Counted from the first letter of the stretch, positions 1-64,000 are shown. The stretch: 64,000 nt of DNA from Thecamonas trahens ATCC 50062 (GCF_000142905.1 NW_013657629.1:1-64000), one strand, 5' to 3'. Made by a program: numbers and translations. The notes: generated by a model not told the origin, from the letters alone.

Positions 1-2623
1 CGCCACCCACGTCACGACCCTCCTCATCCACCCCTACAGACAATTACGCCCCATCACAACAAACCACCACCCCCACCCCCAAAAACCACCACCATCACTA
101 TCATCTGAGCATCAAACCCTACCCACATGTCTTGGCCATGCCCACCACCATCCCATCGCGCACTCCGCCTCCTCTTCCTCCTCCTCCTCCTCCTCTCCCC
201 GCTCCATCTCACCCCCATCCCCATCCCCGACCCTGACACCCATACCCCTCAACCATCACAAGTCATACTGTCCTTCCTCCAACCAACAGCATTCTCAAGC
301 CACCCAGTTTTTTTTTCTGGCCCCCTCAGCTGTCCCCCGCCCTCGTTCGACCACCAGGCCCGCTCAGCCCGCCTCCCCGCTCGCCCCGATTCAGGCCCAA
401 CATTTTTACCACCTAGCTTCTTCTCTTGTTTGTTCGGCTACCCAACCCGCGATCTTTTTATCTGGTCATCACTCACCCCACACTATTCTCCAGTACCAAT
501 ATCGCTGTCATCGACACCCATCTTCTTTGGCTCATTTCCGCGTCGGCTTGTTTTGCCTAGGTGGTTGAGCACGTCCTCGACCGCCCGACCCCGCACACAA
601 CCCCCACCAACCTCATTGCAAGATATGCCCAATCTGATTTCATTACTACCCTACTACATGCGCACGCTACCCCCTTGCATAGTCGCCAATCCACAGCTGC
701 AGTATTCCGGAATCCGAGTTCTGCCACCCGAGGCCCAAGCTGTTGGCCTGGTGTCCCTTCGATGCTGCTCACCCCCCTGCCCCGGGCCCGTCTCCGACCC
801 CCACTCCCCACCATCACCATCCACAACCACCACACCCACACCACACATGTTCACTACCCCCACAATCTCACTCACCTTATCCCCTTGCCTCGATACCCAC
901 ATCAGCCGACAGCATCCCGTCATCAGCATCGCTTCTGACCGCCTGCTGCTCAACACCGATCGCCGCTCGAGCCGACCCGTCCACCGCCGGCACAACCCCG
1001 ATCAGGCTAGGCAGAGCACGAGTATAGTATGATCTACCTGTGGGTAGTGAGACAAGTGGCAATGGCTATCAGTCCCTTCCCCCACCTCCTTTTCCCTCCT
1101 TCTCGGGCCTTGCCCATCCTGCCCCAGCCACCTGTCAACCAACCCAGCTGGTGGCGAGAGGACCGACGGGCCAGACGAGGCCAGTGGGCTGGTCAGGGCG
1201 AAGGAAAGGGAGGGAGGGCGAGGGAAAAGGGATAGAGGAGGGTGCAGTGGTAGACAAGACTGCAGTAGTCTGCCGCCCGATCTTGTGTCCGGATGCCCGT
1301 GTCGTCGTCGCCTGTCGACTGCTCACCGGCCAGCAACTCGCCGCTCGCTCGCCCGCCCGCTCAACCACTCACAGCCAAGCCAGATCAAGCCAGATCAAGA
1401 CCAGCACGACCTGTGGCTGGCTATACAGGGGGAGTGGCTGGTGTGGTCACAGGGAAAATAGGTGAGGCGGTCTGGAGTGGGATGAGTGTGGTGGCTGCCA
1501 CAGCTAGCGCTGCTGCTGTGGCCGAGGCCGAGGCGAGCAGCGAGTGATCAAGTCACGGCCAGCCGCTCGTCGCTCAGCCACTCGCCGGCATGGGCGCCGT
1601 GCTGCTGCTGTGGCGGGAGAAGAGGCAGCCCAACCCCGAGGCGGCGATGACCAGGTTGGTGACAATGCTGATGCTAATGCTGAGGATAGTGATGGGGGAT
1701 GGCGATGGCTGGTGATGGGAGTGATGGTTGAGGTGGCAGCGTTCATGGTTGCGATGGCGGAGGACGACCCGAGGCGGTGACCGTGGCTGAGGCCGCTGCG
1801 GCTGTTGGGGAGAGAGAGAGGGAGGATGAGAGGGATGTGACAAGGGAGACGGATAAATGATCCATGCATCGCAAACAAGCCAGCTGCTGCGTATCACCAT
1901 CGGCGCCGGATCCTGCCGGGCGGGCCCCAGTGGGCGACAGCCCAAACGAGCGAGCGCACAACCCAAGTTCGAGGCTGACGTCGAGGATGAGGGCGCAAGA
2001 TCGGGATCAGAAGGACGAGCAGAAGCGGACAAGCGTGTACAATGACGCAGATACTGTTGGCCTGATGCACATGATTGTCATCGTCGTCGTCGCCATCACC
2101 ATCACCTCCACCGCCAGTCGCCAGCCCAGCCCAGCCACTCCCCTGCACCGACATCGACACCAACTGACGATGGCGCACCCATGACCACTTCCTAGCCTGA
2201 TCCTACTCACCCTCCCTTCTACCCTCCTCCANNNNNNNNNNNNNNNNNNNNNNNNNNNNNNNNNNNNNNNNNNNNNNNNNNNNNNNNNNNNNNNNNNNNN
2301 NNNNNNNNNNNNNNNNNNNNNNNNNNNNNNNNNNNNNNNNNNNNNNNNNNNNNNNNNNNNNNNNNNNNNNNNNNNNNNNNNNNNNNNNNNNNNNNNNNNN
2401 NNNNNNNNNNNNNNNNNNNNNNNNNNNNATCGGCCTACCCATGCCTCAATCCCGACGGCGACGGGCACGGCGACTTGGACGACCCGACAGCAATCACATC
2501 ACCAAGACCAGCAGCATCAGCAACACCAGCTCTACCACACCCAATACAAGCCAATCGCAAGTAAACAAGATCGCAGCCACCGCCATCGCCCCCATCCCCA
2601 CCATGACTCTTGCCCCTCGTCAT

Positions 2624-3900
2624 TTACTGCCCAGCCTCCTCCACCTTCACAAGCCCTCCCCCGATAAAGTACTCGGCCACCATCCGCCGCCGCTCTCTCA
2701 CCTCGCTCAGCACGCCAAGGATCGAATTCCACGACTTGCCTTCCCCCACATGCATCCGCAGCACCTCCTCCCTGCTCGGCATCCGGATCGCCTCCAGGAA
2801 CTTGCGCCGCTTCCACTCGCGGTACTCGCCAGACGACATCCCACTGCTGGATTCCGAGCTTGAACCGCTGCTCCCCGCATCGCTCACGACCCCAATCACA
2901 CACGACGATTCCCCGTCATCGCCGCTGTCCGACACCATCGGCAGCACCTTCCTCCGTCGCCGCGCTCGCTTCCGCGCAATCCCCTTCACTACGCCCACCA
3001 CCTCGTCCACGCTCCACCAGCCAGCTCCAATCACAGCCTTGCTGCCGGCGTCAAACACCACCCACCGCTGGACTACTCGGCGCAGCAAATCCTCCACCAC
3101 CCCGGCCTCCACGTCCACCGCAAGCGCAAGCCCAGGCCGCAGCACGCACGCCACACGCGCCATCTCCTCACGTGTCGGCTTCCACGCCACCCCAGCCCCG
3201 ACATCTTGCGCCGCCAGCCTTGGCTTCGCTCGCTGCTCCTGGATCAGCAATATACCCACTGCGCACCAGCAAGCCCCGTTGGGACGCACATCCCTTGCGA
3301 ATACCGCCTCACACTACTCGCCACAATTCGCGAGCGACATCTCTCTTCACTGCAATCGGATCAACTCGCGGATCTTCCAGCAGGTGCCGGGCTGCCCCGC
3401 ACTACGTCTCTCGTCGGATGGCGCTATTGTAGAGAGCTGCCGGACCAACACCGGGATGCCTAAGGAGCACGCCCGAACGTCGACGACGTATTCCCACGAG
3501 CACCACCTCGCCCACAGCCGTCAGCTCGCTGCCATCCATACAGACATGTTTCGCTTGGACGACCTGGGTCAGCGCCATGGGAAGCAGAGCGCTTGTGTGA
3601 GTAGCTCATGGCTGCGGACGCCTGCCTGGCTATCATGCAACCTGCTGATCGATCGACTCGGTTGTCGGCAGGCAGAAGCTTCACCACATCGATGTACCTT
3701 CCAAAGCATGCACTGCCTGCGGCAAGGCGAGGTGGCCGCGGTGGCTGAGAGTATGTGCTGTTGCCTGTGCGCCTCATACTTATTCACTGTCCAAACGGCG
3801 AGGAGGAGCCTGACGACCTCGATGTGATTGTTGCGCGAGGCGGTGACGATCTCAGCGTGGCCTTTCGCCGCAGCGCAGGCGCGTACAGCAGAGAATGGCG
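2624..3900 (-). pseudogene. Degenerate ankyrin-repeat protein gene (multiple frameshifts and stops)
   Basis: Ankyrin-like fragments lie in different minus-strand frames: AAAKGHAEIV, ASRNNHIEVVRLLLA, ACFGRYIDVVKLLPADNRVDRSA, VLLRHPGVGPAALYNSAIR, HLLEDPRVDP. They are followed by a protein-like C-terminal ORF at 2624-3289. Confidence 0.6.
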
Positions 3901-4797
3901 ATTCTTTCTCGCTCCACATGTGCAAAGGTCCCAGACTGGCGCTCATCGCGGCTTCGAGCCCGCAACAGCAGCTCCACTGGATATCGAGCGCGAGACAAGG
4001 TCGCCAATGCTGTAGACGGCGGCGAGGGCGGCCAGCCCATGTCATACCGTGTCTCTCAACGGCGCCAGCGACCGGCACATGGGGCACAGCAGCTCCATCG
4101 CCATCTCCGTCGCCCTCCCTGGCAGCGAGCCGGAGAATGAGCGTAATCCAGTTTCGTCACTCGGGCTACGCGCGCTGAACACGAAACAACGCGGCCAGCT
4201 ATGAGAGCCATGGGATGAGGCTGACGATGGATTGAGGCCAGAACTTCAGTCTTGTTCAAGCCCAGCGCCGCTGCTCCCCAACGCCTATTCCCGAACGGAA
4301 TCCAGGTACTCGGCCCTGGTGTACCCGTGTGCGTGCAGCATCAAGAGAGCTGCCCAGGCATGAGCAAAGTCAGTCATGCGAGACAGCCGCTTCTAGTTGT
4401 TGCTCGTCACAGGCCTCGTGTCGCCCCGCATCATTGTCACCACCAACACGCCCCTGTGGGATACAGCAACACCATACAAACTCCGCCCGCATACCTGCTC
4501 ATACATACCCTCACACGCCCTCCTCGTCACCCCACCCCACCCAAGCCACACCATGCGCAACGAGTGTTCGCTTGGCGCGGCCACCACGGCGTCGGCACGT
4601 ACGAGCTACGATTCACATGAAACAGTCAACGATTATTAGAGATCTCTATTGATTGGGTAAACTTTTTCGCCTTTCCCGGACCGGGCAGTGAGCCGGCCTT
4701 GCAAGCAACGCACAACTGCAACTGCCCGTACACCTGCGCTCTCCAACAACAACGGCATTCCTCTCCTCTCGCGCCACCCAACAACAACCTCCACACC

Positions 4798-7700
4798 ATG
4801 AGCCACGTCCTCGCCTCTTTTGTGGCGGCGTGTGTTCTCCTCCCGCTCCTCGCCACCGCCTTTACCACCCCCACCTCCGCCCTCTCCCCTGGTGTTTGCG
4901 ATGTACGCCACTCCTCATGCCGCCCCCCCCTCCCCCTCCTCCCATCCCCAGCCCGCACTCACCCCACCCACTCCCCTACAATCTCAGCACCAAGTGGGGT
5001 ATGCCGACTTCTCCCCGGATACCCATACTCTAATCTGGCTCGGCACTTCTCCGCGTGCAATGGTCTCAGGAAACCTCGACGGCGACGGTGTGCCTGAGCT
5101 CGTCGCCGCCGTCCACACCAGCCATATCTCAGCGACTCGAGTCATTGTCTCGGTCGTTCCGAGCTCTGTTGCTGCCATCGCCGATGGCTCGTTTCCGCGA
5201 CCAGGTTATGCGCCTGTTGCGGAGCCTGCTGCCTCGCCGCTGCTTTCCTTCTCAGGCTTCTACACCTCGATGCTCCCGCCGTCAACGCCCGCCATGGCCT
5301 CTAGTACGCTTGCCGTCGCTGACGTCAACGCCGACGGACAGGGCGATCTAGTGTATGCTGCAGCAAGCGGCTCTGCAGGCGGTGCGGTTGTCGTCTTGGA
5401 GCAGGCTACGTCATCGCCATACGCGTCGCACCTGGCAACGCTTCCGCTACCCGAGGAGATGCGCTCTCTCCTGCTCAACCACGGGCTTCGCGTTCCTATG
5501 GCTGTTGCCGACGTCGATGGCGACGGTTCACAAGACATCGTCTACTCCTCGGCCTACGACACGCCGTATACCGTGGTCCATGACCCTGACAGCTACATCT
5601 TTAACGATGTGCTCCTCGCCACTAACCCATCCGGCACCGGTGCCTTCCTCGCGCCGATCCGCCTCGCCTCCGTCACCAACGGCCGTGGCATGGAGGCCCT
5701 TGCTCTAGCCGACATGGACGCCGACGGTGACGTGGATGTCTTGTTTACTGACACTGGTGGTGGCAGTGTCTGTGTTCTCTACGCCCTTGCCCCGGGCGTC
5801 TTCAACGAGACATCCTCTCCGCCCGTCTGCACTGCCGTCGAGACAAACGTCGACTACATGCATGTTTTCGACTTTGACGCTGACGGTGACTTGGACATCC
5901 TCGCCATGGACTCTGACAAAAGCATCTGGCTCATTCCCAACGCCGCGGGGGCTGGCTCTCCGTTTGCCTACACTTCGTTGACACGCTCGGCTCCGTTCCC
6001 CACATCCGCCGCCTACTCGTCACCGATTGTTTTTGATCCAGACAATGATGGTGATCTGGATATCCTCTATCCAAAGCCCGTAGACGGCTTTGTCTATCAA
6101 CGCTGTGATGGTCTCGGTTCATACACTGAACTCATCATCGCCCACGACCGTGAGCTTGTCTCTACTACGTACGGTGACCTCAACGGTGACTCCTTCCTTG
6201 ACGTTTGTGCAATTGACAACGTGAACAGACTGGTGTGCATCCTGTACAACTCGGGTGCCGCCACCTTTGATGCTCCCATTGTGGCATCGGGCTCTTACCT
6301 ATGGACCCCTTTGTACTCTACTATTGTTCTTACCGACCTCAACGCCGACGGTCGAGACGACTTGGCCATCATGTCTTTCGACGACAACGCCATGAATAGT
6401 CTGTGGATTGAGTTCAACGACGGTTCCGCCGTGCCCTTTGATGGTCGACCCGACGACATTCTTCTCGCTGGTGTCTCGGCCACCTCACGCTCCGTCTCTA
6501 CCCGCAGCTCGCCCCCACCACGCATCGACGCTAACAACGACGGCATACTTGACTTTGCTGTCGTCCGGTATGACCGGTCCTCATTTGATGTTGTCTCGTA
6601 CGTCCCCAGCGGCAAGACTACTTTTGCGCTCTCCTCAGTCCACGCCCCGTACGCAAGCTACCAGTCAGTCTGGCTGCGTGACGTTGATGGAGACGGCGAT
6701 GTTGACATTCTTCTCTTCTCGTCGCCGTCCGTCGGCCAGTTCTCGCTCCTTCGCTCGCGCTTTGTCGATGACGCCTTGTCCGCCGGCTCGACGCTAACTA
6801 CCGATGCCTCCACCGTCACCTTTGGCTCGCTTCCTGCCCACTCGGACAGCAGTGTGCCATGGATGGGTCCCGGCCCAACGTCGGGCACTGGCCTCGACTC
6901 GGGCTTCCTTGTCGGCGCGCAAGACTTTTTGGCCGTCCCACCCTCAGGATCCATCTACCACGTGACTGTTGCCGACTGGCTCGATCCTGCCGCCTCCGCT
7001 GCTGTTACCACCGTACATACCCGCTTTTTGCCGGCTGCCGGTACCACCCGTCCGTCGGCTGTCGCGTTCGATGCCAACAACGATGGCTTGCCAGACGTTG
7101 TTGCTATCTACACCTACCCCACGCCCGAGTTGTACCTCATTCTTGGCCCGACGTACAGCTCGCCGACCCAGATCCCGACCGCGGGCCTGGCCTCACCGCC
7201 GTATGTTCCTTTCGTCTTTGATGCTGATGACAACGGCGACCTCGACATTGTCCTCACAGGCAGTGCGGCCACCTATATTTTCCCGTCATTCGGCGACGCC
7301 ACCTTTGGTGCACCTCGTCACGTTACAACCAGCAGCGGGTCCGCCCTCGACATCGCTCTCTTCCGCATGCCCGACTACATGGAGCCCGCCAGTTCGGCCT
7401 GGATTGTTCCGTCGAGTCGCGGGCTGGGCCTCGTCACTCAGCCCCGAGTCGATGTCACCCGCCCACTCTCCTCCTCCGTCGGCACTGGCTCGCCGAAATG
7501 CGAAGGTGTCCTAGGCACTCTTGTAGGAGACTTTGACAACGATGGCCGCCCCGATCGTGCATGCATTCACTTGACCAGTGGACTCCTCATGCACCGCGGC
7601 TCGCACCTCGACCTCCGTCTCGCAGGCACGAGCGCAGGTGCCCTCGCCTTTGGCTCCGTCATTCCCCCGCCTGACTCGGTCATGCCCATTGTTGTCGATG

Positions 7701-10700
7701 TTGACGGCTCGGGCATCCCCGACATCGTCTACAGCTCAGCCGGAGGCATCCACGTTATTGTCTCGTCCAACAACCCCGCGGCCCCGTTCACTCTCCCTCC
7801 GATCACCGTTCCGGGCTCAGCCATGCTCGGCGCTAGCAATCGGATCGCCATGCGCCTCACCTCGTCACCGCTGCCGTCCGTCATCGGCTTTACCAACACG
7901 GCCATGTACGCCATGGACCCAACTGGTGACCCGGCTGCACCGCTGAGTGCCCCGCGGCTACTGGCAAGCTCCACTGTTAGCCGTGTCTACTTCCCCCATG
8001 CTGTTGATGTCGACAACGACGGCCACCTCGACATCCTCTTTGCGACAAGCAAGAGCGTTGCGTTCTATCGCGCCAACTTTTCTCTTCCGAACAACTTTGA
8101 GGACTCTGTCTCCCTCGTTACTTTTGCCAACAACATCCAGCGCGCCCTCGCCGCAGACCTCGACAACGATGGCTGCATCGACCTTGTTGTCGACCTCATC
8201 ATCGGTGACTATGTCGGCACACGCTACCTCTACGGTCCTTACACCGCGTGGGCAACCGCCGATCAGCATATTGTCTCGTTCTACCATCCCAACGCCACCC
8301 ACCTTCCCTATTCCGCCGGCGGCGGTGCTAACATGGCCTACTATGACTACTTTAGCCTTCTCGACTACAACCGCGACGGCTACATGGACATTGGCAAGTT
8401 TCCGATTTCGAGCCACACACTGCCTGGCGCCATCATCTACAACCGCGGGTCTGGTGCTCCTCCAGACAAGCGCTTTGTCTCGCATACCGACAACTTGATC
8501 ACAGGGTACACCATCAACACCACGCCCCTCAACATCGCCGTGGACTACAACGGCGATGGCGAGCTGGATCTTGTTACCCGCAACCGACTCCATCTCTCAT
8601 CGCCGCAGATCGCGCGTCGCGCGCCCGTCACGGTCGTGGTTGATCCTGTTCGCTGCGGCTACACCCTGGCATGCATTGTCGCTTCTGTTGCAGAGACCGG
8701 GACATGCCTCGGCGACACTGTCCTGGTTCCCGGCGGAACCTACGCTGGCTGCGGCGTTTCTGGCCCGCTCACCCTCGCGCGCTCGATCACCCTCGCGCCC
8801 GTTCCAGGGACAGGGGCCGTTGTCATTGACTGTGCCCACAATTCGTCTCCGTTTGCTGTCGGAGGCCGTTACGGCCTGCATGTCACGGGTGGTGTCACTG
8901 TCACTCTTCGTGACATGACCATTGCCAACACCTTTACTCACCCGGCTCGAGCCGGCGGCGCTGCCCTCTCGGTCTCGGCCGCCAAGCTCATCCTCGACTC
9001 GGTCACCATCATCAACGCCACCGCCACCGGCGGTGACCTGGTCTCGATTGAGAGTGCCGGTGTCGGATATGGTGCTGGCATCCTTGTTCGCGATGGCGGT
9101 GAGCTCGTTGCCACCAACGTGACCGTGACTGGCTGCTCGGCTGCCCTTGTCGGTGGAGCTATCGCCGCCGTCGGCCGCGATACCCGCGTCACAGTCGTCG
9201 ACTCGATCTTGGCCGGCAACACTGCGCTCATTGGTGGTGGCGCCGTCTTTGTCGAAGTCACCAGCGGCGTTTCGTCACTCTCGCTCCGCGGCTGTGCCGT
9301 TTACGACAACATTGCGCCGGGTGATCTCTCCGAGACCGTGCCCATCTCCCACGGTGGCGCTTTGTCCGCTGTTGCTCTTTCAGGCGTTCTGGAACTCGAG
9401 CTCTCCGCTGGCACCTCGCTTGTGCGCAACTCGGCACTCTCGTCTGGTGGCGGTCTGTCAGTGCGTGCGACGCAGGCCGCCAGTGGCCGGGTTGTACTCG
9501 ACGACGTGCGCATCGCCGCAAACTTGGTGGCGGGCAGCGGCGGCGGCGCGCTCTTCTCTGCCGCCGACATCTCGCATCTCGACATTGAGCTTCTTCACAA
9601 TGTGGTGTTTGAGGACAACGCCGCCGGTGAGTCTGGTGGTGGCGTCGCTTTTGTCACGCTCCCGCCGTTTGGACAACAAGACACGGCCTCGGGCTCCCTC
9701 AACATCACCTGGGGCTCGGGCTTGCTCGCGCGCAACACTGCAGTCGAGCATGGCGGCGGCATAGCCGCGCTTGTCACTGCCGCTTTTCTGGTGCCCTCGC
9801 CACCGATCGCGCTTGCTGCCCGTGGTACCGTCACCTTTGACGCCAACGTCGCAGGCCGTATGGGCGGCGGCCTGGCGGCCTCGGGTCGCGCCGTGGTCTC
9901 CCTGGATGCCCCAGTCTTTACGCGCAACCGGGCCGTCTTTGGCGGCGTTGTCGCCGCTGCGCCGACTGCCAGCTACCTTGTTGGCCCAACTTTGCCGTCG
10001 GGCTCGCGATTTGCGGTCTCGGCCGCGTCGATCCCCCCCGAGACCATCACCGCCGCTGCCATCCCCTGTGCCACCCGCGGGCGCGTCCGTCTCAACTCGC
10101 CGTCTGGCAGTGGCAACGGTGCTGTCTACGGTGGCGTCGGCTTTGCATGCACCTCCATTCTCGAGCTTGTTGGCCTCGACGCAGCGCTCCTTGATGCATC
10201 GCCCACAACTGCGACATCCAAAGTCAGCGCCCCGCCCGCCGGTGGCGGCCTGGTCTTCACTTGCGTCCCGGCCTCTCTCCTCACCGCCGACGGCACGTGC
10301 GGCTCGCCGCTGCCTGACATTGTCCCGCTCGTGCCGTTCACCTCGTTTGGCTCGGACAGCGAAGCTGGACTCACCGCCGGCACTGTCAACGCATCGCTCG
10401 CCTCGCTGCGAGCAACGTATGGCGTCAGTGCGGTGGCCGGTACTGCGCCAGCCCGGTTGGACTGGCTCACACTCCCGCCCGCCACCGTCTCTTCTGGCTT
10501 TGCGCCTGGCCCTGGCTCAAGCGACGTTTTGCTCTACGACGCACTCGGTGCGCTCTTGAGCGACAGAAACATCCATCTCGAGCTGCGACTGACGGCCGCC
10601 GATGCCGCCGATCGGTTTGCTTTTGTCACCGGCTCGCCGACGCTCGAGCTGGCCAGCAACCCGATCTCGTTTGGCACCGTCGGCATTGCGCTCCGTATCG

Positions 10701-12656
10701 GCACGCCGCCTGGATCCGAGGTCACCTTTGAAATCGGATTGGTGACGGCCGCCTTTACTTCCAGCTCGCCACAGGCTGCTGCCCTGCGCCTCACGGGAGC
10801 CATGTCGCTCGAGGAGTGTCTGCCTGGTGCCGGCGTGCGTGTCGGCGGCGACATCGGTGTCCTCGAGTGCGAGCTCTGCCCAGAGGGCACATTCTCCAAC
10901 GAGACCTCGCTCGAGCCTTGCCCAACATGCGCCGGTGAGTCGCTGCTGTCAGGTGTAGGTGCCACTCGGTGCGTCGCATGCCCGATTGGCGCACGCCCAT
11001 CCCGGGCACGCTCGACCCAGACTCACAACTTGGAGTCAACTGCACCTGCCTCCCGTCGTTTTTCTCGCGCAACGGCATCCAAAACGACAACTGCGAAGAG
11101 TGCCCCGAGGGCGGCGTCTGCCTCGGAGGCGCTGCGCTTCCTGTCGCCGCGCCAGGCTTTTCCCGTCGCCAGACGTGCCATTTGTCTTTGTGCGGTGCAA
11201 GCGCGACACGGCGTGCGTCGGAGGCGCCTTTCCGTGCGCGCCGGGCTACGATGGCTACCTGTGCAACGTCTGCCAGCGCGGGTACTTCTCAGACACATCG
11301 GGTGGGTGCTCGCGGTGCTCATCGCGAGCAACTCTGCTGTTTGGCCTCTTTGTCACCATGGTGGTGGCCATGGGCCTGTTCATGCTTGCCGTCGTCCTCG
11401 TCGCCATGCACCGCTCCGCCCTTTCGACGGTAGAGACGGTGACCGAGACCGGGCGCCCGCTGCGCCTGGTGCCGGCGACGGCGTCGATGGCGGTTGTGGC
11501 CATGCAGGTTGTCGGCGTCATTGCCGACACCAACGTCTCGTGGAACTCGTCGGCACACTCGGTCCTGGACGCGTTCAACATCTTCAACGTCGACGTCAAT
11601 CTGTTCGAGTCCGAGTGTGTGCTCGAGACGTTCTACACCACGTACTCGATGTCGATTCTCTTCCCGATCCTCATTGTTATCTCCATGCTCATTGGCGCCG
11701 TCGTCGTCCGCCTCTGCCGCACACTCTTTTTCGTCTGCGGAGCACTGCCGGCGTTTTCCCTCCGCGCAGTGTGCGAGACGGCGGCCTTTACCTTTGGCCC
11801 GCTGCTCTACATTCCGCTCTCGCGAGCGACGCTGGTTTACTTTGACTGCACCCGGCTGCCGAACGGGACATGGGTGCTTGACTCCAATCCGGGCATCGAG
11901 TGCTTCACCTCGGAGTGGATGCGCTACCTCGGCGGCGCCATCGGCGCCGTCGTCATCTACGTCTTTGGCATGCCGACATACTTTGCGGCCATGCTTTACG
12001 CGCACCGCAAGACGCTGCTCGAGGAGACCACCGTTGTCCGCTACGGTCCGCTCTACCGGCTCTACTCGCAGTCGTACTTTTACATGGAGGTAGCCATTCT
12101 GGGCCAGCGGCTTGCGCTTGTCCTCCTCGCCACCTTTTTCTCGAATCAGCAGCTCATTCAGCTCTCGGGCATCATCGGCGTGCTCGGCGTCTCGCTCGCC
12201 CTCGTCGTCCGCCTCGAGCCATACCTGTACAACATCTACAACCGCACGTTTGTGCGGCTCAACGCCCTCCTTGCCATCCTAGCCCTCGTCGCCATCGGCA
12301 GCTACGCCGAGCGCTCGGCCGGAGGCTCGGCCGACACCTTCTTCATCACCGCCGTCATCGGCCTCGTCGCCGCCATTGCCATTGTCGCCGTCGTCTCCTT
12401 TGTCATCGAAGTCCGCGGCATCTACCGAGAGCGCAAGGGCTTCTTCTCCAACGTGGATGTCCAGCGCCGCAAGCTCATTGTCCACATTCGCAAGACGCTT
12501 CCCGACCTTGACCCCGAGTTCCAGTCGGAAATGGGCCGCGTCCTCGACTACTTCCAGCCACCCGACAGTAGCGCGCCGACGCGCAAGACGAGCGACATCT
12601 ACGAGGTCGACTGGGACAAGGCCGGTGCGGATGTGGAGCTAGATCTTATTCTGTAG
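4798..12656 (+). CDS. Large surface receptor-like protein: signal peptide, ~18 FG-GAP/VCBS repeats, parallel beta-helix (GGA[ILV]/FxxN) region, Cys-rich CxxC region, multi-pass TM C-terminus
   Basis: ATG 4798 gives signal peptide MSHVLASFVAACVLLPLLATA. A phase-0 intron 4903-4987 (GTACGC...CTCAG) joins the 4820 ORF frame. There are many DxxxDGxxD motifs. Two apparent 1-nt deletions (~10993, ~11160) link the ORF frames 4820, 10969 and 10959. Stop at 12656. Confidence 0.85.
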
Positions 12657-12892
12657 TTGCTGGAGAGGAGCAGAAAGAGAAGCAGAAAGAGATAGAGATG
12701 GAGAAAGTGTGTGATCAGGTGCCCACCTAGGCGGGGCTCCGTGCCCGCCAGCTGATGCCGCCCGCCCGCGCGTGCCACTCACTGGCGCTGGCACTGTTAC
12801 TCGGCGCAGGCATTGACCCTGTCTCGAGCTCCGCTCTCGACCAAAGGCACGAGCTACCACCCGTCTCCCGGTCACCCAAAAACACAGCAATC

Positions 12893-13431
12893 ATGGGCAA
12901 CACGCTGTCCAAGGTGATGACCACGTCTGTGGAGAACGACCCCATGCGCAACGTGCTCGGCAACTCGCTCGGTGCCCAGGTTATGGCCGGTGCCTCGGTT
13001 GTTGCTGCCGTCGGCTTTGTCCTCAAGCTCGCCCAGAAGGCCGCCAAGCGCCAGACGTACGCCCCATGTCCCACCACTACCTCCCATACACAACCCTTCA
13101 TCCCTCCTCGCACCACCACCACCACCACCACCACCACCACCACCACCATAACCCCCCTCACACACACACACACACACACACGCTGCCCTTGCTCCTCTCG
13201 CATGCGGGTTGCCTGCCCTCTCGCTCCCACACACTAACCCATCCTTNNNNNNNNNNNNNNNNNNNNNNNNNNNNNNNNNNNNNNNNNNNNNNNNNNNNNN
13301 NNNNNNNNNNNNNNNNNNNNNNNNNNNNNNNNNNNNNNNNNNNNNNNNNNNNNNNNNNNNNNNNNNNNNNNNNNNNNNNNNNNNNNNNNNNNNNNNNNNN
13401 NNNNNCCAGATGGTATACACACACACACACA

Positions 13432-13469
<38 letters not shown>

Positions 13470-15512
13470 ACCCTACACTAACCCATCCCCCAACCCCCCA
13501 ACCCCCCAACCCGCTCCCGCCACACGTCCAAACCTCCGCGCCTCTCGTGACCCCGCTGTCTCTGCTGGCATGGCTTGGTACCAATTTCTTGCGCCTGCGC
13601 CTCTCTCTCTCGCGGGGATCGACGCTTGCTCAGGCCGACGATGCTGTTTGCGCCCAAGGGCTCCGAGTCTTCCAAGTCGTCCAAGGTTGCGGTTGATGGC
13701 AAGTTCTTCAACTCGATGTCCAAGATCATGAAGACTCTTGTTCCGTCGCTCTTCTCGCCCGAGGCCGCATACATGGTGGTGGTGGCGGTGTCGATGGTGG
13801 CGCGGACGTACTGCGACGTGTGGATGCTCAACAACGGCACGGCCATCGAGCGGTGCATCATTACCGGCGATGCCATCGGGTTCAAGACGCATCTGTTCAA
13901 GCTCATTCTCGCCATGCTCCCGCTCTCGGTCACCAACAACCTGCTCAAGTACGGCCTGTGGGAGCTCGCGCTCCGGTTCCGGACCCGGCTGACAAACAAG
14001 CTGTACAAGTCGTACCTCGCCGACTACACCTACTACCAGGTGAGCAACCTCGACAACCGCATTTCCAACGCCGACCAGCTCCTCACCACCGACGTGCTCA
14101 AGTTCTGCGACTCAGTCGCCGAGCTCTACTCGAACATTGCCAAGCCGTTGCTGGACATTGTCATCTACTCGCGAGCGCTCACCGACAACATCGGCCTGCA
14201 GGGCCCGGTCGTCATGCTCGGCTACCTTGTGCTCTCGGGCGTGGTCCTCACCCGCCTCCGCCGCCCAACCGGGGCCTTTACCGTCCAGGAGCAGCGACTC
14301 GAGGGCGAGTTCCGCTACGTCAACTCGCGACTCATCACCCACTCGGAGGAGATTGCCTTCTACAACGGTAACAAGCGCGAGGAGATCACCATTGCATCGA
14401 CCTTCTCGCGCCTCGTCACCCACCTCCGCAACGCGCTCCAGTTCCGCGGCCTCATCGGCCTCGTCGACAATGTCGTCGCCAAGTACCTTGCCACCGTCGT
14501 CGGCTTCCTCGTCATGTCGCGCGGCTTCCTCGCCCGCGGCTCGGGCCTTGCCGGCGCCGCTGCCCAGTCTGAGAACATGGAGGCGTACTACCGGGCCGGC
14601 CGGATGCTGGTCAACCTCGCCAAGGCCATGGGCCGCCTGGTCCTCGCCGGGCGCGAGCTCACCCGCCTTGCCGGCTTCACCAACCGCGTCACCGACCTCG
14701 ACCGGGTCCTCAAGGACCTGGCCAAGGGCAAGTACGTCCGCACTATGATCGCCGCCGACAACGGCGCCGGCGCGTCGGCCGAGTCGAGCGACGCCATCGC
14801 GCTTGCGCCCAACTCGGGCGAGATCGTCAACCGGGACCACGTCATCATCTTTGACAAGGTCCCGATCGTCACGCCCAACGGCGATGTCCTCATCCGCTCC
14901 ATGTCGTTTGCGGTCGAGGCCGGCAAGAACGTGCTGGTGTGCGGGCCGAACGGGTGCGGCAAGTCGTCGCTCTTCCGTACGCTCGGCGGCCTCTGGCCGC
15001 TGTTTGGCGGAAAGATGACCAAGCCGACCAAGGACAACCTGTTCTACATCCCGCAGCGCCCGTACCTCACCCTCGGCACCCTCCGCGATCAGATCATCTA
15101 CCCGCACACCGCCGCCCAGTTCTACGCCGCCGGCCACACCGACGACGACCTGCTCGGCTACCTCGACCATGTCCACCTCGCGTACATCGTCACCCGCGAG
15201 GGCGGATGGGACACTGTCGCCGACTGGGCAGACGTCCTCTCCGGCGGCGAGAAGCAGCGCGTCGCCATGGCCCGCCTCTTTTACCACAGGCCGCAGTTTG
15301 CCATCCTCGACGAGTGCACCTCGGCCGTCTCGGTCGACGTCGAGGGCTTTATGTACGAGCACTGCCGCTCAGAGCTCGGCATCACTCTCTTCACCGTCTC
15401 GCACCGCAAGTCGCTGTGGAAGTACCACGACTACGTCCTCGCCTTTGACGGTCGCGGCGGCTACTCGTTCTCGGCCATCGCTGACCTCGATCCCGCCGAG
15501 CATGGCTCGTAA
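12893..15512 (+). CDS. ABCD3: Peroxisomal ABC half-transporter, ABCD3/PMP70-like
   Basis: Exon 1 is 12893-13056 (MGNTLSK...), intron 13057-13633 (GTACGC...CAG, spans a gap). Motifs: EGEFRYVNSRLITHSEEIAFY (EAA-like), Walker A GPNGCGKSS, signature LSGGEKQR, Walker B ILDECTSAV. Confidence 0.92.
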
Positions 15513-15703
15513 CCCAGCTCAAAACGCGCTCCCTGCCAACGCTCATCTCCCCCCCCCGTCAGCATTGAATCTCACACAACCGTGGCTCCCGTCAACAGCT
15601 CCCGCCAGAAGCTGCCGGCCGGCTGACGACAGTCTCCTCCACTCGCCCTCACCACACTTCACCACTACCGCCACTACCACAACCACAACCACGCCTTGGC
15701 GCC

Positions 15704-16654
15704 ATGCCTGTTGCCAGATGGCTGGCGAGCCAACCGGGGCTTCTCCTTGCCAACTCGGCGCCGCTCCACACCCGCGTCCCTTACATCTCGACCGGCTACC
15801 GGAAACAGGCCGAGTCGCTGGGTGAGGCTCTGGTCTCTGCCCTCGGACTCGTTTGGCTGCAAAGTGGTGGGCGCAAGGGCGGGCGCTGGCGATGGGTGCT
15901 GCACAACGAAATGGGAAACGTATGGAGCCATCTGCTGCCGGCGATGCTAACCCCGATGCTTGGTCTCTGGCATGTCTGCTACTGGCTCCCTTCGCTCCGT
16001 GCCCCTCCACCCCGCGACGACTACCTGGTCTCTATCGCTTTCTTCATCGGTCTTTGGCTCTGCTTTGCCTGCTCGGCATGGTACCACACTGTCCGCATCC
16101 TTCCTCCCCGTGACGCCGCTGTGGCGCTTGGGGTTGATCGCGCAGGCATTCTTAGCGTCCTCGGTGCATCCCTCGGACTCCTTGCTCACTACTTGCTCAC
16201 CGATCTTGGCTCGGGTCGCTTTGCCCTCGTCGTCGCCTGGCTCGCCGCCGCCGTGCTTGTCCTCGGCGGCCTGCATCTTCTTGGCCTCGTCTCGCTGCCG
16301 GTGGCTGCCAGCTGCCGGGCATCGTCGCGGACAGGATGCGCATGGTGCGACGGCACGGCTGTCTTTGTTGGTCTCTTTCTGCTCGCGCTCATGGGCGTCG
16401 CCTCGGGCTGTGCGCTGGCGCCAGACATTGGCGGCCTCATCTGGAGTCATGTCTCGGCCATGTACGCCTGGTACGCCTTTGGTGTCTTCTTTTACGTCTT
16501 GCGTCTTCCCGAGCGCATGTTCGCGGCCACCGTCCTCGACTACATCGGCCACTCGCACCAGATCATGCACGTCTCCATCGTTCTCGGCGCGCGGCACTTT
16601 TACCACCTCGTCGTTGCGCTCCAGCTGCGCGCCAGCGACTCTGCCTCCGGCTAG
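15704..16654 (+). CDS. PAQR/haemolysin-III (adiponectin receptor-like) membrane protein
   Basis: Motifs YISTGYR, HNEMGNVWSHL, SAWYHT, DRAGI, PER...DYIGHSHQIMH, with about 7 hydrophobic segments. Confidence 0.88.
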   Translation: MPVARWLASQPGLLLANSAPLHTRVPYISTGYRKQAESLGEALVSALGLVWLQSGGRKGGRWRWVLHNEMGNVWSHLLPAMLTPMLGLWHVCYWLPSLRAPPPRDDYLVSIAFFIGLWLCFACSAWYHTVRILPPRDAAVALGVDRAGILSVLGASLGLLAHYLLTDLGSGRFALVVAWLAAAVLVLGGLHLLGLVSLPVAASCRASSRTGCAWCDGTAVFVGLFLLALMGVASGCALAPDIGGLIWSHVSAMYAWYAFGVFFYVLRLPERMFAATVLDYIGHSHQIMHVSIVLGARHFYHLVVALQLRASDSASG

Positions 16655-16862
16655 CTGCTGCAACGGGAACGCCAGCCTCGCCGGTAACCTCTCTTCGCCG
16701 GTAACCTCTCTTCGCCGGGCAACTCCCTGTGGGCAGCCGCCATAATAACCTGTCTCCGCCATCAGAGTCGCCGTTGTGATGCCTCGTTCCGTAGCTCGTG
16801 CAGCGGATCGTGCGGCAGAGCGTACGGTGTATCGCGCGGTAGGCCATGTGGCGGACCATAAC

Positions 16863-17381
16863 CTAGATGGCGTCATGCGGCGGAAGCGGGGCCTTCATGC
16901 AGTTGTCGTAGAGTGTCCAGGCGCCGACAGCGCGCTCTGTCGAGTGGCCATCGATCTCTAGCAGCTCGAGATACCTTCGATAGAACATGACGCAGCCCTT
17001 CTCCCGCTGCTCCAGTGTGGTAAAGAAGGGAAAGGCCGGCTCACGGCGGCAGATGAGGGTCAGCGGCCACTTTGCCGCGTACCGATGCGAGCACGGCTCG
17101 TACAACATCGATGCTTCCTCCACTCCGATCACAAACGGCATCGGCTTCTTCTTCCGCCGCACACGCCGAAGCCGTGCCCGCTTCTTCTTCTCGCCGCCTC
17201 CTGTTCCTGCTGTCTCTTCTCCACCTCCTGCTGCAGCCTCGCCTACGCCTTGCTCGGCCGACGACTCGACCGGCGTCTCAGCAAGCTTGGCCTCACCTCC
17301 GTCCTCAGACACAGACCAAGCGACCGGACCTTGTGTCGCCGACGAGAGTCCCGCAGACATACGGAATATCCCCAATGACAT
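16863..17381 (-). CDS. Hypothetical protein (boundaries uncertain, possibly frameshifted or decayed)
   Basis: ATG-initiated 172-aa ORF with coding-like codon use and a basic NLS-like cluster KKKRARLRRVRRKKK. No family recognised. Confidence 0.4.
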   Translation of the reverse strand: MSLGIFRMSAGLSSATQGPVAWSVSEDGGEAKLAETPVESSAEQGVGEAAAGGGEETAGTGGGEKKKRARLRRVRRKKKPMPFVIGVEEASMLYEPCSHRYAAKWPLTLICRREPAFPFFTTLEQREKGCVMFYRRYLELLEIDGHSTERAVGAWTLYDNCMKAPLPPHDAI

Positions 17382-18400
17382 TGTCTGTTCTGCTTGTCAC
17401 ACGTCGAGTGTGCCTCAACCCGACCTGCTCCGCCGTCCCTGTCGCTCCCCCTTGTTGTGGGATGGGCGCCGGTTGGCCGGGGCTGGACTCGGCTGCTCGG
17501 CCGGCACCCAAGCGTGTTGAGCGCAGCTGAGGGGAGAGCGATAAGACTCCGATGGTGATCAACGTCGGATGCGAGAGAAACAAGAATGTTAGTAATATGG
17601 GCATGTGGTGGAAGGGGAGTGAGCTGAGCTGTACGTCATTTTACGCCTGCAGGAAGAGGGCCATGACCAAGATGAACGCTCAACCAAAGATCGCAATGCA
17701 CATGGCTGCGATCACCACAGACACACAGACACACACACACATTCACACACACACACAGACACACGCACACACCTTCAAATCTCTTTGATCCATTGTTCCT
17801 ACCTCACGATCGCTCACATCAAGCCACTCCCGCCGCGTTGTCGCCCCCCCCCTCCTTCCCACCAGTTGCGGCACAAGAGCTCGTGATCCTCTCGCTGACC
17901 ACTCGCCACCGTCTCACCCCACACCGAACTTGGACCACTCCACCCCCCCCCCCCTTGCNNNNNNNNNNNNNNNNNNNNNNNNNNNNNNNNNNNNNNNNNN
18001 NNNNNNNNNNNNNNNNNNNNNNNNNNNNNNNNNNNNNNNNNNNNNNNNNNNNNNNNNNNNNNNNNNNNNNNNNNNNNNNNNNNNNNNNNNNNNNNNNNNN
18101 NNNNNNNNNNNNNNNNNNNNNNNNNNNNNNNNNNNNNNNNNNNNNNNNNNNNNNNNNNNNNNNNNNNNNNNNNNNNNNNNCCCCACCCACCGACCACGAC
18201 ACCGACCACGAGAGTCACGACAGGCACGAGCACAATCACAGCATGTCACTCAATGACGGGGGAAGGTACATCCGACCAGCTCATCCAGGTCTGCCAAGCC
18301 CACCTCTGACACCACCACCACCCCCAGCTGGCTCTGCTCCTGCTCCGCTCCTGCTCCTGCTCCTGACCATGACAGAGGAGATGATGGGCAACAACCAGAG

Positions 18401-21400
18401 ATGCAATCCAATGACATTGATTCTGATGCGCTGGCCTCGCTTCAAAGTCCAGCACAAACATCATCGGCATCGGGTACAAGGCCTGGTGCAGTGTTTGGCA
18501 CGGTGCCTGCTGTCAACATCATCGCCGACTCGCCCATGAAGCAGGGTGACAGTAGCGATGGCGATGGCTTTCCGGAAGTGACCAATCAAGTTGGCAAGCC
18601 GAGGTCTTTGTCGGCGTCAACTGCGTCAATGTCGTCGACGTCATCAGCGTCGTTGATGTCATCGATATCGTCTTCATCGTCGCATCACCACCTGTCAACT
18701 CGCCAGCTGCTCCGATCAGCGTCGTTTATCGAGAACAAGCACGCAGATCGGACCCGGACAGCGCTGGAGCTCGGTTCGAGTGCGTCGTCGATGTCTGCTG
18801 AGAGCAACGTGCGGTCAGTCTTTTCGACCATCACCGCCATTCCGCGCCTCAAGCGCGGGCTGCGTGGCGGGGGCGGCGGGAGCGACGATGGCGAGAACGG
18901 CGCTGCGCCGCATGGGCTACTGGCTCGCGTGGTAGCGAGCGCTGCGTACACGGCCGAGCGACTCAAGTCGAGCGAGTCTGTCGAGCGGCGGGTGTGGGAC
19001 CTCTTTGTGGCGCTCTTTGTCCTGCACTCTGCCTTTACCCTTCCGCTGCGGCTTGCCTTCCGGTCGACATGGCGCTCGCGACCGTTTCTGGCCACCATGT
19101 ACACACTCGACTACATCGGCGACTTGCTGTTTTGGATCGACATTGCGCTGCGGTTTCGGACGCCGTTTGTGTACGATGGCGTGCTGGTCACCTCGAGCAA
19201 GGCCATCCGGGCCGAGTACCTCTCGTTCTGGTTCTGGTACGACGCCTTTGCCACGCTCCCGTACGGCCTTCTCTCGTGGGTCCCGTATCGGCACGCCCTG
19301 CTGCGGCTGCCGCGGCTGCTCCGGCTGGCGCATCTCTCCGAGTACTGGCAGAATTGGCAGCATCGGACGGGCCATCCGTACGTGGTGCGGCTGCTCAATC
19401 TCATGACCTGGTTCCTCTTCACCGTCCACTGGCTCGGATGCATGTACATGGCGGTGGCGTACTGGAAGGGCTTTGCCGTCACCTCGTGGGCGGCGCCGGC
19501 GGACCTTGAGCACGCCTCGGTCCTCTCGCAGTACTTGTTTACCTTTTTCTGGGCCGCCAACCAGCTCACCAACAAGGGTGGTGGGCCCATCCGCCCAGTC
19601 TCTGAGTTTGAGCGCGGCTTTGAGCTTGCTGTCGCTGTCCTCGCTCTCTTTGCCGTCGCCACCATCATCGGTTCCATCTCGCGGGTCATTGCGCAGTCGG
19701 ACACCAACTACGCCCGCTTCCGCGAACGGCTCGACACCGTCAACATGTTCATGCGGACGAAAGGCATTCCGTCCGAGCTCCAGGAGCGCATCCGCTCGCA
19801 CTACATCTCCGAGTACGCGCGCCACCGTGGCATCGAGACCACCAACATCCTCTCGGACCTGCCCATCAACCTGCGGACGCGCGTCGCCCTCGTTCTCAAT
19901 GAGGACATCCTCAAAAAGGTGTTCTTCTTCCAGGCCTCGTCGCGATCGTTTCTTTCTGCGCTCGCACCTTGCCTCCGCTCGCGCGTCTTTGCGCCCGGCG
20001 ACACCATTGTGACCCAAGGCGACACCGCGGCCAAGGAGATGTACTTTATCGGCTCGGGCTCGGTGAGCGTCATTGTCGACGACTTTGCCGTCGCCACCAT
20101 GACCGAGGGCGAGTACTTTGGCGAGCTCTCGCTCCTCTCGCACACGCCACGGACCGCGACCGTCACCGCCTCGGGCTTTGTCGAGCTGTACGTCCTCGAC
20201 CGCCCGGACCTGCTGCGGGTGCTGGAGAGTCACCCCAAGGAGAAGCGGCGGCTGACCCGTGCGGTCAAGGCCCGGCTCGCCGCCGACCTCCTCGCCCACG
20301 CCCTCAAGAACGACGCTTTTCCTTCGCGCTTCATCCCGCGCGGCTTTCTCACCGCTGTCGAAGCTCACTTTACCCGTCTTCCGCTCCGCGGCGACGTCAC
20401 CGACGACCGCACCAAACGTCTCTCGCAAGCAAAGATGGATGAGATCCGTGAGGCCTTTACCCTCTTTGACGTCGACAACTCGGGTGAACTCGACGACGAG
20501 GAGCTCAACTTTGCCATCCAGACCCTAGGCTTTGACCCGCACTCGCCCGAGATGATCGAGTGGAAGGCTTCGGTTGACGTCGACGGCTCAGGCTCAGTCG
20601 ACTTTGGCGAGTTCATGGACATGATGGTGGTGCTCATGGCCGAGTTTTCCGACGACGACTCGTCAAGCTCCACAAGCTCGTCGTCGACCTCGTCCGAGTC
20701 GCTCGGCTCGGACTCGGACGCCCGCTACCTGTTTGTGCCTGACTCGCCGGCCGACGCCGTCTACTTTGTCTCGCGCGGCACCGTCGCCATCACTCGCCAC
20801 AAGCACTCGGCCTACGATGACGGCCAGGCCATCGACGCCTCGGTCGCTGTCTTCCACGCCGGCTCGTTCTTTGGCGCCATCCACGCCGGCACCATGGGCG
20901 TCTACGCCAAGGCCATGCCTAAGACCCGCATCCTCTGCTTCTCCGACTCGGCCTACCTTGCCCTCGCCGAAGAGTTCCCGGCCTTCCGCAACTCGCTCCG
21001 CACCTTTGTTAAGCGTTTTGCCGACCACAACACCTACTTTGGTGACGCCACGCCGCCACCATCGCCGTCTCTGCAGCCTGCCATCGACGTACCTCCCCCG
21101 CACAACTCGGCACCGTCGCTCCCCTCAACTACCCTCGTCGTTGTCCCGCCGGTCGAGCCGTCGAATCCGATGGACGCTCCGAGCTCATCGCAGCAGTCGT
21201 TCCCGCCTAACGCGACCGAGCCGCCGCAGCCTGCGCCGCAGCCTGCGCCGCGCCAGCGCCGCAAGTCCATTTCCATGTACGCCCGCAAGGACCAACGCGC
21301 AAAGTCGCGGATCAAGCCGACTCTTTTCGCCGTCCTCGACCTGGTCACCGTCGCCGACGCCGGCCGACAGACCACCTCTTCCTCGGGCGCCGTAGCCCGC

Positions 21401-21667
21401 ATCCAGCGTGGCCGCTGCTCAGGCACCCTCTCCGCCGTCGACGCCTTGTCCGCTTCATCGCCGTCCATTCAGACCCTCACCTCGTCCACCACCACCACGT
21501 CCAGCGCCAACCCAGTCGCTGACGCCTTTGCCCTTGGTGACATCGAGCTTGCGCAGCTCTTTGCAGGCATCACTCCGCAACAGCTTGGCCTCCTCGGCCG
21601 CGGCCTTGACGGTCTCCGCACCCTTGTCACCCGCGAGATGGAGGTTCGCTTGCTCGCCAGCACGTGA
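18401..21667 (+). CDS. Cyclic-nucleotide-gated/KCNH-like 6-TM cation channel with CNBD, EF-hand pair and second degenerate CNBD
   Basis: S1 RRVWDLFV, S2 DIALRFRT, S4 LLRLPRLLRLAHL, pore helix YLFTFFWAANQLT, C-linker, CNBD1 FGELSLLSHTPRTATV, EF loops DVDNSGELDDEE and DVDGSGSVDFGE. The true start may lie further upstream, near the gap. Confidence 0.9.
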   Translation: MQSNDIDSDALASLQSPAQTSSASGTRPGAVFGTVPAVNIIADSPMKQGDSSDGDGFPEVTNQVGKPRSLSASTASMSSTSSASLMSSISSSSSHHHLSTRQLLRSASFIENKHADRTRTALELGSSASSMSAESNVRSVFSTITAIPRLKRGLRGGGGGSDDGENGAAPHGLLARVVASAAYTAERLKSSESVERRVWDLFVALFVLHSAFTLPLRLAFRSTWRSRPFLATMYTLDYIGDLLFWIDIALRFRTPFVYDGVLVTSSKAIRAEYLSFWFWYDAFATLPYGLLSWVPYRHALLRLPRLLRLAHLSEYWQNWQHRTGHPYVVRLLNLMTWFLFTVHWLGCMYMAVAYWKGFAVTSWAAPADLEHASVLSQYLFTFFWAANQLTNKGGGPIRPVSEFERGFELAVAVLALFAVATIIGSISRVIAQSDTNYARFRERLDTVNMFMRTKGIPSELQERIRSHYISEYARHRGIETTNILSDLPINLRTRVALVLNEDILKKVFFFQASSRSFLSALAPCLRSRVFAPGDTIVTQGDTAAKEMYFIGSGSVSVIVDDFAVATMTEGEYFGELSLLSHTPRTATVTASGFVELYVLDRPDLLRVLESHPKEKRRLTRAVKARLAADLLAHALKNDAFPSRFIPRGFLTAVEAHFTRLPLRGDVTDDRTKRLSQAKMDEIREAFTLFDVDNSGELDDEELNFAIQTLGFDPHSPEMIEWKASVDVDGSGSVDFGEFMDMMVVLMAEFSDDDSSSSTSSSSTSSESLGSDSDARYLFVPDSPADAVYFVSRGTVAITRHKHSAYDDGQAIDASVAVFHAGSFFGAIHAGTMGVYAKAMPKTRILCFSDSAYLALAEEFPAFRNSLRTFVKRFADHNTYFGDATPPPSPSLQPAIDVPPPHNSAPSLPSTTLVVVPPVEPSNPMDAPSSSQQSFPPNATEPPQPAPQPAPRQRRKSISMYARKDQRAKSRIKPTLFAVLDLVTVADAGRQTTSSSGAVARIQRGRCSGTLSAVDALSASSPSIQTLTSSTTTTSSANPVADAFALGDIELAQLFAGITPQQLGLLGRGLDGLRTLVTREMEVRLLAST

Positions 21668-21891
21668 CTATCGTTGCGCAAACTGTACAACAGTCCACCA
21701 TCCATGACCATACACACACACGTTACCCTCTGCCACTCCATCACCTCCCCGGGCTCGTCGACTACAGCCATCGACACTGTGACTGGCCATCGTCAAGGTC
21801 AGTCGGACCAGAAACGCCATGCCAGTGACCAATGATACCAGCTGCTCTATGACCACCTCTCTCTCCTGTAGGGACGACCACCCTTTCCAGG

Positions 21892-23259
21892 ATGAACGCA
21901 GGAGGTATGTTAAGGGGAGAGGCGGTGCGGGGAGGGGGGGGAGGGGAAGGGGAAGGGGGAGGGGAAGGGGAAGGGGAAGGGGAAGGGGGGGGGCACACGC
22001 GAACGAACGTTCCAAGGCAATGTGGCAAGCCTGGGAGGGGAGGAGGAGGAGAGGAAAAAGGGGAAGAAGGCAGAGAAGGGGAGGGGGGAGAGAGAGAGAA
22101 TGTGGGAAGGGGGGGGGGGGGGGGGGGTATANNNNNNNNNNNNNNNNNNNNNNNNNNNNNNNNNNNNNNNNNNNNNNNNNNNNNNNNNNNNNNNNNNNNN
22201 NNNNNNNNNNNNNNNNNNNNNNNNNNNNNNNCCCCGCACCCACCCTCTCCCCCGCCACACTCTCAATCCGCATAGGGCGATCCTCCCGAAGAAAACAACC
22301 AGGAAAAGAAACAAGGGCTAATTTCGCGCAACAAGGTTAAAATAGTATCGAAGGGGGGGGGGGGGGGTAGTATACAAGGGAGGTTATGGTGGTGGGTGTG
22401 GGTGTGGTGGGTATGGTGGTGGGGCGTGGTGGTCGGAACGGGGGGGAGGGGGGGAGGAGGAGGACGCCAGTCGCTGGATGACCTTTGCTTGGTCATGCGC
22501 TTGTCAAGCATGTGTGAAGTGGTTGATAGCGAGGATGAGCAAGCGACAAGAGAGGAGGGAGGGGGTGCATTGGTATGCGTGACATGGGTTGAGGTAGGCG
22601 TATGTCAAGGCATGGACTCATGTGGCATGGGTGGGTGTGTATGGGCTGGGATAGGCAAGGTCTCGCAGTTCAAGCTCGTTCTCCTCGGACAGGCGGCAGT
22701 GGGCAAGTCCTCACTTGTGCTTCGGTTTGTCAAGAATGAGTTTCAAGAGTATCAAGAGTCGACCATCGGTGCGGCGTTCTGCACAAAGACGCTTAATCTG
22801 GAGGACTCGTCGGCCGTGATCAAGTTTGAGATCTGGGACACAGCCGGCCAGGAACGGTACGAGTCGCTGGCGCCGATGTACTACCGTGGCGCTCACGCTG
22901 CCGTTGTTGTCTTTGACATCACCGACGCCGAGTCGTTTGACAAGGCGCAAAAGTGGATCCGCGACCTCAACCGGCAGGCCAATCAGAACATTGTCATCTG
23001 CCTCGTTGGCAACAAGATCGACCGTGACGACGAGCGCGTCGTCTCCACCGACCAGGCTGCCGGCTACGCCGAGGAGAACGACCTGCTCTACGTCGAGGCG
23101 TCGGCAAAGTCGGGCACCAACGTGACGGAGGTGTTCCAGGCCATTGCCGCAAAGCTCCCCACCGCACCCAAGGAGCCCGCGCCCTCGGGCGTCGTCGAGC
23201 ACCTCGACGAGGACCCCTCGGCCGGCCAGAAGAAGGGCTGTGGTTGCGTTGTCATGTGA
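21892..23259 (+). CDS. RAB5: Rab5-family small GTPase
   Basis: Micro-exon ATGAACGCAGGAG (21892-21904), phase-1 intron 21905-22654 (GTATGT...TAG). Motifs: [46 protein letters not shown]. Confidence 0.92.
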
Positions 23260-24350
23260 CCATGGTTCACACACACTCTCTCTCTTGCGCGCGCGCGCTG
23301 CAACAATTACCATCGCTTGCAGCCTGCTCAACCCCCTCCCGCCCAGTCGTCATGAATAACACACGACCGCCCCAACCAACATCATCTTCAGTCGTATTTA
23401 TCATCATTTTCATCGTCAGCCTCATCAGCCTCAGCAGCCTCAGCAGCATCAGCAGCCTCAGCAGCATCATCGTCCACGCACTGCCATTCAAGCACCCCAA
23501 TCCGTGTGAGTCCACCGCCTCACACGACCGCCGCCATCTCATCACCGCCGTCACAGACACGACGTCGCATCAGCAGATAGATGTTTGTATGTTTGGTTAG
23601 CCTCCATGACTTGATTGTCAGACCATAAGGTTAAAGGTATACATCATTTGCTTCGCCTGTCTCTGCTCTCGTCCATCCCCCCCCCCCAGCATCTCACACA
23701 ATATGACGTACCATAAAAATCGATAATCCTCCCCTCAAACACCCACGCCCTTTCCCCGCCTGCAACCCCCTACCCCCTCTGCAACCCCAGCCCTCCCGTC
23801 CCCACCCCCGCTTCTCCACACCCTTTGTCCTCAACGTCTCCCAAACCTCAAACCACACACCGCCACACACACATCACCCTCTCCACTGCCCAGCGACGCG
23901 TCAAGTGGTGCTTATCGTGATGCCAACAATTTGCTCATCAATCAAATTGAGCATCACCATTCGTATCATTTTGGGAACGAGTGTGCGGCGGGGAAAAGCC
24001 CGTACCTGTCACCGCCAACCCTTGCCCAGAACGCACCTATCACCACCATTAAGACCAAGGACCAAATGCCACCACCATTACCAACCTCTTGACAAGTGTC
24101 TCTGCTGCCGGATACTTCAGACCATAACCAGGTGGTGATACAGACGCCATTGTCTCCGGGGAAAAAAAAATGAAACAGAATAGAAAAAAAACGGAAACGT
24201 ACCTTGTGATGACAATGCCAACGTTGGCTGGGTGCCCGTCAGCCGAATTGGGAGGGGGGTAGAGGGATGGCGCAAGAGGTAGGTATTCCCCTCTCCACCA
24301 CCCCATCACCACCACCCAGACTTGTGTGCGCGCGCGTGTGTGTGTGCAAT

Positions 24351-27300
24351 ATGGGTGCATGTGTTTGGAGGTGGTCCATGCTGCTGGTTGTGGTGCTTGT
24401 GGCAGGACAATGTGCGGGGGCCACGGTTCGGACGGCTATTGGTAGCCCCGTCAGCCCGTCGTTCATCACCACCATGACAGTTGCCGACGACAGCATGGAC
24501 GTGAATGACGTCAATGTTCAGTTTGCACTCTCAGCAGAACAAGTAGCTGCTGTTGCCTTTGATTTCACCTCGAATTCATGGTCTTCGTCTACTTCCCTCA
24601 TTCATGTCCTTCGTACCACCGCCACAGAGCTCCGTGTGCAGAGCGTTCAGTCAACGGCGCCCTTCTTTTCTCTCGCCATCGCCTTTTTGGACATTGATGG
24701 TCTCGTTGATCCTTCTCAAGACTTTACCGCAACCTATTGGTCGACATCGGGTGTACTGGATGCCGTGCCAAAGTCATCTCCTTACGTAGTCAATGTTGCC
24801 CATACCTCGGGTGCTCCAGGCGTGCTTTCATCGCCTGTCTTGTATGATCTCCTGCAGGATGCTTGGGACCAAGACGCGCTCTACCCCAATGAGAGGCTCT
24901 TTCTCCACATCCAGCAATCTGGCTCAAACTGCGCCACAGGCGACTGCTCCATCCCGGTCTCTACCCTTCCTACTCTCACCATCGCCTACTACGAGGTTTG
25001 TCCCCTCGTCGATCTTGGCCCTGGCACCGTCACTCCGCATCCGGCCACATCCGCCGCGTATGCCCCCGTCGGCGATACGCTCAGCCTCACCTGCAATGCT
25101 GGTATGACGTTGTACAACGCCGACGGCTCCAATAAGGTCACATGCCTCGCCAATGGCGCCTACTCTCCCGGCACTCCGTACTGCGCCCCGCCGCCGCCGC
25201 CGCCGCCGCCGCCCTCGCCGCCGCCGCCGCCGCCCTCGCCGCCGCCGCCGCCGCCCTCGCCGCCGCCGCCGCCGCCTTCGNNNNNNNNNNNNNNNNNNNN
25301 NNNNNNNNNNNNNNNNNNNNNNNNNNNNNNNNNNNNNNNNNNNNNNNNNNNNNNNNNNNNNNNNNNNNNNNNNNNNNNNNNNNNNNNNNNNNNNNNNNNN
25401 NNNNNNNNNNNNNNNNNNNNNNNNNNNNNNNNNNNNNNNNNNNNNNNNNNNNNNNNNNNNNNNNNNNNNNNNGAAAGCGTCAGCAACAACTAGCGTGCGA
25501 GGAAAGAGTCCGAGAAACCTCCACCCCCTCCATCACCTCCTCCTCCGCCGCCGCCCTCGCCTCCGTCGTCGCCGCCTCCGCCGTCGCCGCCTCCGCCATC
25601 TCCGCCCACCTCTGTCTGCGGTGACGCAATCGTCACCGCGGGCATCGAGTCATGCGATGATGGCAACTCCGATTCGGGCGACGGATGCACTGCCTCGTGC
25701 CAGCTCGAGCCGGGCTACGCTTGCCTCACTCCGGGTGCACCGTGCACCACGTGCGTGCACCCCAATGGTATGGACTGCGCAGGTGTGTGTAACGGCGTCG
25801 CTGCCCTCGACTCGTGCCGTGTCTGTGCCGGCGGGACGACTGGCCGGTCGGCCAACGCCGATCGCGACGAATGTGGGGTGTGCTTTGGCGGCAACGCCGC
25901 CAAGGACGATTGCGGCTTGTGCTTTGGAGACAATGCTGCCAAGGACAGCTGCGGCGTCTGCTTTGGCTCTAACGCCACATGTGCCGGCTGCGACGGAATT
26001 CCTAACTCGGGCGCTGTCCGCGATGTATGCGGCGTGTGCGGAGGCGACAGCTCGTCCTGCCTTGGGTGCGACGGCATCCCGATTCCCTTGGGCGGCGCCC
26101 ATTTCGACGCCTGTGGCGATTGCGGCGGCAACGCCACTGTATGCTACGTCGGCTGCGACGGCGTCTACGGCTCGGGCATCCACTACGACTGCCACGGCGT
26201 GTGCGGCGGCAACGCCACCATCGACGATTGCGGCATGTGCACCGGCGGCAACGTTTCAACCCCACTCCCGTTCAACTACCACCTCGACTCGTGCGGCGTG
26301 TGCTTTGACCAGGACCTGACCTGCACCGCCTGTGCCTCTGGCGTCCTCGATGCCTGCGGCGTGTGCGACGGCGACAACTCGACATGCGTCGGCTGCGATG
26401 GGACTCTTGTCTCGGACGGCGGTGCTCTCTTTGATCTCTGTGGCGTATGTGGCGGCGACGGTACGTCGTGCATCATGGGCTGCGACGGGGTCCTCGGCTC
26501 GTCCGCCACCTACGACTGCACCGGGACTTGCAGCGGCACCGCCACCGTCGACGACTGCAATGTGTGCGCCGGCGGCAGCTCGCTCGTCCCCACCCCTGGC
26601 TTTTTCAAGGATGACTGTGGCGTTTGCTTCCGCGGAAACGCCGACGTTGACAGTTGCGGCGTGTGCTTTGGTGGCGACGCCGACCGCGATGTATGCGGGG
26701 TGTGTGGCGGAGGCGGTGCGGCGCTCGACACCTGCGGCGTCTGCTTTGGTACCAACCTTGCCATGGACGAGTGCGGCGTGTGCTACGGCAACAACAGCTT
26801 GTGCGCCAGCTGCGACGGCATTCCCAACTCGGGCCGGGTTGTCGACGCCTGCGGCGCGTGTACCTACCCGGCCCTGCCGTCAACCTGTGCCCTGGGCTCG
26901 CGCTCTTCGAGCGAATCGACCATGCTCTCGCCACTAGTCATTGTCGGTGCGGCGTGCTCGTTTGTCCTCCTTGTGGGGGTGGTCGTTGCCCTGGCGGCGC
27001 TCGCGTCGCGAATGCGGCGGTCGTCAGCGGTAGCCGCCTACGCCGCCTCGCTCGCCGACGATGCGCCGTCGGGTGAGATCTTTATCGTATCGACGGACAT
27101 CGAGTCGTCGTCGATGCTGTGGGAGCTGAACCCAGAGTCGATGGACGACGTGCTCGAGCGGCACAACGCTGTTCTGGAAAACTGCGGCCGCATGTGCGGC
27201 GGACACTTGTTCTCGACCGAGGGCGATGCGTTCTACTATGCTTTTGCCTCGCTCGAGCATGCGCTCTCATTTGCGGTTTCTGTTCAGCTCGAGCTGCTTG

Positions 27301-28781
27301 CTATCTCGTGGCCGATCTGGCTCCTCGATGCCATGCCCGACCCGTCGTCTGACGGCTCGGCCGCGCTCTGGAACGGGCTCCGGGTCCGCATCGGCATTCA
27401 CTTTGGCCGTGCCTCGGCCACCTACAACATTCGCGCCGCACGCAAAGAGTACTTTGGCGGGACCGTTCACCGCACCACAGCTGTCACCGACCTCGCTCTT
27501 GGCGGGCAGATCCTCGTCACCCGCGAGGTCATCGCCCAGTGGCTCCGCATCCTCACCGCCAAAGACTCTGGATCCGTGCCGGATGTTGTCCTCCTCCCAC
27601 TCGCCCGCGTGGCCCTCCCGGGCTTTACTGACCCGATCGAGGTCTGGGAGCTCCTCCCACGTTCGCTTGCCGGTCGAACCCGCGTTTTTCCGCGCTCGCG
27701 CATTCTCCAACGCGTCCGCTCGGTAGTTTGGCTCGACGAGGGCGACACCATCGACTCGCTTGTTGCCTCCAACTCGCTCCCGGACTCGCTGCTCAACCCG
27801 ATGGCTGCCCTCGCCGAACGCTCGTCGGCTTTACTCACCGCGCCGCACACACAAGCAACCACGTCGACGCCGACAAACGGCTCGGAAATCTTTGGCCTCC
27901 CGCATACCTCGACAACGCTCTCGGTGCCCGGCCTCGGCGTCCGGTCCTCCGAATCGTCAGCCTCAATCTACCGCCAACCGCTCCGCGGGCCGTCGACCTT
28001 TGACCTTGAGGAGCTCGTTCGCTCGGCCTCGGCTGCGTCGTCGAAGCGCTCCCGCCGTCGCCTCCGCAACGCTGCGATGGCCTCAGCCTCGCAGCGCCGT
28101 GGCTCGGGTCAAACCCGTAAGAAGTCCCGTGTCCGTCGCGCCTCGGTTGTCTCGGCTAGGGCGTCGGGCGAGTCTGTCGCCTCGCTCACCGAGCGCGAGG
28201 CCTCCCCGGCCGGCATGCTCCGCTCGCGCATCTACGCCCAGTCGCGCGACGAGCTCCTTCCCGAGCGCCACCCGCTCACCGCAACCGCATCGATTGTCGA
28301 GTCCTCCCCCGCTTTGCGTGCCACCTCTGCCGGCTTCGCCAACCATGACGTGGCCTCTGACAACAGCGACACCGACACCGACGAGCTTTCCGGCAACTTG
28401 ACCACCGAGCGCTCGTCGCCCAACACTCGCAAGCGCAACACCCGCCTCGTCCGCTCAGTCCGCCGCAAGCGCAAGATCCGGTCTGTCACCGGCAGCCGTA
28501 AGGCTGGCGATGGCGCCCCCTCTCGCGCCGCCCGCGCCACTACGAGCTCGGTCGCTGACAATGCCACCAGCATGCGGCGCACCGTTCGGTCTGCCGCCAG
28601 TTCCCGGTTCTCGGTCCACAGCGCGAGCCAGTCGCGCCGCGGCTCGCTCGCCCAGCTCCATTCCCGCATTCGCCCTGCTACCTCGACCGAGGCCACCGCC
28701 CCGGCCCTCTCTGCCCTCCTCGCACCCGCTGACTCGGCCGAGGCCAAGACCCGCGGCGTTGACTCTGATCTGAGCCTCTAG
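24351..28781 (+). CDS. Single-pass receptor-type class III nucleotidyl cyclase-like protein: signal peptide, sushi-like domain, SPPPP stalk, Cys-rich CGVC repeats, TM, cyclase domain, disordered tail
   Basis: Signal MGACVWRWSMLLVVVLVAGQCAG; CGDAIV..ESCDDGNSDSGDGC repeat; many DxCGVCxG repeats; TM near 26925-27000; cyclase motifs STDIESS, TEGDAF, GLRVRIGIH, GGQILVT. The gene spans gap 25281-25472. An in-frame stop at 25491 sits in low-quality contig-edge sequence, so joining the two halves is inferred. Confidence 0.8.
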
Positions 28782-29067
28782 GGTTCAATTGACCACGAAA
28801 CTCGCGGGCCGAGCGAGCGCGGCGTGTGTGCAGCGAGTGGTTGTCACGCAAAGGGGAGGCAGGTATGGCCCAAGATTGTTACGGCATGCAAGCAGCGACC
28901 ATCGTACGCCACGCCCAATATGCCCCTGTTTCCAACCATTGAAGCTAGCCCACCGCCAGCCTTGTCGACCGCCAGCTGTGTCGACCACCGCCGAGCCCGT
29001 GTCAGCCGACGCCACACACAAACTCACGTGCACACACCGCTCTCGCCAGCAAGCCCTGCCGCCAACC

Positions 29068-30018
29068 ATGACTGCCGACCATTCACGCTACATGCCATAC
29101 TCAACCACCTTTGCTAACGATCTTCTTTGCGGACGGACTGCGCTCATCACTGGTGGTGGCTCGGGCATTGGCCTTGGCATTGCCCGGGCCATGGTCTCGG
29201 TCGGCGCTTCAGTCGTTCTTGTTGGGCGGAGGGAGGAGGTGGTGACGGCTGCTGCAGCTGAGCTCAACGGCATCATCTCGTCGCTACCGAGCACGACCGA
29301 GGCCAAAGCTGTGGGTCTGGCCGCCGATGTGCGGAAGCCTGCCACGCTCGAGAAAGTTATGGCCTCCATCGAGGACGATGAGCAGCTGCCGCCGCTGGCT
29401 GTGGTAGTCAATGGTGCTGCAGGCAACTTTCTGGCGCTGGCCGAGGATCTCTCGCCCAACGGCTTTGCCACTGTTATGGGCATCGATGCCCTCGGGACCT
29501 TTAACGTGTGCTCGGCTGCCCTGCCGTTGCTGCGTAAAGGCGCCGAGGCGCTCGGCTCACCGGCCGTCGTCATCAACATCTCGGCCACGCTCCACAAACC
29601 GGCAACCTGGTACCAGAGTCACGCGTCGGCTGCCAAGGCTGCCATTGACTCGCTGACCCGGAGTCTGGCGCTCGAATGGGGTGCGCTCGGTGTGCGGGTG
29701 GTTGGCATTGCGCCCGGGCCCATCGCCCACACCCCGGGCTTTGCCAAGCTCGGCGGTGCTGCCGAGGGCGTCTACGACGCCATCGCTAAGGTCGTCCCTG
29801 CCGGACGTATTGGCCAGGTCACCGACATCGGCCACGCCGCGCTCTTCCTGGCCTCGGGCGGTGCCGAGTGGATCACAGGTGCGACCCTGGTTGTCGACGG
29901 CGGCGCCGTCCTCTACTCGCAGCCGATCATGCCGCGCTCGGTCGTCGCCTCCCACGCCCGCTCCGTTGAGGCCGCCTCCCGCGCCACAGGCCTCCCTGCC
30001 ACAAAGTCGCGCCTCTGA
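29068..30018 (+). CDS. DECR2: Peroxisomal 2,4-dienoyl-CoA reductase (SDR family)
   Basis: Motifs TGGGSGIG, NGAAGNF, LSPNGF, INISATL, HASAAKAAID, IAPGPI, and C-terminal PTS1 -SRL. Confidence 0.92.
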   Translation: MTADHSRYMPYSTTFANDLLCGRTALITGGGSGIGLGIARAMVSVGASVVLVGRREEVVTAAAAELNGIISSLPSTTEAKAVGLAADVRKPATLEKVMASIEDDEQLPPLAVVVNGAAGNFLALAEDLSPNGFATVMGIDALGTFNVCSAALPLLRKGAEALGSPAVVINISATLHKPATWYQSHASAAKAAIDSLTRSLALEWGALGVRVVGIAPGPIAHTPGFAKLGGAAEGVYDAIAKVVPAGRIGQVTDIGHAALFLASGGAEWITGATLVVDGGAVLYSQPIMPRSVVASHARSVEAASRATGLPATKSRL

Positions 30019-30465
30019 CGTGATGTTGGCTGCTTGTTGCGCCCACGTTTGTCTTGCGCCGCTGGTCGCTTCTCGCTGGCTCCGCGTGGCATTCATGCCC
30101 GTCACACTGCCGCATGCGACAACGTGTACATGAGGCAACTCTGACTCGACAACAACCGATGTATGCGAAGGATAACAACGGCGTGATGTCGACTGTTGCC
30201 TCGCCCGCACTGCCGTCAGCCCACGTTGCCGTGACCGAATGCGGCAGGTGCGGCAAGTCATTTTTTTTGGTGCTCCAGTCGTAGCCCTCTCGTCATTTCA
30301 CCGCCCAACACACCACTCCAGCCACACCTCTGCCAACAGACCTCTGCCAACCTTGGCCCCACCCTCGGCCCCACCCTCGCTCGCACCCCACCCCACCCCA
30401 ACTCCTTCCCCTCCTTCCCAGCCCCACACCTTTCCTGTGTCACAGGTTAGCCACACTTGGGCACC

Positions 30466-33085
30466 ATGGACTGTGTATCCTTGACTATTGATGTACGTAC
30501 CCCCCCCCCCCCCCCCCTCCCTGCTCTTCTTGTTGCCCGTACCATAGGTAGTGCGGCTACGTGCTAGGTGACCAACTTGTTTGCTTTCCGCTCGCCTGCC
30601 ATTGGTCAACGATGAAAACGTTCATTTTAACGTTCGCCTCGCTTGCCCCGCTTCCCCAATTATTTATCGTTTGTTTTTATTGATGGCATCAATGAATGCC
30701 TCCGCCCGCCCCCTCCCCCCCCTCCTTCCCTCCTTCCTCCTTCTGGTGGTTGTGGTAGTAGGCATAGCGGTAGTAAGAGCGGGATTTTGTTGAAAGTAAC
30801 CATACTGCTATGTAGTAGTATGCTTGTACTACCCCCCTATCAACTTTGTGGCTCTCAATCCTCCTTGTACCTCCCATACAGGCCGTCTGTATCCCCCCCC
30901 CCCCTGTCGCGGCTTCTTCACAAATGTCGCTTAACCACGTCTGGCCGACCCCCCCCCCCCCCCCCCCTCCACACACACACACTGCCAAGCTGTGCATCCT
31001 CTCGCGCACTCACCCCCAACCAACCAACCAACCAACTCTTTGTCGTCGCTGCTGACTGGTGCATCGGTTGGTGCAAACTGTGCTTCTCTCTCTCGCTGGG
31101 CTGGCCAACTGCTCTGCCTCTCTGTCCTTGCCGCAAATGTGGCCAACGTTGCAAAATGTCGTACTCTTTCGGGAACATGGTCACAGGTCGACAAAACGAA
31201 CTCGCCCCATCTGACACCGTATGTGTACTCGCCTTCGGTAGGAACATGGGTTCCCGTTGTCCTGCCCAAGCCGCTGAGATCAGGGCTAGAATCGGTTTCG
31301 GATGAGTTTGCCCCGTCATCACCGCGGTCGGGTGCCATGCCGTCGACGCCGAGAACAACTCTGGCTCAGCTACCGTACAGACGGAGACAACGCACTGTGT
31401 CGAACCCGGCCCAGCCGTCAGCGCTGGTGCGGGACTCGTCGCTCGCCCACGGCCGCTCGCCACTCTCGCACAAGGCGCCCGGCTCGCCCGGCTCATCATC
31501 TCAGCCATCGTCGCCGACCACGAGCCAGCCCGATGACATGGCATCGTCCGCGCCGATGCCCGGCATCGCAGCGGCGGCAGCTGTCCGCGCTGTTGCTGCC
31601 GCTGCCGCGGTCGCTGCCGCCGACGACGAGGCTGCTGCCGCCGCTACCGCTGCCGATGACTCTCCGGCGGCCGCGTCGACGAGCACTCACCCGAACCCGT
31701 CGCGGTACGTGCCGCCGCGGTCGCCGTCGTCGCTTCTCGAGGTCCTCGACGAGCCGGCCTCGCCGATCTCGCCGGTCTTCCCGTCGACGCCGTCGGCAGC
31801 GTCGTCAACCTCATCGCTGGCGTCGGCCTCAAGCATGTCGGACGTGTCGCAGCGTAGCGGGCTGGCCGAGGGCGAGGAGACGCCTTTCCGCGGGCGGGTG
31901 GCCGACGTCGAGGACGAGCTTGTGGTCCTCTCGTGGAACATCTGGTTCGGCGACGTCGCCGTCCTCTCGCGGCTACAGGCCATCGGGCGCATCGTCGACG
32001 AGGCGCGCCCCGACATTGTGGCATTGCAAGAAGTGACGCCACCAGTCCTGGCCTACCTGCTCCAGCAAAAGTGGACAAGGCGGTTCTACGTTTCAGACGG
32101 AACCGGAAACTCGCTCCACCACTACGGCGTTGTTCTCTTCTCCGTTTATCCCATGACCTCGCTCGAGATCTACGAGCTGCGCTCTCGGCTTCACCGGCGG
32201 GCCATCTTTGCCACCTATCTGCTGCCGTCGGGCGCCACTCTCTGCGTCTCGACCTCGCATCTTGAGAGCTACCCCAACGACACCAAGCTCCGCGCCGCTC
32301 AGCTGGCCCACATCTTTGGCCGCATCTCCAAGGCCACATACTCGCTGTTTATGGGCGACACCAACATGCAGCACCCGGACGAAGACGCTCTCATCGACAA
32401 GTATCCCTTTGCCGACGCCTGGCCCACCCTCTGGCCCGATAATCCCGGCTACACCGTCGACGCAAAGTCGTCTGCCATGGCCGGCAAGCCCGTCCACTCG
32501 CGCACTCTCCGTCTCGATCGCATCTTCAGCTCGGAAGGCCTCCATCCGGTCTCCATGACCCGCCTCGGCACCTCGCCCATTCCCATTGTTAAGCAGGAAG
32601 GGTTCTGCCTCGAGAAGAAGATCCCCGACGACGTCGACATTTATCCGTCAGACCACTACGGCATCCTCGCTGTCCTCGCCCTCGCGCCCATTGCGCTCTC
32701 GCGCTCGGCCTCCATCGGCTCGCGCCCGCGCTTTACGCTCGCTCCCACCCGCGTCCTCGCGCCCTCGCTTTCGTCGCCCTCTCTCGCCGCAACCTCGGTC
32801 ACAGAGCTCACCGTTGAGTTTGATCTCATGGCACTCTCGCCCTTCATCGTCGATAACCCGCCGGACTCGGACAATGCCGAACCGGCGGCTCAATCGCCGC
32901 CGGGCCCGCTGCTCTCGGCTCCGCCAACCATCGGCCTCTCGCTTGGCTTCTCGCTCGGTGGCTCCGCATCGTCCAGCGCCGACTCGGAGGACGACACCGG
33001 GCTCGCCCTCTCGGCCGACGACTCGCGCTACCACATGGAGCCACTCGAGACGCCAGCCGCCACAGAGTCGTCGCTATTTGGCTGA
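30466..33085 (+). CDS. TDP2: TDP2-like endonuclease/exonuclease/phosphatase (tyrosyl-DNA phosphodiesterase 2 family)
   Basis: Motifs SWNIWF, LQEV, TSHLES, GDTN, RLDR, PSDHYG. The 5' end is tentative: micro-exon 30466-30492 plus intron 30493-31186 (GTACGT...CAG) stays in frame. Alternative starts are ATG 31337 or later. Confidence 0.8.
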
Positions 33086-33094
33086 CTCGACACG

Positions 33095-33489
33095 TCACCG
33101 AGACTCGTCCAACTCGCCGATGAGGAACTGGGCCATCTCCTCAACCGCCTCGTCAGAGTGGTCCGCATCGTCAAATCCCTCGGTGGCGTCGTAGCCGGCA
33201 TCATCGGCAATGATGTCGCCACCAGGGTGCTCGTAAACATACGACGTCACGTCATACACCTTGCCGTCCACAATAATCCAGCAGTCATCCTCGGTGTCAT
33301 GAAGCGCCACCTCTTCCGCCGTGATCTTCCGCAGCCGCGGCTTCTCCACAGCCTCTCCGCCAGAGCTCGCCGCCGCCGCCGCCGTCACTCGCCGCCGCCC
33401 CGGCAAGCTCGCTCCCGGTCTCGCTGCCACCCCAAACACGCCCACCGAACACCAGCACTTGCTACAGTCACGCGGGCGGCACTCAGCAT
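33095..33489 (-). CDS. Soluble cytochrome b5 domain protein with putative N-terminal presequence
   Basis: EEVALHDTEDDCWIIVDGKVYDVT, HPGG and second heme His (DHS), ending FLIGEL. ATG 33489 joins the domain frame with a 1-nt correction near 33446. Confidence 0.88.
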
Positions 33490-33739
33490 GCTCTTGGTCT
33501 GACTTGGGCGAGGGGATGAGTCTGGCGACGTAGCTGACCTGCTTGCTACCTCAGACCTCATTGAGTACAGCACACTCTGCTCAACTCGACCAATCATCAG
33601 CCAAAGCCCGCCACGCCTGCCACGCCCCCCTTACCCCCATCATCAACCGATCCGCCACCCACCGCCCAGCCTTAAGCCGACTCCCCCCTTGCTTTCCAAC
33701 CTTATGCCGATTCACAGCCCATACCGAATCCTCCACGTC

Positions 33740-33772
<33 letters not shown>

Positions 33773-35626
33773 TAGCCCGATGCTCACACCGATTCCCTTC
33801 CGCAGCCCAAACGCAGCCTGATCCCCCTCCTCCCAACCCGATCCCCTTCCCCTCCAACCCGAGCTGCCCCCCCCCCCCCATCTTTGCAGCTTGCGGTAGT
33901 GTGAGCAAAATCGGGCTGTTTCAGCACAGTGCCTGGCCAGCGAAGCACAAGCGGCCAACGCACCAAGACTGCACTCCACCGAGCTCGGGACTTTCTCAAC
34001 CCAGTACGTACACCATACCTACCCATGCAGTCAATACTGGGTACATTATCTTCTAGAATGTGTCTATGTAGTATTTGTAGAGATAGAGGGGGGTGGGAGG
34101 GGGGAGGGGGGAGGAGGGGGGGGGGTAACGGTACGGTACGGTACGGTTACGGGTACGGGTACGTACGTACCGGTAACGNNNNNNNNNNNNNNNNNNNNNN
34201 NNNNNNNNNNNNNNNNNNNNNNNNNNNNNNNNNNNNNNNNNNNNNNNNNNNNNNNNNNNNNNNNNNNNNNNNNNNNNNNNNNNNNNNNNNNNNNNNNNNN
34301 NNNNNNNNNNNNNNNNNNNNNNNNNNNNNNNNNNNNNNNNNNNNNNNNNNNNNNNNNNNNNNNNNNNNNNNNNNNNNNNNNNNNNNNNNNNNNNNNNNNN
34401 NNNNNNNNNNNNNNNNNNNNNNNNNNNNNNNNNNNNNNNNNNNNNNNNNNNNNNNNNNNNNNNNNNNNNNNNNNNNNNNNNNNNNNNNNNNNNNNNNNNN
34501 NNNNNNNNNNNNNNNNNNNNNNNNNNNNNNNNNNNNNNNNNNNNNNNNNNNNNNNNNNNNNNNNNNNNNNNNNNNNNNNNNNNNNNNNNNNNNNNNNNNN
34601 NNNNNNNNNNNNNNNNNNNNNNNNNNNNNNNNNNNNNNNNNNNNNNNNNNNNNNNNNNNNNNNNNNNNNNNNNNNNNNNNNNNNNNNNNNNNNNNNNNNN
34701 NNNNNNNNNNNNNNNNNNNNNNNNNNNNNNNNNNNNNNNNNNNNNNNNNNNNNNNNNNNNNNNNNNNNNNNNNNNNNNNNNNNNNNNNNNNNNNNNNNNN
34801 NNNNNNNNNNNNNNNNNNNNNNNNNNNNNNNNNNNNNNNNNNNNNNNNNNNNNNNNNGTAGCGTCAGAGGGGGGGGAACAGCAGCAGCATACCAAGGTGG
34901 TTGGTGAAGGAGGCCATGTACTGGCAATGACAATCAATGGCAGTGGCAAGGAACGCTAGTGTCCAATTTTTGCCTGTTCTGCTGAAGGGAGGGGGGGGGT
35001 GGGAAGGGGGAGGGGTATGGTTGGGGCAATGGGGTGGTGTAGGGAGGGAGGGGGAAGGGGAGGGAGTAGGAGGGAGGAGGGGGGGGGGGTTATTTGGGGG
35101 GGTGGGGGTTAGTTAGGGGGGGTTGATGGAGGTGGCTGGGGGAGGTGGGAGGGAAGGGTTCGGTCGGTGCGTGGGGCGGCACAGGTCATGGAGCGGGTGA
35201 CGGTGGAGGGGTTGGGGATAGTGGAGATGGAGGTTGGGGGCGTGGGCGTGGAGAGTAGAGGGAGTAGGGGGGAGGGGGGCGAACCTGGTCTGGCTTTTAG
35301 TCATCGCTACTATGGTCGTGCCCACGTCTCGTTCTCCTCGTCCAACCCCATCTTCATGCCCTGGTCGTCGTCATCGTCGTCGTCATCGTCATCGTCATCG
35401 TCATTGTGACCATGATCATAATCATAACCAATATGATTGTCATGATGGTGATGATGGTGGTAGGGAGAGAGAGAGAGAGAGTATGGCAGACTAGTGACTC
35501 ACAGAGTAGTTGGTGGGGGGAGGGGATTAGTGTCCACGGAACCGCGTGGACACCCTCGTTTGTCTAATGTCAACGCACGCGGACGGAGGTCGTCGCTTGG
35601 AGGCTCGCTGTTGGCGATTCGGGCAG

Positions 35627-37842
35627 GGAACTTTTGGGAGGAGACGCCGCTGCCCGAAGGCCTGGAGTTTGAAGACCAGCCGACGGTAGAGAACACGGCG
35701 TGGGAGAAGCACTGGTACCGGCGGTATTTCGTTCAGGCGGATCATGATGTGTTTGTGGGCAAGCATGACAAGATCGGCGGTGTGGTCATGCTCTCGATTG
35801 TGCGCGATGACATCTCGGGCGTGGGCGCTCAGTTTCGGACCATTGTGTGGCGGTCGTCGGGCGCGACGCTGTACGTCATTCCGGTGACGGAGAAGGAGGC
35901 CAAGCAGCTTGCCGGCGGCAAGGAGTGGAAGCTGAAGGACACGCTGGCGCGGTTGCACGGGTGCGAGCTCTCGTCGCTGTACAAGAAGTTCCGGACGGTG
36001 ACGAATCCCGAGGTCATGAGCGACTTGCTGCGGCTGGAGGCGATGAACCCCGGTCACAACCGGTTCCACCAGATCGGAGTCATGTACGGTGGGCAGGGCC
36101 AGTCGGCCGAGATGGCACTCCTCGCCAACAACTCGGGCTCGGCGGCGTACAACGAGTTTCTGGAGCTCCTCGGGACAGAGGTCGGGCTCGCCGGGTACAC
36201 TGGGTTTGCCGGCGGCCTCGACGTGACGACCGAGGCCAAGACTGGAGCCACCTCGCGGCGGACCTCGTTCCGCGGGCACGAGATCATGTACCTCATTGCG
36301 ACCAACATGCCCGACGCCGACACCCGGGCCCGGGTCCTCGGCTCGGCCATTGTCCGCATTGTCTTTCTCGATGGCGACAACACCTTTACTCTCGAGTCGA
36401 TGGCCAAGGCCTCAACCGTCGTCGTTGCTGTTGTCCAGACCGTGCCAGACGACGACTCGATGTACTCGCTGACGCTGGCGTACGAGTCCGGGACTGCACT
36501 CGTCGGCCCGCCGCTCAAGGCGCGGTACCCCAAGAACGGCGGCTTTATCCAGACGCTCCTTGCCAAGCTCATCAACGTTGAGCGTGCGGTGGTGACCAAC
36601 GAGCACTCGCGACTCTCGGTCCTGCAGCAGGCCGAGCACGCCATGGGTCGTGCGCTTGAGACCGCGTACAAAAAGTACTACAACAAGAAAGCGTCTGACT
36701 ACAACCTTCACGGCTCGCTCGCGCCGTCGGCCGACCTGCCGGCCGACGCACTGGCGGCCATCGGCGGTGGCTTTGAGCCCGACTCGGCGTCGGTGCTCCG
36801 GACCCAGGTCATTCTCGAGGCCTTCCCGCAACCGATCACCTGCCTCGCGCCGTGGGACGACGACTCGCTCTTCTACGGCGCCTCGGAAGGCCTTTTCCTC
36901 CTCGACAAGGTCTCATCGAACAACATCAAGCTCAAGCTCGGCTCGGGCGCGTCGCACATGCTCCAGCTCGACGTGCTCAAAGAAGAGGGTGTGGTGCTGG
37001 CGCTCTCGGGCGCCACGCCGTCAGTCTCGGTCATGGACGTCGATCGCATCGTGACCAAGAAGCCCAAGATCAAGGTCCTGAGCCAGACCTCCAAGGCCCA
37101 CCTGTTCACCACGGGCCTGGTGGGAACGGCCACCCACCTCTGCGTTGCCGTCCACTCGGACGTCATTGTCTTCAAGTGGGACGACTTTGACCGCACCTTT
37201 GTCGAGCTCTCCAAGATCCGCTTCCCGGCCAAGCCGCTCACCATGGTCATGTCCAATGACGGCTCGGGCTCGCTTTGCGTCGCCTTCAAGTCGCAGTTTG
37301 TCCTCGTCAACCTCAAGACAGAGGCCATCACCCAGCTGCACGAGGACTCGTCGTCCTCGCCCATGGCCGCTTTTCTCCTCGACAACGTTTACTTTACCGG
37401 CATCGACGCCCCCTCTATGGGTGCCATGAACGCCATGATCGGCTCGGCATGCAACCGCTGGCTCCTTTGCTACCAAAAGTGTGCAGTCCTCATGCGCGTC
37501 CTCGTCGCTCCCGACGGTGAGACCTCGGTCACCCACGAGTACTCGGCCCACTGGCAGGTCCCGCCGCAGGCCATCACCCTCCTCCCGCCCTACGTCCTCT
37601 CCGTCTCGTCTTCCGTCCTCGAGGTCCGAAACGTCGTCAACGGCACTCTCCTGCAGACGTTCCCCATCCACATCCTGCCCGACACCACCTTCTCATCCGT
37701 CCTCAAGTACGCAGGCCGCGCCCTCTACGTCCCATCCTGCGTCTCGGACGACCACTGGCGCATCAACAGGCTCACCCCCACACCCATCGATCACAACGTG
37801 CTTCCCTCGGCAGACGCTGCAGCATCGGCCTCGTCCTCGTGA
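35627..37842 (+). CDS. Rap-GAP domain plus C-terminal CNH (citron homology) domain protein, GARNL3-like architecture; 5' exon(s) unresolved
   Basis: Rap-GAP motifs IGVMYGGQGQ, NNSGSAAYNEFLELLG, FAGGLDV, EIMYL, LLAKLINVERA. The downstream beta-propeller-like region ends in VLEVRNVVNGTLLQT. Candidate acceptor at 35625-35626. Confidence 0.8.
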
Positions 37843-38057
37843 ATCATGCTCCGCCACCCTCCACCACCGTCACTGGCCTCGTCACTCCCACGACTACTTC
37901 CCTTTCCCTGTACAGTATCTGTTGCATCTGAGGGTGGACGAGGGAGGCGAGGGAGGGACGGACGGGCGACGAGGGGCGGATAGCAGACAGCGCGGCGACT
38001 CGCCACTTGACTTGCTCGCACGGGCTAAACACAAAGCGCACAAAACTGCCTTTCAGC

Positions 38058-40121
38058 ATGGCACAAGCAGGATACACGGCGCGTGTGCTTGCGTTAGAAT
38101 TCTCTGCGTCGTCAGCATGTGAGGCCGGGTGTGGGCCTTCGGGAGCCGCCTCGTCCGGCCACCAATTCACGACCTTTTCTGTCGCTGCCAGCGAGTATGC
38201 GGCCGCGAGCGAGGTGGCCATAGCCACAGCCATGGACATTGCCGCAGCTCACCCAACAACAACAACAACAACAACAACAACACAGAGCCCACGAATTGCA
38301 GAAGCTCTTGCTGCAGCCCATGCTGATGCCCATTACTACAACCTCTGTGCTGAAGACGCCCTCGACATGGCACTTGGCGCCAACCCGTCCGCGACGACTG
38401 CTGCTCCTGCTGCTCCTGTTCCTGTTCCTGCTGCTGCTGCGCAACTGATGCACGGTGAGCTGGATGACGTTGTTCTTGGCTCGCAATTGGCTCTTCATCT
38501 CCGGGCTGCCGCCGATGCCGTTGTCGATCATCTGGCGCCTCCGCCGCCGTCATCGACTGTTGCGTCAGCCTGTGGTGGTGGCGACGGCGCCATCGTGCCG
38601 GCATCGACGGCCTTGTGGGGTCGGAAGGAGCCCGCTCGGCGGGAAGAGCCCGCTCGTCGGGAAGAGCCCGCTCGTCGGGAGGAGCCTGCTCGGCAGACAC
38701 GGGCTCGGCCGAGTGCGCGGGCGTCCGAGTCGGCGTCGGCGTTTGCGTCGTACAACCCGGCAGTTCAGCTGCATGGCATCGTGACTGGGGCAAACAAGAG
38801 CCATCGGAAACGTAGGGCGGAGGACGATAGCGAAGGTGGTGGTGCTCGGGGTGGCGGAAGTGGCTCCGGGCATGGAGACGGCCGTAGGCGGCGGCGGAAG
38901 CGGCGGCGGGGCATGGCCGGCGGAGCAGGCGACGACGAGAGCGGCGACGACGGCGGCGACGAGCAGGCCAACCCGTTCCTCTCGGCGTACGACAAGCTTC
39001 GGATCGACGACAAGAAAAAGGGCATCAAGCGGTCGGGCCTGTCAAAGCGCGGAGGGACGAGCGGCGCGGGTGGGGCGAGCGGCGGCTCGGGCCGCGGCTC
39101 GTCGCGCAGCGGGTCGGGAGGCGGCGGTCGCGGCGGCAGCAGAGGCGGCGGAGGTGGCGGCGGCGGCAGCAACGAGGATGTAGACGAACGGCTGAAGAAC
39201 ATCGATCCGGCGTTTGTGGAGATGATCGAGAACGAAATTCTGGACACGCGGATGAACGTGACGTGGGACGATATTGCCGGGCTTGCGGCGGCGAAAAAGG
39301 CGGTGATGGAGATTGTGGTACTGCCGCTGCTGCGGCCGGACCTCTTTACCGGCCTCCGGTCTGTGCCCAAGGGCATCCTGCTGTTTGGTCCGCCGGGAAC
39401 GGGCAAGACGATGATTGGCAAGGCGATTTCTGCCCAGTCTGGGGCGACGTTCTTCTCGATCTCGGCCTCAGCACTGACGTCCAAGTGGGTCGGGCAGGGC
39501 GAGAAAATGGTGCGTGCGCTCTTTGCTGTGGCGCGTGTCCACCAGCCTGCGGTCATCTTCATCGACGAGATCGACTCGCTCCTCTGCCAGCGGTCGGAGA
39601 AGGACATGGAGTCGTCGCGGCGGATCAAGACCGAGTTCCTCATTCAGCTCGACGGGTGCGGCTCGGCGTCGCAAGAGCAGCTTCTCGTTGTCGGCGCCAC
39701 CAACCGGCCGCAGGAGCTCGACGAGGCCGCCCGGCGGCGGATGGTCAAGCGGCTATACATTCCGCTGCCCGATGCCGATGGCCGGCGGGCGCTGGTTCAG
39801 CGGCTGCTGGCCGAGCAGCCGCACTCGCTCGACGACGCCGACATCGAGACACTCGTCGCCGCCACTGCCGGCTTCTCGGGCGCCGACGTCAAGGCCCTCT
39901 GCACCGAAGCCGCACTCGGCCCGATCCGCGAGCTGACCAACATGACCTCGATTGAGACCATGCAGGCCATCCGCGACATTTCTGCCGACGCCGTCCGCCC
40001 GCTCTCCAAAGCTGACTTTGACGAGGCCATGCTCACTGTCCGGCCCTCGGTCTCACCCTCAGAGATCACCCACTACATCGAGTGGAACAAGCTTTACGGA
40101 TCAACCCGTGCCGTTGCGTAG
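38058..40121 (+). CDS. FIGNL1: Fidgetin-like 1 AAA ATPase
   Basis: [97 protein letters not shown], and Vps4_C-like YIEWNKLYG. Confidence 0.92.
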
Positions 40122-40643
40122 CGTGCCATGTACAGATGCTGGGAAATTGTGCTGCCGCTGGAACGGCTCGTGTGTCTGAGGCAAAACGGCAGTTTGTCAG
40201 TCGGTCGGTCGGCCGAGTCGACGACAAAGCGCACCACCGCACTCGTCTGTCGCCAAAGCACCACGCTGAGTGGGCGCTGTTGACGAAGACACCAGCGTCG
40301 AGAGAGACCACAAGCGTATTGTGTGGTAGCTTTATATACACTACACCTGTGACAAGAGAAGAGGGAGAGGGGAAGAAGTCCTTACCCATACCCCCCCCCC
40401 CCCCATACCCACCACCACCACCTCGACTGCCACCAGCACCACCTCGGCTGCCACCACCACTACCACCACCGCTACCACCACCTCGACTGCCACCACCACC
40501 ACCACCACCACCACCTCGGCTGTCATCACCACCTCAACTACCACCACTGCCACTGGTACCAGGTCACGCTCTGGTTGGAAGAAGAGGACAAGGCCAGGAG
40601 AGACAGAGAGTGAGCATATATAACCCATCATCACCATCATATT

Positions 40644-40876
40644 ATGAGTGAGCCACGGAAGAAGTTGGAGGCTACCTCCAAGCGACTGGAGACTTGTTTG
40701 GGATCTGCCTTTAAGGGCTACCAGGAGTGTCTCCGCAAGTACTTTGCCTATCAGTTGTCAAAGGTCGAGCTCGATGCCTTTGTCCGCACCGTTCTGGGCA
40801 AGGAGCACAGTACGTTGTGGGTGTGAGGGGGTGTGAGGGGGGGGGGGGGGGGGGGGAGGGGAGGGGAGGGGGGGGG

Positions 40877-40908
<32 letters not shown>

Positions 40909-42028
40909 CACCATCATGGTCATCACCCCCATGATCATCATCATCATCATCAGGGTCATCATCATGGCTGTCACGATCATCGTCATTGTCATCGTGGTCG
41001 CGGCCGTGGTCGCAGTCGTGGCCGTGGTCGCAGTCGTGGCCGTGATCGCAGTCGTGGCCGTGATCGCAGTCGTGGCTGTGATCGCAGTCGTGGCCGTGAT
41101 CGCAGTCGTGGCCGTGGTCGCAGTTGTGGCCGTCATTATGGTCGCGGCCGCGGCCGTGGTCGTCATGGTGAACCTTGAGGTTGTTGCAAGGAAAGCTGGT
41201 CGTTGTGGGGGATGATGGGTCGGAGGGATAGTGAGATTTTTGTGCATGCAGGGACCAAGCAATCATGTACTCACTCAGCAAGCCATCAATGCAGTCGAGC
41301 TGCACAACACGTTCATGGCCGACATTCTCGCCAACGCACGTCACGCTGAGCCGCCGGCCAACATGGGCAACGCGCTCGAGGAGCGCAAGCGGAAGCGATC
41401 GATGGGCGCAGGAAGCGGGAGGTTCTCAAAGTCGGTCAAGCGCGACACCCACGCGTCTCCGGCGTCGAGCGGGACCAACATGGCCACGCCGTACATGATG
41501 TCGCTGGTGGAGGCGTCCAACGCCAAGGGCGGGCCGGGCGGGCGGGGCCGGAAGCGGAGCGTGTACGCAGGGCGGGCCGGATACGGCCGGCGCTTCCGCG
41601 CCACAGCGCCGTCGCTCTCGTCAGGCATCCACCTCTGTTCGCAGACCAAGTCGCTGCCGTCGGCAGCGGCGCTGGCCGAGCGTATGAAGAAGATGGCCGT
41701 CGAGGCCGAACTGAATGGCGTCGATCCCGACGCGGCCGCCCTCCTCGGCACCGCGCTCCGCGTCCATCTCAAGAACCTACTCTCCACATGCGTCGACATT
41801 GTCGCCACCGTCCGCACCGCCAAGGCTGCCTCTGCCCCGCCGCCGTCTTCGCCGCCCGCAAACGGCCACAAGGCCGCAGCGGTGGCCGACAGCCCACGCA
41901 CCACCATCGGCGTCGCCGACCTCGCCCTCGCCGTCCAAGTCGCCCCGCTCATCCTCGGCGACGATCTCCCCATAGCTCGCGAGCGACTTGTTCTCCTCGA
42001 GCGCAAGCTGTCCACCCATCACCAGTAA
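40644..42028 (+). CDS. TADA1: SAGA complex subunit Ada1/TADA1-like
   Basis: Exon 1 40644-40809 and phase-1 intron 40810-41294 (GTACGT...CAG) give LSKVELDAFVRTVLGKEHIELHNTFMADILANA. The C-terminus has a histone-fold-like segment LPSAAALAERMKKMAVEAELNGV...ALRVHLKNLL. Confidence 0.8.
41004..41130 (+). repeat. Intronic 18-bp minisatellite (GTGGCCGTGATCGCAGTC)n, preceded by (CAT)n
   Basis: About 7 tandem units read directly within the TADA1 intron. Confidence 0.85.
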
Positions 42029-42081
42029 CAGCACATCAACAGGAGCGCCACATACAGCCAGGTGGGTGGGGCGTGCGTCGG

Positions 42082-42188
42082 CGAATTAATCAATGACTTT
42101 GTTGTTGCGGTATTCGTTGAGCAAAAGCGAAGGGGCGGACAGCCGACGAATTAATCAATGACTTTGTTGTTGCGATATTCGTTCAGCA
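42082..42188 (+). repeat. 42-bp direct repeat upstream of the ATP synthase epsilon gene
   Basis: CGAATTAATCAATGACTTTGTTGTTGCGRTATTCGTTSAGCA at 42082-42123 and 42147-42188, with 2 mismatches. Confidence 0.9.
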
Positions 42189-42230
42189 GGCAACGGGCAG
42201 GCGGCACATCTGACTACAATCACCTCAATC

Positions 42231-43349
42231 ATGTCGTCGTGGCGCTTCCTCAACATGTCGTACGCGGCGTACGCCCAGGTGGCGACCAACCTTGTCCGCA
42301 ACGTGGTCAAGAAGGAGGTTGCCTCCAAGTACGCTCCATCCCAGCTGGAGATGCTTCACAAGACCCGTGACGGTGCTCGCAGTACGTAACCCACACATAC
42401 ATCCACCATGCCCATACCCGCCTTCACCATGTCGTGAGTGCGGCCAATGGCAAATGACCCAAAAAATACATCGCTTGCCCGTCCCGCCCACCGACGACGA
42501 CCTCCCCCCTTTCCACCTCTACCACGTGCATGCTACTACACACACTCCTACAACTCGGTGTATATGTACAGAACTCTGTTTTCACTCTCCATGCCGAGTT
42601 GGAGTTGGCTTCATGGCTTATTTCGCTTGTCCGAGGCTTAGTCCCTCCCCCCCCCCCCCCGGGGATGGCCACCCACCCGACCCACAGCCACCACCTCCCC
42701 ACCCGCACACGCACACCATCCATACCCAAGAACCACATCACAACCAACCTGCACCACCAAACCACCACACACACCCCACCATACAAGCATCTCCATATGT
42801 CACTCTCCCGTACCATCCGCTCCCTATCATCCTCCACACACACACGCACACCATCGCGCTGCCCATACCCCACCACCGCGGCGCGTCACCCTAGCGCGTG
42901 GTCGTCATCGTCGTCAATATGGTCGTGGTCGTCGTGATGGTCGTGGTCGTCGTGATGGTCGTGGTCTTCAATATGGTCGTGGGTGTGGAGGGGCGTATGG
43001 GCATGTAGCCGGCCTCGGTATCATGCTCGGTCGGTCGCTGACCGAGTAGTGCTGCAGCTCGGTCGTGGTCGAGGTGGGGAAGGTGACGACATCCGCCCGT
43101 GACAGCCGCCGCAGTGACTGGTGGCTACCACGGGCCGATGTCGCCATCGTTGGTTGATCAATCTTTTTCCTCGGCCACAACCACAAGCACGATCACATTC
43201 ACGTCCATCACCTCCGTCCCAACATCACCACATCACACCCCGTATCCTCTTGCCTCCCTCACTCACTCACTCACTCACCTCCTTCCTCCCCCCCTCCCCT
43301 CTACGCAGAGTACATCGACGCCAACTCGTTCAACCTTGCCAAGAAGTGA
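42231..43349 (+). CDS. ATP5F1E: Mitochondrial F1 ATP synthase epsilon subunit (63 aa, two exons)
   Basis: Exon 1 42231-42381 encodes MSSWRFLNMSYAAYAQVATNLVRNVVKKEVASKY..., matching the family pattern WRxxxxSYxxYxxxAxxxxRxxLK. Intron 42382-43308 (GTACGT...CAG). Exon 2 completes KYIDANSFNLAKK*. Confidence 0.85.
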
Positions 43350-43430
43350 GCAGTTGGCCGCGAGGACCAAGCATAACACACATGACAGCAGTGAGATACT
43401 AGCCACAGTGACGTTTTAACTCGACGTTGA

Positions 43431-45119
43431 TCACCCCTCATCCTCCTCGCCAATGTAGCCGACGCCGAGCTTGGCAGAGCCCTCCATAGGTAGAGGTAGA
43501 AAGGTGTTGAGGGCCTGGGTGACAAGCTCAATGGGCGGGAAGACGTTGCGGATGCATGTGACGTCGACGATCTTGTCGGCGGCGTGCTCGGCGAGGCAGT
43601 GGGAGATGTTGTACACCTCGTTGGGTCGCCAAGTCTCGTCCTGCTCGTAGTGGAACTTGGTGAACCACGGGTCGTCGGCCGCGCCGTTGAGCGAGACCTT
43701 GCTCTCGTCAATGGAGAACGGGCCCCACTTCCAGAGCAAGATGAGCGATGAGTCGCGCCGGAGGAAGAGCGTGTTGGACATGGCAGCGCCGGTGACCATG
43801 ATGACCACCCGCGAGGTGAAGAACGGAAGCATCTGGCCTTGCAGATTGTTGTTCCCGATCTCCACAACGTTAAAGTTGTGGTGGTGGTGGAGGGCGACGG
43901 CGCGGACGGCATCGATAAACTCGTTGAACGGCGCAATGCGCTTGTTCCGCACGCCCTGCCGCGAGAGGACCGTCACCGTCGGCGCCATAGGCAGGATCTC
44001 GTCGGCGCGTGCGCCAAACGACCGCGTCAGCACCAGCCGCCGCAGCGCCCGGAGTGTGTGCGCCGTGTCGGTCAGCATCTGCTCCTCGGTTTGGTGCATG
44101 AAGAGCTTCGGCCGCGCATAATACGAGTACGGGTTCGACTGCGCGAGAACAGCATGCCGCAAGCAGACCGTTGCCATCCGTGATGCGTCCAGCGGGTTTT
44201 CCGAGAGCGCAATGCCCCACGGCCCGAGCCCGTCCCACACCAGCTGCGTCATGCCCGACTTGAACTGGCCCCAGTAGAGCCACGAGAGGTGGGCCGACGG
44301 ATCGCGGCTGTGCCTGAGGATCATAGCCGGCCGAATGTGCAGGATGGCCTCCATGGCACGGTGGTGGTCGGCTGCCGTGGGAAGGACCACGTCGCCGTCG
44401 TATTGGACCGCCTTGAGCAGCTCGGCCTGCTTGTCGGCACCCCACTCGCCGGTGGCAAACCGGTCGTCGAGGAGTCCCCACATGAGAAGCCGCGAAAAGG
44501 TGAGGTACATCGGGTACGTCACAGAGTCGTAGTAGTCCCACGCGTTGCCAGCCGGAATAATCGACATGTCCACCGCTGTTCCAGCCGTGTGCTCGCGCCC
44601 GCCGAGCTCCTCGGCCGCGGCGAGGCAAGCCTCGTGCGACGGTGCCTGGTACATCTTGCTGTCAAAGACAAGGACTGAGTGACGAACAGGTACATCCTGT
44701 GGGCGGGCCTTCTTGGCCTCGATCTCGAGCTCCTCCCAACTGCTTACTCTTGCCCGCACTGCCTCGCGCTTGGCTTCGATCTCCTCCAGGATGGCCTTGT
44801 CCTCGCTCGCCACTGCAGCCTCGTAGGCAGCCACATCATCCAGCACAACCTTGTCAAGCGGGCGAGTAAAGTCGTAGTTGTTTGCCGCCGGAGCAACACC
44901 AAACATCTCCACCGGCTCACCACCTTGCGTCTCGAGGACATCCAAGCCGAGGACATCCCCCACCACAGGCATGGACAGAGGCCTCCAATCACTTTCCATG
45001 GGAACCGGCGACAGCAGTTCCACCAAAGGCGAGGAAGGAGGCGGAGGCGGAGACAATGCCGGTGATGGTGACGATGCCGGCGACGGTGACGGTGATGAAG
45101 ATGGAGTTGAAGGCGGTGG

Positions 45120-45151
<32 letters not shown>

Positions 45152-45416
45152 AAGGAGGAGAAGGAGGGCATGGCGGACATGATGATTGTTGTGGACAACC
45201 ATCATCCTGGCCATCAGAACCACCAGAACCAGTACCATTACGACCAACGTGATTATGAGAACCATGAGAACCATGAGAATCAGATCCTATTTGATATGCA
45301 AAGTCATGGACGACACCATGGTGAGCGTCTCCGCTCATACAGTTGACCATGACATACACAATGCCACAGGCAAAGACAGAGACCGCCACAAGCACACTTC
45401 GTTGGCTCCGTCGCAT
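43431..45416 (-). CDS. Type II membrane glycosyltransferase, GT61/DUF563-like
   Basis: Short basic N-terminus, one TM helix, Ser/Pro stem, and C-terminal VTVLSR..KRI...QMLPFFTSRVVIMVTGAAMSNTLFL..SSLILL resembling the GT61 core. Confidence 0.75.
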
Positions 45417-45583
45417 GGCGACTTCCTTTCCGACTCGAGTGAGGCGGCGGTGCGGGGAGGGAGGGGGGGAGGGGGAGAGGGGGGGGGGGGGGGGGGGGAG
45501 GGGGTGCTTGTCGCTCTCGCTCGCCTCTCTGTTGCGCGCTGCGTGGGTCAAGTGGTGTGTGTTGGAATTAATCAAATTGCGTT

Positions 45584-46955
45584 CAGTGAACGGAACGGCT
45601 TACTGTGACTAACTAACTGATTCTAATGACTGACTAAATGACTAACAGCTAATGCGTATCGTCACTACAGTTTCTTCGTCAGCTCAAAGTCGAAAAGCAT
45701 CCATGCACGCAGGAGCATCATCTTCTCGGCGCGCAGAGCCGAGAGGCGGTTCCGCTTCCTCGTCATCATGTCTGTCGCCACCGAGTTGAGCCGTTCGACG
45801 CTGGCAGCGGAGGCCGATGGAAGAAGGATCCCCTGGCCCCACAAGCCGGAACCTCGCACACAGCACCTGGATCCGCCGTACGTCAGCCTTGCGGTTCCAG
45901 TTCTTGCGAGACTCGAGACCGACGCACACGTCCTCAAACTTAGCCAACACGTCGCCTACGGACAAACTTGAAGAGGTAGAGATTNNNNNNNNNNNNNNNN
46001 NNNNNNNNNNNNNNNNNNNNNNNNNNNNNNNNNNNNNNNNNNNNNNNNNNNNNNNNNNNNNNNNNNNNNNNNNNNNNNNNNNNNNNNNNNNNNNNNNNNN
46101 NNNNNNNNNNNNNNNNNNNNNNNNNNNNNNNNNNNNNNNNNNNNNNNNNNNNNNNNNNNNNNNNNNNNNNNNNNNNNNNNNNNNNNNNNNNNNNNNNNNN
46201 NNNNNNNNNNNNNNNNNNNNNNNNNNNNNNNNNNNNNNNNNNNNNNNNNNNNNNNNNNNNNNNNNNNNNNNNNNNNNNNNNNNNNNNNNNNNNNNNNNNN
46301 NNNNNNNNNNNNNNAGCGTGTTGCTCGCTCCGCTCGATGACGCCGCAGTATGCGACGGGAGCGTGGATAGAACGTCCAGGAGCTTGGGCTCAAGGACGTC
46401 TGCCAAGCGACGCCACATGTCATGGTGAACCTCAGCAGCGGTCGCCAGATGGCGCACACCAAGCGAGTTGTTGGCGTCGGCGACAACTCCCTGGACATAC
46501 ATAAGGTCGTCCTTGGTGACAGTCGTGTCAATAAGGAGAGCAAAGAGGCACGCATCCTCTTTGTACATGTACGCAACCTGTTTGTACGCTGCCTGGGTGG
46601 CGATGTCGCACAGCTGTTGGATCCAAGGGATATCCTCGTTGTTGATCTTGAGCTCTGCCAGACATCGTCCACAATCCCCACCATCGCAACGAGCGAAAGG
46701 GAGGACGACATATCGGACGTCTGAGACATGACGCACGAGTTGTTGATCGTGAGGAGGAGTACCTCCACAGCGTCATGTACCTCGTCCCACTCGCTCGCGG
46801 TCAACTTGCCACAAGGCCGAAGAACGGGGGCATGCTGCGTGTGAGAGGGCTGCCTCCGTCCTCATCACCATCTTAGTCATTGACGTTTGACTGACTAACT
46901 AATGACTAAATCTTTTGACTACGAATGACTATGACTATCGTCGTTCCGTACACTG
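45584..46955 (-). mobile_element. Non-autonomous (internally deleted) hAT DNA transposon
   Basis: TIRs: CAGTGAACGGAACG at 45584 and CAGTGTACGGAACG (reverse complement, ending 46955). TGACTA subterminal repeats at both ends. Frameshifted transposase remnants LTASEWDEVHDAVEVLL and hAT C-terminal ASAASVERLNSVATDMMTRKRNRL. Confidence 0.85.
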
Positions 46956-47167
46956 TAATCAATGGTATTCGATAAAATGTGGAGAGATGGGAGGGAGAGG
47001 GAGAGGGTTTGGGGGAGGGGGGGGATGGTCATGGATCACGCCAGATTGGAGCAAGGGGAACACATATATGTGCATTGGGTATGAGGGTGGGTACGGTGCT
47101 TGATGAGGGGAAGGTCGGATTGGGGTTGTTAGGTTCCAGGAAGTGTACAGGTGGTGGGAATGAACGG

Positions 47168-49020
47168 TCACGGCGGTGAGAGGGTGCCCATCGGCTGCGA
47201 CAAGACACGGTCGAGGGTCGAGACGACAAGGTCGATCGGCGGAAAGACGTTGTGCACGCACCAGATGGAGAAAACATGGCCGATGGCCTGCTCTTCGTGG
47301 CAGATGCTTACGTTGAACGGCTCGTACGGCCGCCAGGTCTCGTCGATGTGCAGCGGAATCTTGTTGAACCACATGTCGTTGTCGTCGCCATTGAGCGAGA
47401 TGACGCCCTCGCCAAACGAGAGCGGGCCAAACTCCCAGAGCATCAACAGGCTTGATGCCCGCCGCATGAAAAGCGTGTTGACCATCGCCGCGCCCGTGGT
47501 GATAACCACCACCCGCGAGTTGTAAAACGGGAGCAGCTGTGCCTTCAGATCAAGGCTACCTATCTCCACAATTTCAAAGCTGTGCTTGTGGTGGAGCGAG
47601 ATGGCTCGGACCTCCTCCACAAACTCGACCCACGGCTCGATGTGCTTGTTCGGCACCCCGCGTCGCGAGATGAGCGTCACTTTCGGTACCATCGGCAGTA
47701 GCTCGTCGCTGTACGCTCCAAACCCTCGGGTCAGCACCATTCGTCGCATCGCCCGGATGGTGTACGCCAGGTCGCGCCGCGCAGACGGCAACGTCTGCCC
47801 AAAAAACAGCGGCTTGGGCACAGCCCTTTCCATGTTCCAGGGATAGATGTCTGGAACGCCCGCCGCCACATGCCGGACGCAAACCGTGCCGCGGTTCTGC
47901 GTATCGAGCTCGTGCGTCGAGAGCGGAAGCCCGTCCCGCCCGGCGCCGTCCCACATCAGGCCGATCATCTCCGACCTGGTCAGCGACCGGAACAGATTCG
48001 TCTGATTCGTCTGGTGGAACGGCGTCTCGGGGCTGCCGTAGCTGTAGAGGAGCGTAGGACGGAGGTGCATGAGCGCCTCCATCGCTCGGTTGCATTGGGC
48101 ACCGTGTTGAGGACGTCAAACGCGACCGCGGCCCGCAGCTCAGCCTCCATCTCGGCGCCCCACTCGCCGGTGGCAAACCGATCGTCAAAGAGCCGCCACA
48201 GTAGCAACCGCGACAGCGTCAAATACGTCGGCATCGTCATGAGCATGTTCATGTCCCAGAGGTTGCCATACGGCACACCGTTAATGTCCACCGCAATGCC
48301 GAGTGGAATCTCGCGCCCGCCAACCTCCGCTGCCATCGCCCGACACGCGTCGAGCGACGGCGCCTGATACATCCTGCCGCCAAAGTACAAGACCGAGTGG
48401 TGGATGGGCACTTCCTGCATTTGGGGCACCAGCTTATACGAGTCGATGATCGGCCACGCGCTCACTTTGGCCCGCACCTTCTCACGCTTGGCCTCGATCT
48501 CTCCCAGCGCAGCCTTGTCATCATCAGCCACGGCTGTGAGGTAAGCAGACACATCGTCGAGGACAACAGGAGTCAGAGTCTGAATAAAGTCGTACTCTGC
48601 GACCGGCGCCAAACCAAACAGCTCTACAGGCTCACCACCTGGCGAGGGAGCCACACCCGGGCCGAGTGCATCTCCTACCACCGGCATCGTCTTTGGCCAC
48701 GGCAAACTGCCCGATGGCGTCACGATCATACGGTTGTGATCGTCGCCAGCCAGTGATGTGATAGGCTCGCTGTCTGACAAGGTCGACGGAGCAGAGACTG
48801 TTCCAGGGCATGGTTCACAGGCATGCTGCTTGGAGCAGGTCGTCGAGCTGGATGATGATGAGCCACTATGCTCACCCGAGCCAAACAGAGATTCGCCCGA
48901 GGTAACAGCACCTTCATACGCGGAGCCCTCTGGCGAGAACAAGCACAGTTGTAAAGAGTAAACAATGACAGCGAGAGAGATTACGACTACCATAGCCACA
49001 TTCCTCACTTTCCGCTTCAT
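47168..49020 (-). pseudogene. Tandem paralog of the GT61-like gene, frameshifted near 48085
   Basis: Colinear similarity to 43431-45416 (MPVVGDALG, VVLDDVSAY, DDRFATGEWGA, TGAAMVNTLF, NVFPPI). Split into ORFs 47980-49026 and 47168-48082 by an apparent 10-nt deletion. Confidence 0.75.
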
Positions 49021-49827
49021 AATCAATACCTGAAGCTCAAGCCAATGGTGAGTATTGCCCCCCTCACACCCACGTCCGCAGAGAGGCCTGGAGTCAAGTG
49101 CCAGCGTGAATCATNNNNNNNNNNNNNNNNNNNNNNNNNNNNNNNNNNNNNNNNNNNNNNNNNNNNNNNNNNNNNNNNNNNNNNNNNNNNNNNNNNNNNN
49201 NNNNNNNNNNNNNNNNNNNNNNNNNNNNNNNNNNNNNNNNNNNNNNNNNNNNNNNNNNNNNNNNNNNNNNNNNNNNNNNNNNNNNNNNNNNNNNNNNNNN
49301 NNNNNNNNNNNNNNNAAGGGGGGGAGGCACGAAGAGGGAGAGCTCGCGCCGCCAGCCTGGCAGAGTGTCTACAAACCTTTGATCACCACCATGTTTGGGC
49401 TAGTTGTTGATCTGCTTTGTATCTACATCAGCTTTGGTTGCTCAGGATCTCTTTCACATGCACACCCTGGTCGCTGTTGATGACAAAGCTGACAACGCAA
49501 GAACAATGGTATTAGCTACCGATCACGCCTTGGGTCACCATCACCACCGCCATCGCAAGCCAACACCACTATCGCTCATCCCTCAACCATCCCCCCCCCC
49601 CAACACACACACACTACCCCACCTCATCCATCCCATCCATGCTATCCATCAAACCCCCCCCTCTCCGCAAAAACCAAAAACACCAACGTCGGATTAATCG
49701 TTCGTTCGGCTTTGACAGCGTGCGGCGGCGGCGGGGGAGGGGGCGGACGATTGGGCGAAGCGACTCGACTCTGTGACACGCGGACAGCCAAGCCAGGAGG
49801 ACTGCAAGCGGTAGAGGTACGGGCATC

Positions 49828-51939
49828 ATGTCCGAGTACGGTATAGAGTTTGTAGACCCAGAGGCGACTGTTCCACCTCATGGACGTAATCGACACTCTG
49901 CCGTTGTTGTCGGGACAAACATGATGGTCTTTGGTGGTTATGCTGGTCGCCGTCTCGCTGACGTCCAAGTCCTCAACTTAGGTAAGTTCCTCCAACGGTC
50001 ACCCGGGCATTCTTCAATTATTTCTCATTCATTTTATCATTCTTCAATTATCTCTCATGGAATTAATCGTTGTTCCCCCCTCCCTCCCGCTGCTACACAC
50101 ACACACACACGCAGCCCGTGGCAGACGCCCTCTCCCCCCATACTCACACTCACACCACCCATACCGTATAATTGGCCAACAACACATGCGCGGTGCTTGT
50201 CTCGCTGGTCGGGGGTGGGCGGAACACGCGAACGGGCGCTGCGGTGGATGGGTATGATTATATTACGATGAATTAATCGTTGCAACGCGAATGGCATTGC
50301 GGCACGTGCCGACGGACAACGGGCGATGAATGGCTGCGATAGAGACCATGACCTGGGCATCTGAAGTCAAGGTTGTGGGCGAGTCATCGGTGACCGGGAC
50401 TGGGAGATGGGGTCATACTGCTGTGGCACTCGGAGCCAAGGTCTACTTCTTTGGCGGCTTTGTGGGCGTCCGGACCTCGGATTTGCTCGTCCTCAACACC
50501 GAAGTCGCTGACAAGACCAAGAAGAAGAAGAAGAAGAAGACTGGTGGGAAGAAGAGAGAGACTCCGCAGCTGTCTGCAGGTCGTCGTCGCGGCCGTGCTT
50601 CTGCCGGAGGATCAGCTTCGCGCGGGGATCGGCTCGGAAGAAGCGGAAGAAGGGCGTCGTAGACGAGGCCACCATGGAAGAGAAGAAGATCAAGCATGCG
50701 CTGGCGGCACTGGCTGCCAGTGGTGATGGTGGGGCTGGTGGAAGTGAGCCTGGTGCTGTGGGGTCGGGCGGAGTTGATGCGGCTGTGGCTGCTGGTGGTG
50801 GCGCTGCTGATGCTGCTGCCGATGCCCCCGACGCGTCTGCCGATGTCGCGGAGGCCGCCGGCGCACAAGGCGGCCGAGTAGCGGCGACTACGCTTGTCCG
50901 TCTCGGGGCGCTCAAGGACATTGGCGCGGTGACGGTTGAGTGGATGAACACCATGATCACGCGCGGCGCCCAGCCGTCGAAGCGCCACTCGCACTCTGCG
51001 GTCGTTGTGGGCGCTGACATGTACGTCTTTGGTGGCTCGATCTCGATGAAGGAGCGAGTTGCAGACATGCACTGCCTCAATCTCGAAACACTGGCCTGGT
51101 CGCGGGTCGGCCTCGGCGACGACGCCAGCGCTGCAGCCCGGTCGTCATCCGAGGTCCCGGACACCCGCTACGCCCACAGCGCAGTAGCCGTCGGCACCTC
51201 GATCTACATCTTTGGCGGCTCACACTACTCGATCCACGGGCTTAACGACATGTATGTCTTTGACACGCTCACCTCGACGTGGTCACGGGTTGCCACCGTC
51301 GGCATTCCGCCGACCCGCCGCTACTATCACGCCACCGCTGTGGTTGGCACCGACATCTACATCTTTGGTGGCTTTGATGGCTCGCCGCGCGTCTCGGACG
51401 TCCACGTCTTCCGCACGCTTACGTCGACCTGGGAGGCCATCACCACCTACGGCCCGCATCCGTCGCCGCGCCATGGCCACACAGCCGTCACCTGCCCGGC
51501 TTTTCCGGGCACCGTCTTTCTCTACGGCGGCTTTGACGGCTCGCAACCATGGTCCAACGAGCTCTTTGTCTATGACACTGTCACTGCCACCTTTTCACGC
51601 CCGGACGTCCGCACATCGCTACATCGCTCGTTTGACGCCATCGTCGCCTCGGTCCTCACGCCCGACACCGCTGACGCCGACGCCGACGCCGACGCGGAAC
51701 CGAGCAAGGCGGCGGCGACCGACGGTGACGCGGCCGGTGCTACGCCGACGACGTCTACAGAAGCCAAAGTCAGTGCTTTGCCGGCAACAGGCAGCGGCGA
51801 GGCAAGACCGACCCAGCCGGCGGCCGCACGTAAGCCGGCAGGCTCGACTATCGCACCGGCGCCGGCGCCCGAGCCGGCAGCCGTTCCGCGGCAGCTCGGC
51901 CTCGACGACGGCGCCGGCGTGGCCATGCGTGTCGAGTAA
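49828..51939 (+). CDS. Kelch-repeat beta-propeller protein
   Basis: Exon 1 49828-49981, intron 49982-50342 (GTAAGT...TAG). Six RxxH[ST]AV...FGG-type repeats. A frame change between ~50550 and 50670 is either an extra intron or a slip in an AG run. Confidence 0.8.
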
Positions 51940-51989
51940 AGCGTAAACCGAGACGATGGATGGAGGGAAAATGGGTTTACTCTCCCGCA

Positions 51990-53108
51990 CTACAAGTTGG
52001 GATAGTTGAGCCAGTCTTCGATGCCGGCAAGCGTGTTGGGCTCGCCGCGGAGCGCGTGGCGCTGGGTAGCAGTGGCGGTGTAGACTGCACGGCGGATGTC
52101 CTGTAGAAAGCCGAGCGGCTGGTGAGCAACGAGCGAGAGCCACGGATTGAATGACATGTGGCGGCAAAAGGCAAGATGCGGGGCATCCCAGACGTAGGCC
52201 GTCGGCCGCGGGAGGAGGATCTGGCCGAGGGTGTGCCACGGCGAGCTCCAGCGAATGGTGGTGTCGTTGATGGGGGTCGAGTGGGGCGAGACAAAGAACT
52301 GGACATCGATCTCCATGCACACGGCCTTGTTGGCAGGCAGGTCCATCCAGATGTCGCGGATGAGGTTATCGGTGAGAAAGTTGGCGTCAAAGAAGGCCTT
52401 GGGCAGCGGGCCGTGAAGCTTGCGCAGATGAGCGCGGGTGGAGGCGCAAGGACGGACTCGATACTTGGCCGGTGTGTCACCGTGCATCTGCGCCGGCGCA
52501 GTGTAGTAGGTAGCGGTGAGCACGTTCTGGATGGCGCCGTAGACCGAGGTCTCGGCGAAGCCCTTGCCGACTGACGGGTGGAGGAGCAGGTACTTTGAGA
52601 GTGCGGTGGCGCCTTGCTGGACGGCCTTGAAAAACCCGACGGCGAGCTCGGGCGTGGCGAGAAAGGCTGTGGGGGAGGTGGTAAAGGTAAACGCCTGCGT
52701 GTTGTTCGACTCCATCACAAACTCGCCGTCAACGTTGAAGATCTTGAGCGCAAAGCCTCGTGTGTCCGGCACGGCATCCGACTCGTTGGCGACAATGGGC
52801 GGAGCGGCGAATCCGCGGCCGACTCCGTTGGAGAAGCGAACAAAGAGCGGGTAGCTCGCGCCAGGAGTAAAGATCCCTCCCTCGAGCTCGGCCGGGAGAT
52901 TGTCGGCCACCTGAAGATGGCCTCGAATGCATCCATGCTGCTTGGCATGCGCCTGGCGGAGCCAATTGCTTGGCGCCTGAGAAAACTGATTTGACATAGA
53001 GTGTTCGAAAATGCCTTGCACCACGCTCGGCACATCCTGTCCGGCGGCAACGGCGGAGGCAAGGGCAAGGGCAAAGAGGGCGACAAAGGCCAGTGCAATG
53101 TTGTGCAT
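51990..53108 (-). CDS. Secreted catalase-like heme protein (small catalase-related family)
   Basis: Signal peptide MHNIALAFVALFALALASAVAA; RQAHAKQHGC (distal His), VRFSNG, PDTRGFALK, FNPW, PLG, RRAVY (proximal Tyr). Intronless. Confidence 0.85.
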   Translation of the reverse strand: MHNIALAFVALFALALASAVAAGQDVPSVVQGIFEHSMSNQFSQAPSNWLRQAHAKQHGCIRGHLQVADNLPAELEGGIFTPGASYPLFVRFSNGVGRGFAAPPIVANESDAVPDTRGFALKIFNVDGEFVMESNNTQAFTFTTSPTAFLATPELAVGFFKAVQQGATALSKYLLLHPSVGKGFAETSVYGAIQNVLTATYYTAPAQMHGDTPAKYRVRPCASTRAHLRKLHGPLPKAFFDANFLTDNLIRDIWMDLPANKAVCMEIDVQFFVSPHSTPINDTTIRWSSPWHTLGQILLPRPTAYVWDAPHLAFCRHMSFNPWLSLVAHQPLGFLQDIRRAVYTATATQRHALRGEPNTLAGIEDWLNYPNL

Positions 53109-53384
53109 GACTTGCTTTTCACGTGAGTGGGAGTCTTTCGCGTGTAAAGTGTAGCGGCTCTCGAGCTCGCTCGCGGTCGACGGTGTTTTGGTTGCGCAAC
53201 ACGTGCAGGGAAAAAGCGGTGGCGCCATCGGAATGGTGTGGAGGTCACGTGGTGTCCTTTTGTAAACAGAGCCGAGTGAGGGGAAGGGGGGGGGGGCACG
53301 GCGATGGCCCAAGAGACGCGCAGTGCGTACTCAAGGGTGGGTAGGGGGCGGAGGGGCGGTATGATCGCGACGGGCGCGGTGATG

Positions 53385-54257
53385 TCAGTGGCGGACAGGG
53401 GTGACAGCAAGAGCGGCGAGGGCCTCGCGGCGGCGGCGCAGATTGGGGAGCTCGTCGGTGTAGCCGCCGGGGCGAAGAGAGGCGCGCCAGGCGGGCTTGA
53501 GGTTGAGAAAGGTCTCGCGAACGTAAAGGTCTTGCTTGGAGCCCGAGACGTGCGAGAGATCGGCATGGCGGGCCCTGTCGAGCGGCTTGGGCTTGGCAAA
53601 GGTGGCCTTTGCGGCGACAGCGGCGGCGAGCTTCCGCTTTGAGTCCGCCATTCGGCGGGCTGACTCGATGGCATGGACGGCTTCCATGTCAACGTCGCCC
53701 CCGCGACCGGCCTCTGCCTCCTCACGCAGATACTCAGCTTCGCGGGCGGCCTTGATCTCCTCCTGGCGGCGGCGACGAGCAGCATCGGCCTCTGCAGCAG
53801 CGTGAGCCTTGTCGCGGTCCTTGCGAGCATTGATGCGGTGAATTTCAGCAGCATGGAGCTTTGCGTAGGCCTTGACCTTTTCAGCAGTCTCATCGATGAC
53901 CTTGAGGTCGCCGTATGTGTAGTCAAAGATGATCTCTTCGACCTCTTCCAAGTAATCGTTGTACGCTCTGTCCGAGTCAAACTCCTTTCGATCCTTGTTG
54001 TACACCTCGAGCACTTTCTTCCGAATATACACATCCCTCTCCACAGCACCATCAGCAAAGGTAGGCTTTCGATAATCGCTCCGATTGACAAGACGAGCAC
54101 AGGTAGGACACTTTGCTGCCTTTGTGGTAAAGGCTCGCGCAAAGCACTTTGAGCATCGTTTGTGCCCACACACCACAGAGACAAGCAGCTCGAGTCGGGA
54201 AAAGTGCAGCTGTGTCCGACACTCGGGACACACGCTATCTCCCTCGGTCTCGTCCAT
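53385..54257 (-). CDS. MNAT1: CDK-activating kinase assembly factor MAT1
   Basis: RING CPEC...CGHKRCSKC...CPTC followed by FADGAVERDVYIRKKVLEVYNK...DRAYNDYLEEVEEII, and C-terminal PGGY....RRREAL. Confidence 0.92.
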   Translation of the reverse strand: MDETEGDSVCPECRTQLHFSRLELLVSVVCGHKRCSKCFARAFTTKAAKCPTCARLVNRSDYRKPTFADGAVERDVYIRKKVLEVYNKDRKEFDSDRAYNDYLEEVEEIIFDYTYGDLKVIDETAEKVKAYAKLHAAEIHRINARKDRDKAHAAAEADAARRRRQEEIKAAREAEYLREEAEAGRGGDVDMEAVHAIESARRMADSKRKLAAAVAAKATFAKPKPLDRARHADLSHVSGSKQDLYVRETFLNLKPAWRASLRPGGYTDELPNLRRRREALAALAVTPVRH

Positions 54258-54925
54258 ACTCGTGGCTGGTGGTGTTGGGGTGTGGTGTGGTGAGGTGGTG
54301 GTGCGAGGGGGGGCTGTGTTGGTAGGGGGGGGGCGGGGGTAGGGTAGGGACGACGTCGGNNNNNNNNNNNNNNNNNNNNNNNNNNNNNNNNNNNNNNNNN
54401 NNNNNNNNNNNNNNNNNNNNNNNNNNNNNNNNNNNNNNNNNNNNNNNNNNNNNNNNNNNGGTGAGGCAGCCAGCAACGTTCGTGTCGTGGGCGTTGTCGG
54501 GGTGATACTCGCTTTGGTGGTCATGGAAGCCGACGCTGTTAACCGACCTTGGCAAGCTCGTTGTGGATGGGGGGGGGGGGGGGGGGTAATTGGGGGACGA
54601 AGGGCAACTCGGGTCGTGTCGTGTCATGGGTTGGTATCAAGGAGCAGAGATGGTGTGAACGATGATGGTGTGATGGTGGGGCGCGGGGAAGAATTGCGAT
54701 CGAGTCAACCGAACATACCATAGCCATGACGATCATCCGCGAGTCATAGTCATAGAGGGCGAACCAAGACATGTTGCACACAACGAGTTCTGATAAGCAA
54801 TGACGGTCATCAGTTGGAATGACCTTGCACGATTCGTGCGGCACTGGCTTTCCATCAATGCTCCGCCACCAGCAGTGAGAGGCAGCCAGAGCGACAGACC
54901 CCTCTACAACCAGCCTGTGACGACC

Positions 54926-57900
54926 ATGCGGTGCATTGCACTGTACGAGTGCATTGCAGACGAAGATGATGAGCTTTCCTTCCCAGAGGGTACGTATTCC
55001 TTACCCAAACACCCTCCATTCTCCTTCCCCATGCTCTCCCTGTCCCCCCCCCCCTTCCCCTCCCTTGCTCCCTCTTCGCCACTTCGACCATAATCGGCCT
55101 GCCAGCGCCCCGCCCGGTGAGATTTTAATCAATGGACCACGTTGAATTTATCATTCCCCCCCCCCCCCCCCGCCTCCGCCCCCGCGGCTCTTGTCAGTCA
55201 CCCTTTGTCGAACCCCGAAAAGGGGACCAATTTCTGTCTCGCAAGGGAAGGGTTTCCGGCGAGCCTTCGATTATTTGATATAACAATTATCATTGGTGAC
55301 ATTGCCGCCGCCCCCCTTCCTTCCCCCGCCCCGCGCCCCCGTGCGCAGCACATGCTTGCAAGGCTTGGTTGTTGTGAAGGGAGGAATGTGTTTTAGGAGC
55401 GGAAAAGTAGATGTGTAGATAGAAGAGGCTCTTGAGTATATAATGTGGTGGTTGTGGTCATTGTATCTGTATTATTGGGGGTGTTACAGGCTTGCGGATG
55501 ATGGCCGGTGATGAAGGTGGAGGTGGTGCCGGTGGCCAAAGGTGTAACCAAGTCATGCCATGACCCGCTCCCTCCCCTCCCTCCCCCTCCCCCCCCCCCA
55601 CCACACACACCGCATATCCATACCCATACCCATCATTTCACTCATTATATGTACGGATGGCTGCTGGCTTGTCTTCGTCTTCGTCTTCGTCTTCTCGCAC
55701 TGGACGTACCTGCTCATGTGCCCATACTCTTCCTCGCTCTCGTCCATCACGACTTGCCCTGATCGGTCGCTGCTCGCTCACGCACTCGTCCATGTCGCGC
55801 CTCTCGCCCGGATTGGTCGCTGCTCGCTCACGCACTCGTCCATGTCGCGCCTCTCGCCCTGATCGGTCGCTGCTCGCTCACGGGCTCGTCCATGTCGCGC
55901 CTTTCGCCCGGATCGGTCGTTGCTCGCTCACGGGCTCGCTCACGTACTCGCTCTGCTTCGTCCCTCCCCCTCCCCCCCCCCCACACACACACCGCATATC
56001 CATACCCATACCCATCATTTCACTCATTATATGTACGGATGGCTGCTGGCTTGTCTTCGTCTTCGTCTTCGTCTTCTCGCACTGGACGTACCTGCTAATG
56101 TGCCCATACTCTTCCTCGCTCTCGTCCATCACGACTTGCCCTGATCGGTCGCTGCTCGCTCACGCACTCGTCCATGTCGCGCCTTTCGCCCGGATTGGTC
56201 GCTGCTCGCTCACGGGCTCGTCCATGTCGCGCCTCTCGCCCGGATCGGTCGTTGCTCGCTCACGGGCTCGCTCACGTACTCGCTCTCGACCTTTTCACCC
56301 GCTGAAACAGGTGCCACTATCGACGAAGTCGACAAGTGCGACGATAACGGCTGGTGGATGGGCACGTACGACGGCAAGCGTGGTGTCTTTCCCTCTGACT
56401 ACGTCCAGGTGCTAGAGGAACAGGCTACGGGCGCAGACGACGACGCATGGGCCGCAGGCGCCGCCGTTGTAGACGATGGCGCGTGGGCCGCCGCAGACGA
56501 CCTCCCGCCACCGCCGCCCGACGACCTCCTCGCCACCGTCGCCGACGCTGAGCACATTACCGTCCAGGCCCTCTACGAGTGTCAAGCTGACGAAGCCGAC
56601 GAGCTCTCCTTTCCCGAGGGCGCCATCATCACCAACGTCGTCGCCGACCAGGAGGGCTGGTACTACGGCGAGTACAACGGCACCGCCGGCGTCTTCCCCA
56701 TCGACTACGTCCAAATCATCGAGGAAGAGCTCCCTCTACCGAACGACCTCCCGCTGCCCGACACCCTCCCGCCTCCCGACAACATGCTACTTCCCGACGA
56801 CCCGCCGCCGCCAGAGCCGGTGGCCTGGGACGAGCCTGCACAAGAGCTGGGCGAGCCCGCTGCCTGGGACGCGCCTGCTGATCCTTGGGCAGCCGAACCA
56901 GAGCCGGCGCCTGCTGTTGACGACGCCGCGCCTCCTGTTGGCCTGCCCATCCTCGAGGCTCCGCCCGACATCCCCGAGGTCGACGACATGATGGGCGACA
57001 TGCTCGCCGGGCTCGACGAGTTTGACGACATTCTCAAGGAGAAGAAGCGCGAGCGCCGCAATCGCCGTGACGACGACTCCTCCATCGCAGCGTCATCCGG
57101 TGCCAACTTTCAAGCTGCCGACGCCTCGGCCCTGGAGCAGCTCGATGAGATGTTCGCCGGCTTTGACGGCGGCGAAGTCGACATGTCCGCCTTTGACATG
57201 GCGGGCTTTGACGACCCGACCACATCGGCCCTCCCCGACGTCGATGCCCTCGCCCAGGTCGAGGCCTCGATGAACGACATGTTCTCTGAGGAGGACTTTA
57301 TGCCTGCCGCCCCAGAACCCGCCCCAGAGCCCGCCGCGGAGCCCACCCAGGCCCCGGCCCCGGCCCCGGCCCCGGCCCCGGTGCCAAAGCCCGCTCCAGC
57401 CGCCGCAAAGCCCAACCCGGTCGTTCCCGCAAAAACCGCCGCCCCCGCGCCGGTCGAAAAGCCGCCCAAGGCTGTCCCGTCAGGCCGCGGTGCCCCGCGA
57501 GGCCGTGGCGCCCCTCGTGGTGCTCCTCGCGGCCGTGCCGCTCCCCGCGGCGCTCCCCGCGGCGCTCCTCGCGGCCGTGCCGCTCCCCGCGGCGCTCCCC
57601 GTGGTGCTCCTCGCGGCCGTGCCGCTCCCCGCGGCGCCCCCCGTGGCGCCCCCCGTGGTGTGCCCCGCGGCCGTGGTGCGCCTCGCGGCCGAGGTGCTGG
57701 TGCCGGTCCGCCCGCGCCCATCTCCAAGGCTGCAAAGCCGGCGCCCATCTCCAAGGCTGCAAAGCCGGCGCCCGTCCCCAAGGCTGCAAAGCCGGCGCCC
57801 GTCCCCAAGGCTGCAAAGCCGGCGCCCGTCCCCAAGGCCGCAAAGCCGGCGCCTGTCCCCAAGGCCGCAAAGCCCGTGCCTGCTCGCGGCGCTCCGCGTG

Positions 57901-58610
57901 GCCGCGCTGCCCCGCGCGGAGCAGCAGCGCCACGAGGCACTGTTCGTGGTCGTGGTGTCGTCCGTGGCGCTCCCCGCGGAGCCCCTGCCGTTCGCGCCGC
58001 GCCGCGCGGTGCCGTTCGGGGTGCTGCAGCGCCGCGCGGTGCTGTTCGGGGTGCTGCAGCGCCGCGCGGTGCCGTTCGGGGTGCTGCAGCGCCGCGCGGT
58101 GCCGTTCGGGGTGCTGCAGCGTCGCGCGGTGCCGTTCGGGGTGCTGCAGCGCCGCGCGGTGCCGTTCGGGGTGCTGCAGCGCCGCGCGGTGCTGTTCGGG
58201 GTGCTGCAGCGCCGCGCGGTGCTGTTCGGGGCGCTGCCGCGCCGCGCGGTGCCGTTCGGGGTGCTGCAGCGCCGCGGGGTGCCGTTCGGGGCGCCGTCCG
58301 TGGTCGTGCCGCCCCGCGTGGTGCCGTCCGTGGCACTGTACGTGGTCGTGCCGCCCCGCGCGGTGTCGTCCGTGGTGCTGCCCCACGCGGTGCCGTCCGC
58401 GGCCGTGCCGCTCCACGTGGTGTCGTCCGTGGTGCTGCCCCACGCGGTGCCGTCCGCGGCCGCGCCGCTCCGCGTGGCACCCCCGCCGTCCGTGCCGCCC
58501 CTCGCGGTGCGGTGCGTGGCCGTGCTGCCCCCCGTGGCGCTGTCCGTGGCCGAGGCGTTCCGCGCGGCGCCGTCCGTGCTCGCGGTTCGCCCCGTGGTCG
58601 TGGTGTCTAG
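54926..58610 (+). CDS. Protein with two SH3 domains, an acidic/Pro-rich middle and a long Arg/Gly/Ala/Pro repeat tail
   Basis: Exon 1 54926-54989 (MRCIALYECIADEDDELSFPE), phase-1 intron 54990-56310 (GTACGT...CAG), exon 2 GATIDEVDKCDDNGWWMG...GVFPSDYV. Second SH3 ALYECQADEADELSF...GVFPIDYV. Repeats (RGAP)n, (KAAKPAPVP)n, (RGAVRGAAAP)n. Confidence 0.88.
55581..56286 (+). repeat. Intronic tandem duplication (~380 bp and ~330 bp copies) containing nested 50-bp repeats
   Basis: Near-identical copies start at ~55581 and ~55963. The 50-bp unit GATCGGTCGCTGCTCGCTCACGCACTCGTCCATGTCGCGCCTCTCGCCCG recurs at 55761, 55811, 55861, 55911 and 56143, 56193, 56243. Confidence 0.9.
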
Positions 58611-58634
58611 TCCGGTACCACTCGTCTCGCAGCC

Positions 58635-60799
58635 ATGCCTTCAATCGGCCTCGCTGTCGCAGGCCTCGTCGGACTTGTTGCCATCGTCGTCGTGGTCCAT
58701 CGCCAGCCCGTCCTCCTCTCGCCTCCTCCCCCGTCCCCTCCCACGACAAACAATGATGCTCCCTGTGCCCACATCATCCTCCCGCCTCTCTTCCCCTTCA
58801 GCATCCGCCGCACTTTGTTCTCGACCCGAGCACCTGCGAGCTCATCGCTACGGCCTCGGCTCGACTGCCATCGTTTTCGGCCTCTTCGCCAGCCGATCGC
58901 CTCGCTCTCTCTACAGCTTCTCCTTCGCATGCACTCTCGCCGCCGCTGCTCGCCGCACTACGCGCCGCCGCTACGAATGGCTATCCCCTCGAGGCTCTCG
59001 CCGCCTACATCGCCCTCCTCGCGGCTCCGTCTGCCTCGAGTCCTACATCCGTTCCCGCCGATGGTCACGCCGCAGCTGCTCACATCATCGTCACCAAGAC
59101 TCGCTACGCATGGCCTGTCCTCGCTGCAACCATACCGCAACTGCTCGCGCCGTCATGCCTCGGCGCGCCGCCCGAGGTTGCCAAGGCGAGCTACGAGGCG
59201 CTGAGTTCTGCGGTGCCCGTGGGGCTAGACAAGGAGCTACCGACCCTTTCAGACTACCTACGTGGGTATGCGGCTGCAGCTGCATATGCGCAACCTGCTG
59301 CGGCCACTGGTGAGGCTGTGGTGCCTCTACTCCTTGCGCTAGGTACCCATGCTCCTCTCGCCTGGTCTCACCTCGAGCTACGCGACACGGCTTCGCGACT
59401 CGCCGTGGGAGCCACTCTCGCCGGCCATCCGCTCACCGTCTCCTTTGGCCGACTCTCATCGTTTGATGCTCTTGCTCGATTTGGCATGCTCTTGCCGTCT
59501 GTCCATCCGCTGGGCCGCTACGCTCCGCAGCCCTCGTTCTCTCGCCTCCCGCCGCATCGTCTTCTGGCTGATGCTGTCGCATGGCTGGCCCTGCCGGGCA
59601 TCGAGCACGAGCTTGTCTACCTGCCTCAGAGCACAACGAGCGAGAAGCTCCTGCCGTACGCCTTGTCGCCAGCTGCCCGATCGCCAGCCCGGTTGCGGTC
59701 CATGGCCGTGGGCATTACCCCCTGCCAAGACGGTGACGGCGACGAGGGCCGTGGTGGCGACACCTTCAGTCGCGAACTCGTCTGTCATGCTCGGGCCGTG
59801 GCCTCGGTTGTCATCGCCCGTAACATCGGTATGCTTGCTGCCGAGCGCGCTCTTCGTAACCTCGCTCAGAGCCGCCTTCTCCTCGTCCCGCATCCTCCGC
59901 TGGGCGCGTACCTCTTTGCCTCGCTGCAGGTCGATCTGCTCGGTCAAAACGCTGTGGACGATGCTGTCGCCGCATTGCAGCGGTACGGCCTCATTGTACT
60001 TCGTTCTGCCTCGGTCATCGACGACCCGAGCCATGTTGCGTTCATGGAGCTTGTCCACCGCCGGATGCGCGGCGGTGAGCCCGGCGAGCGGAGCGGCAGT
60101 GCCGAGTCGTTCCGTGACGCGGTGACCGGCAGTATGAGCCCAGTTCTCCGCGTCTCTAACTCGGCGGCTCATGGCAAGACCGGCGTCGGCTCGTACTGGC
60201 ACACCGACGGTTCGATGCGGAGCGTGCCGTCGGATCTCTCGTCGTGGCGTGTGGTGTCTCTCCCCGACGACGGTTCGGGCGACACGCTCTTCCTCAACCT
60301 CACCGCTGCCGCTGCTGCGCTGCCGCCTCATCTGGCCGCTGATCTTGCACACGTGTGGGCCGTGAGTCGGTCCGGGGCTGCCCGCCGAGTCTTGGCCCGC
60401 CACCCGATCACCGGCGCGCCGACCATCCACCTCAACGCTGCTGGCGTCACCGTCGCGCTTCTCCGTTCGCCCACGCCGCCAGCACCCGATGCCGACCTTA
60501 CAGACCTGCTGCTATCGCCGGCCGAGTCGGAGCGGATACTAGCGGATCTCGATGCCATCATGGCGAGCGATGACTACTCATATGTGCATCATTGGCAAGA
60601 GGGTGATCTCGTCATCGCCGACAACCACCTCGTGGCCCATCAGGCCACAGCCGCCTCCACCGCCTCGCTCCGCCTCCTCCATCGCGTCTCGGTTACCGGC
60701 TCGGTCGACTACGGCCTTCTCCAGCTCGACTTTGAGCCCGGAGACCTGGATCGCTATGCTCGGACAGTCGCTCACGGCGGGTATGTGGTGACTGGATGA
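58635..60799 (+). CDS. TauD/TfdA-family Fe(II)/2-oxoglutarate dioxygenase with N-terminal signal anchor and long N-terminal extension
   Basis: Motifs WHTDGS (HxD), GDTLF, RHPITG, HHWQEGDLVIADNHLVAH, RLLHRV. The frame is open upstream of 59213 to ~58760 and joins ATG 58635 (MPSIGLAVAGLVGLVAIVVVV) with a 1-nt correction near 58795. Confidence 0.8.
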
Positions 60800-60913
60800 T
60801 GGCTCCGCCCAGCTCGGCCGAGGTCTGTGCCAGGCGTGATGGGCGTGTGGTTATGGTTTTTGATAGTCGTAGCTGCAAACTCGACAAGATGTTGCAGCGC
60901 TATGCTGCTCTCG

Positions 60914-61462
60914 CTACAGGCTCTCCCAGGCCTCGGGGCTTGAACACGATGAGTCTGAATCGGTGGCCCAGATGGCCGGCGGGGCGTAGAACTGGCCGAG
61001 GCCGTCGTCATTGGTGTCCAGTTCGTCATCGTCGTCAGTATCAGCCTCGCTGTTGCAATCTTCATCAGCGTTGTTTTTGTCACGGATAGACGCGTGTACA
61101 CCGCGAACTGCATGCGCCATCGTCACGAGCAGGCTCACCCACGCCTCGATGCACTTGCTGGGCAAAGGAAAGTGGAGCTGCTGCTGGCCGAGCGGCGAGA
61201 AGCCGGCAATGAGGCTCTCCTTGGAGAGTAGAACACAGTAGGTGGCAAAGAGACCGAGCGCGGTACCAGAGAGGAGTTTGACATGTGGAGCAGGAGCGAC
61301 CCACTCGCGGATGTCCGTCTCGGAACTTTTGATGCTCACGATGGTGCCGAGCGCGTAGTGCGCCGACTCGGAGGCAGCTGAACCCATCAGCCGCAACGAC
61401 GCGGCCGCGGAAACCGCGCCTGCCACCGCTAGGATGAAGGCAAGGGCAATCGTGGACGACAT
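60914..61462 (-). CDS. Hypothetical membrane or secreted protein with acidic C-terminus
   Basis: ATG-initiated 182-aa ORF with a hydrophobic N-terminus and coding-like codon use. It fills the space between two clear genes. Confidence 0.55.
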   Translation of the reverse strand: MSSTIALAFILAVAGAVSAAASLRLMGSAASESAHYALGTIVSIKSSETDIREWVAPAPHVKLLSGTALGLFATYCVLLSKESLIAGFSPLGQQQLHFPLPSKCIEAWVSLLVTMAHAVRGVHASIRDKNNADEDCNSEADTDDDDELDTNDDGLGQFYAPPAIWATDSDSSCSSPEAWESL

Positions 61463-61714
61463 CTCCGTACTTGATGGGATTCAGAGAGAGGTGTACTGTC
61501 TTGGTCTCGCATCGCCTGCGCCCTGCCGAAAGTGCACCTGCATCGCCTCGCCGCCCGAGTCGCACAACGGGCCAAAGCGGTGACGTCGTCGGCACACTCG
61601 GCACACTCTGCGACGGCACACAAAGAGGGAATACAGGACAGATGCATGCAGATGAGATTTTTATCACAGAAAATGGTTGGTAGGTGCTCAGCATGGAGGG
61701 CGACGATCGGCGAG

Positions 61715-63939
61715 TTACTTCTTGCCCTTGCCCTTGCCCTTGCCCTTGCCCTTGCCCTTGCCCTTGGCGAGCCCTTCTTAGACGAACCCTTCTTGGACGG
61801 GCCCTTGCCCTTGGAGCCCTTGGAACCCTTGGAGCCCTTGGAGCCCTTGGAGCCCTTGGAGCCCTTGGAGCCCTTGGAGCCCTTGCCCTTGCCCTTGGCA
61901 GCCGGCTTGGGCTCGTCGACGTCAAAGAGCGATGAGTACGAGCGGTTCTTGCGGACGTTAATCTCGTCGACAATGGTGGCGACGGCCTCCTCGAGGCCGT
62001 GGTTGTCAAAGTAGTACGGATCCTCGATCTCGGGAACCTCAAAGTTCTCCGAGTCGACAAAGTACTCGACCGAAGGGGCGAACCACTTCAGGCGAGCACA
62101 GTAGCCGACGATGAGGCCGGAGAGCATGGCGTGAGCGAGGGTGATGACGAGGAATATGATCTGCATGGTGCCCTGGGCAATCATGGAGCAGTCCGACGAC
62201 GAGGTCGAGAACGAGGAGTAGTGCTGGGCGAGGGCCTCCTCGCCGCCAAACTTGTAGCACGAGGCCGACCAGGCGACAATGGCCGAGGCAATGCCGGAGA
62301 GGATGCCCGGGAGGCCGTGGAGGGCCTGGACACCGGCGGTGTCGTGGATGCCGAACCAGTTCTGGAGCTTGGGGAGGAAGACGACGTAGCCCGTGACCGA
62401 GATAATGGCACCAAGGGTGCCGACCAGGATGGCGGCGTAAGGCTCGATGGGCATGTTGGCGATGGAGCCAACGGCGACGCCGCCGGCGAGCACGGCGTTC
62501 TGGATGTGGACCATGTCGAAGCGCATGGTGTCGGAAAAGTACGACGAGGCGGCAAAGGCGGTGACAGCCGACGCCGAGATGGAGAGCACCGTGTTGACGA
62601 TGGTACGGTGGCGGAGGTCCTCGGCGGCCGGTGCGGCGTTGAACGACGGCCAGTAGAGCCAGAGGAAGACGGTGCCGATCATGGCAAACAGGTCCGACCG
62701 GTACGACGAGCCATTCTCCGAGCCCGGTGCCATAGCAGCCCGCGTGGTGAGCATGTACGACGCTGCCACGCCAAAGTACGCGCCAAAGACGTGGACCACC
62801 ATCGAGCCACCGACGTCGGCAATCTCGAGGTGGAGCCCAATCTCCTCGTTGACGGCAAAGAAGATAACCTCCCAAAAGGCCACAAAGAGCATCTGCAGCG
62901 GCGAGATCTTGCCCAGCAGCGCGCCAAACGAGATGAGGACGGCAGCGGCGGCAAAGTCGGCCACAAGCAGCTTGTTGATGTCGATGGCGACTTTGTGCGT
63001 AAAGCCGCCGTCAAAGACGTTCTCGAAAAAGCCTGAGACAAGAATGTGCCACTCGATGACAAAGGCGGCCACGAGGAGCGTGACCGAGACCGACGAGAAG
63101 CCGTACTTGCGGAGGTAGGTCATGAGGAAGCCAAAGCCAATGAAGATCATGACGTGGACGTCCTGGTAGAGTGGGTAGGTGTCAAGCTGGGCGTTCGGCT
63201 GGAGCTTGCCGTCCTGCAGCGCGAGGTCGCGGTCGGCGTCGTCGCCATAGGTGGCAAAGAGAGCAAAGAGCACAATGAGGACAACCTGGAGGACGGCGAG
63301 GGCCACGAAAAAGTGGTTCTGGTAGAACTTGTGGTGCTCGGCAGAGCCAGCGGCGCCGGCAAGCATGTCATACAGGCGGTTCGAGCCGGCGTGCGCCCGG
63401 TGGCGCTCGGCCTCGTCAAGCGGCGTGACACCAAAGATGTCCTTGTGCAGCGGGTCGGCGCCGGCCTTGAGCAGGAGCAGCGCAATGTCCTCCGAGCCGG
63501 CCACAACCGCGCGATGGAGCGGCGTCCGCCCACGCTCGTCGGTCACGTCGGCCTCGGTCCCACCGATGACCATCTCCTTGGCCGCCTCAAAGTCGCCCAG
63601 TGTAGCGGCATCGTGCAGCGTCTCAGCCTTGACCCGGTTCCGCGAGCCGCCGGCCTCCACAAGCAGCGCGTGGACCCGCTTCGACGAGTGCTGCAGCGCC
63701 TTGTCCAGCGGCGTGTACTTGCGCCGATCCTTGGCATTGACATTGGCCCCGTGCTTGAGCAACATCGACGCCAACGCGTAAAAGTCACCCTCGGCCGCAA
63801 TGTGCAGCCCCGTCCGCTCGTTCTTCCCATGCGCCGTGTTGACATCCACCTTGTTCTTCTGGATCATCCGGAGCGCACGCTCCTGGTCGCCACGCCGGCA
63901 CGCCTTGAAAAAGTCGTCGAGGTTGGCTGCAACCACCGT
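61715..63939 (-). CDS. Rh-type ammonium/gas channel with N-terminal ankyrin repeats and a Lys/Gly/Ser tail (5' end outside window)
   Basis: Ankyrin motifs RTGLHIAAEG, YTPLDKAL, TLHDAATLG, GRTPLHRAV, VTPLDEA. Rh motifs YQDVHVMIFIGFGFLMTYL, DVGGSMVVHVFGAYFG, FLWLYWPSFN, HIQNAVLAGGVAVG, HDTAGVQALHGLPG. Acceptor CAG at 63942-63940. Likely true stop is TAA 61715-61717 after a 1-nt correction at ~61768. Confidence 0.92.
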
Positions 63940-64000
63940 CTGTCGCCGCCACAGGAATCGTGATTGTGATCGCCATCATCGTCATCATCATCGTCACAAG

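Follow-up and report, generated by a model that had tools for sequence, protein, structure and literature searches.

An in-frame fusion of ankyrin repeats and an Rh-type channel in the apusomonad Thecamonas trahens

Introduction

That ankyrins associate with the Rh proteins of red cells and kidney has been known for twenty years, and the debate persists as to whether the ankyrin contact only anchors the Rh channel or also controls its transport. [quoted passage not shown] AnkR attaches to Rh and RhAG at their C-terminal tails, and the binding of AnkG to a juxtamembrane motif in the tail of RhBG (residues 419-421) is needed for RhBG transport (PMC9467607). In these systems the ankyrin is a separate protein of 24 repeats with spectrin-binding domains, and the ankyrin-1 complex contains one ankyrin per trimer, attached via RhCE, which does not have the twin histidines.

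Covalent joining of an ammonium channel to a cytosolic module is described for Ks-Amt5, which carries a histidine kinase according to PMC5764959. The common picture of Amt and Rh proteins is that of a bare channel, and a 2024 review of the Amt/Rh superfamily makes no mention of ankyrin.

Here we describe a locus of Thecamonas trahens ATCC 50062, located in the first 64,000 nucleotides of NW_013657629.1 (this whole stretch is referred to as the window), in which ankyrin (ANK) repeats and an Rh channel are read in one frame. An earlier note on this DNA had compared the arrangement with the binding of human RhAG by the N-terminal repeats of ankyrin-1. The cryo-EM structure places the RhCE termini, instead, on those repeats; since AnkR does bind the RhAG tail (PMC9467607), the parallel with mammalian ankyrin-Rh contacts is nevertheless legitimate.

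Results

One open frame contains both domains

The ANK repeats and the channel share a single open frame on the minus strand (61429-63939; ORF list and translation), whose features are compiled in Table 1. There are zero stops between the two halves, and the 837 codons of the ORF translation span the junction. Pfam assigns Ank_2, Ank_4, Ank, Ank_5 and Ank_3 to aa 28-180 and, in the same ORF, Ammonium_transp to aa 249-616 (E=1.4e-65), so the in-frame fusion reported in the earlier note is upheld. The AF2 model of the exon 2 product (mean pLDDT 86.3, pTM 0.75) contains six ANK repeats followed by 12 transmembrane helices. All searches and folds used the exon 2 product. We consider this to be a real single gene of T. 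trahens, encoding an Rh-type (SLC42-like) channel and a cytosolic six-repeat ANK domain connected by an 11-residue linker, with a probability of roughly 0.85 for this identity and architecture.

Table 1. Positions of the features of the ankyrin-Rh gene. Unless a contig is given, coordinates are those of the window; aa numbers refer to the exon 2 product.
Feature	Position	Strand	Basis or remarks
Main coding exon as assembled	61429..63939	-	836 codons + stop; ANK domain, Rh channel, low-complexity tail
Candidate exon 1	C51:64436-64630	-	65 Ser-rich codons from ATG; outside the window
3' part of probable 496-nt intron	63940..64000 in the window, on to G000:C51:64435	-	acceptor ...gacag/ACG at 63940/63939
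Six ankyrin repeats, two similar triplets	aa 2-196, 63352..63936	-	Pfam, AF2 helices, family consensus
Linker, last ANK helix to TM0	aa 197-207, 63319..63351	-	AF2, pLDDT ~62-85
Rh channel, 12 transmembrane helices	aa 208-615, 62095..63318	-	phmmer, Foldseek, AF2
Pore histidine 1, H383 (VVHVFG)	62791..62793	-	aligns with the RhCG TIHTFG histidine; invariant in 60 family members
Pore histidine 2, H541 (ALHGLPG)	62317..62319	-	RhCG alignment, family conservation, codon checked
Cytosolic C-terminal motif	61993..62061	-	query FVDSENFEVPEIEDPYYFDNHGL; family consensus FxDxxxWEVPxLExPYYFDxRGE
Low-complexity basic tail	61721..61897	-	Tandem Repeats Finder + translations
TAA closing the (KG)7KK reading	61715..61717	-	not in the channel frame of the assembly

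The channel belongs to the Rh branch

The channel is a member of the Rh branch of the Amt/Mep/Rh superfamily. Its PF00909 score is 222 bits against a cut-off of 23.2 (Pfam), and the phmmer comparison with solved structures gave E values of 6.6e-106 for RhCG (3hd6), 5.2e-94 for RhAG and ~5e-50 for the bacterial NeRh50, with AmtB absent among the best 60 sequence matches. The alignment covers RhCG residues 21-452, at an identity of ~41% over the channel. The Foldseek TM values have the same order, from 0.91-0.92 for RhCG and RhAG through 0.83-0.87 for NeRh50 to 0.75 for AmtB. Twelve long helices, the eukaryotic TM0 included, are found between aa 208 and 615 (AF2; RhCG alignment).

Both pore histidines are kept, as had been noticed earlier from the VVHVFG and LHGLPG motifs; they are H383 and H541 in the alignment, and their codons were checked. 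The conserved aspartate D375 and H383 are both within DVGGSMVVHVFG, and the two gate phenylalanines are present as F329 in ADF and F433 in WPSFN (RhCG alignment). These five residues (D375, H383, H541, F329 and F433) are invariant or nearly so among 60 relatives. Since the channel part has everything that an Rh pore needs, NH3/NH4+ conductance would be the straightforward reading of its sequence, and CO2 might possibly permeate as well.

Human RhCG and RhAG (SLC42; PDB 3hd6 and 7uzq) share with this protein the 12-helix fold with TM0, the twin histidines, the phenylalanine gate, the aspartate and a juxtamembrane FxD...WE.PE tail. Unlike it, they start a few residues before TM0, have no ANK repeats and do not have the PYYFDxRGE extension of the tail.

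Other PF00909 matches in the Thecamonas genome are a normal Amt on contig C5 and a weak one on C38. The second genomic PF00909 match (L004) has no Ank match. A contig search with the 182-aa ORF that neighbors the fusion, in a collection from which records of the Thecamonas genome may be absent, found no contig encoding it.

Six divergent ankyrin repeats close to the membrane

The Pfam scores of the ANK region are 1.6e-19 for Ank_2, 3.9e-18 for Ank_4 and 2.9e-15 for Ank. The earlier note had counted about five repeats; that these are ankyrin repeats is correct, and their number is six, as AF2 gives twelve ANK helices in the pairs 2-15/19-27, 44-50/54-62, 77-83/87-95, 102-114/117-125, 140-147/150-158 and 173-179/188-196, mostly at pLDDT 88-96. 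The repeats may resemble the DYDxRTALH...DRxxxTPxDxA repeats of glutaminase.

Across supergroups, conserved positions include the hairpin-tip residues DYDxR, DRxG and RxxxRxGD together with C-cap residues. Within the family, no ANK domain is more divergent than that of Thecamonas, with an identity of 24-39% vs 42-53% for the channel. Both of its DYD hairpin motifs (DYDxRT in the family) are gone, with HGKNER and DERGR in their places, and the family RRGD (of RxxxRxGD) is RHGN; R42 and R138 are kept. Given this divergence and the missing hairpin motifs, whatever the domain binds in Thecamonas may be altered or relaxed.

The repeats show no preference for repeats 1-5 of ankyrin-1, and their PDB matches are generic (ankyrin-1/2 constructs, designed repeat proteins and GORK). 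The ANK regions of the plant K+ channels GORK and SKOR are among the sequence matches of the query repeats. These two channels, and NOMPC, also have repeats of a similar type fused to a membrane channel; they differ in that their channel folds are unrelated to this one and in that the plant ANK domain is C-terminal.

The linker has 11 residues, and 83 homologues have a gap of 10-25 residues between the end of the ANK match and the Rh match. With one copy in each subunit, kept at the cytosolic face by so short a linker, the ANK domain could be thought of as a plug that, on a signal, closes the cytosolic exits of the trimer's pores in a reversible manner, as GlnK does on AmtB, a precedent whose structures (PDB 2nuu and 2ns1) are among the Foldseek neighbors of the model. 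We regard this possibility as quite improbable: Pfam detects neither a sensor nor a ligand-binding element among the repeats, and no modeling speaks in favor of a plug.

The architecture is shared by many protist lineages

Among the best 120 matches to the full protein, about two-thirds carry Ank families and PF00909. Domain mapping of the first search found, in 83 of 134 proteins, an ANK region of ~190 aa whose end is 10-25 residues ahead of the Rh region, and the same geometry occurs in 88 of the 178 related protein clusters obtained over both searches. The Thecamonas protein itself was not among the matches of either search, probably because records of its genome may be absent from the collection. 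The earlier statement that Rh/Amt proteins lack large N-terminal domains holds for the characterized proteins only, given that about half of the related clusters retrieved carry ANK repeats.

Complete transcript ORFs with the ANK-Rh architecture come from Diphylleia rotans (CRuMs), from Cavostelium, Protostelium, Soliformovum and Physarum (Amoebozoa), and from Entosiphon (Euglenida), which means that in these relatives the two halves sit on one mRNA. Further members are a Tara Oceans metatranscriptome cluster and a protein from the genome of Planoprotostelium that bears the name "Rh type B glycoprotein". Many of the rows without ANK within ANK clades are 5'-truncated fragments, and a few (P0267, P0275) look complete.

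In the channel-domain tree (IQ-TREE), all 43 rows with ANK, Thecamonas among them, are on one side of a branch with an SH-aLRT of 95, and on the opposite side are ANK-less proteins of animals, Capsaspora, Chromosphaera and Rhodelphis. The tree built from the ANK domain alone gives the same subclades as the Rh tree, which argues for one old fusion inherited as a unit instead of repeated fusions. The sequences thus point to an old subfamily that extends over many protist lineages and whose ANK domain, channel and C-terminal motif (described below) have been inherited together.

Twelve bacterial Rh50 sequences were used as the outgroup of the Rh tree. The unconstrained tree with this outgroup has the animal-type clade nested inside an ANK grade, while the AU test gave a higher likelihood (+22.8 lnL, p-AU 0.78) to the arrangement in which bacteria and the animal-type clade are together and all ANK rows are on one side. 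We accordingly do not claim that animal Rh proteins are nested in the ANK grade, with loss of the repeats.

Among the findings that, according to the earlier note, would speak against its proposal is a survey in which the architecture proves to be both widespread and already characterized. It is indeed widespread; as for its characterization, a full-text literature search found no published description of an ANK-Rh fusion, and the proteins exist as unremarked database entries.

The two ends of the gene

At its 5' end the frame has no ATG ahead of ANK repeat 1, and stops are found just upstream of 63939 (ORF translation). The position 63939, the upper boundary given in the earlier note, has no start codon, and the first in-frame ATG (63868) is already inside repeat 1. 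Upstream, an ATG at 64630 (G000:C51) opens 65 Ser-rich codons that end at a GTACGT donor at 64435. The candidate intron between them and the main exon is C-rich, 496 nt long and of the form GTACGT...CAG, with donor and acceptor both in phase 0. In the same window, an ABCD transporter ORF is 100% identical to the NCBI protein of T. trahens ATCC 50062, and this annotated protein maps in two exons, whose intron has a GTACGC donor, a C-rich sequence and a CAG acceptor; because of this resemblance the proposed intron looks native to the Thecamonas genome. The upstream exon of 65 codons, ahead of the 496-nt intron, thus probably supplies the start codon.

The 3' end has a different problem. The basic tail consists of a 9-nt repeat present in 8.8 copies, read as (GSK), followed by a 6-nt repeat in 7.7 copies (Tandem Repeats Finder), and it is not conserved among homologues. 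The 6-nt repeat is (RA)7 in the channel frame and (KG)7KK* in another. Past (RA)7, the channel frame continues for ~95 unremarkable codons to the stop at 61429-61431. The lower boundary of 61715 proposed in the earlier note is the last base of the out-of-frame TAA, and in the assembly as it stands the channel frame runs on to 61429. A switch to the KG frame requires the gain of one base or the loss of two near 61762-61772. In the KG reading the tail stays basic, the long channel-frame reading already contains the start of the following ORF on the minus strand (ATG at 61462), and the window contains nine runs of N; on these grounds the draft assembly has likely lost one base near 61762-61772. 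If so, the true stop is probably the TAA at 61715-61717. The fusion of the ANK and Rh halves is unaffected by this question.

These irregular ends raise the possibility that two adjacent genes, or a decaying gene, have been read as one ORF. The draft assembly (28.7 Mb, 131 contigs) has gaps, the frame is inconsistent in the 3' repeat region, the head of the ORF has no ATG, and the ANK domain is unusually divergent, all of which would fit such an artefact. It is nevertheless hardly credible, as the 837 codons cross the junction without a stop, the junction geometry is shared by >80 homologues, spliced transcripts included, all pore residues are intact, and the intron model resembles an annotated intron of the same window. 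A single gene coding for both domains is the reading that we retain.

A conserved motif in the cytosolic tail

Following the channel, the family has a C-terminal motif in which D629 is invariant and F627, P636, E639, P641, F644, D645, R647 and G648 are at least 90% conserved (60 relatives), so that several of its positions match the pore residues in invariance. Thecamonas keeps PYYFD and has HGL instead of RGE. According to the RhCG alignment, the FxD of the ANK-Rh family is at a juxtamembrane place equivalent to that of the RhBG motif, and it may be the counterpart of the AnkG-binding motif of RhBG.

The motif is present in 79 of the 88 relatives with ANK vs 13 of the 90 without it. For the most part, this association reflects clade membership. 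Some proteins that look complete (P0267, P0275) have the motif without ANK, one ANK clade (P0026, P0037) does not have it, and its FxD...WE.P part is also found in ANK-less animal Rh proteins. Paired changes between the ANK hairpin residues and RGE gave only anecdotal coincidences (Thecamonas, P0062, P0058 and P0026/P0037) and no usable signal. The pLDDT of the motif is 46-77 in the AF2 model of the exon 2 product and below 50-60 in the second monomer model.

Discussion

With so short a tether, the ANK domain has to adjoin the cytosolic face of the channel, and we propose that it would lie just under the membrane, beside that face, where the C-terminal tail emerges. The two monomer models have pTM values of 0.75 and 0.78, above what the channel alone, with ~60-65% of the residues, could contribute, and from this we infer a fairly well-defined placement of the ANK domain by AF2.

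The reading that we favor, tentatively and by analogy, is that the ANK domain would be a membrane-proximal platform that engages the cytosolic tail of its own or of a neighboring subunit. The contact would then be a version in cis of the binding of Rh tails by mammalian ankyrins and would set the activity or the placement of the trimer. The tether is short and of conserved length, and parts of the C-terminal motif are pore-like in their invariance and distributed largely with ANK, which is what a platform of this kind would lead one to expect. Against it are the low pLDDT of the motif in both models and the extent to which the link between motif and ANK is a clade effect.

The domain could also be a free adaptor that does not dock on the channel and recruits other proteins, for instance a kinase or phosphatase, an enzyme that handles ammonium, or a factor involved in trafficking or the cytoskeleton. 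Recruitment of partners is the general role of ANK domains, and in human the ankyrin repeats gather Rh, AQP1, band 3 and protein 4.2. The hairpin-tip residues, conserved over very distant lineages, would fit a conserved ligand of any kind, and in the AF2 models the tail is not docked on the repeats. However, no candidate partner emerged, the six repeats come without the spectrin-binding part of true ankyrins, and a tether that is short and fixed, like a C-terminal motif that is co-inherited, suits a role in cis equally well. Recruitment of this kind is possible, and we would not call it probable.

Coming back to the platform in cis, its nearest likeness is to the erythrocyte ankyrin-1 complex and to RhBG with ankyrin-G, where ankyrin repeats are set against the cytosolic face of the Rh trimer, a geometry that is proposed in our case. 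The differences are in composition: instead of one separate ankyrin attached via a subunit without the pore histidines, six repeats are built into every pore-competent subunit. The design thus appears to resemble the mammalian complexes in geometry, and no specific relatedness was found. A Rosetta-stone reading of the fusion, as the earlier note had suggested, is plausible. Among the Foldseek neighbors, Ks-Amt5 (PDB 6eu6) and the Sd-Amt1 receptor (PDB 8qj3/8qj4) likewise have the ammonium-channel fold covalently joined to a cytosolic domain; these are bacterial Amt-type proteins with C-terminal signaling enzymes, in contrast to the eukaryotic Rh-type channel described here, with N-terminal repeats and no enzymatic output.

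A more far-reaching scenario, which we consider unlikely, would make the ANK-Rh protein the ancestral form of the eukaryotic Rh proteins, with the repeats lost toward animals. The separate ankyrins on the tails of RhCE, RhAG and RhBG would then restore in trans what had begun as a contact in cis, the first ligand of the ANK domain would have been the FxD...PYYFDxRGE tail, and the engagement between ANK and tail would control the activity of the channel.

The ANK-Rh fusion is ancient and widespread, and its Thecamonas representative is atypical. Among the closest relatives of this gene in the databases, about half carry the additional domain, which indicates that the textbook view of Amt and Rh proteins as bare channels reflects a narrow sample. 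A protist subfamily with six repeats in each subunit, and with a tail motif whose invariance equals that of the pore, is a simple single-polypeptide system in which to ask whether ankyrin anchors an Rh channel or also controls it.

The C-terminal tail of the Rh gene

The tail of the ankyrin-Rh fusion gene contains two adjoining coding microsatellites, of which the 9-nt unit encodes the (GSK)n run, and the reading frame is inconsistent at the point where the two meet. A one-base assembly error is the likely cause of this inconsistency; the assembly is a draft, with nine N-gaps within the window. When the channel frame is read as assembled to the stop at 61429-61431, this long tail also contains the ATG of a neighbouring 182-aa ORF, for which no Pfam family was matched.

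Coordinates of the features described (C51, the contig of the window, with coordinates continuing beyond it; C38, another contig of the same genome; L004, its weak PF00909 locus)
Feature	Coordinates	Strand	Content
Coding microsatellites	window 61721-61897		9-nt unit x8.8, 6-nt unit x7.7
182-aa ORF	window 60914-61462	-	hydrophobic N-terminus, acidic C-terminus
Consensus repeat pair, two copies	query (main-exon protein) aa 36-100, 132-196		alignment A1
782-codon open frame	G000:C38:325798-328146 (L004:1096-3444)	-	Ammonium_transp, weak and partial
2341-aa ORF	window 4820-11845	+	multiple FG-GAP repeats; FG-GAP_3, E=6e-55
GST gene	C51:66791-67852	-	between Rh and glutamate dehydrogenase genes
Glutamate dehydrogenase gene	G000:C51:68506-69882	+	ELFV_dehydrog, E=1.3e-80

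Ankyrin repeats and a possible divergent Amt/Rh relative

In the alignment of homologous fusion proteins (A1), the ankyrin consensus contains twice the repeat pair DYDxRTALHxAAxEG...DRxGxTPLDDAxRxGH, which resembles the ankyrin repeats of the plant channels GORK and SKOR and possibly those of glutaminase; both channels are among the PDB matches of the query. The open frame on C38 may encode a very divergent Amt/Rh relative; its weak Pfam match to Ammonium_transp (E=7.4e-10) is confined to aa 409-648, and its first ~400 residues matched no Pfam family.

Other genes on C51

Integrin-type proteins are present in apusomonads, and the 2341-aa FG-GAP ORF, which encodes an integrin-alpha-like protein, agrees with this. 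On the upstream side of the Rh gene, the glutamate dehydrogenase gene lies ~3.9 kb from the probable ATG; the proximity of an ammonium-assimilating enzyme gene to an ammonium channel gene, with the GST gene intervening, is suggestive.
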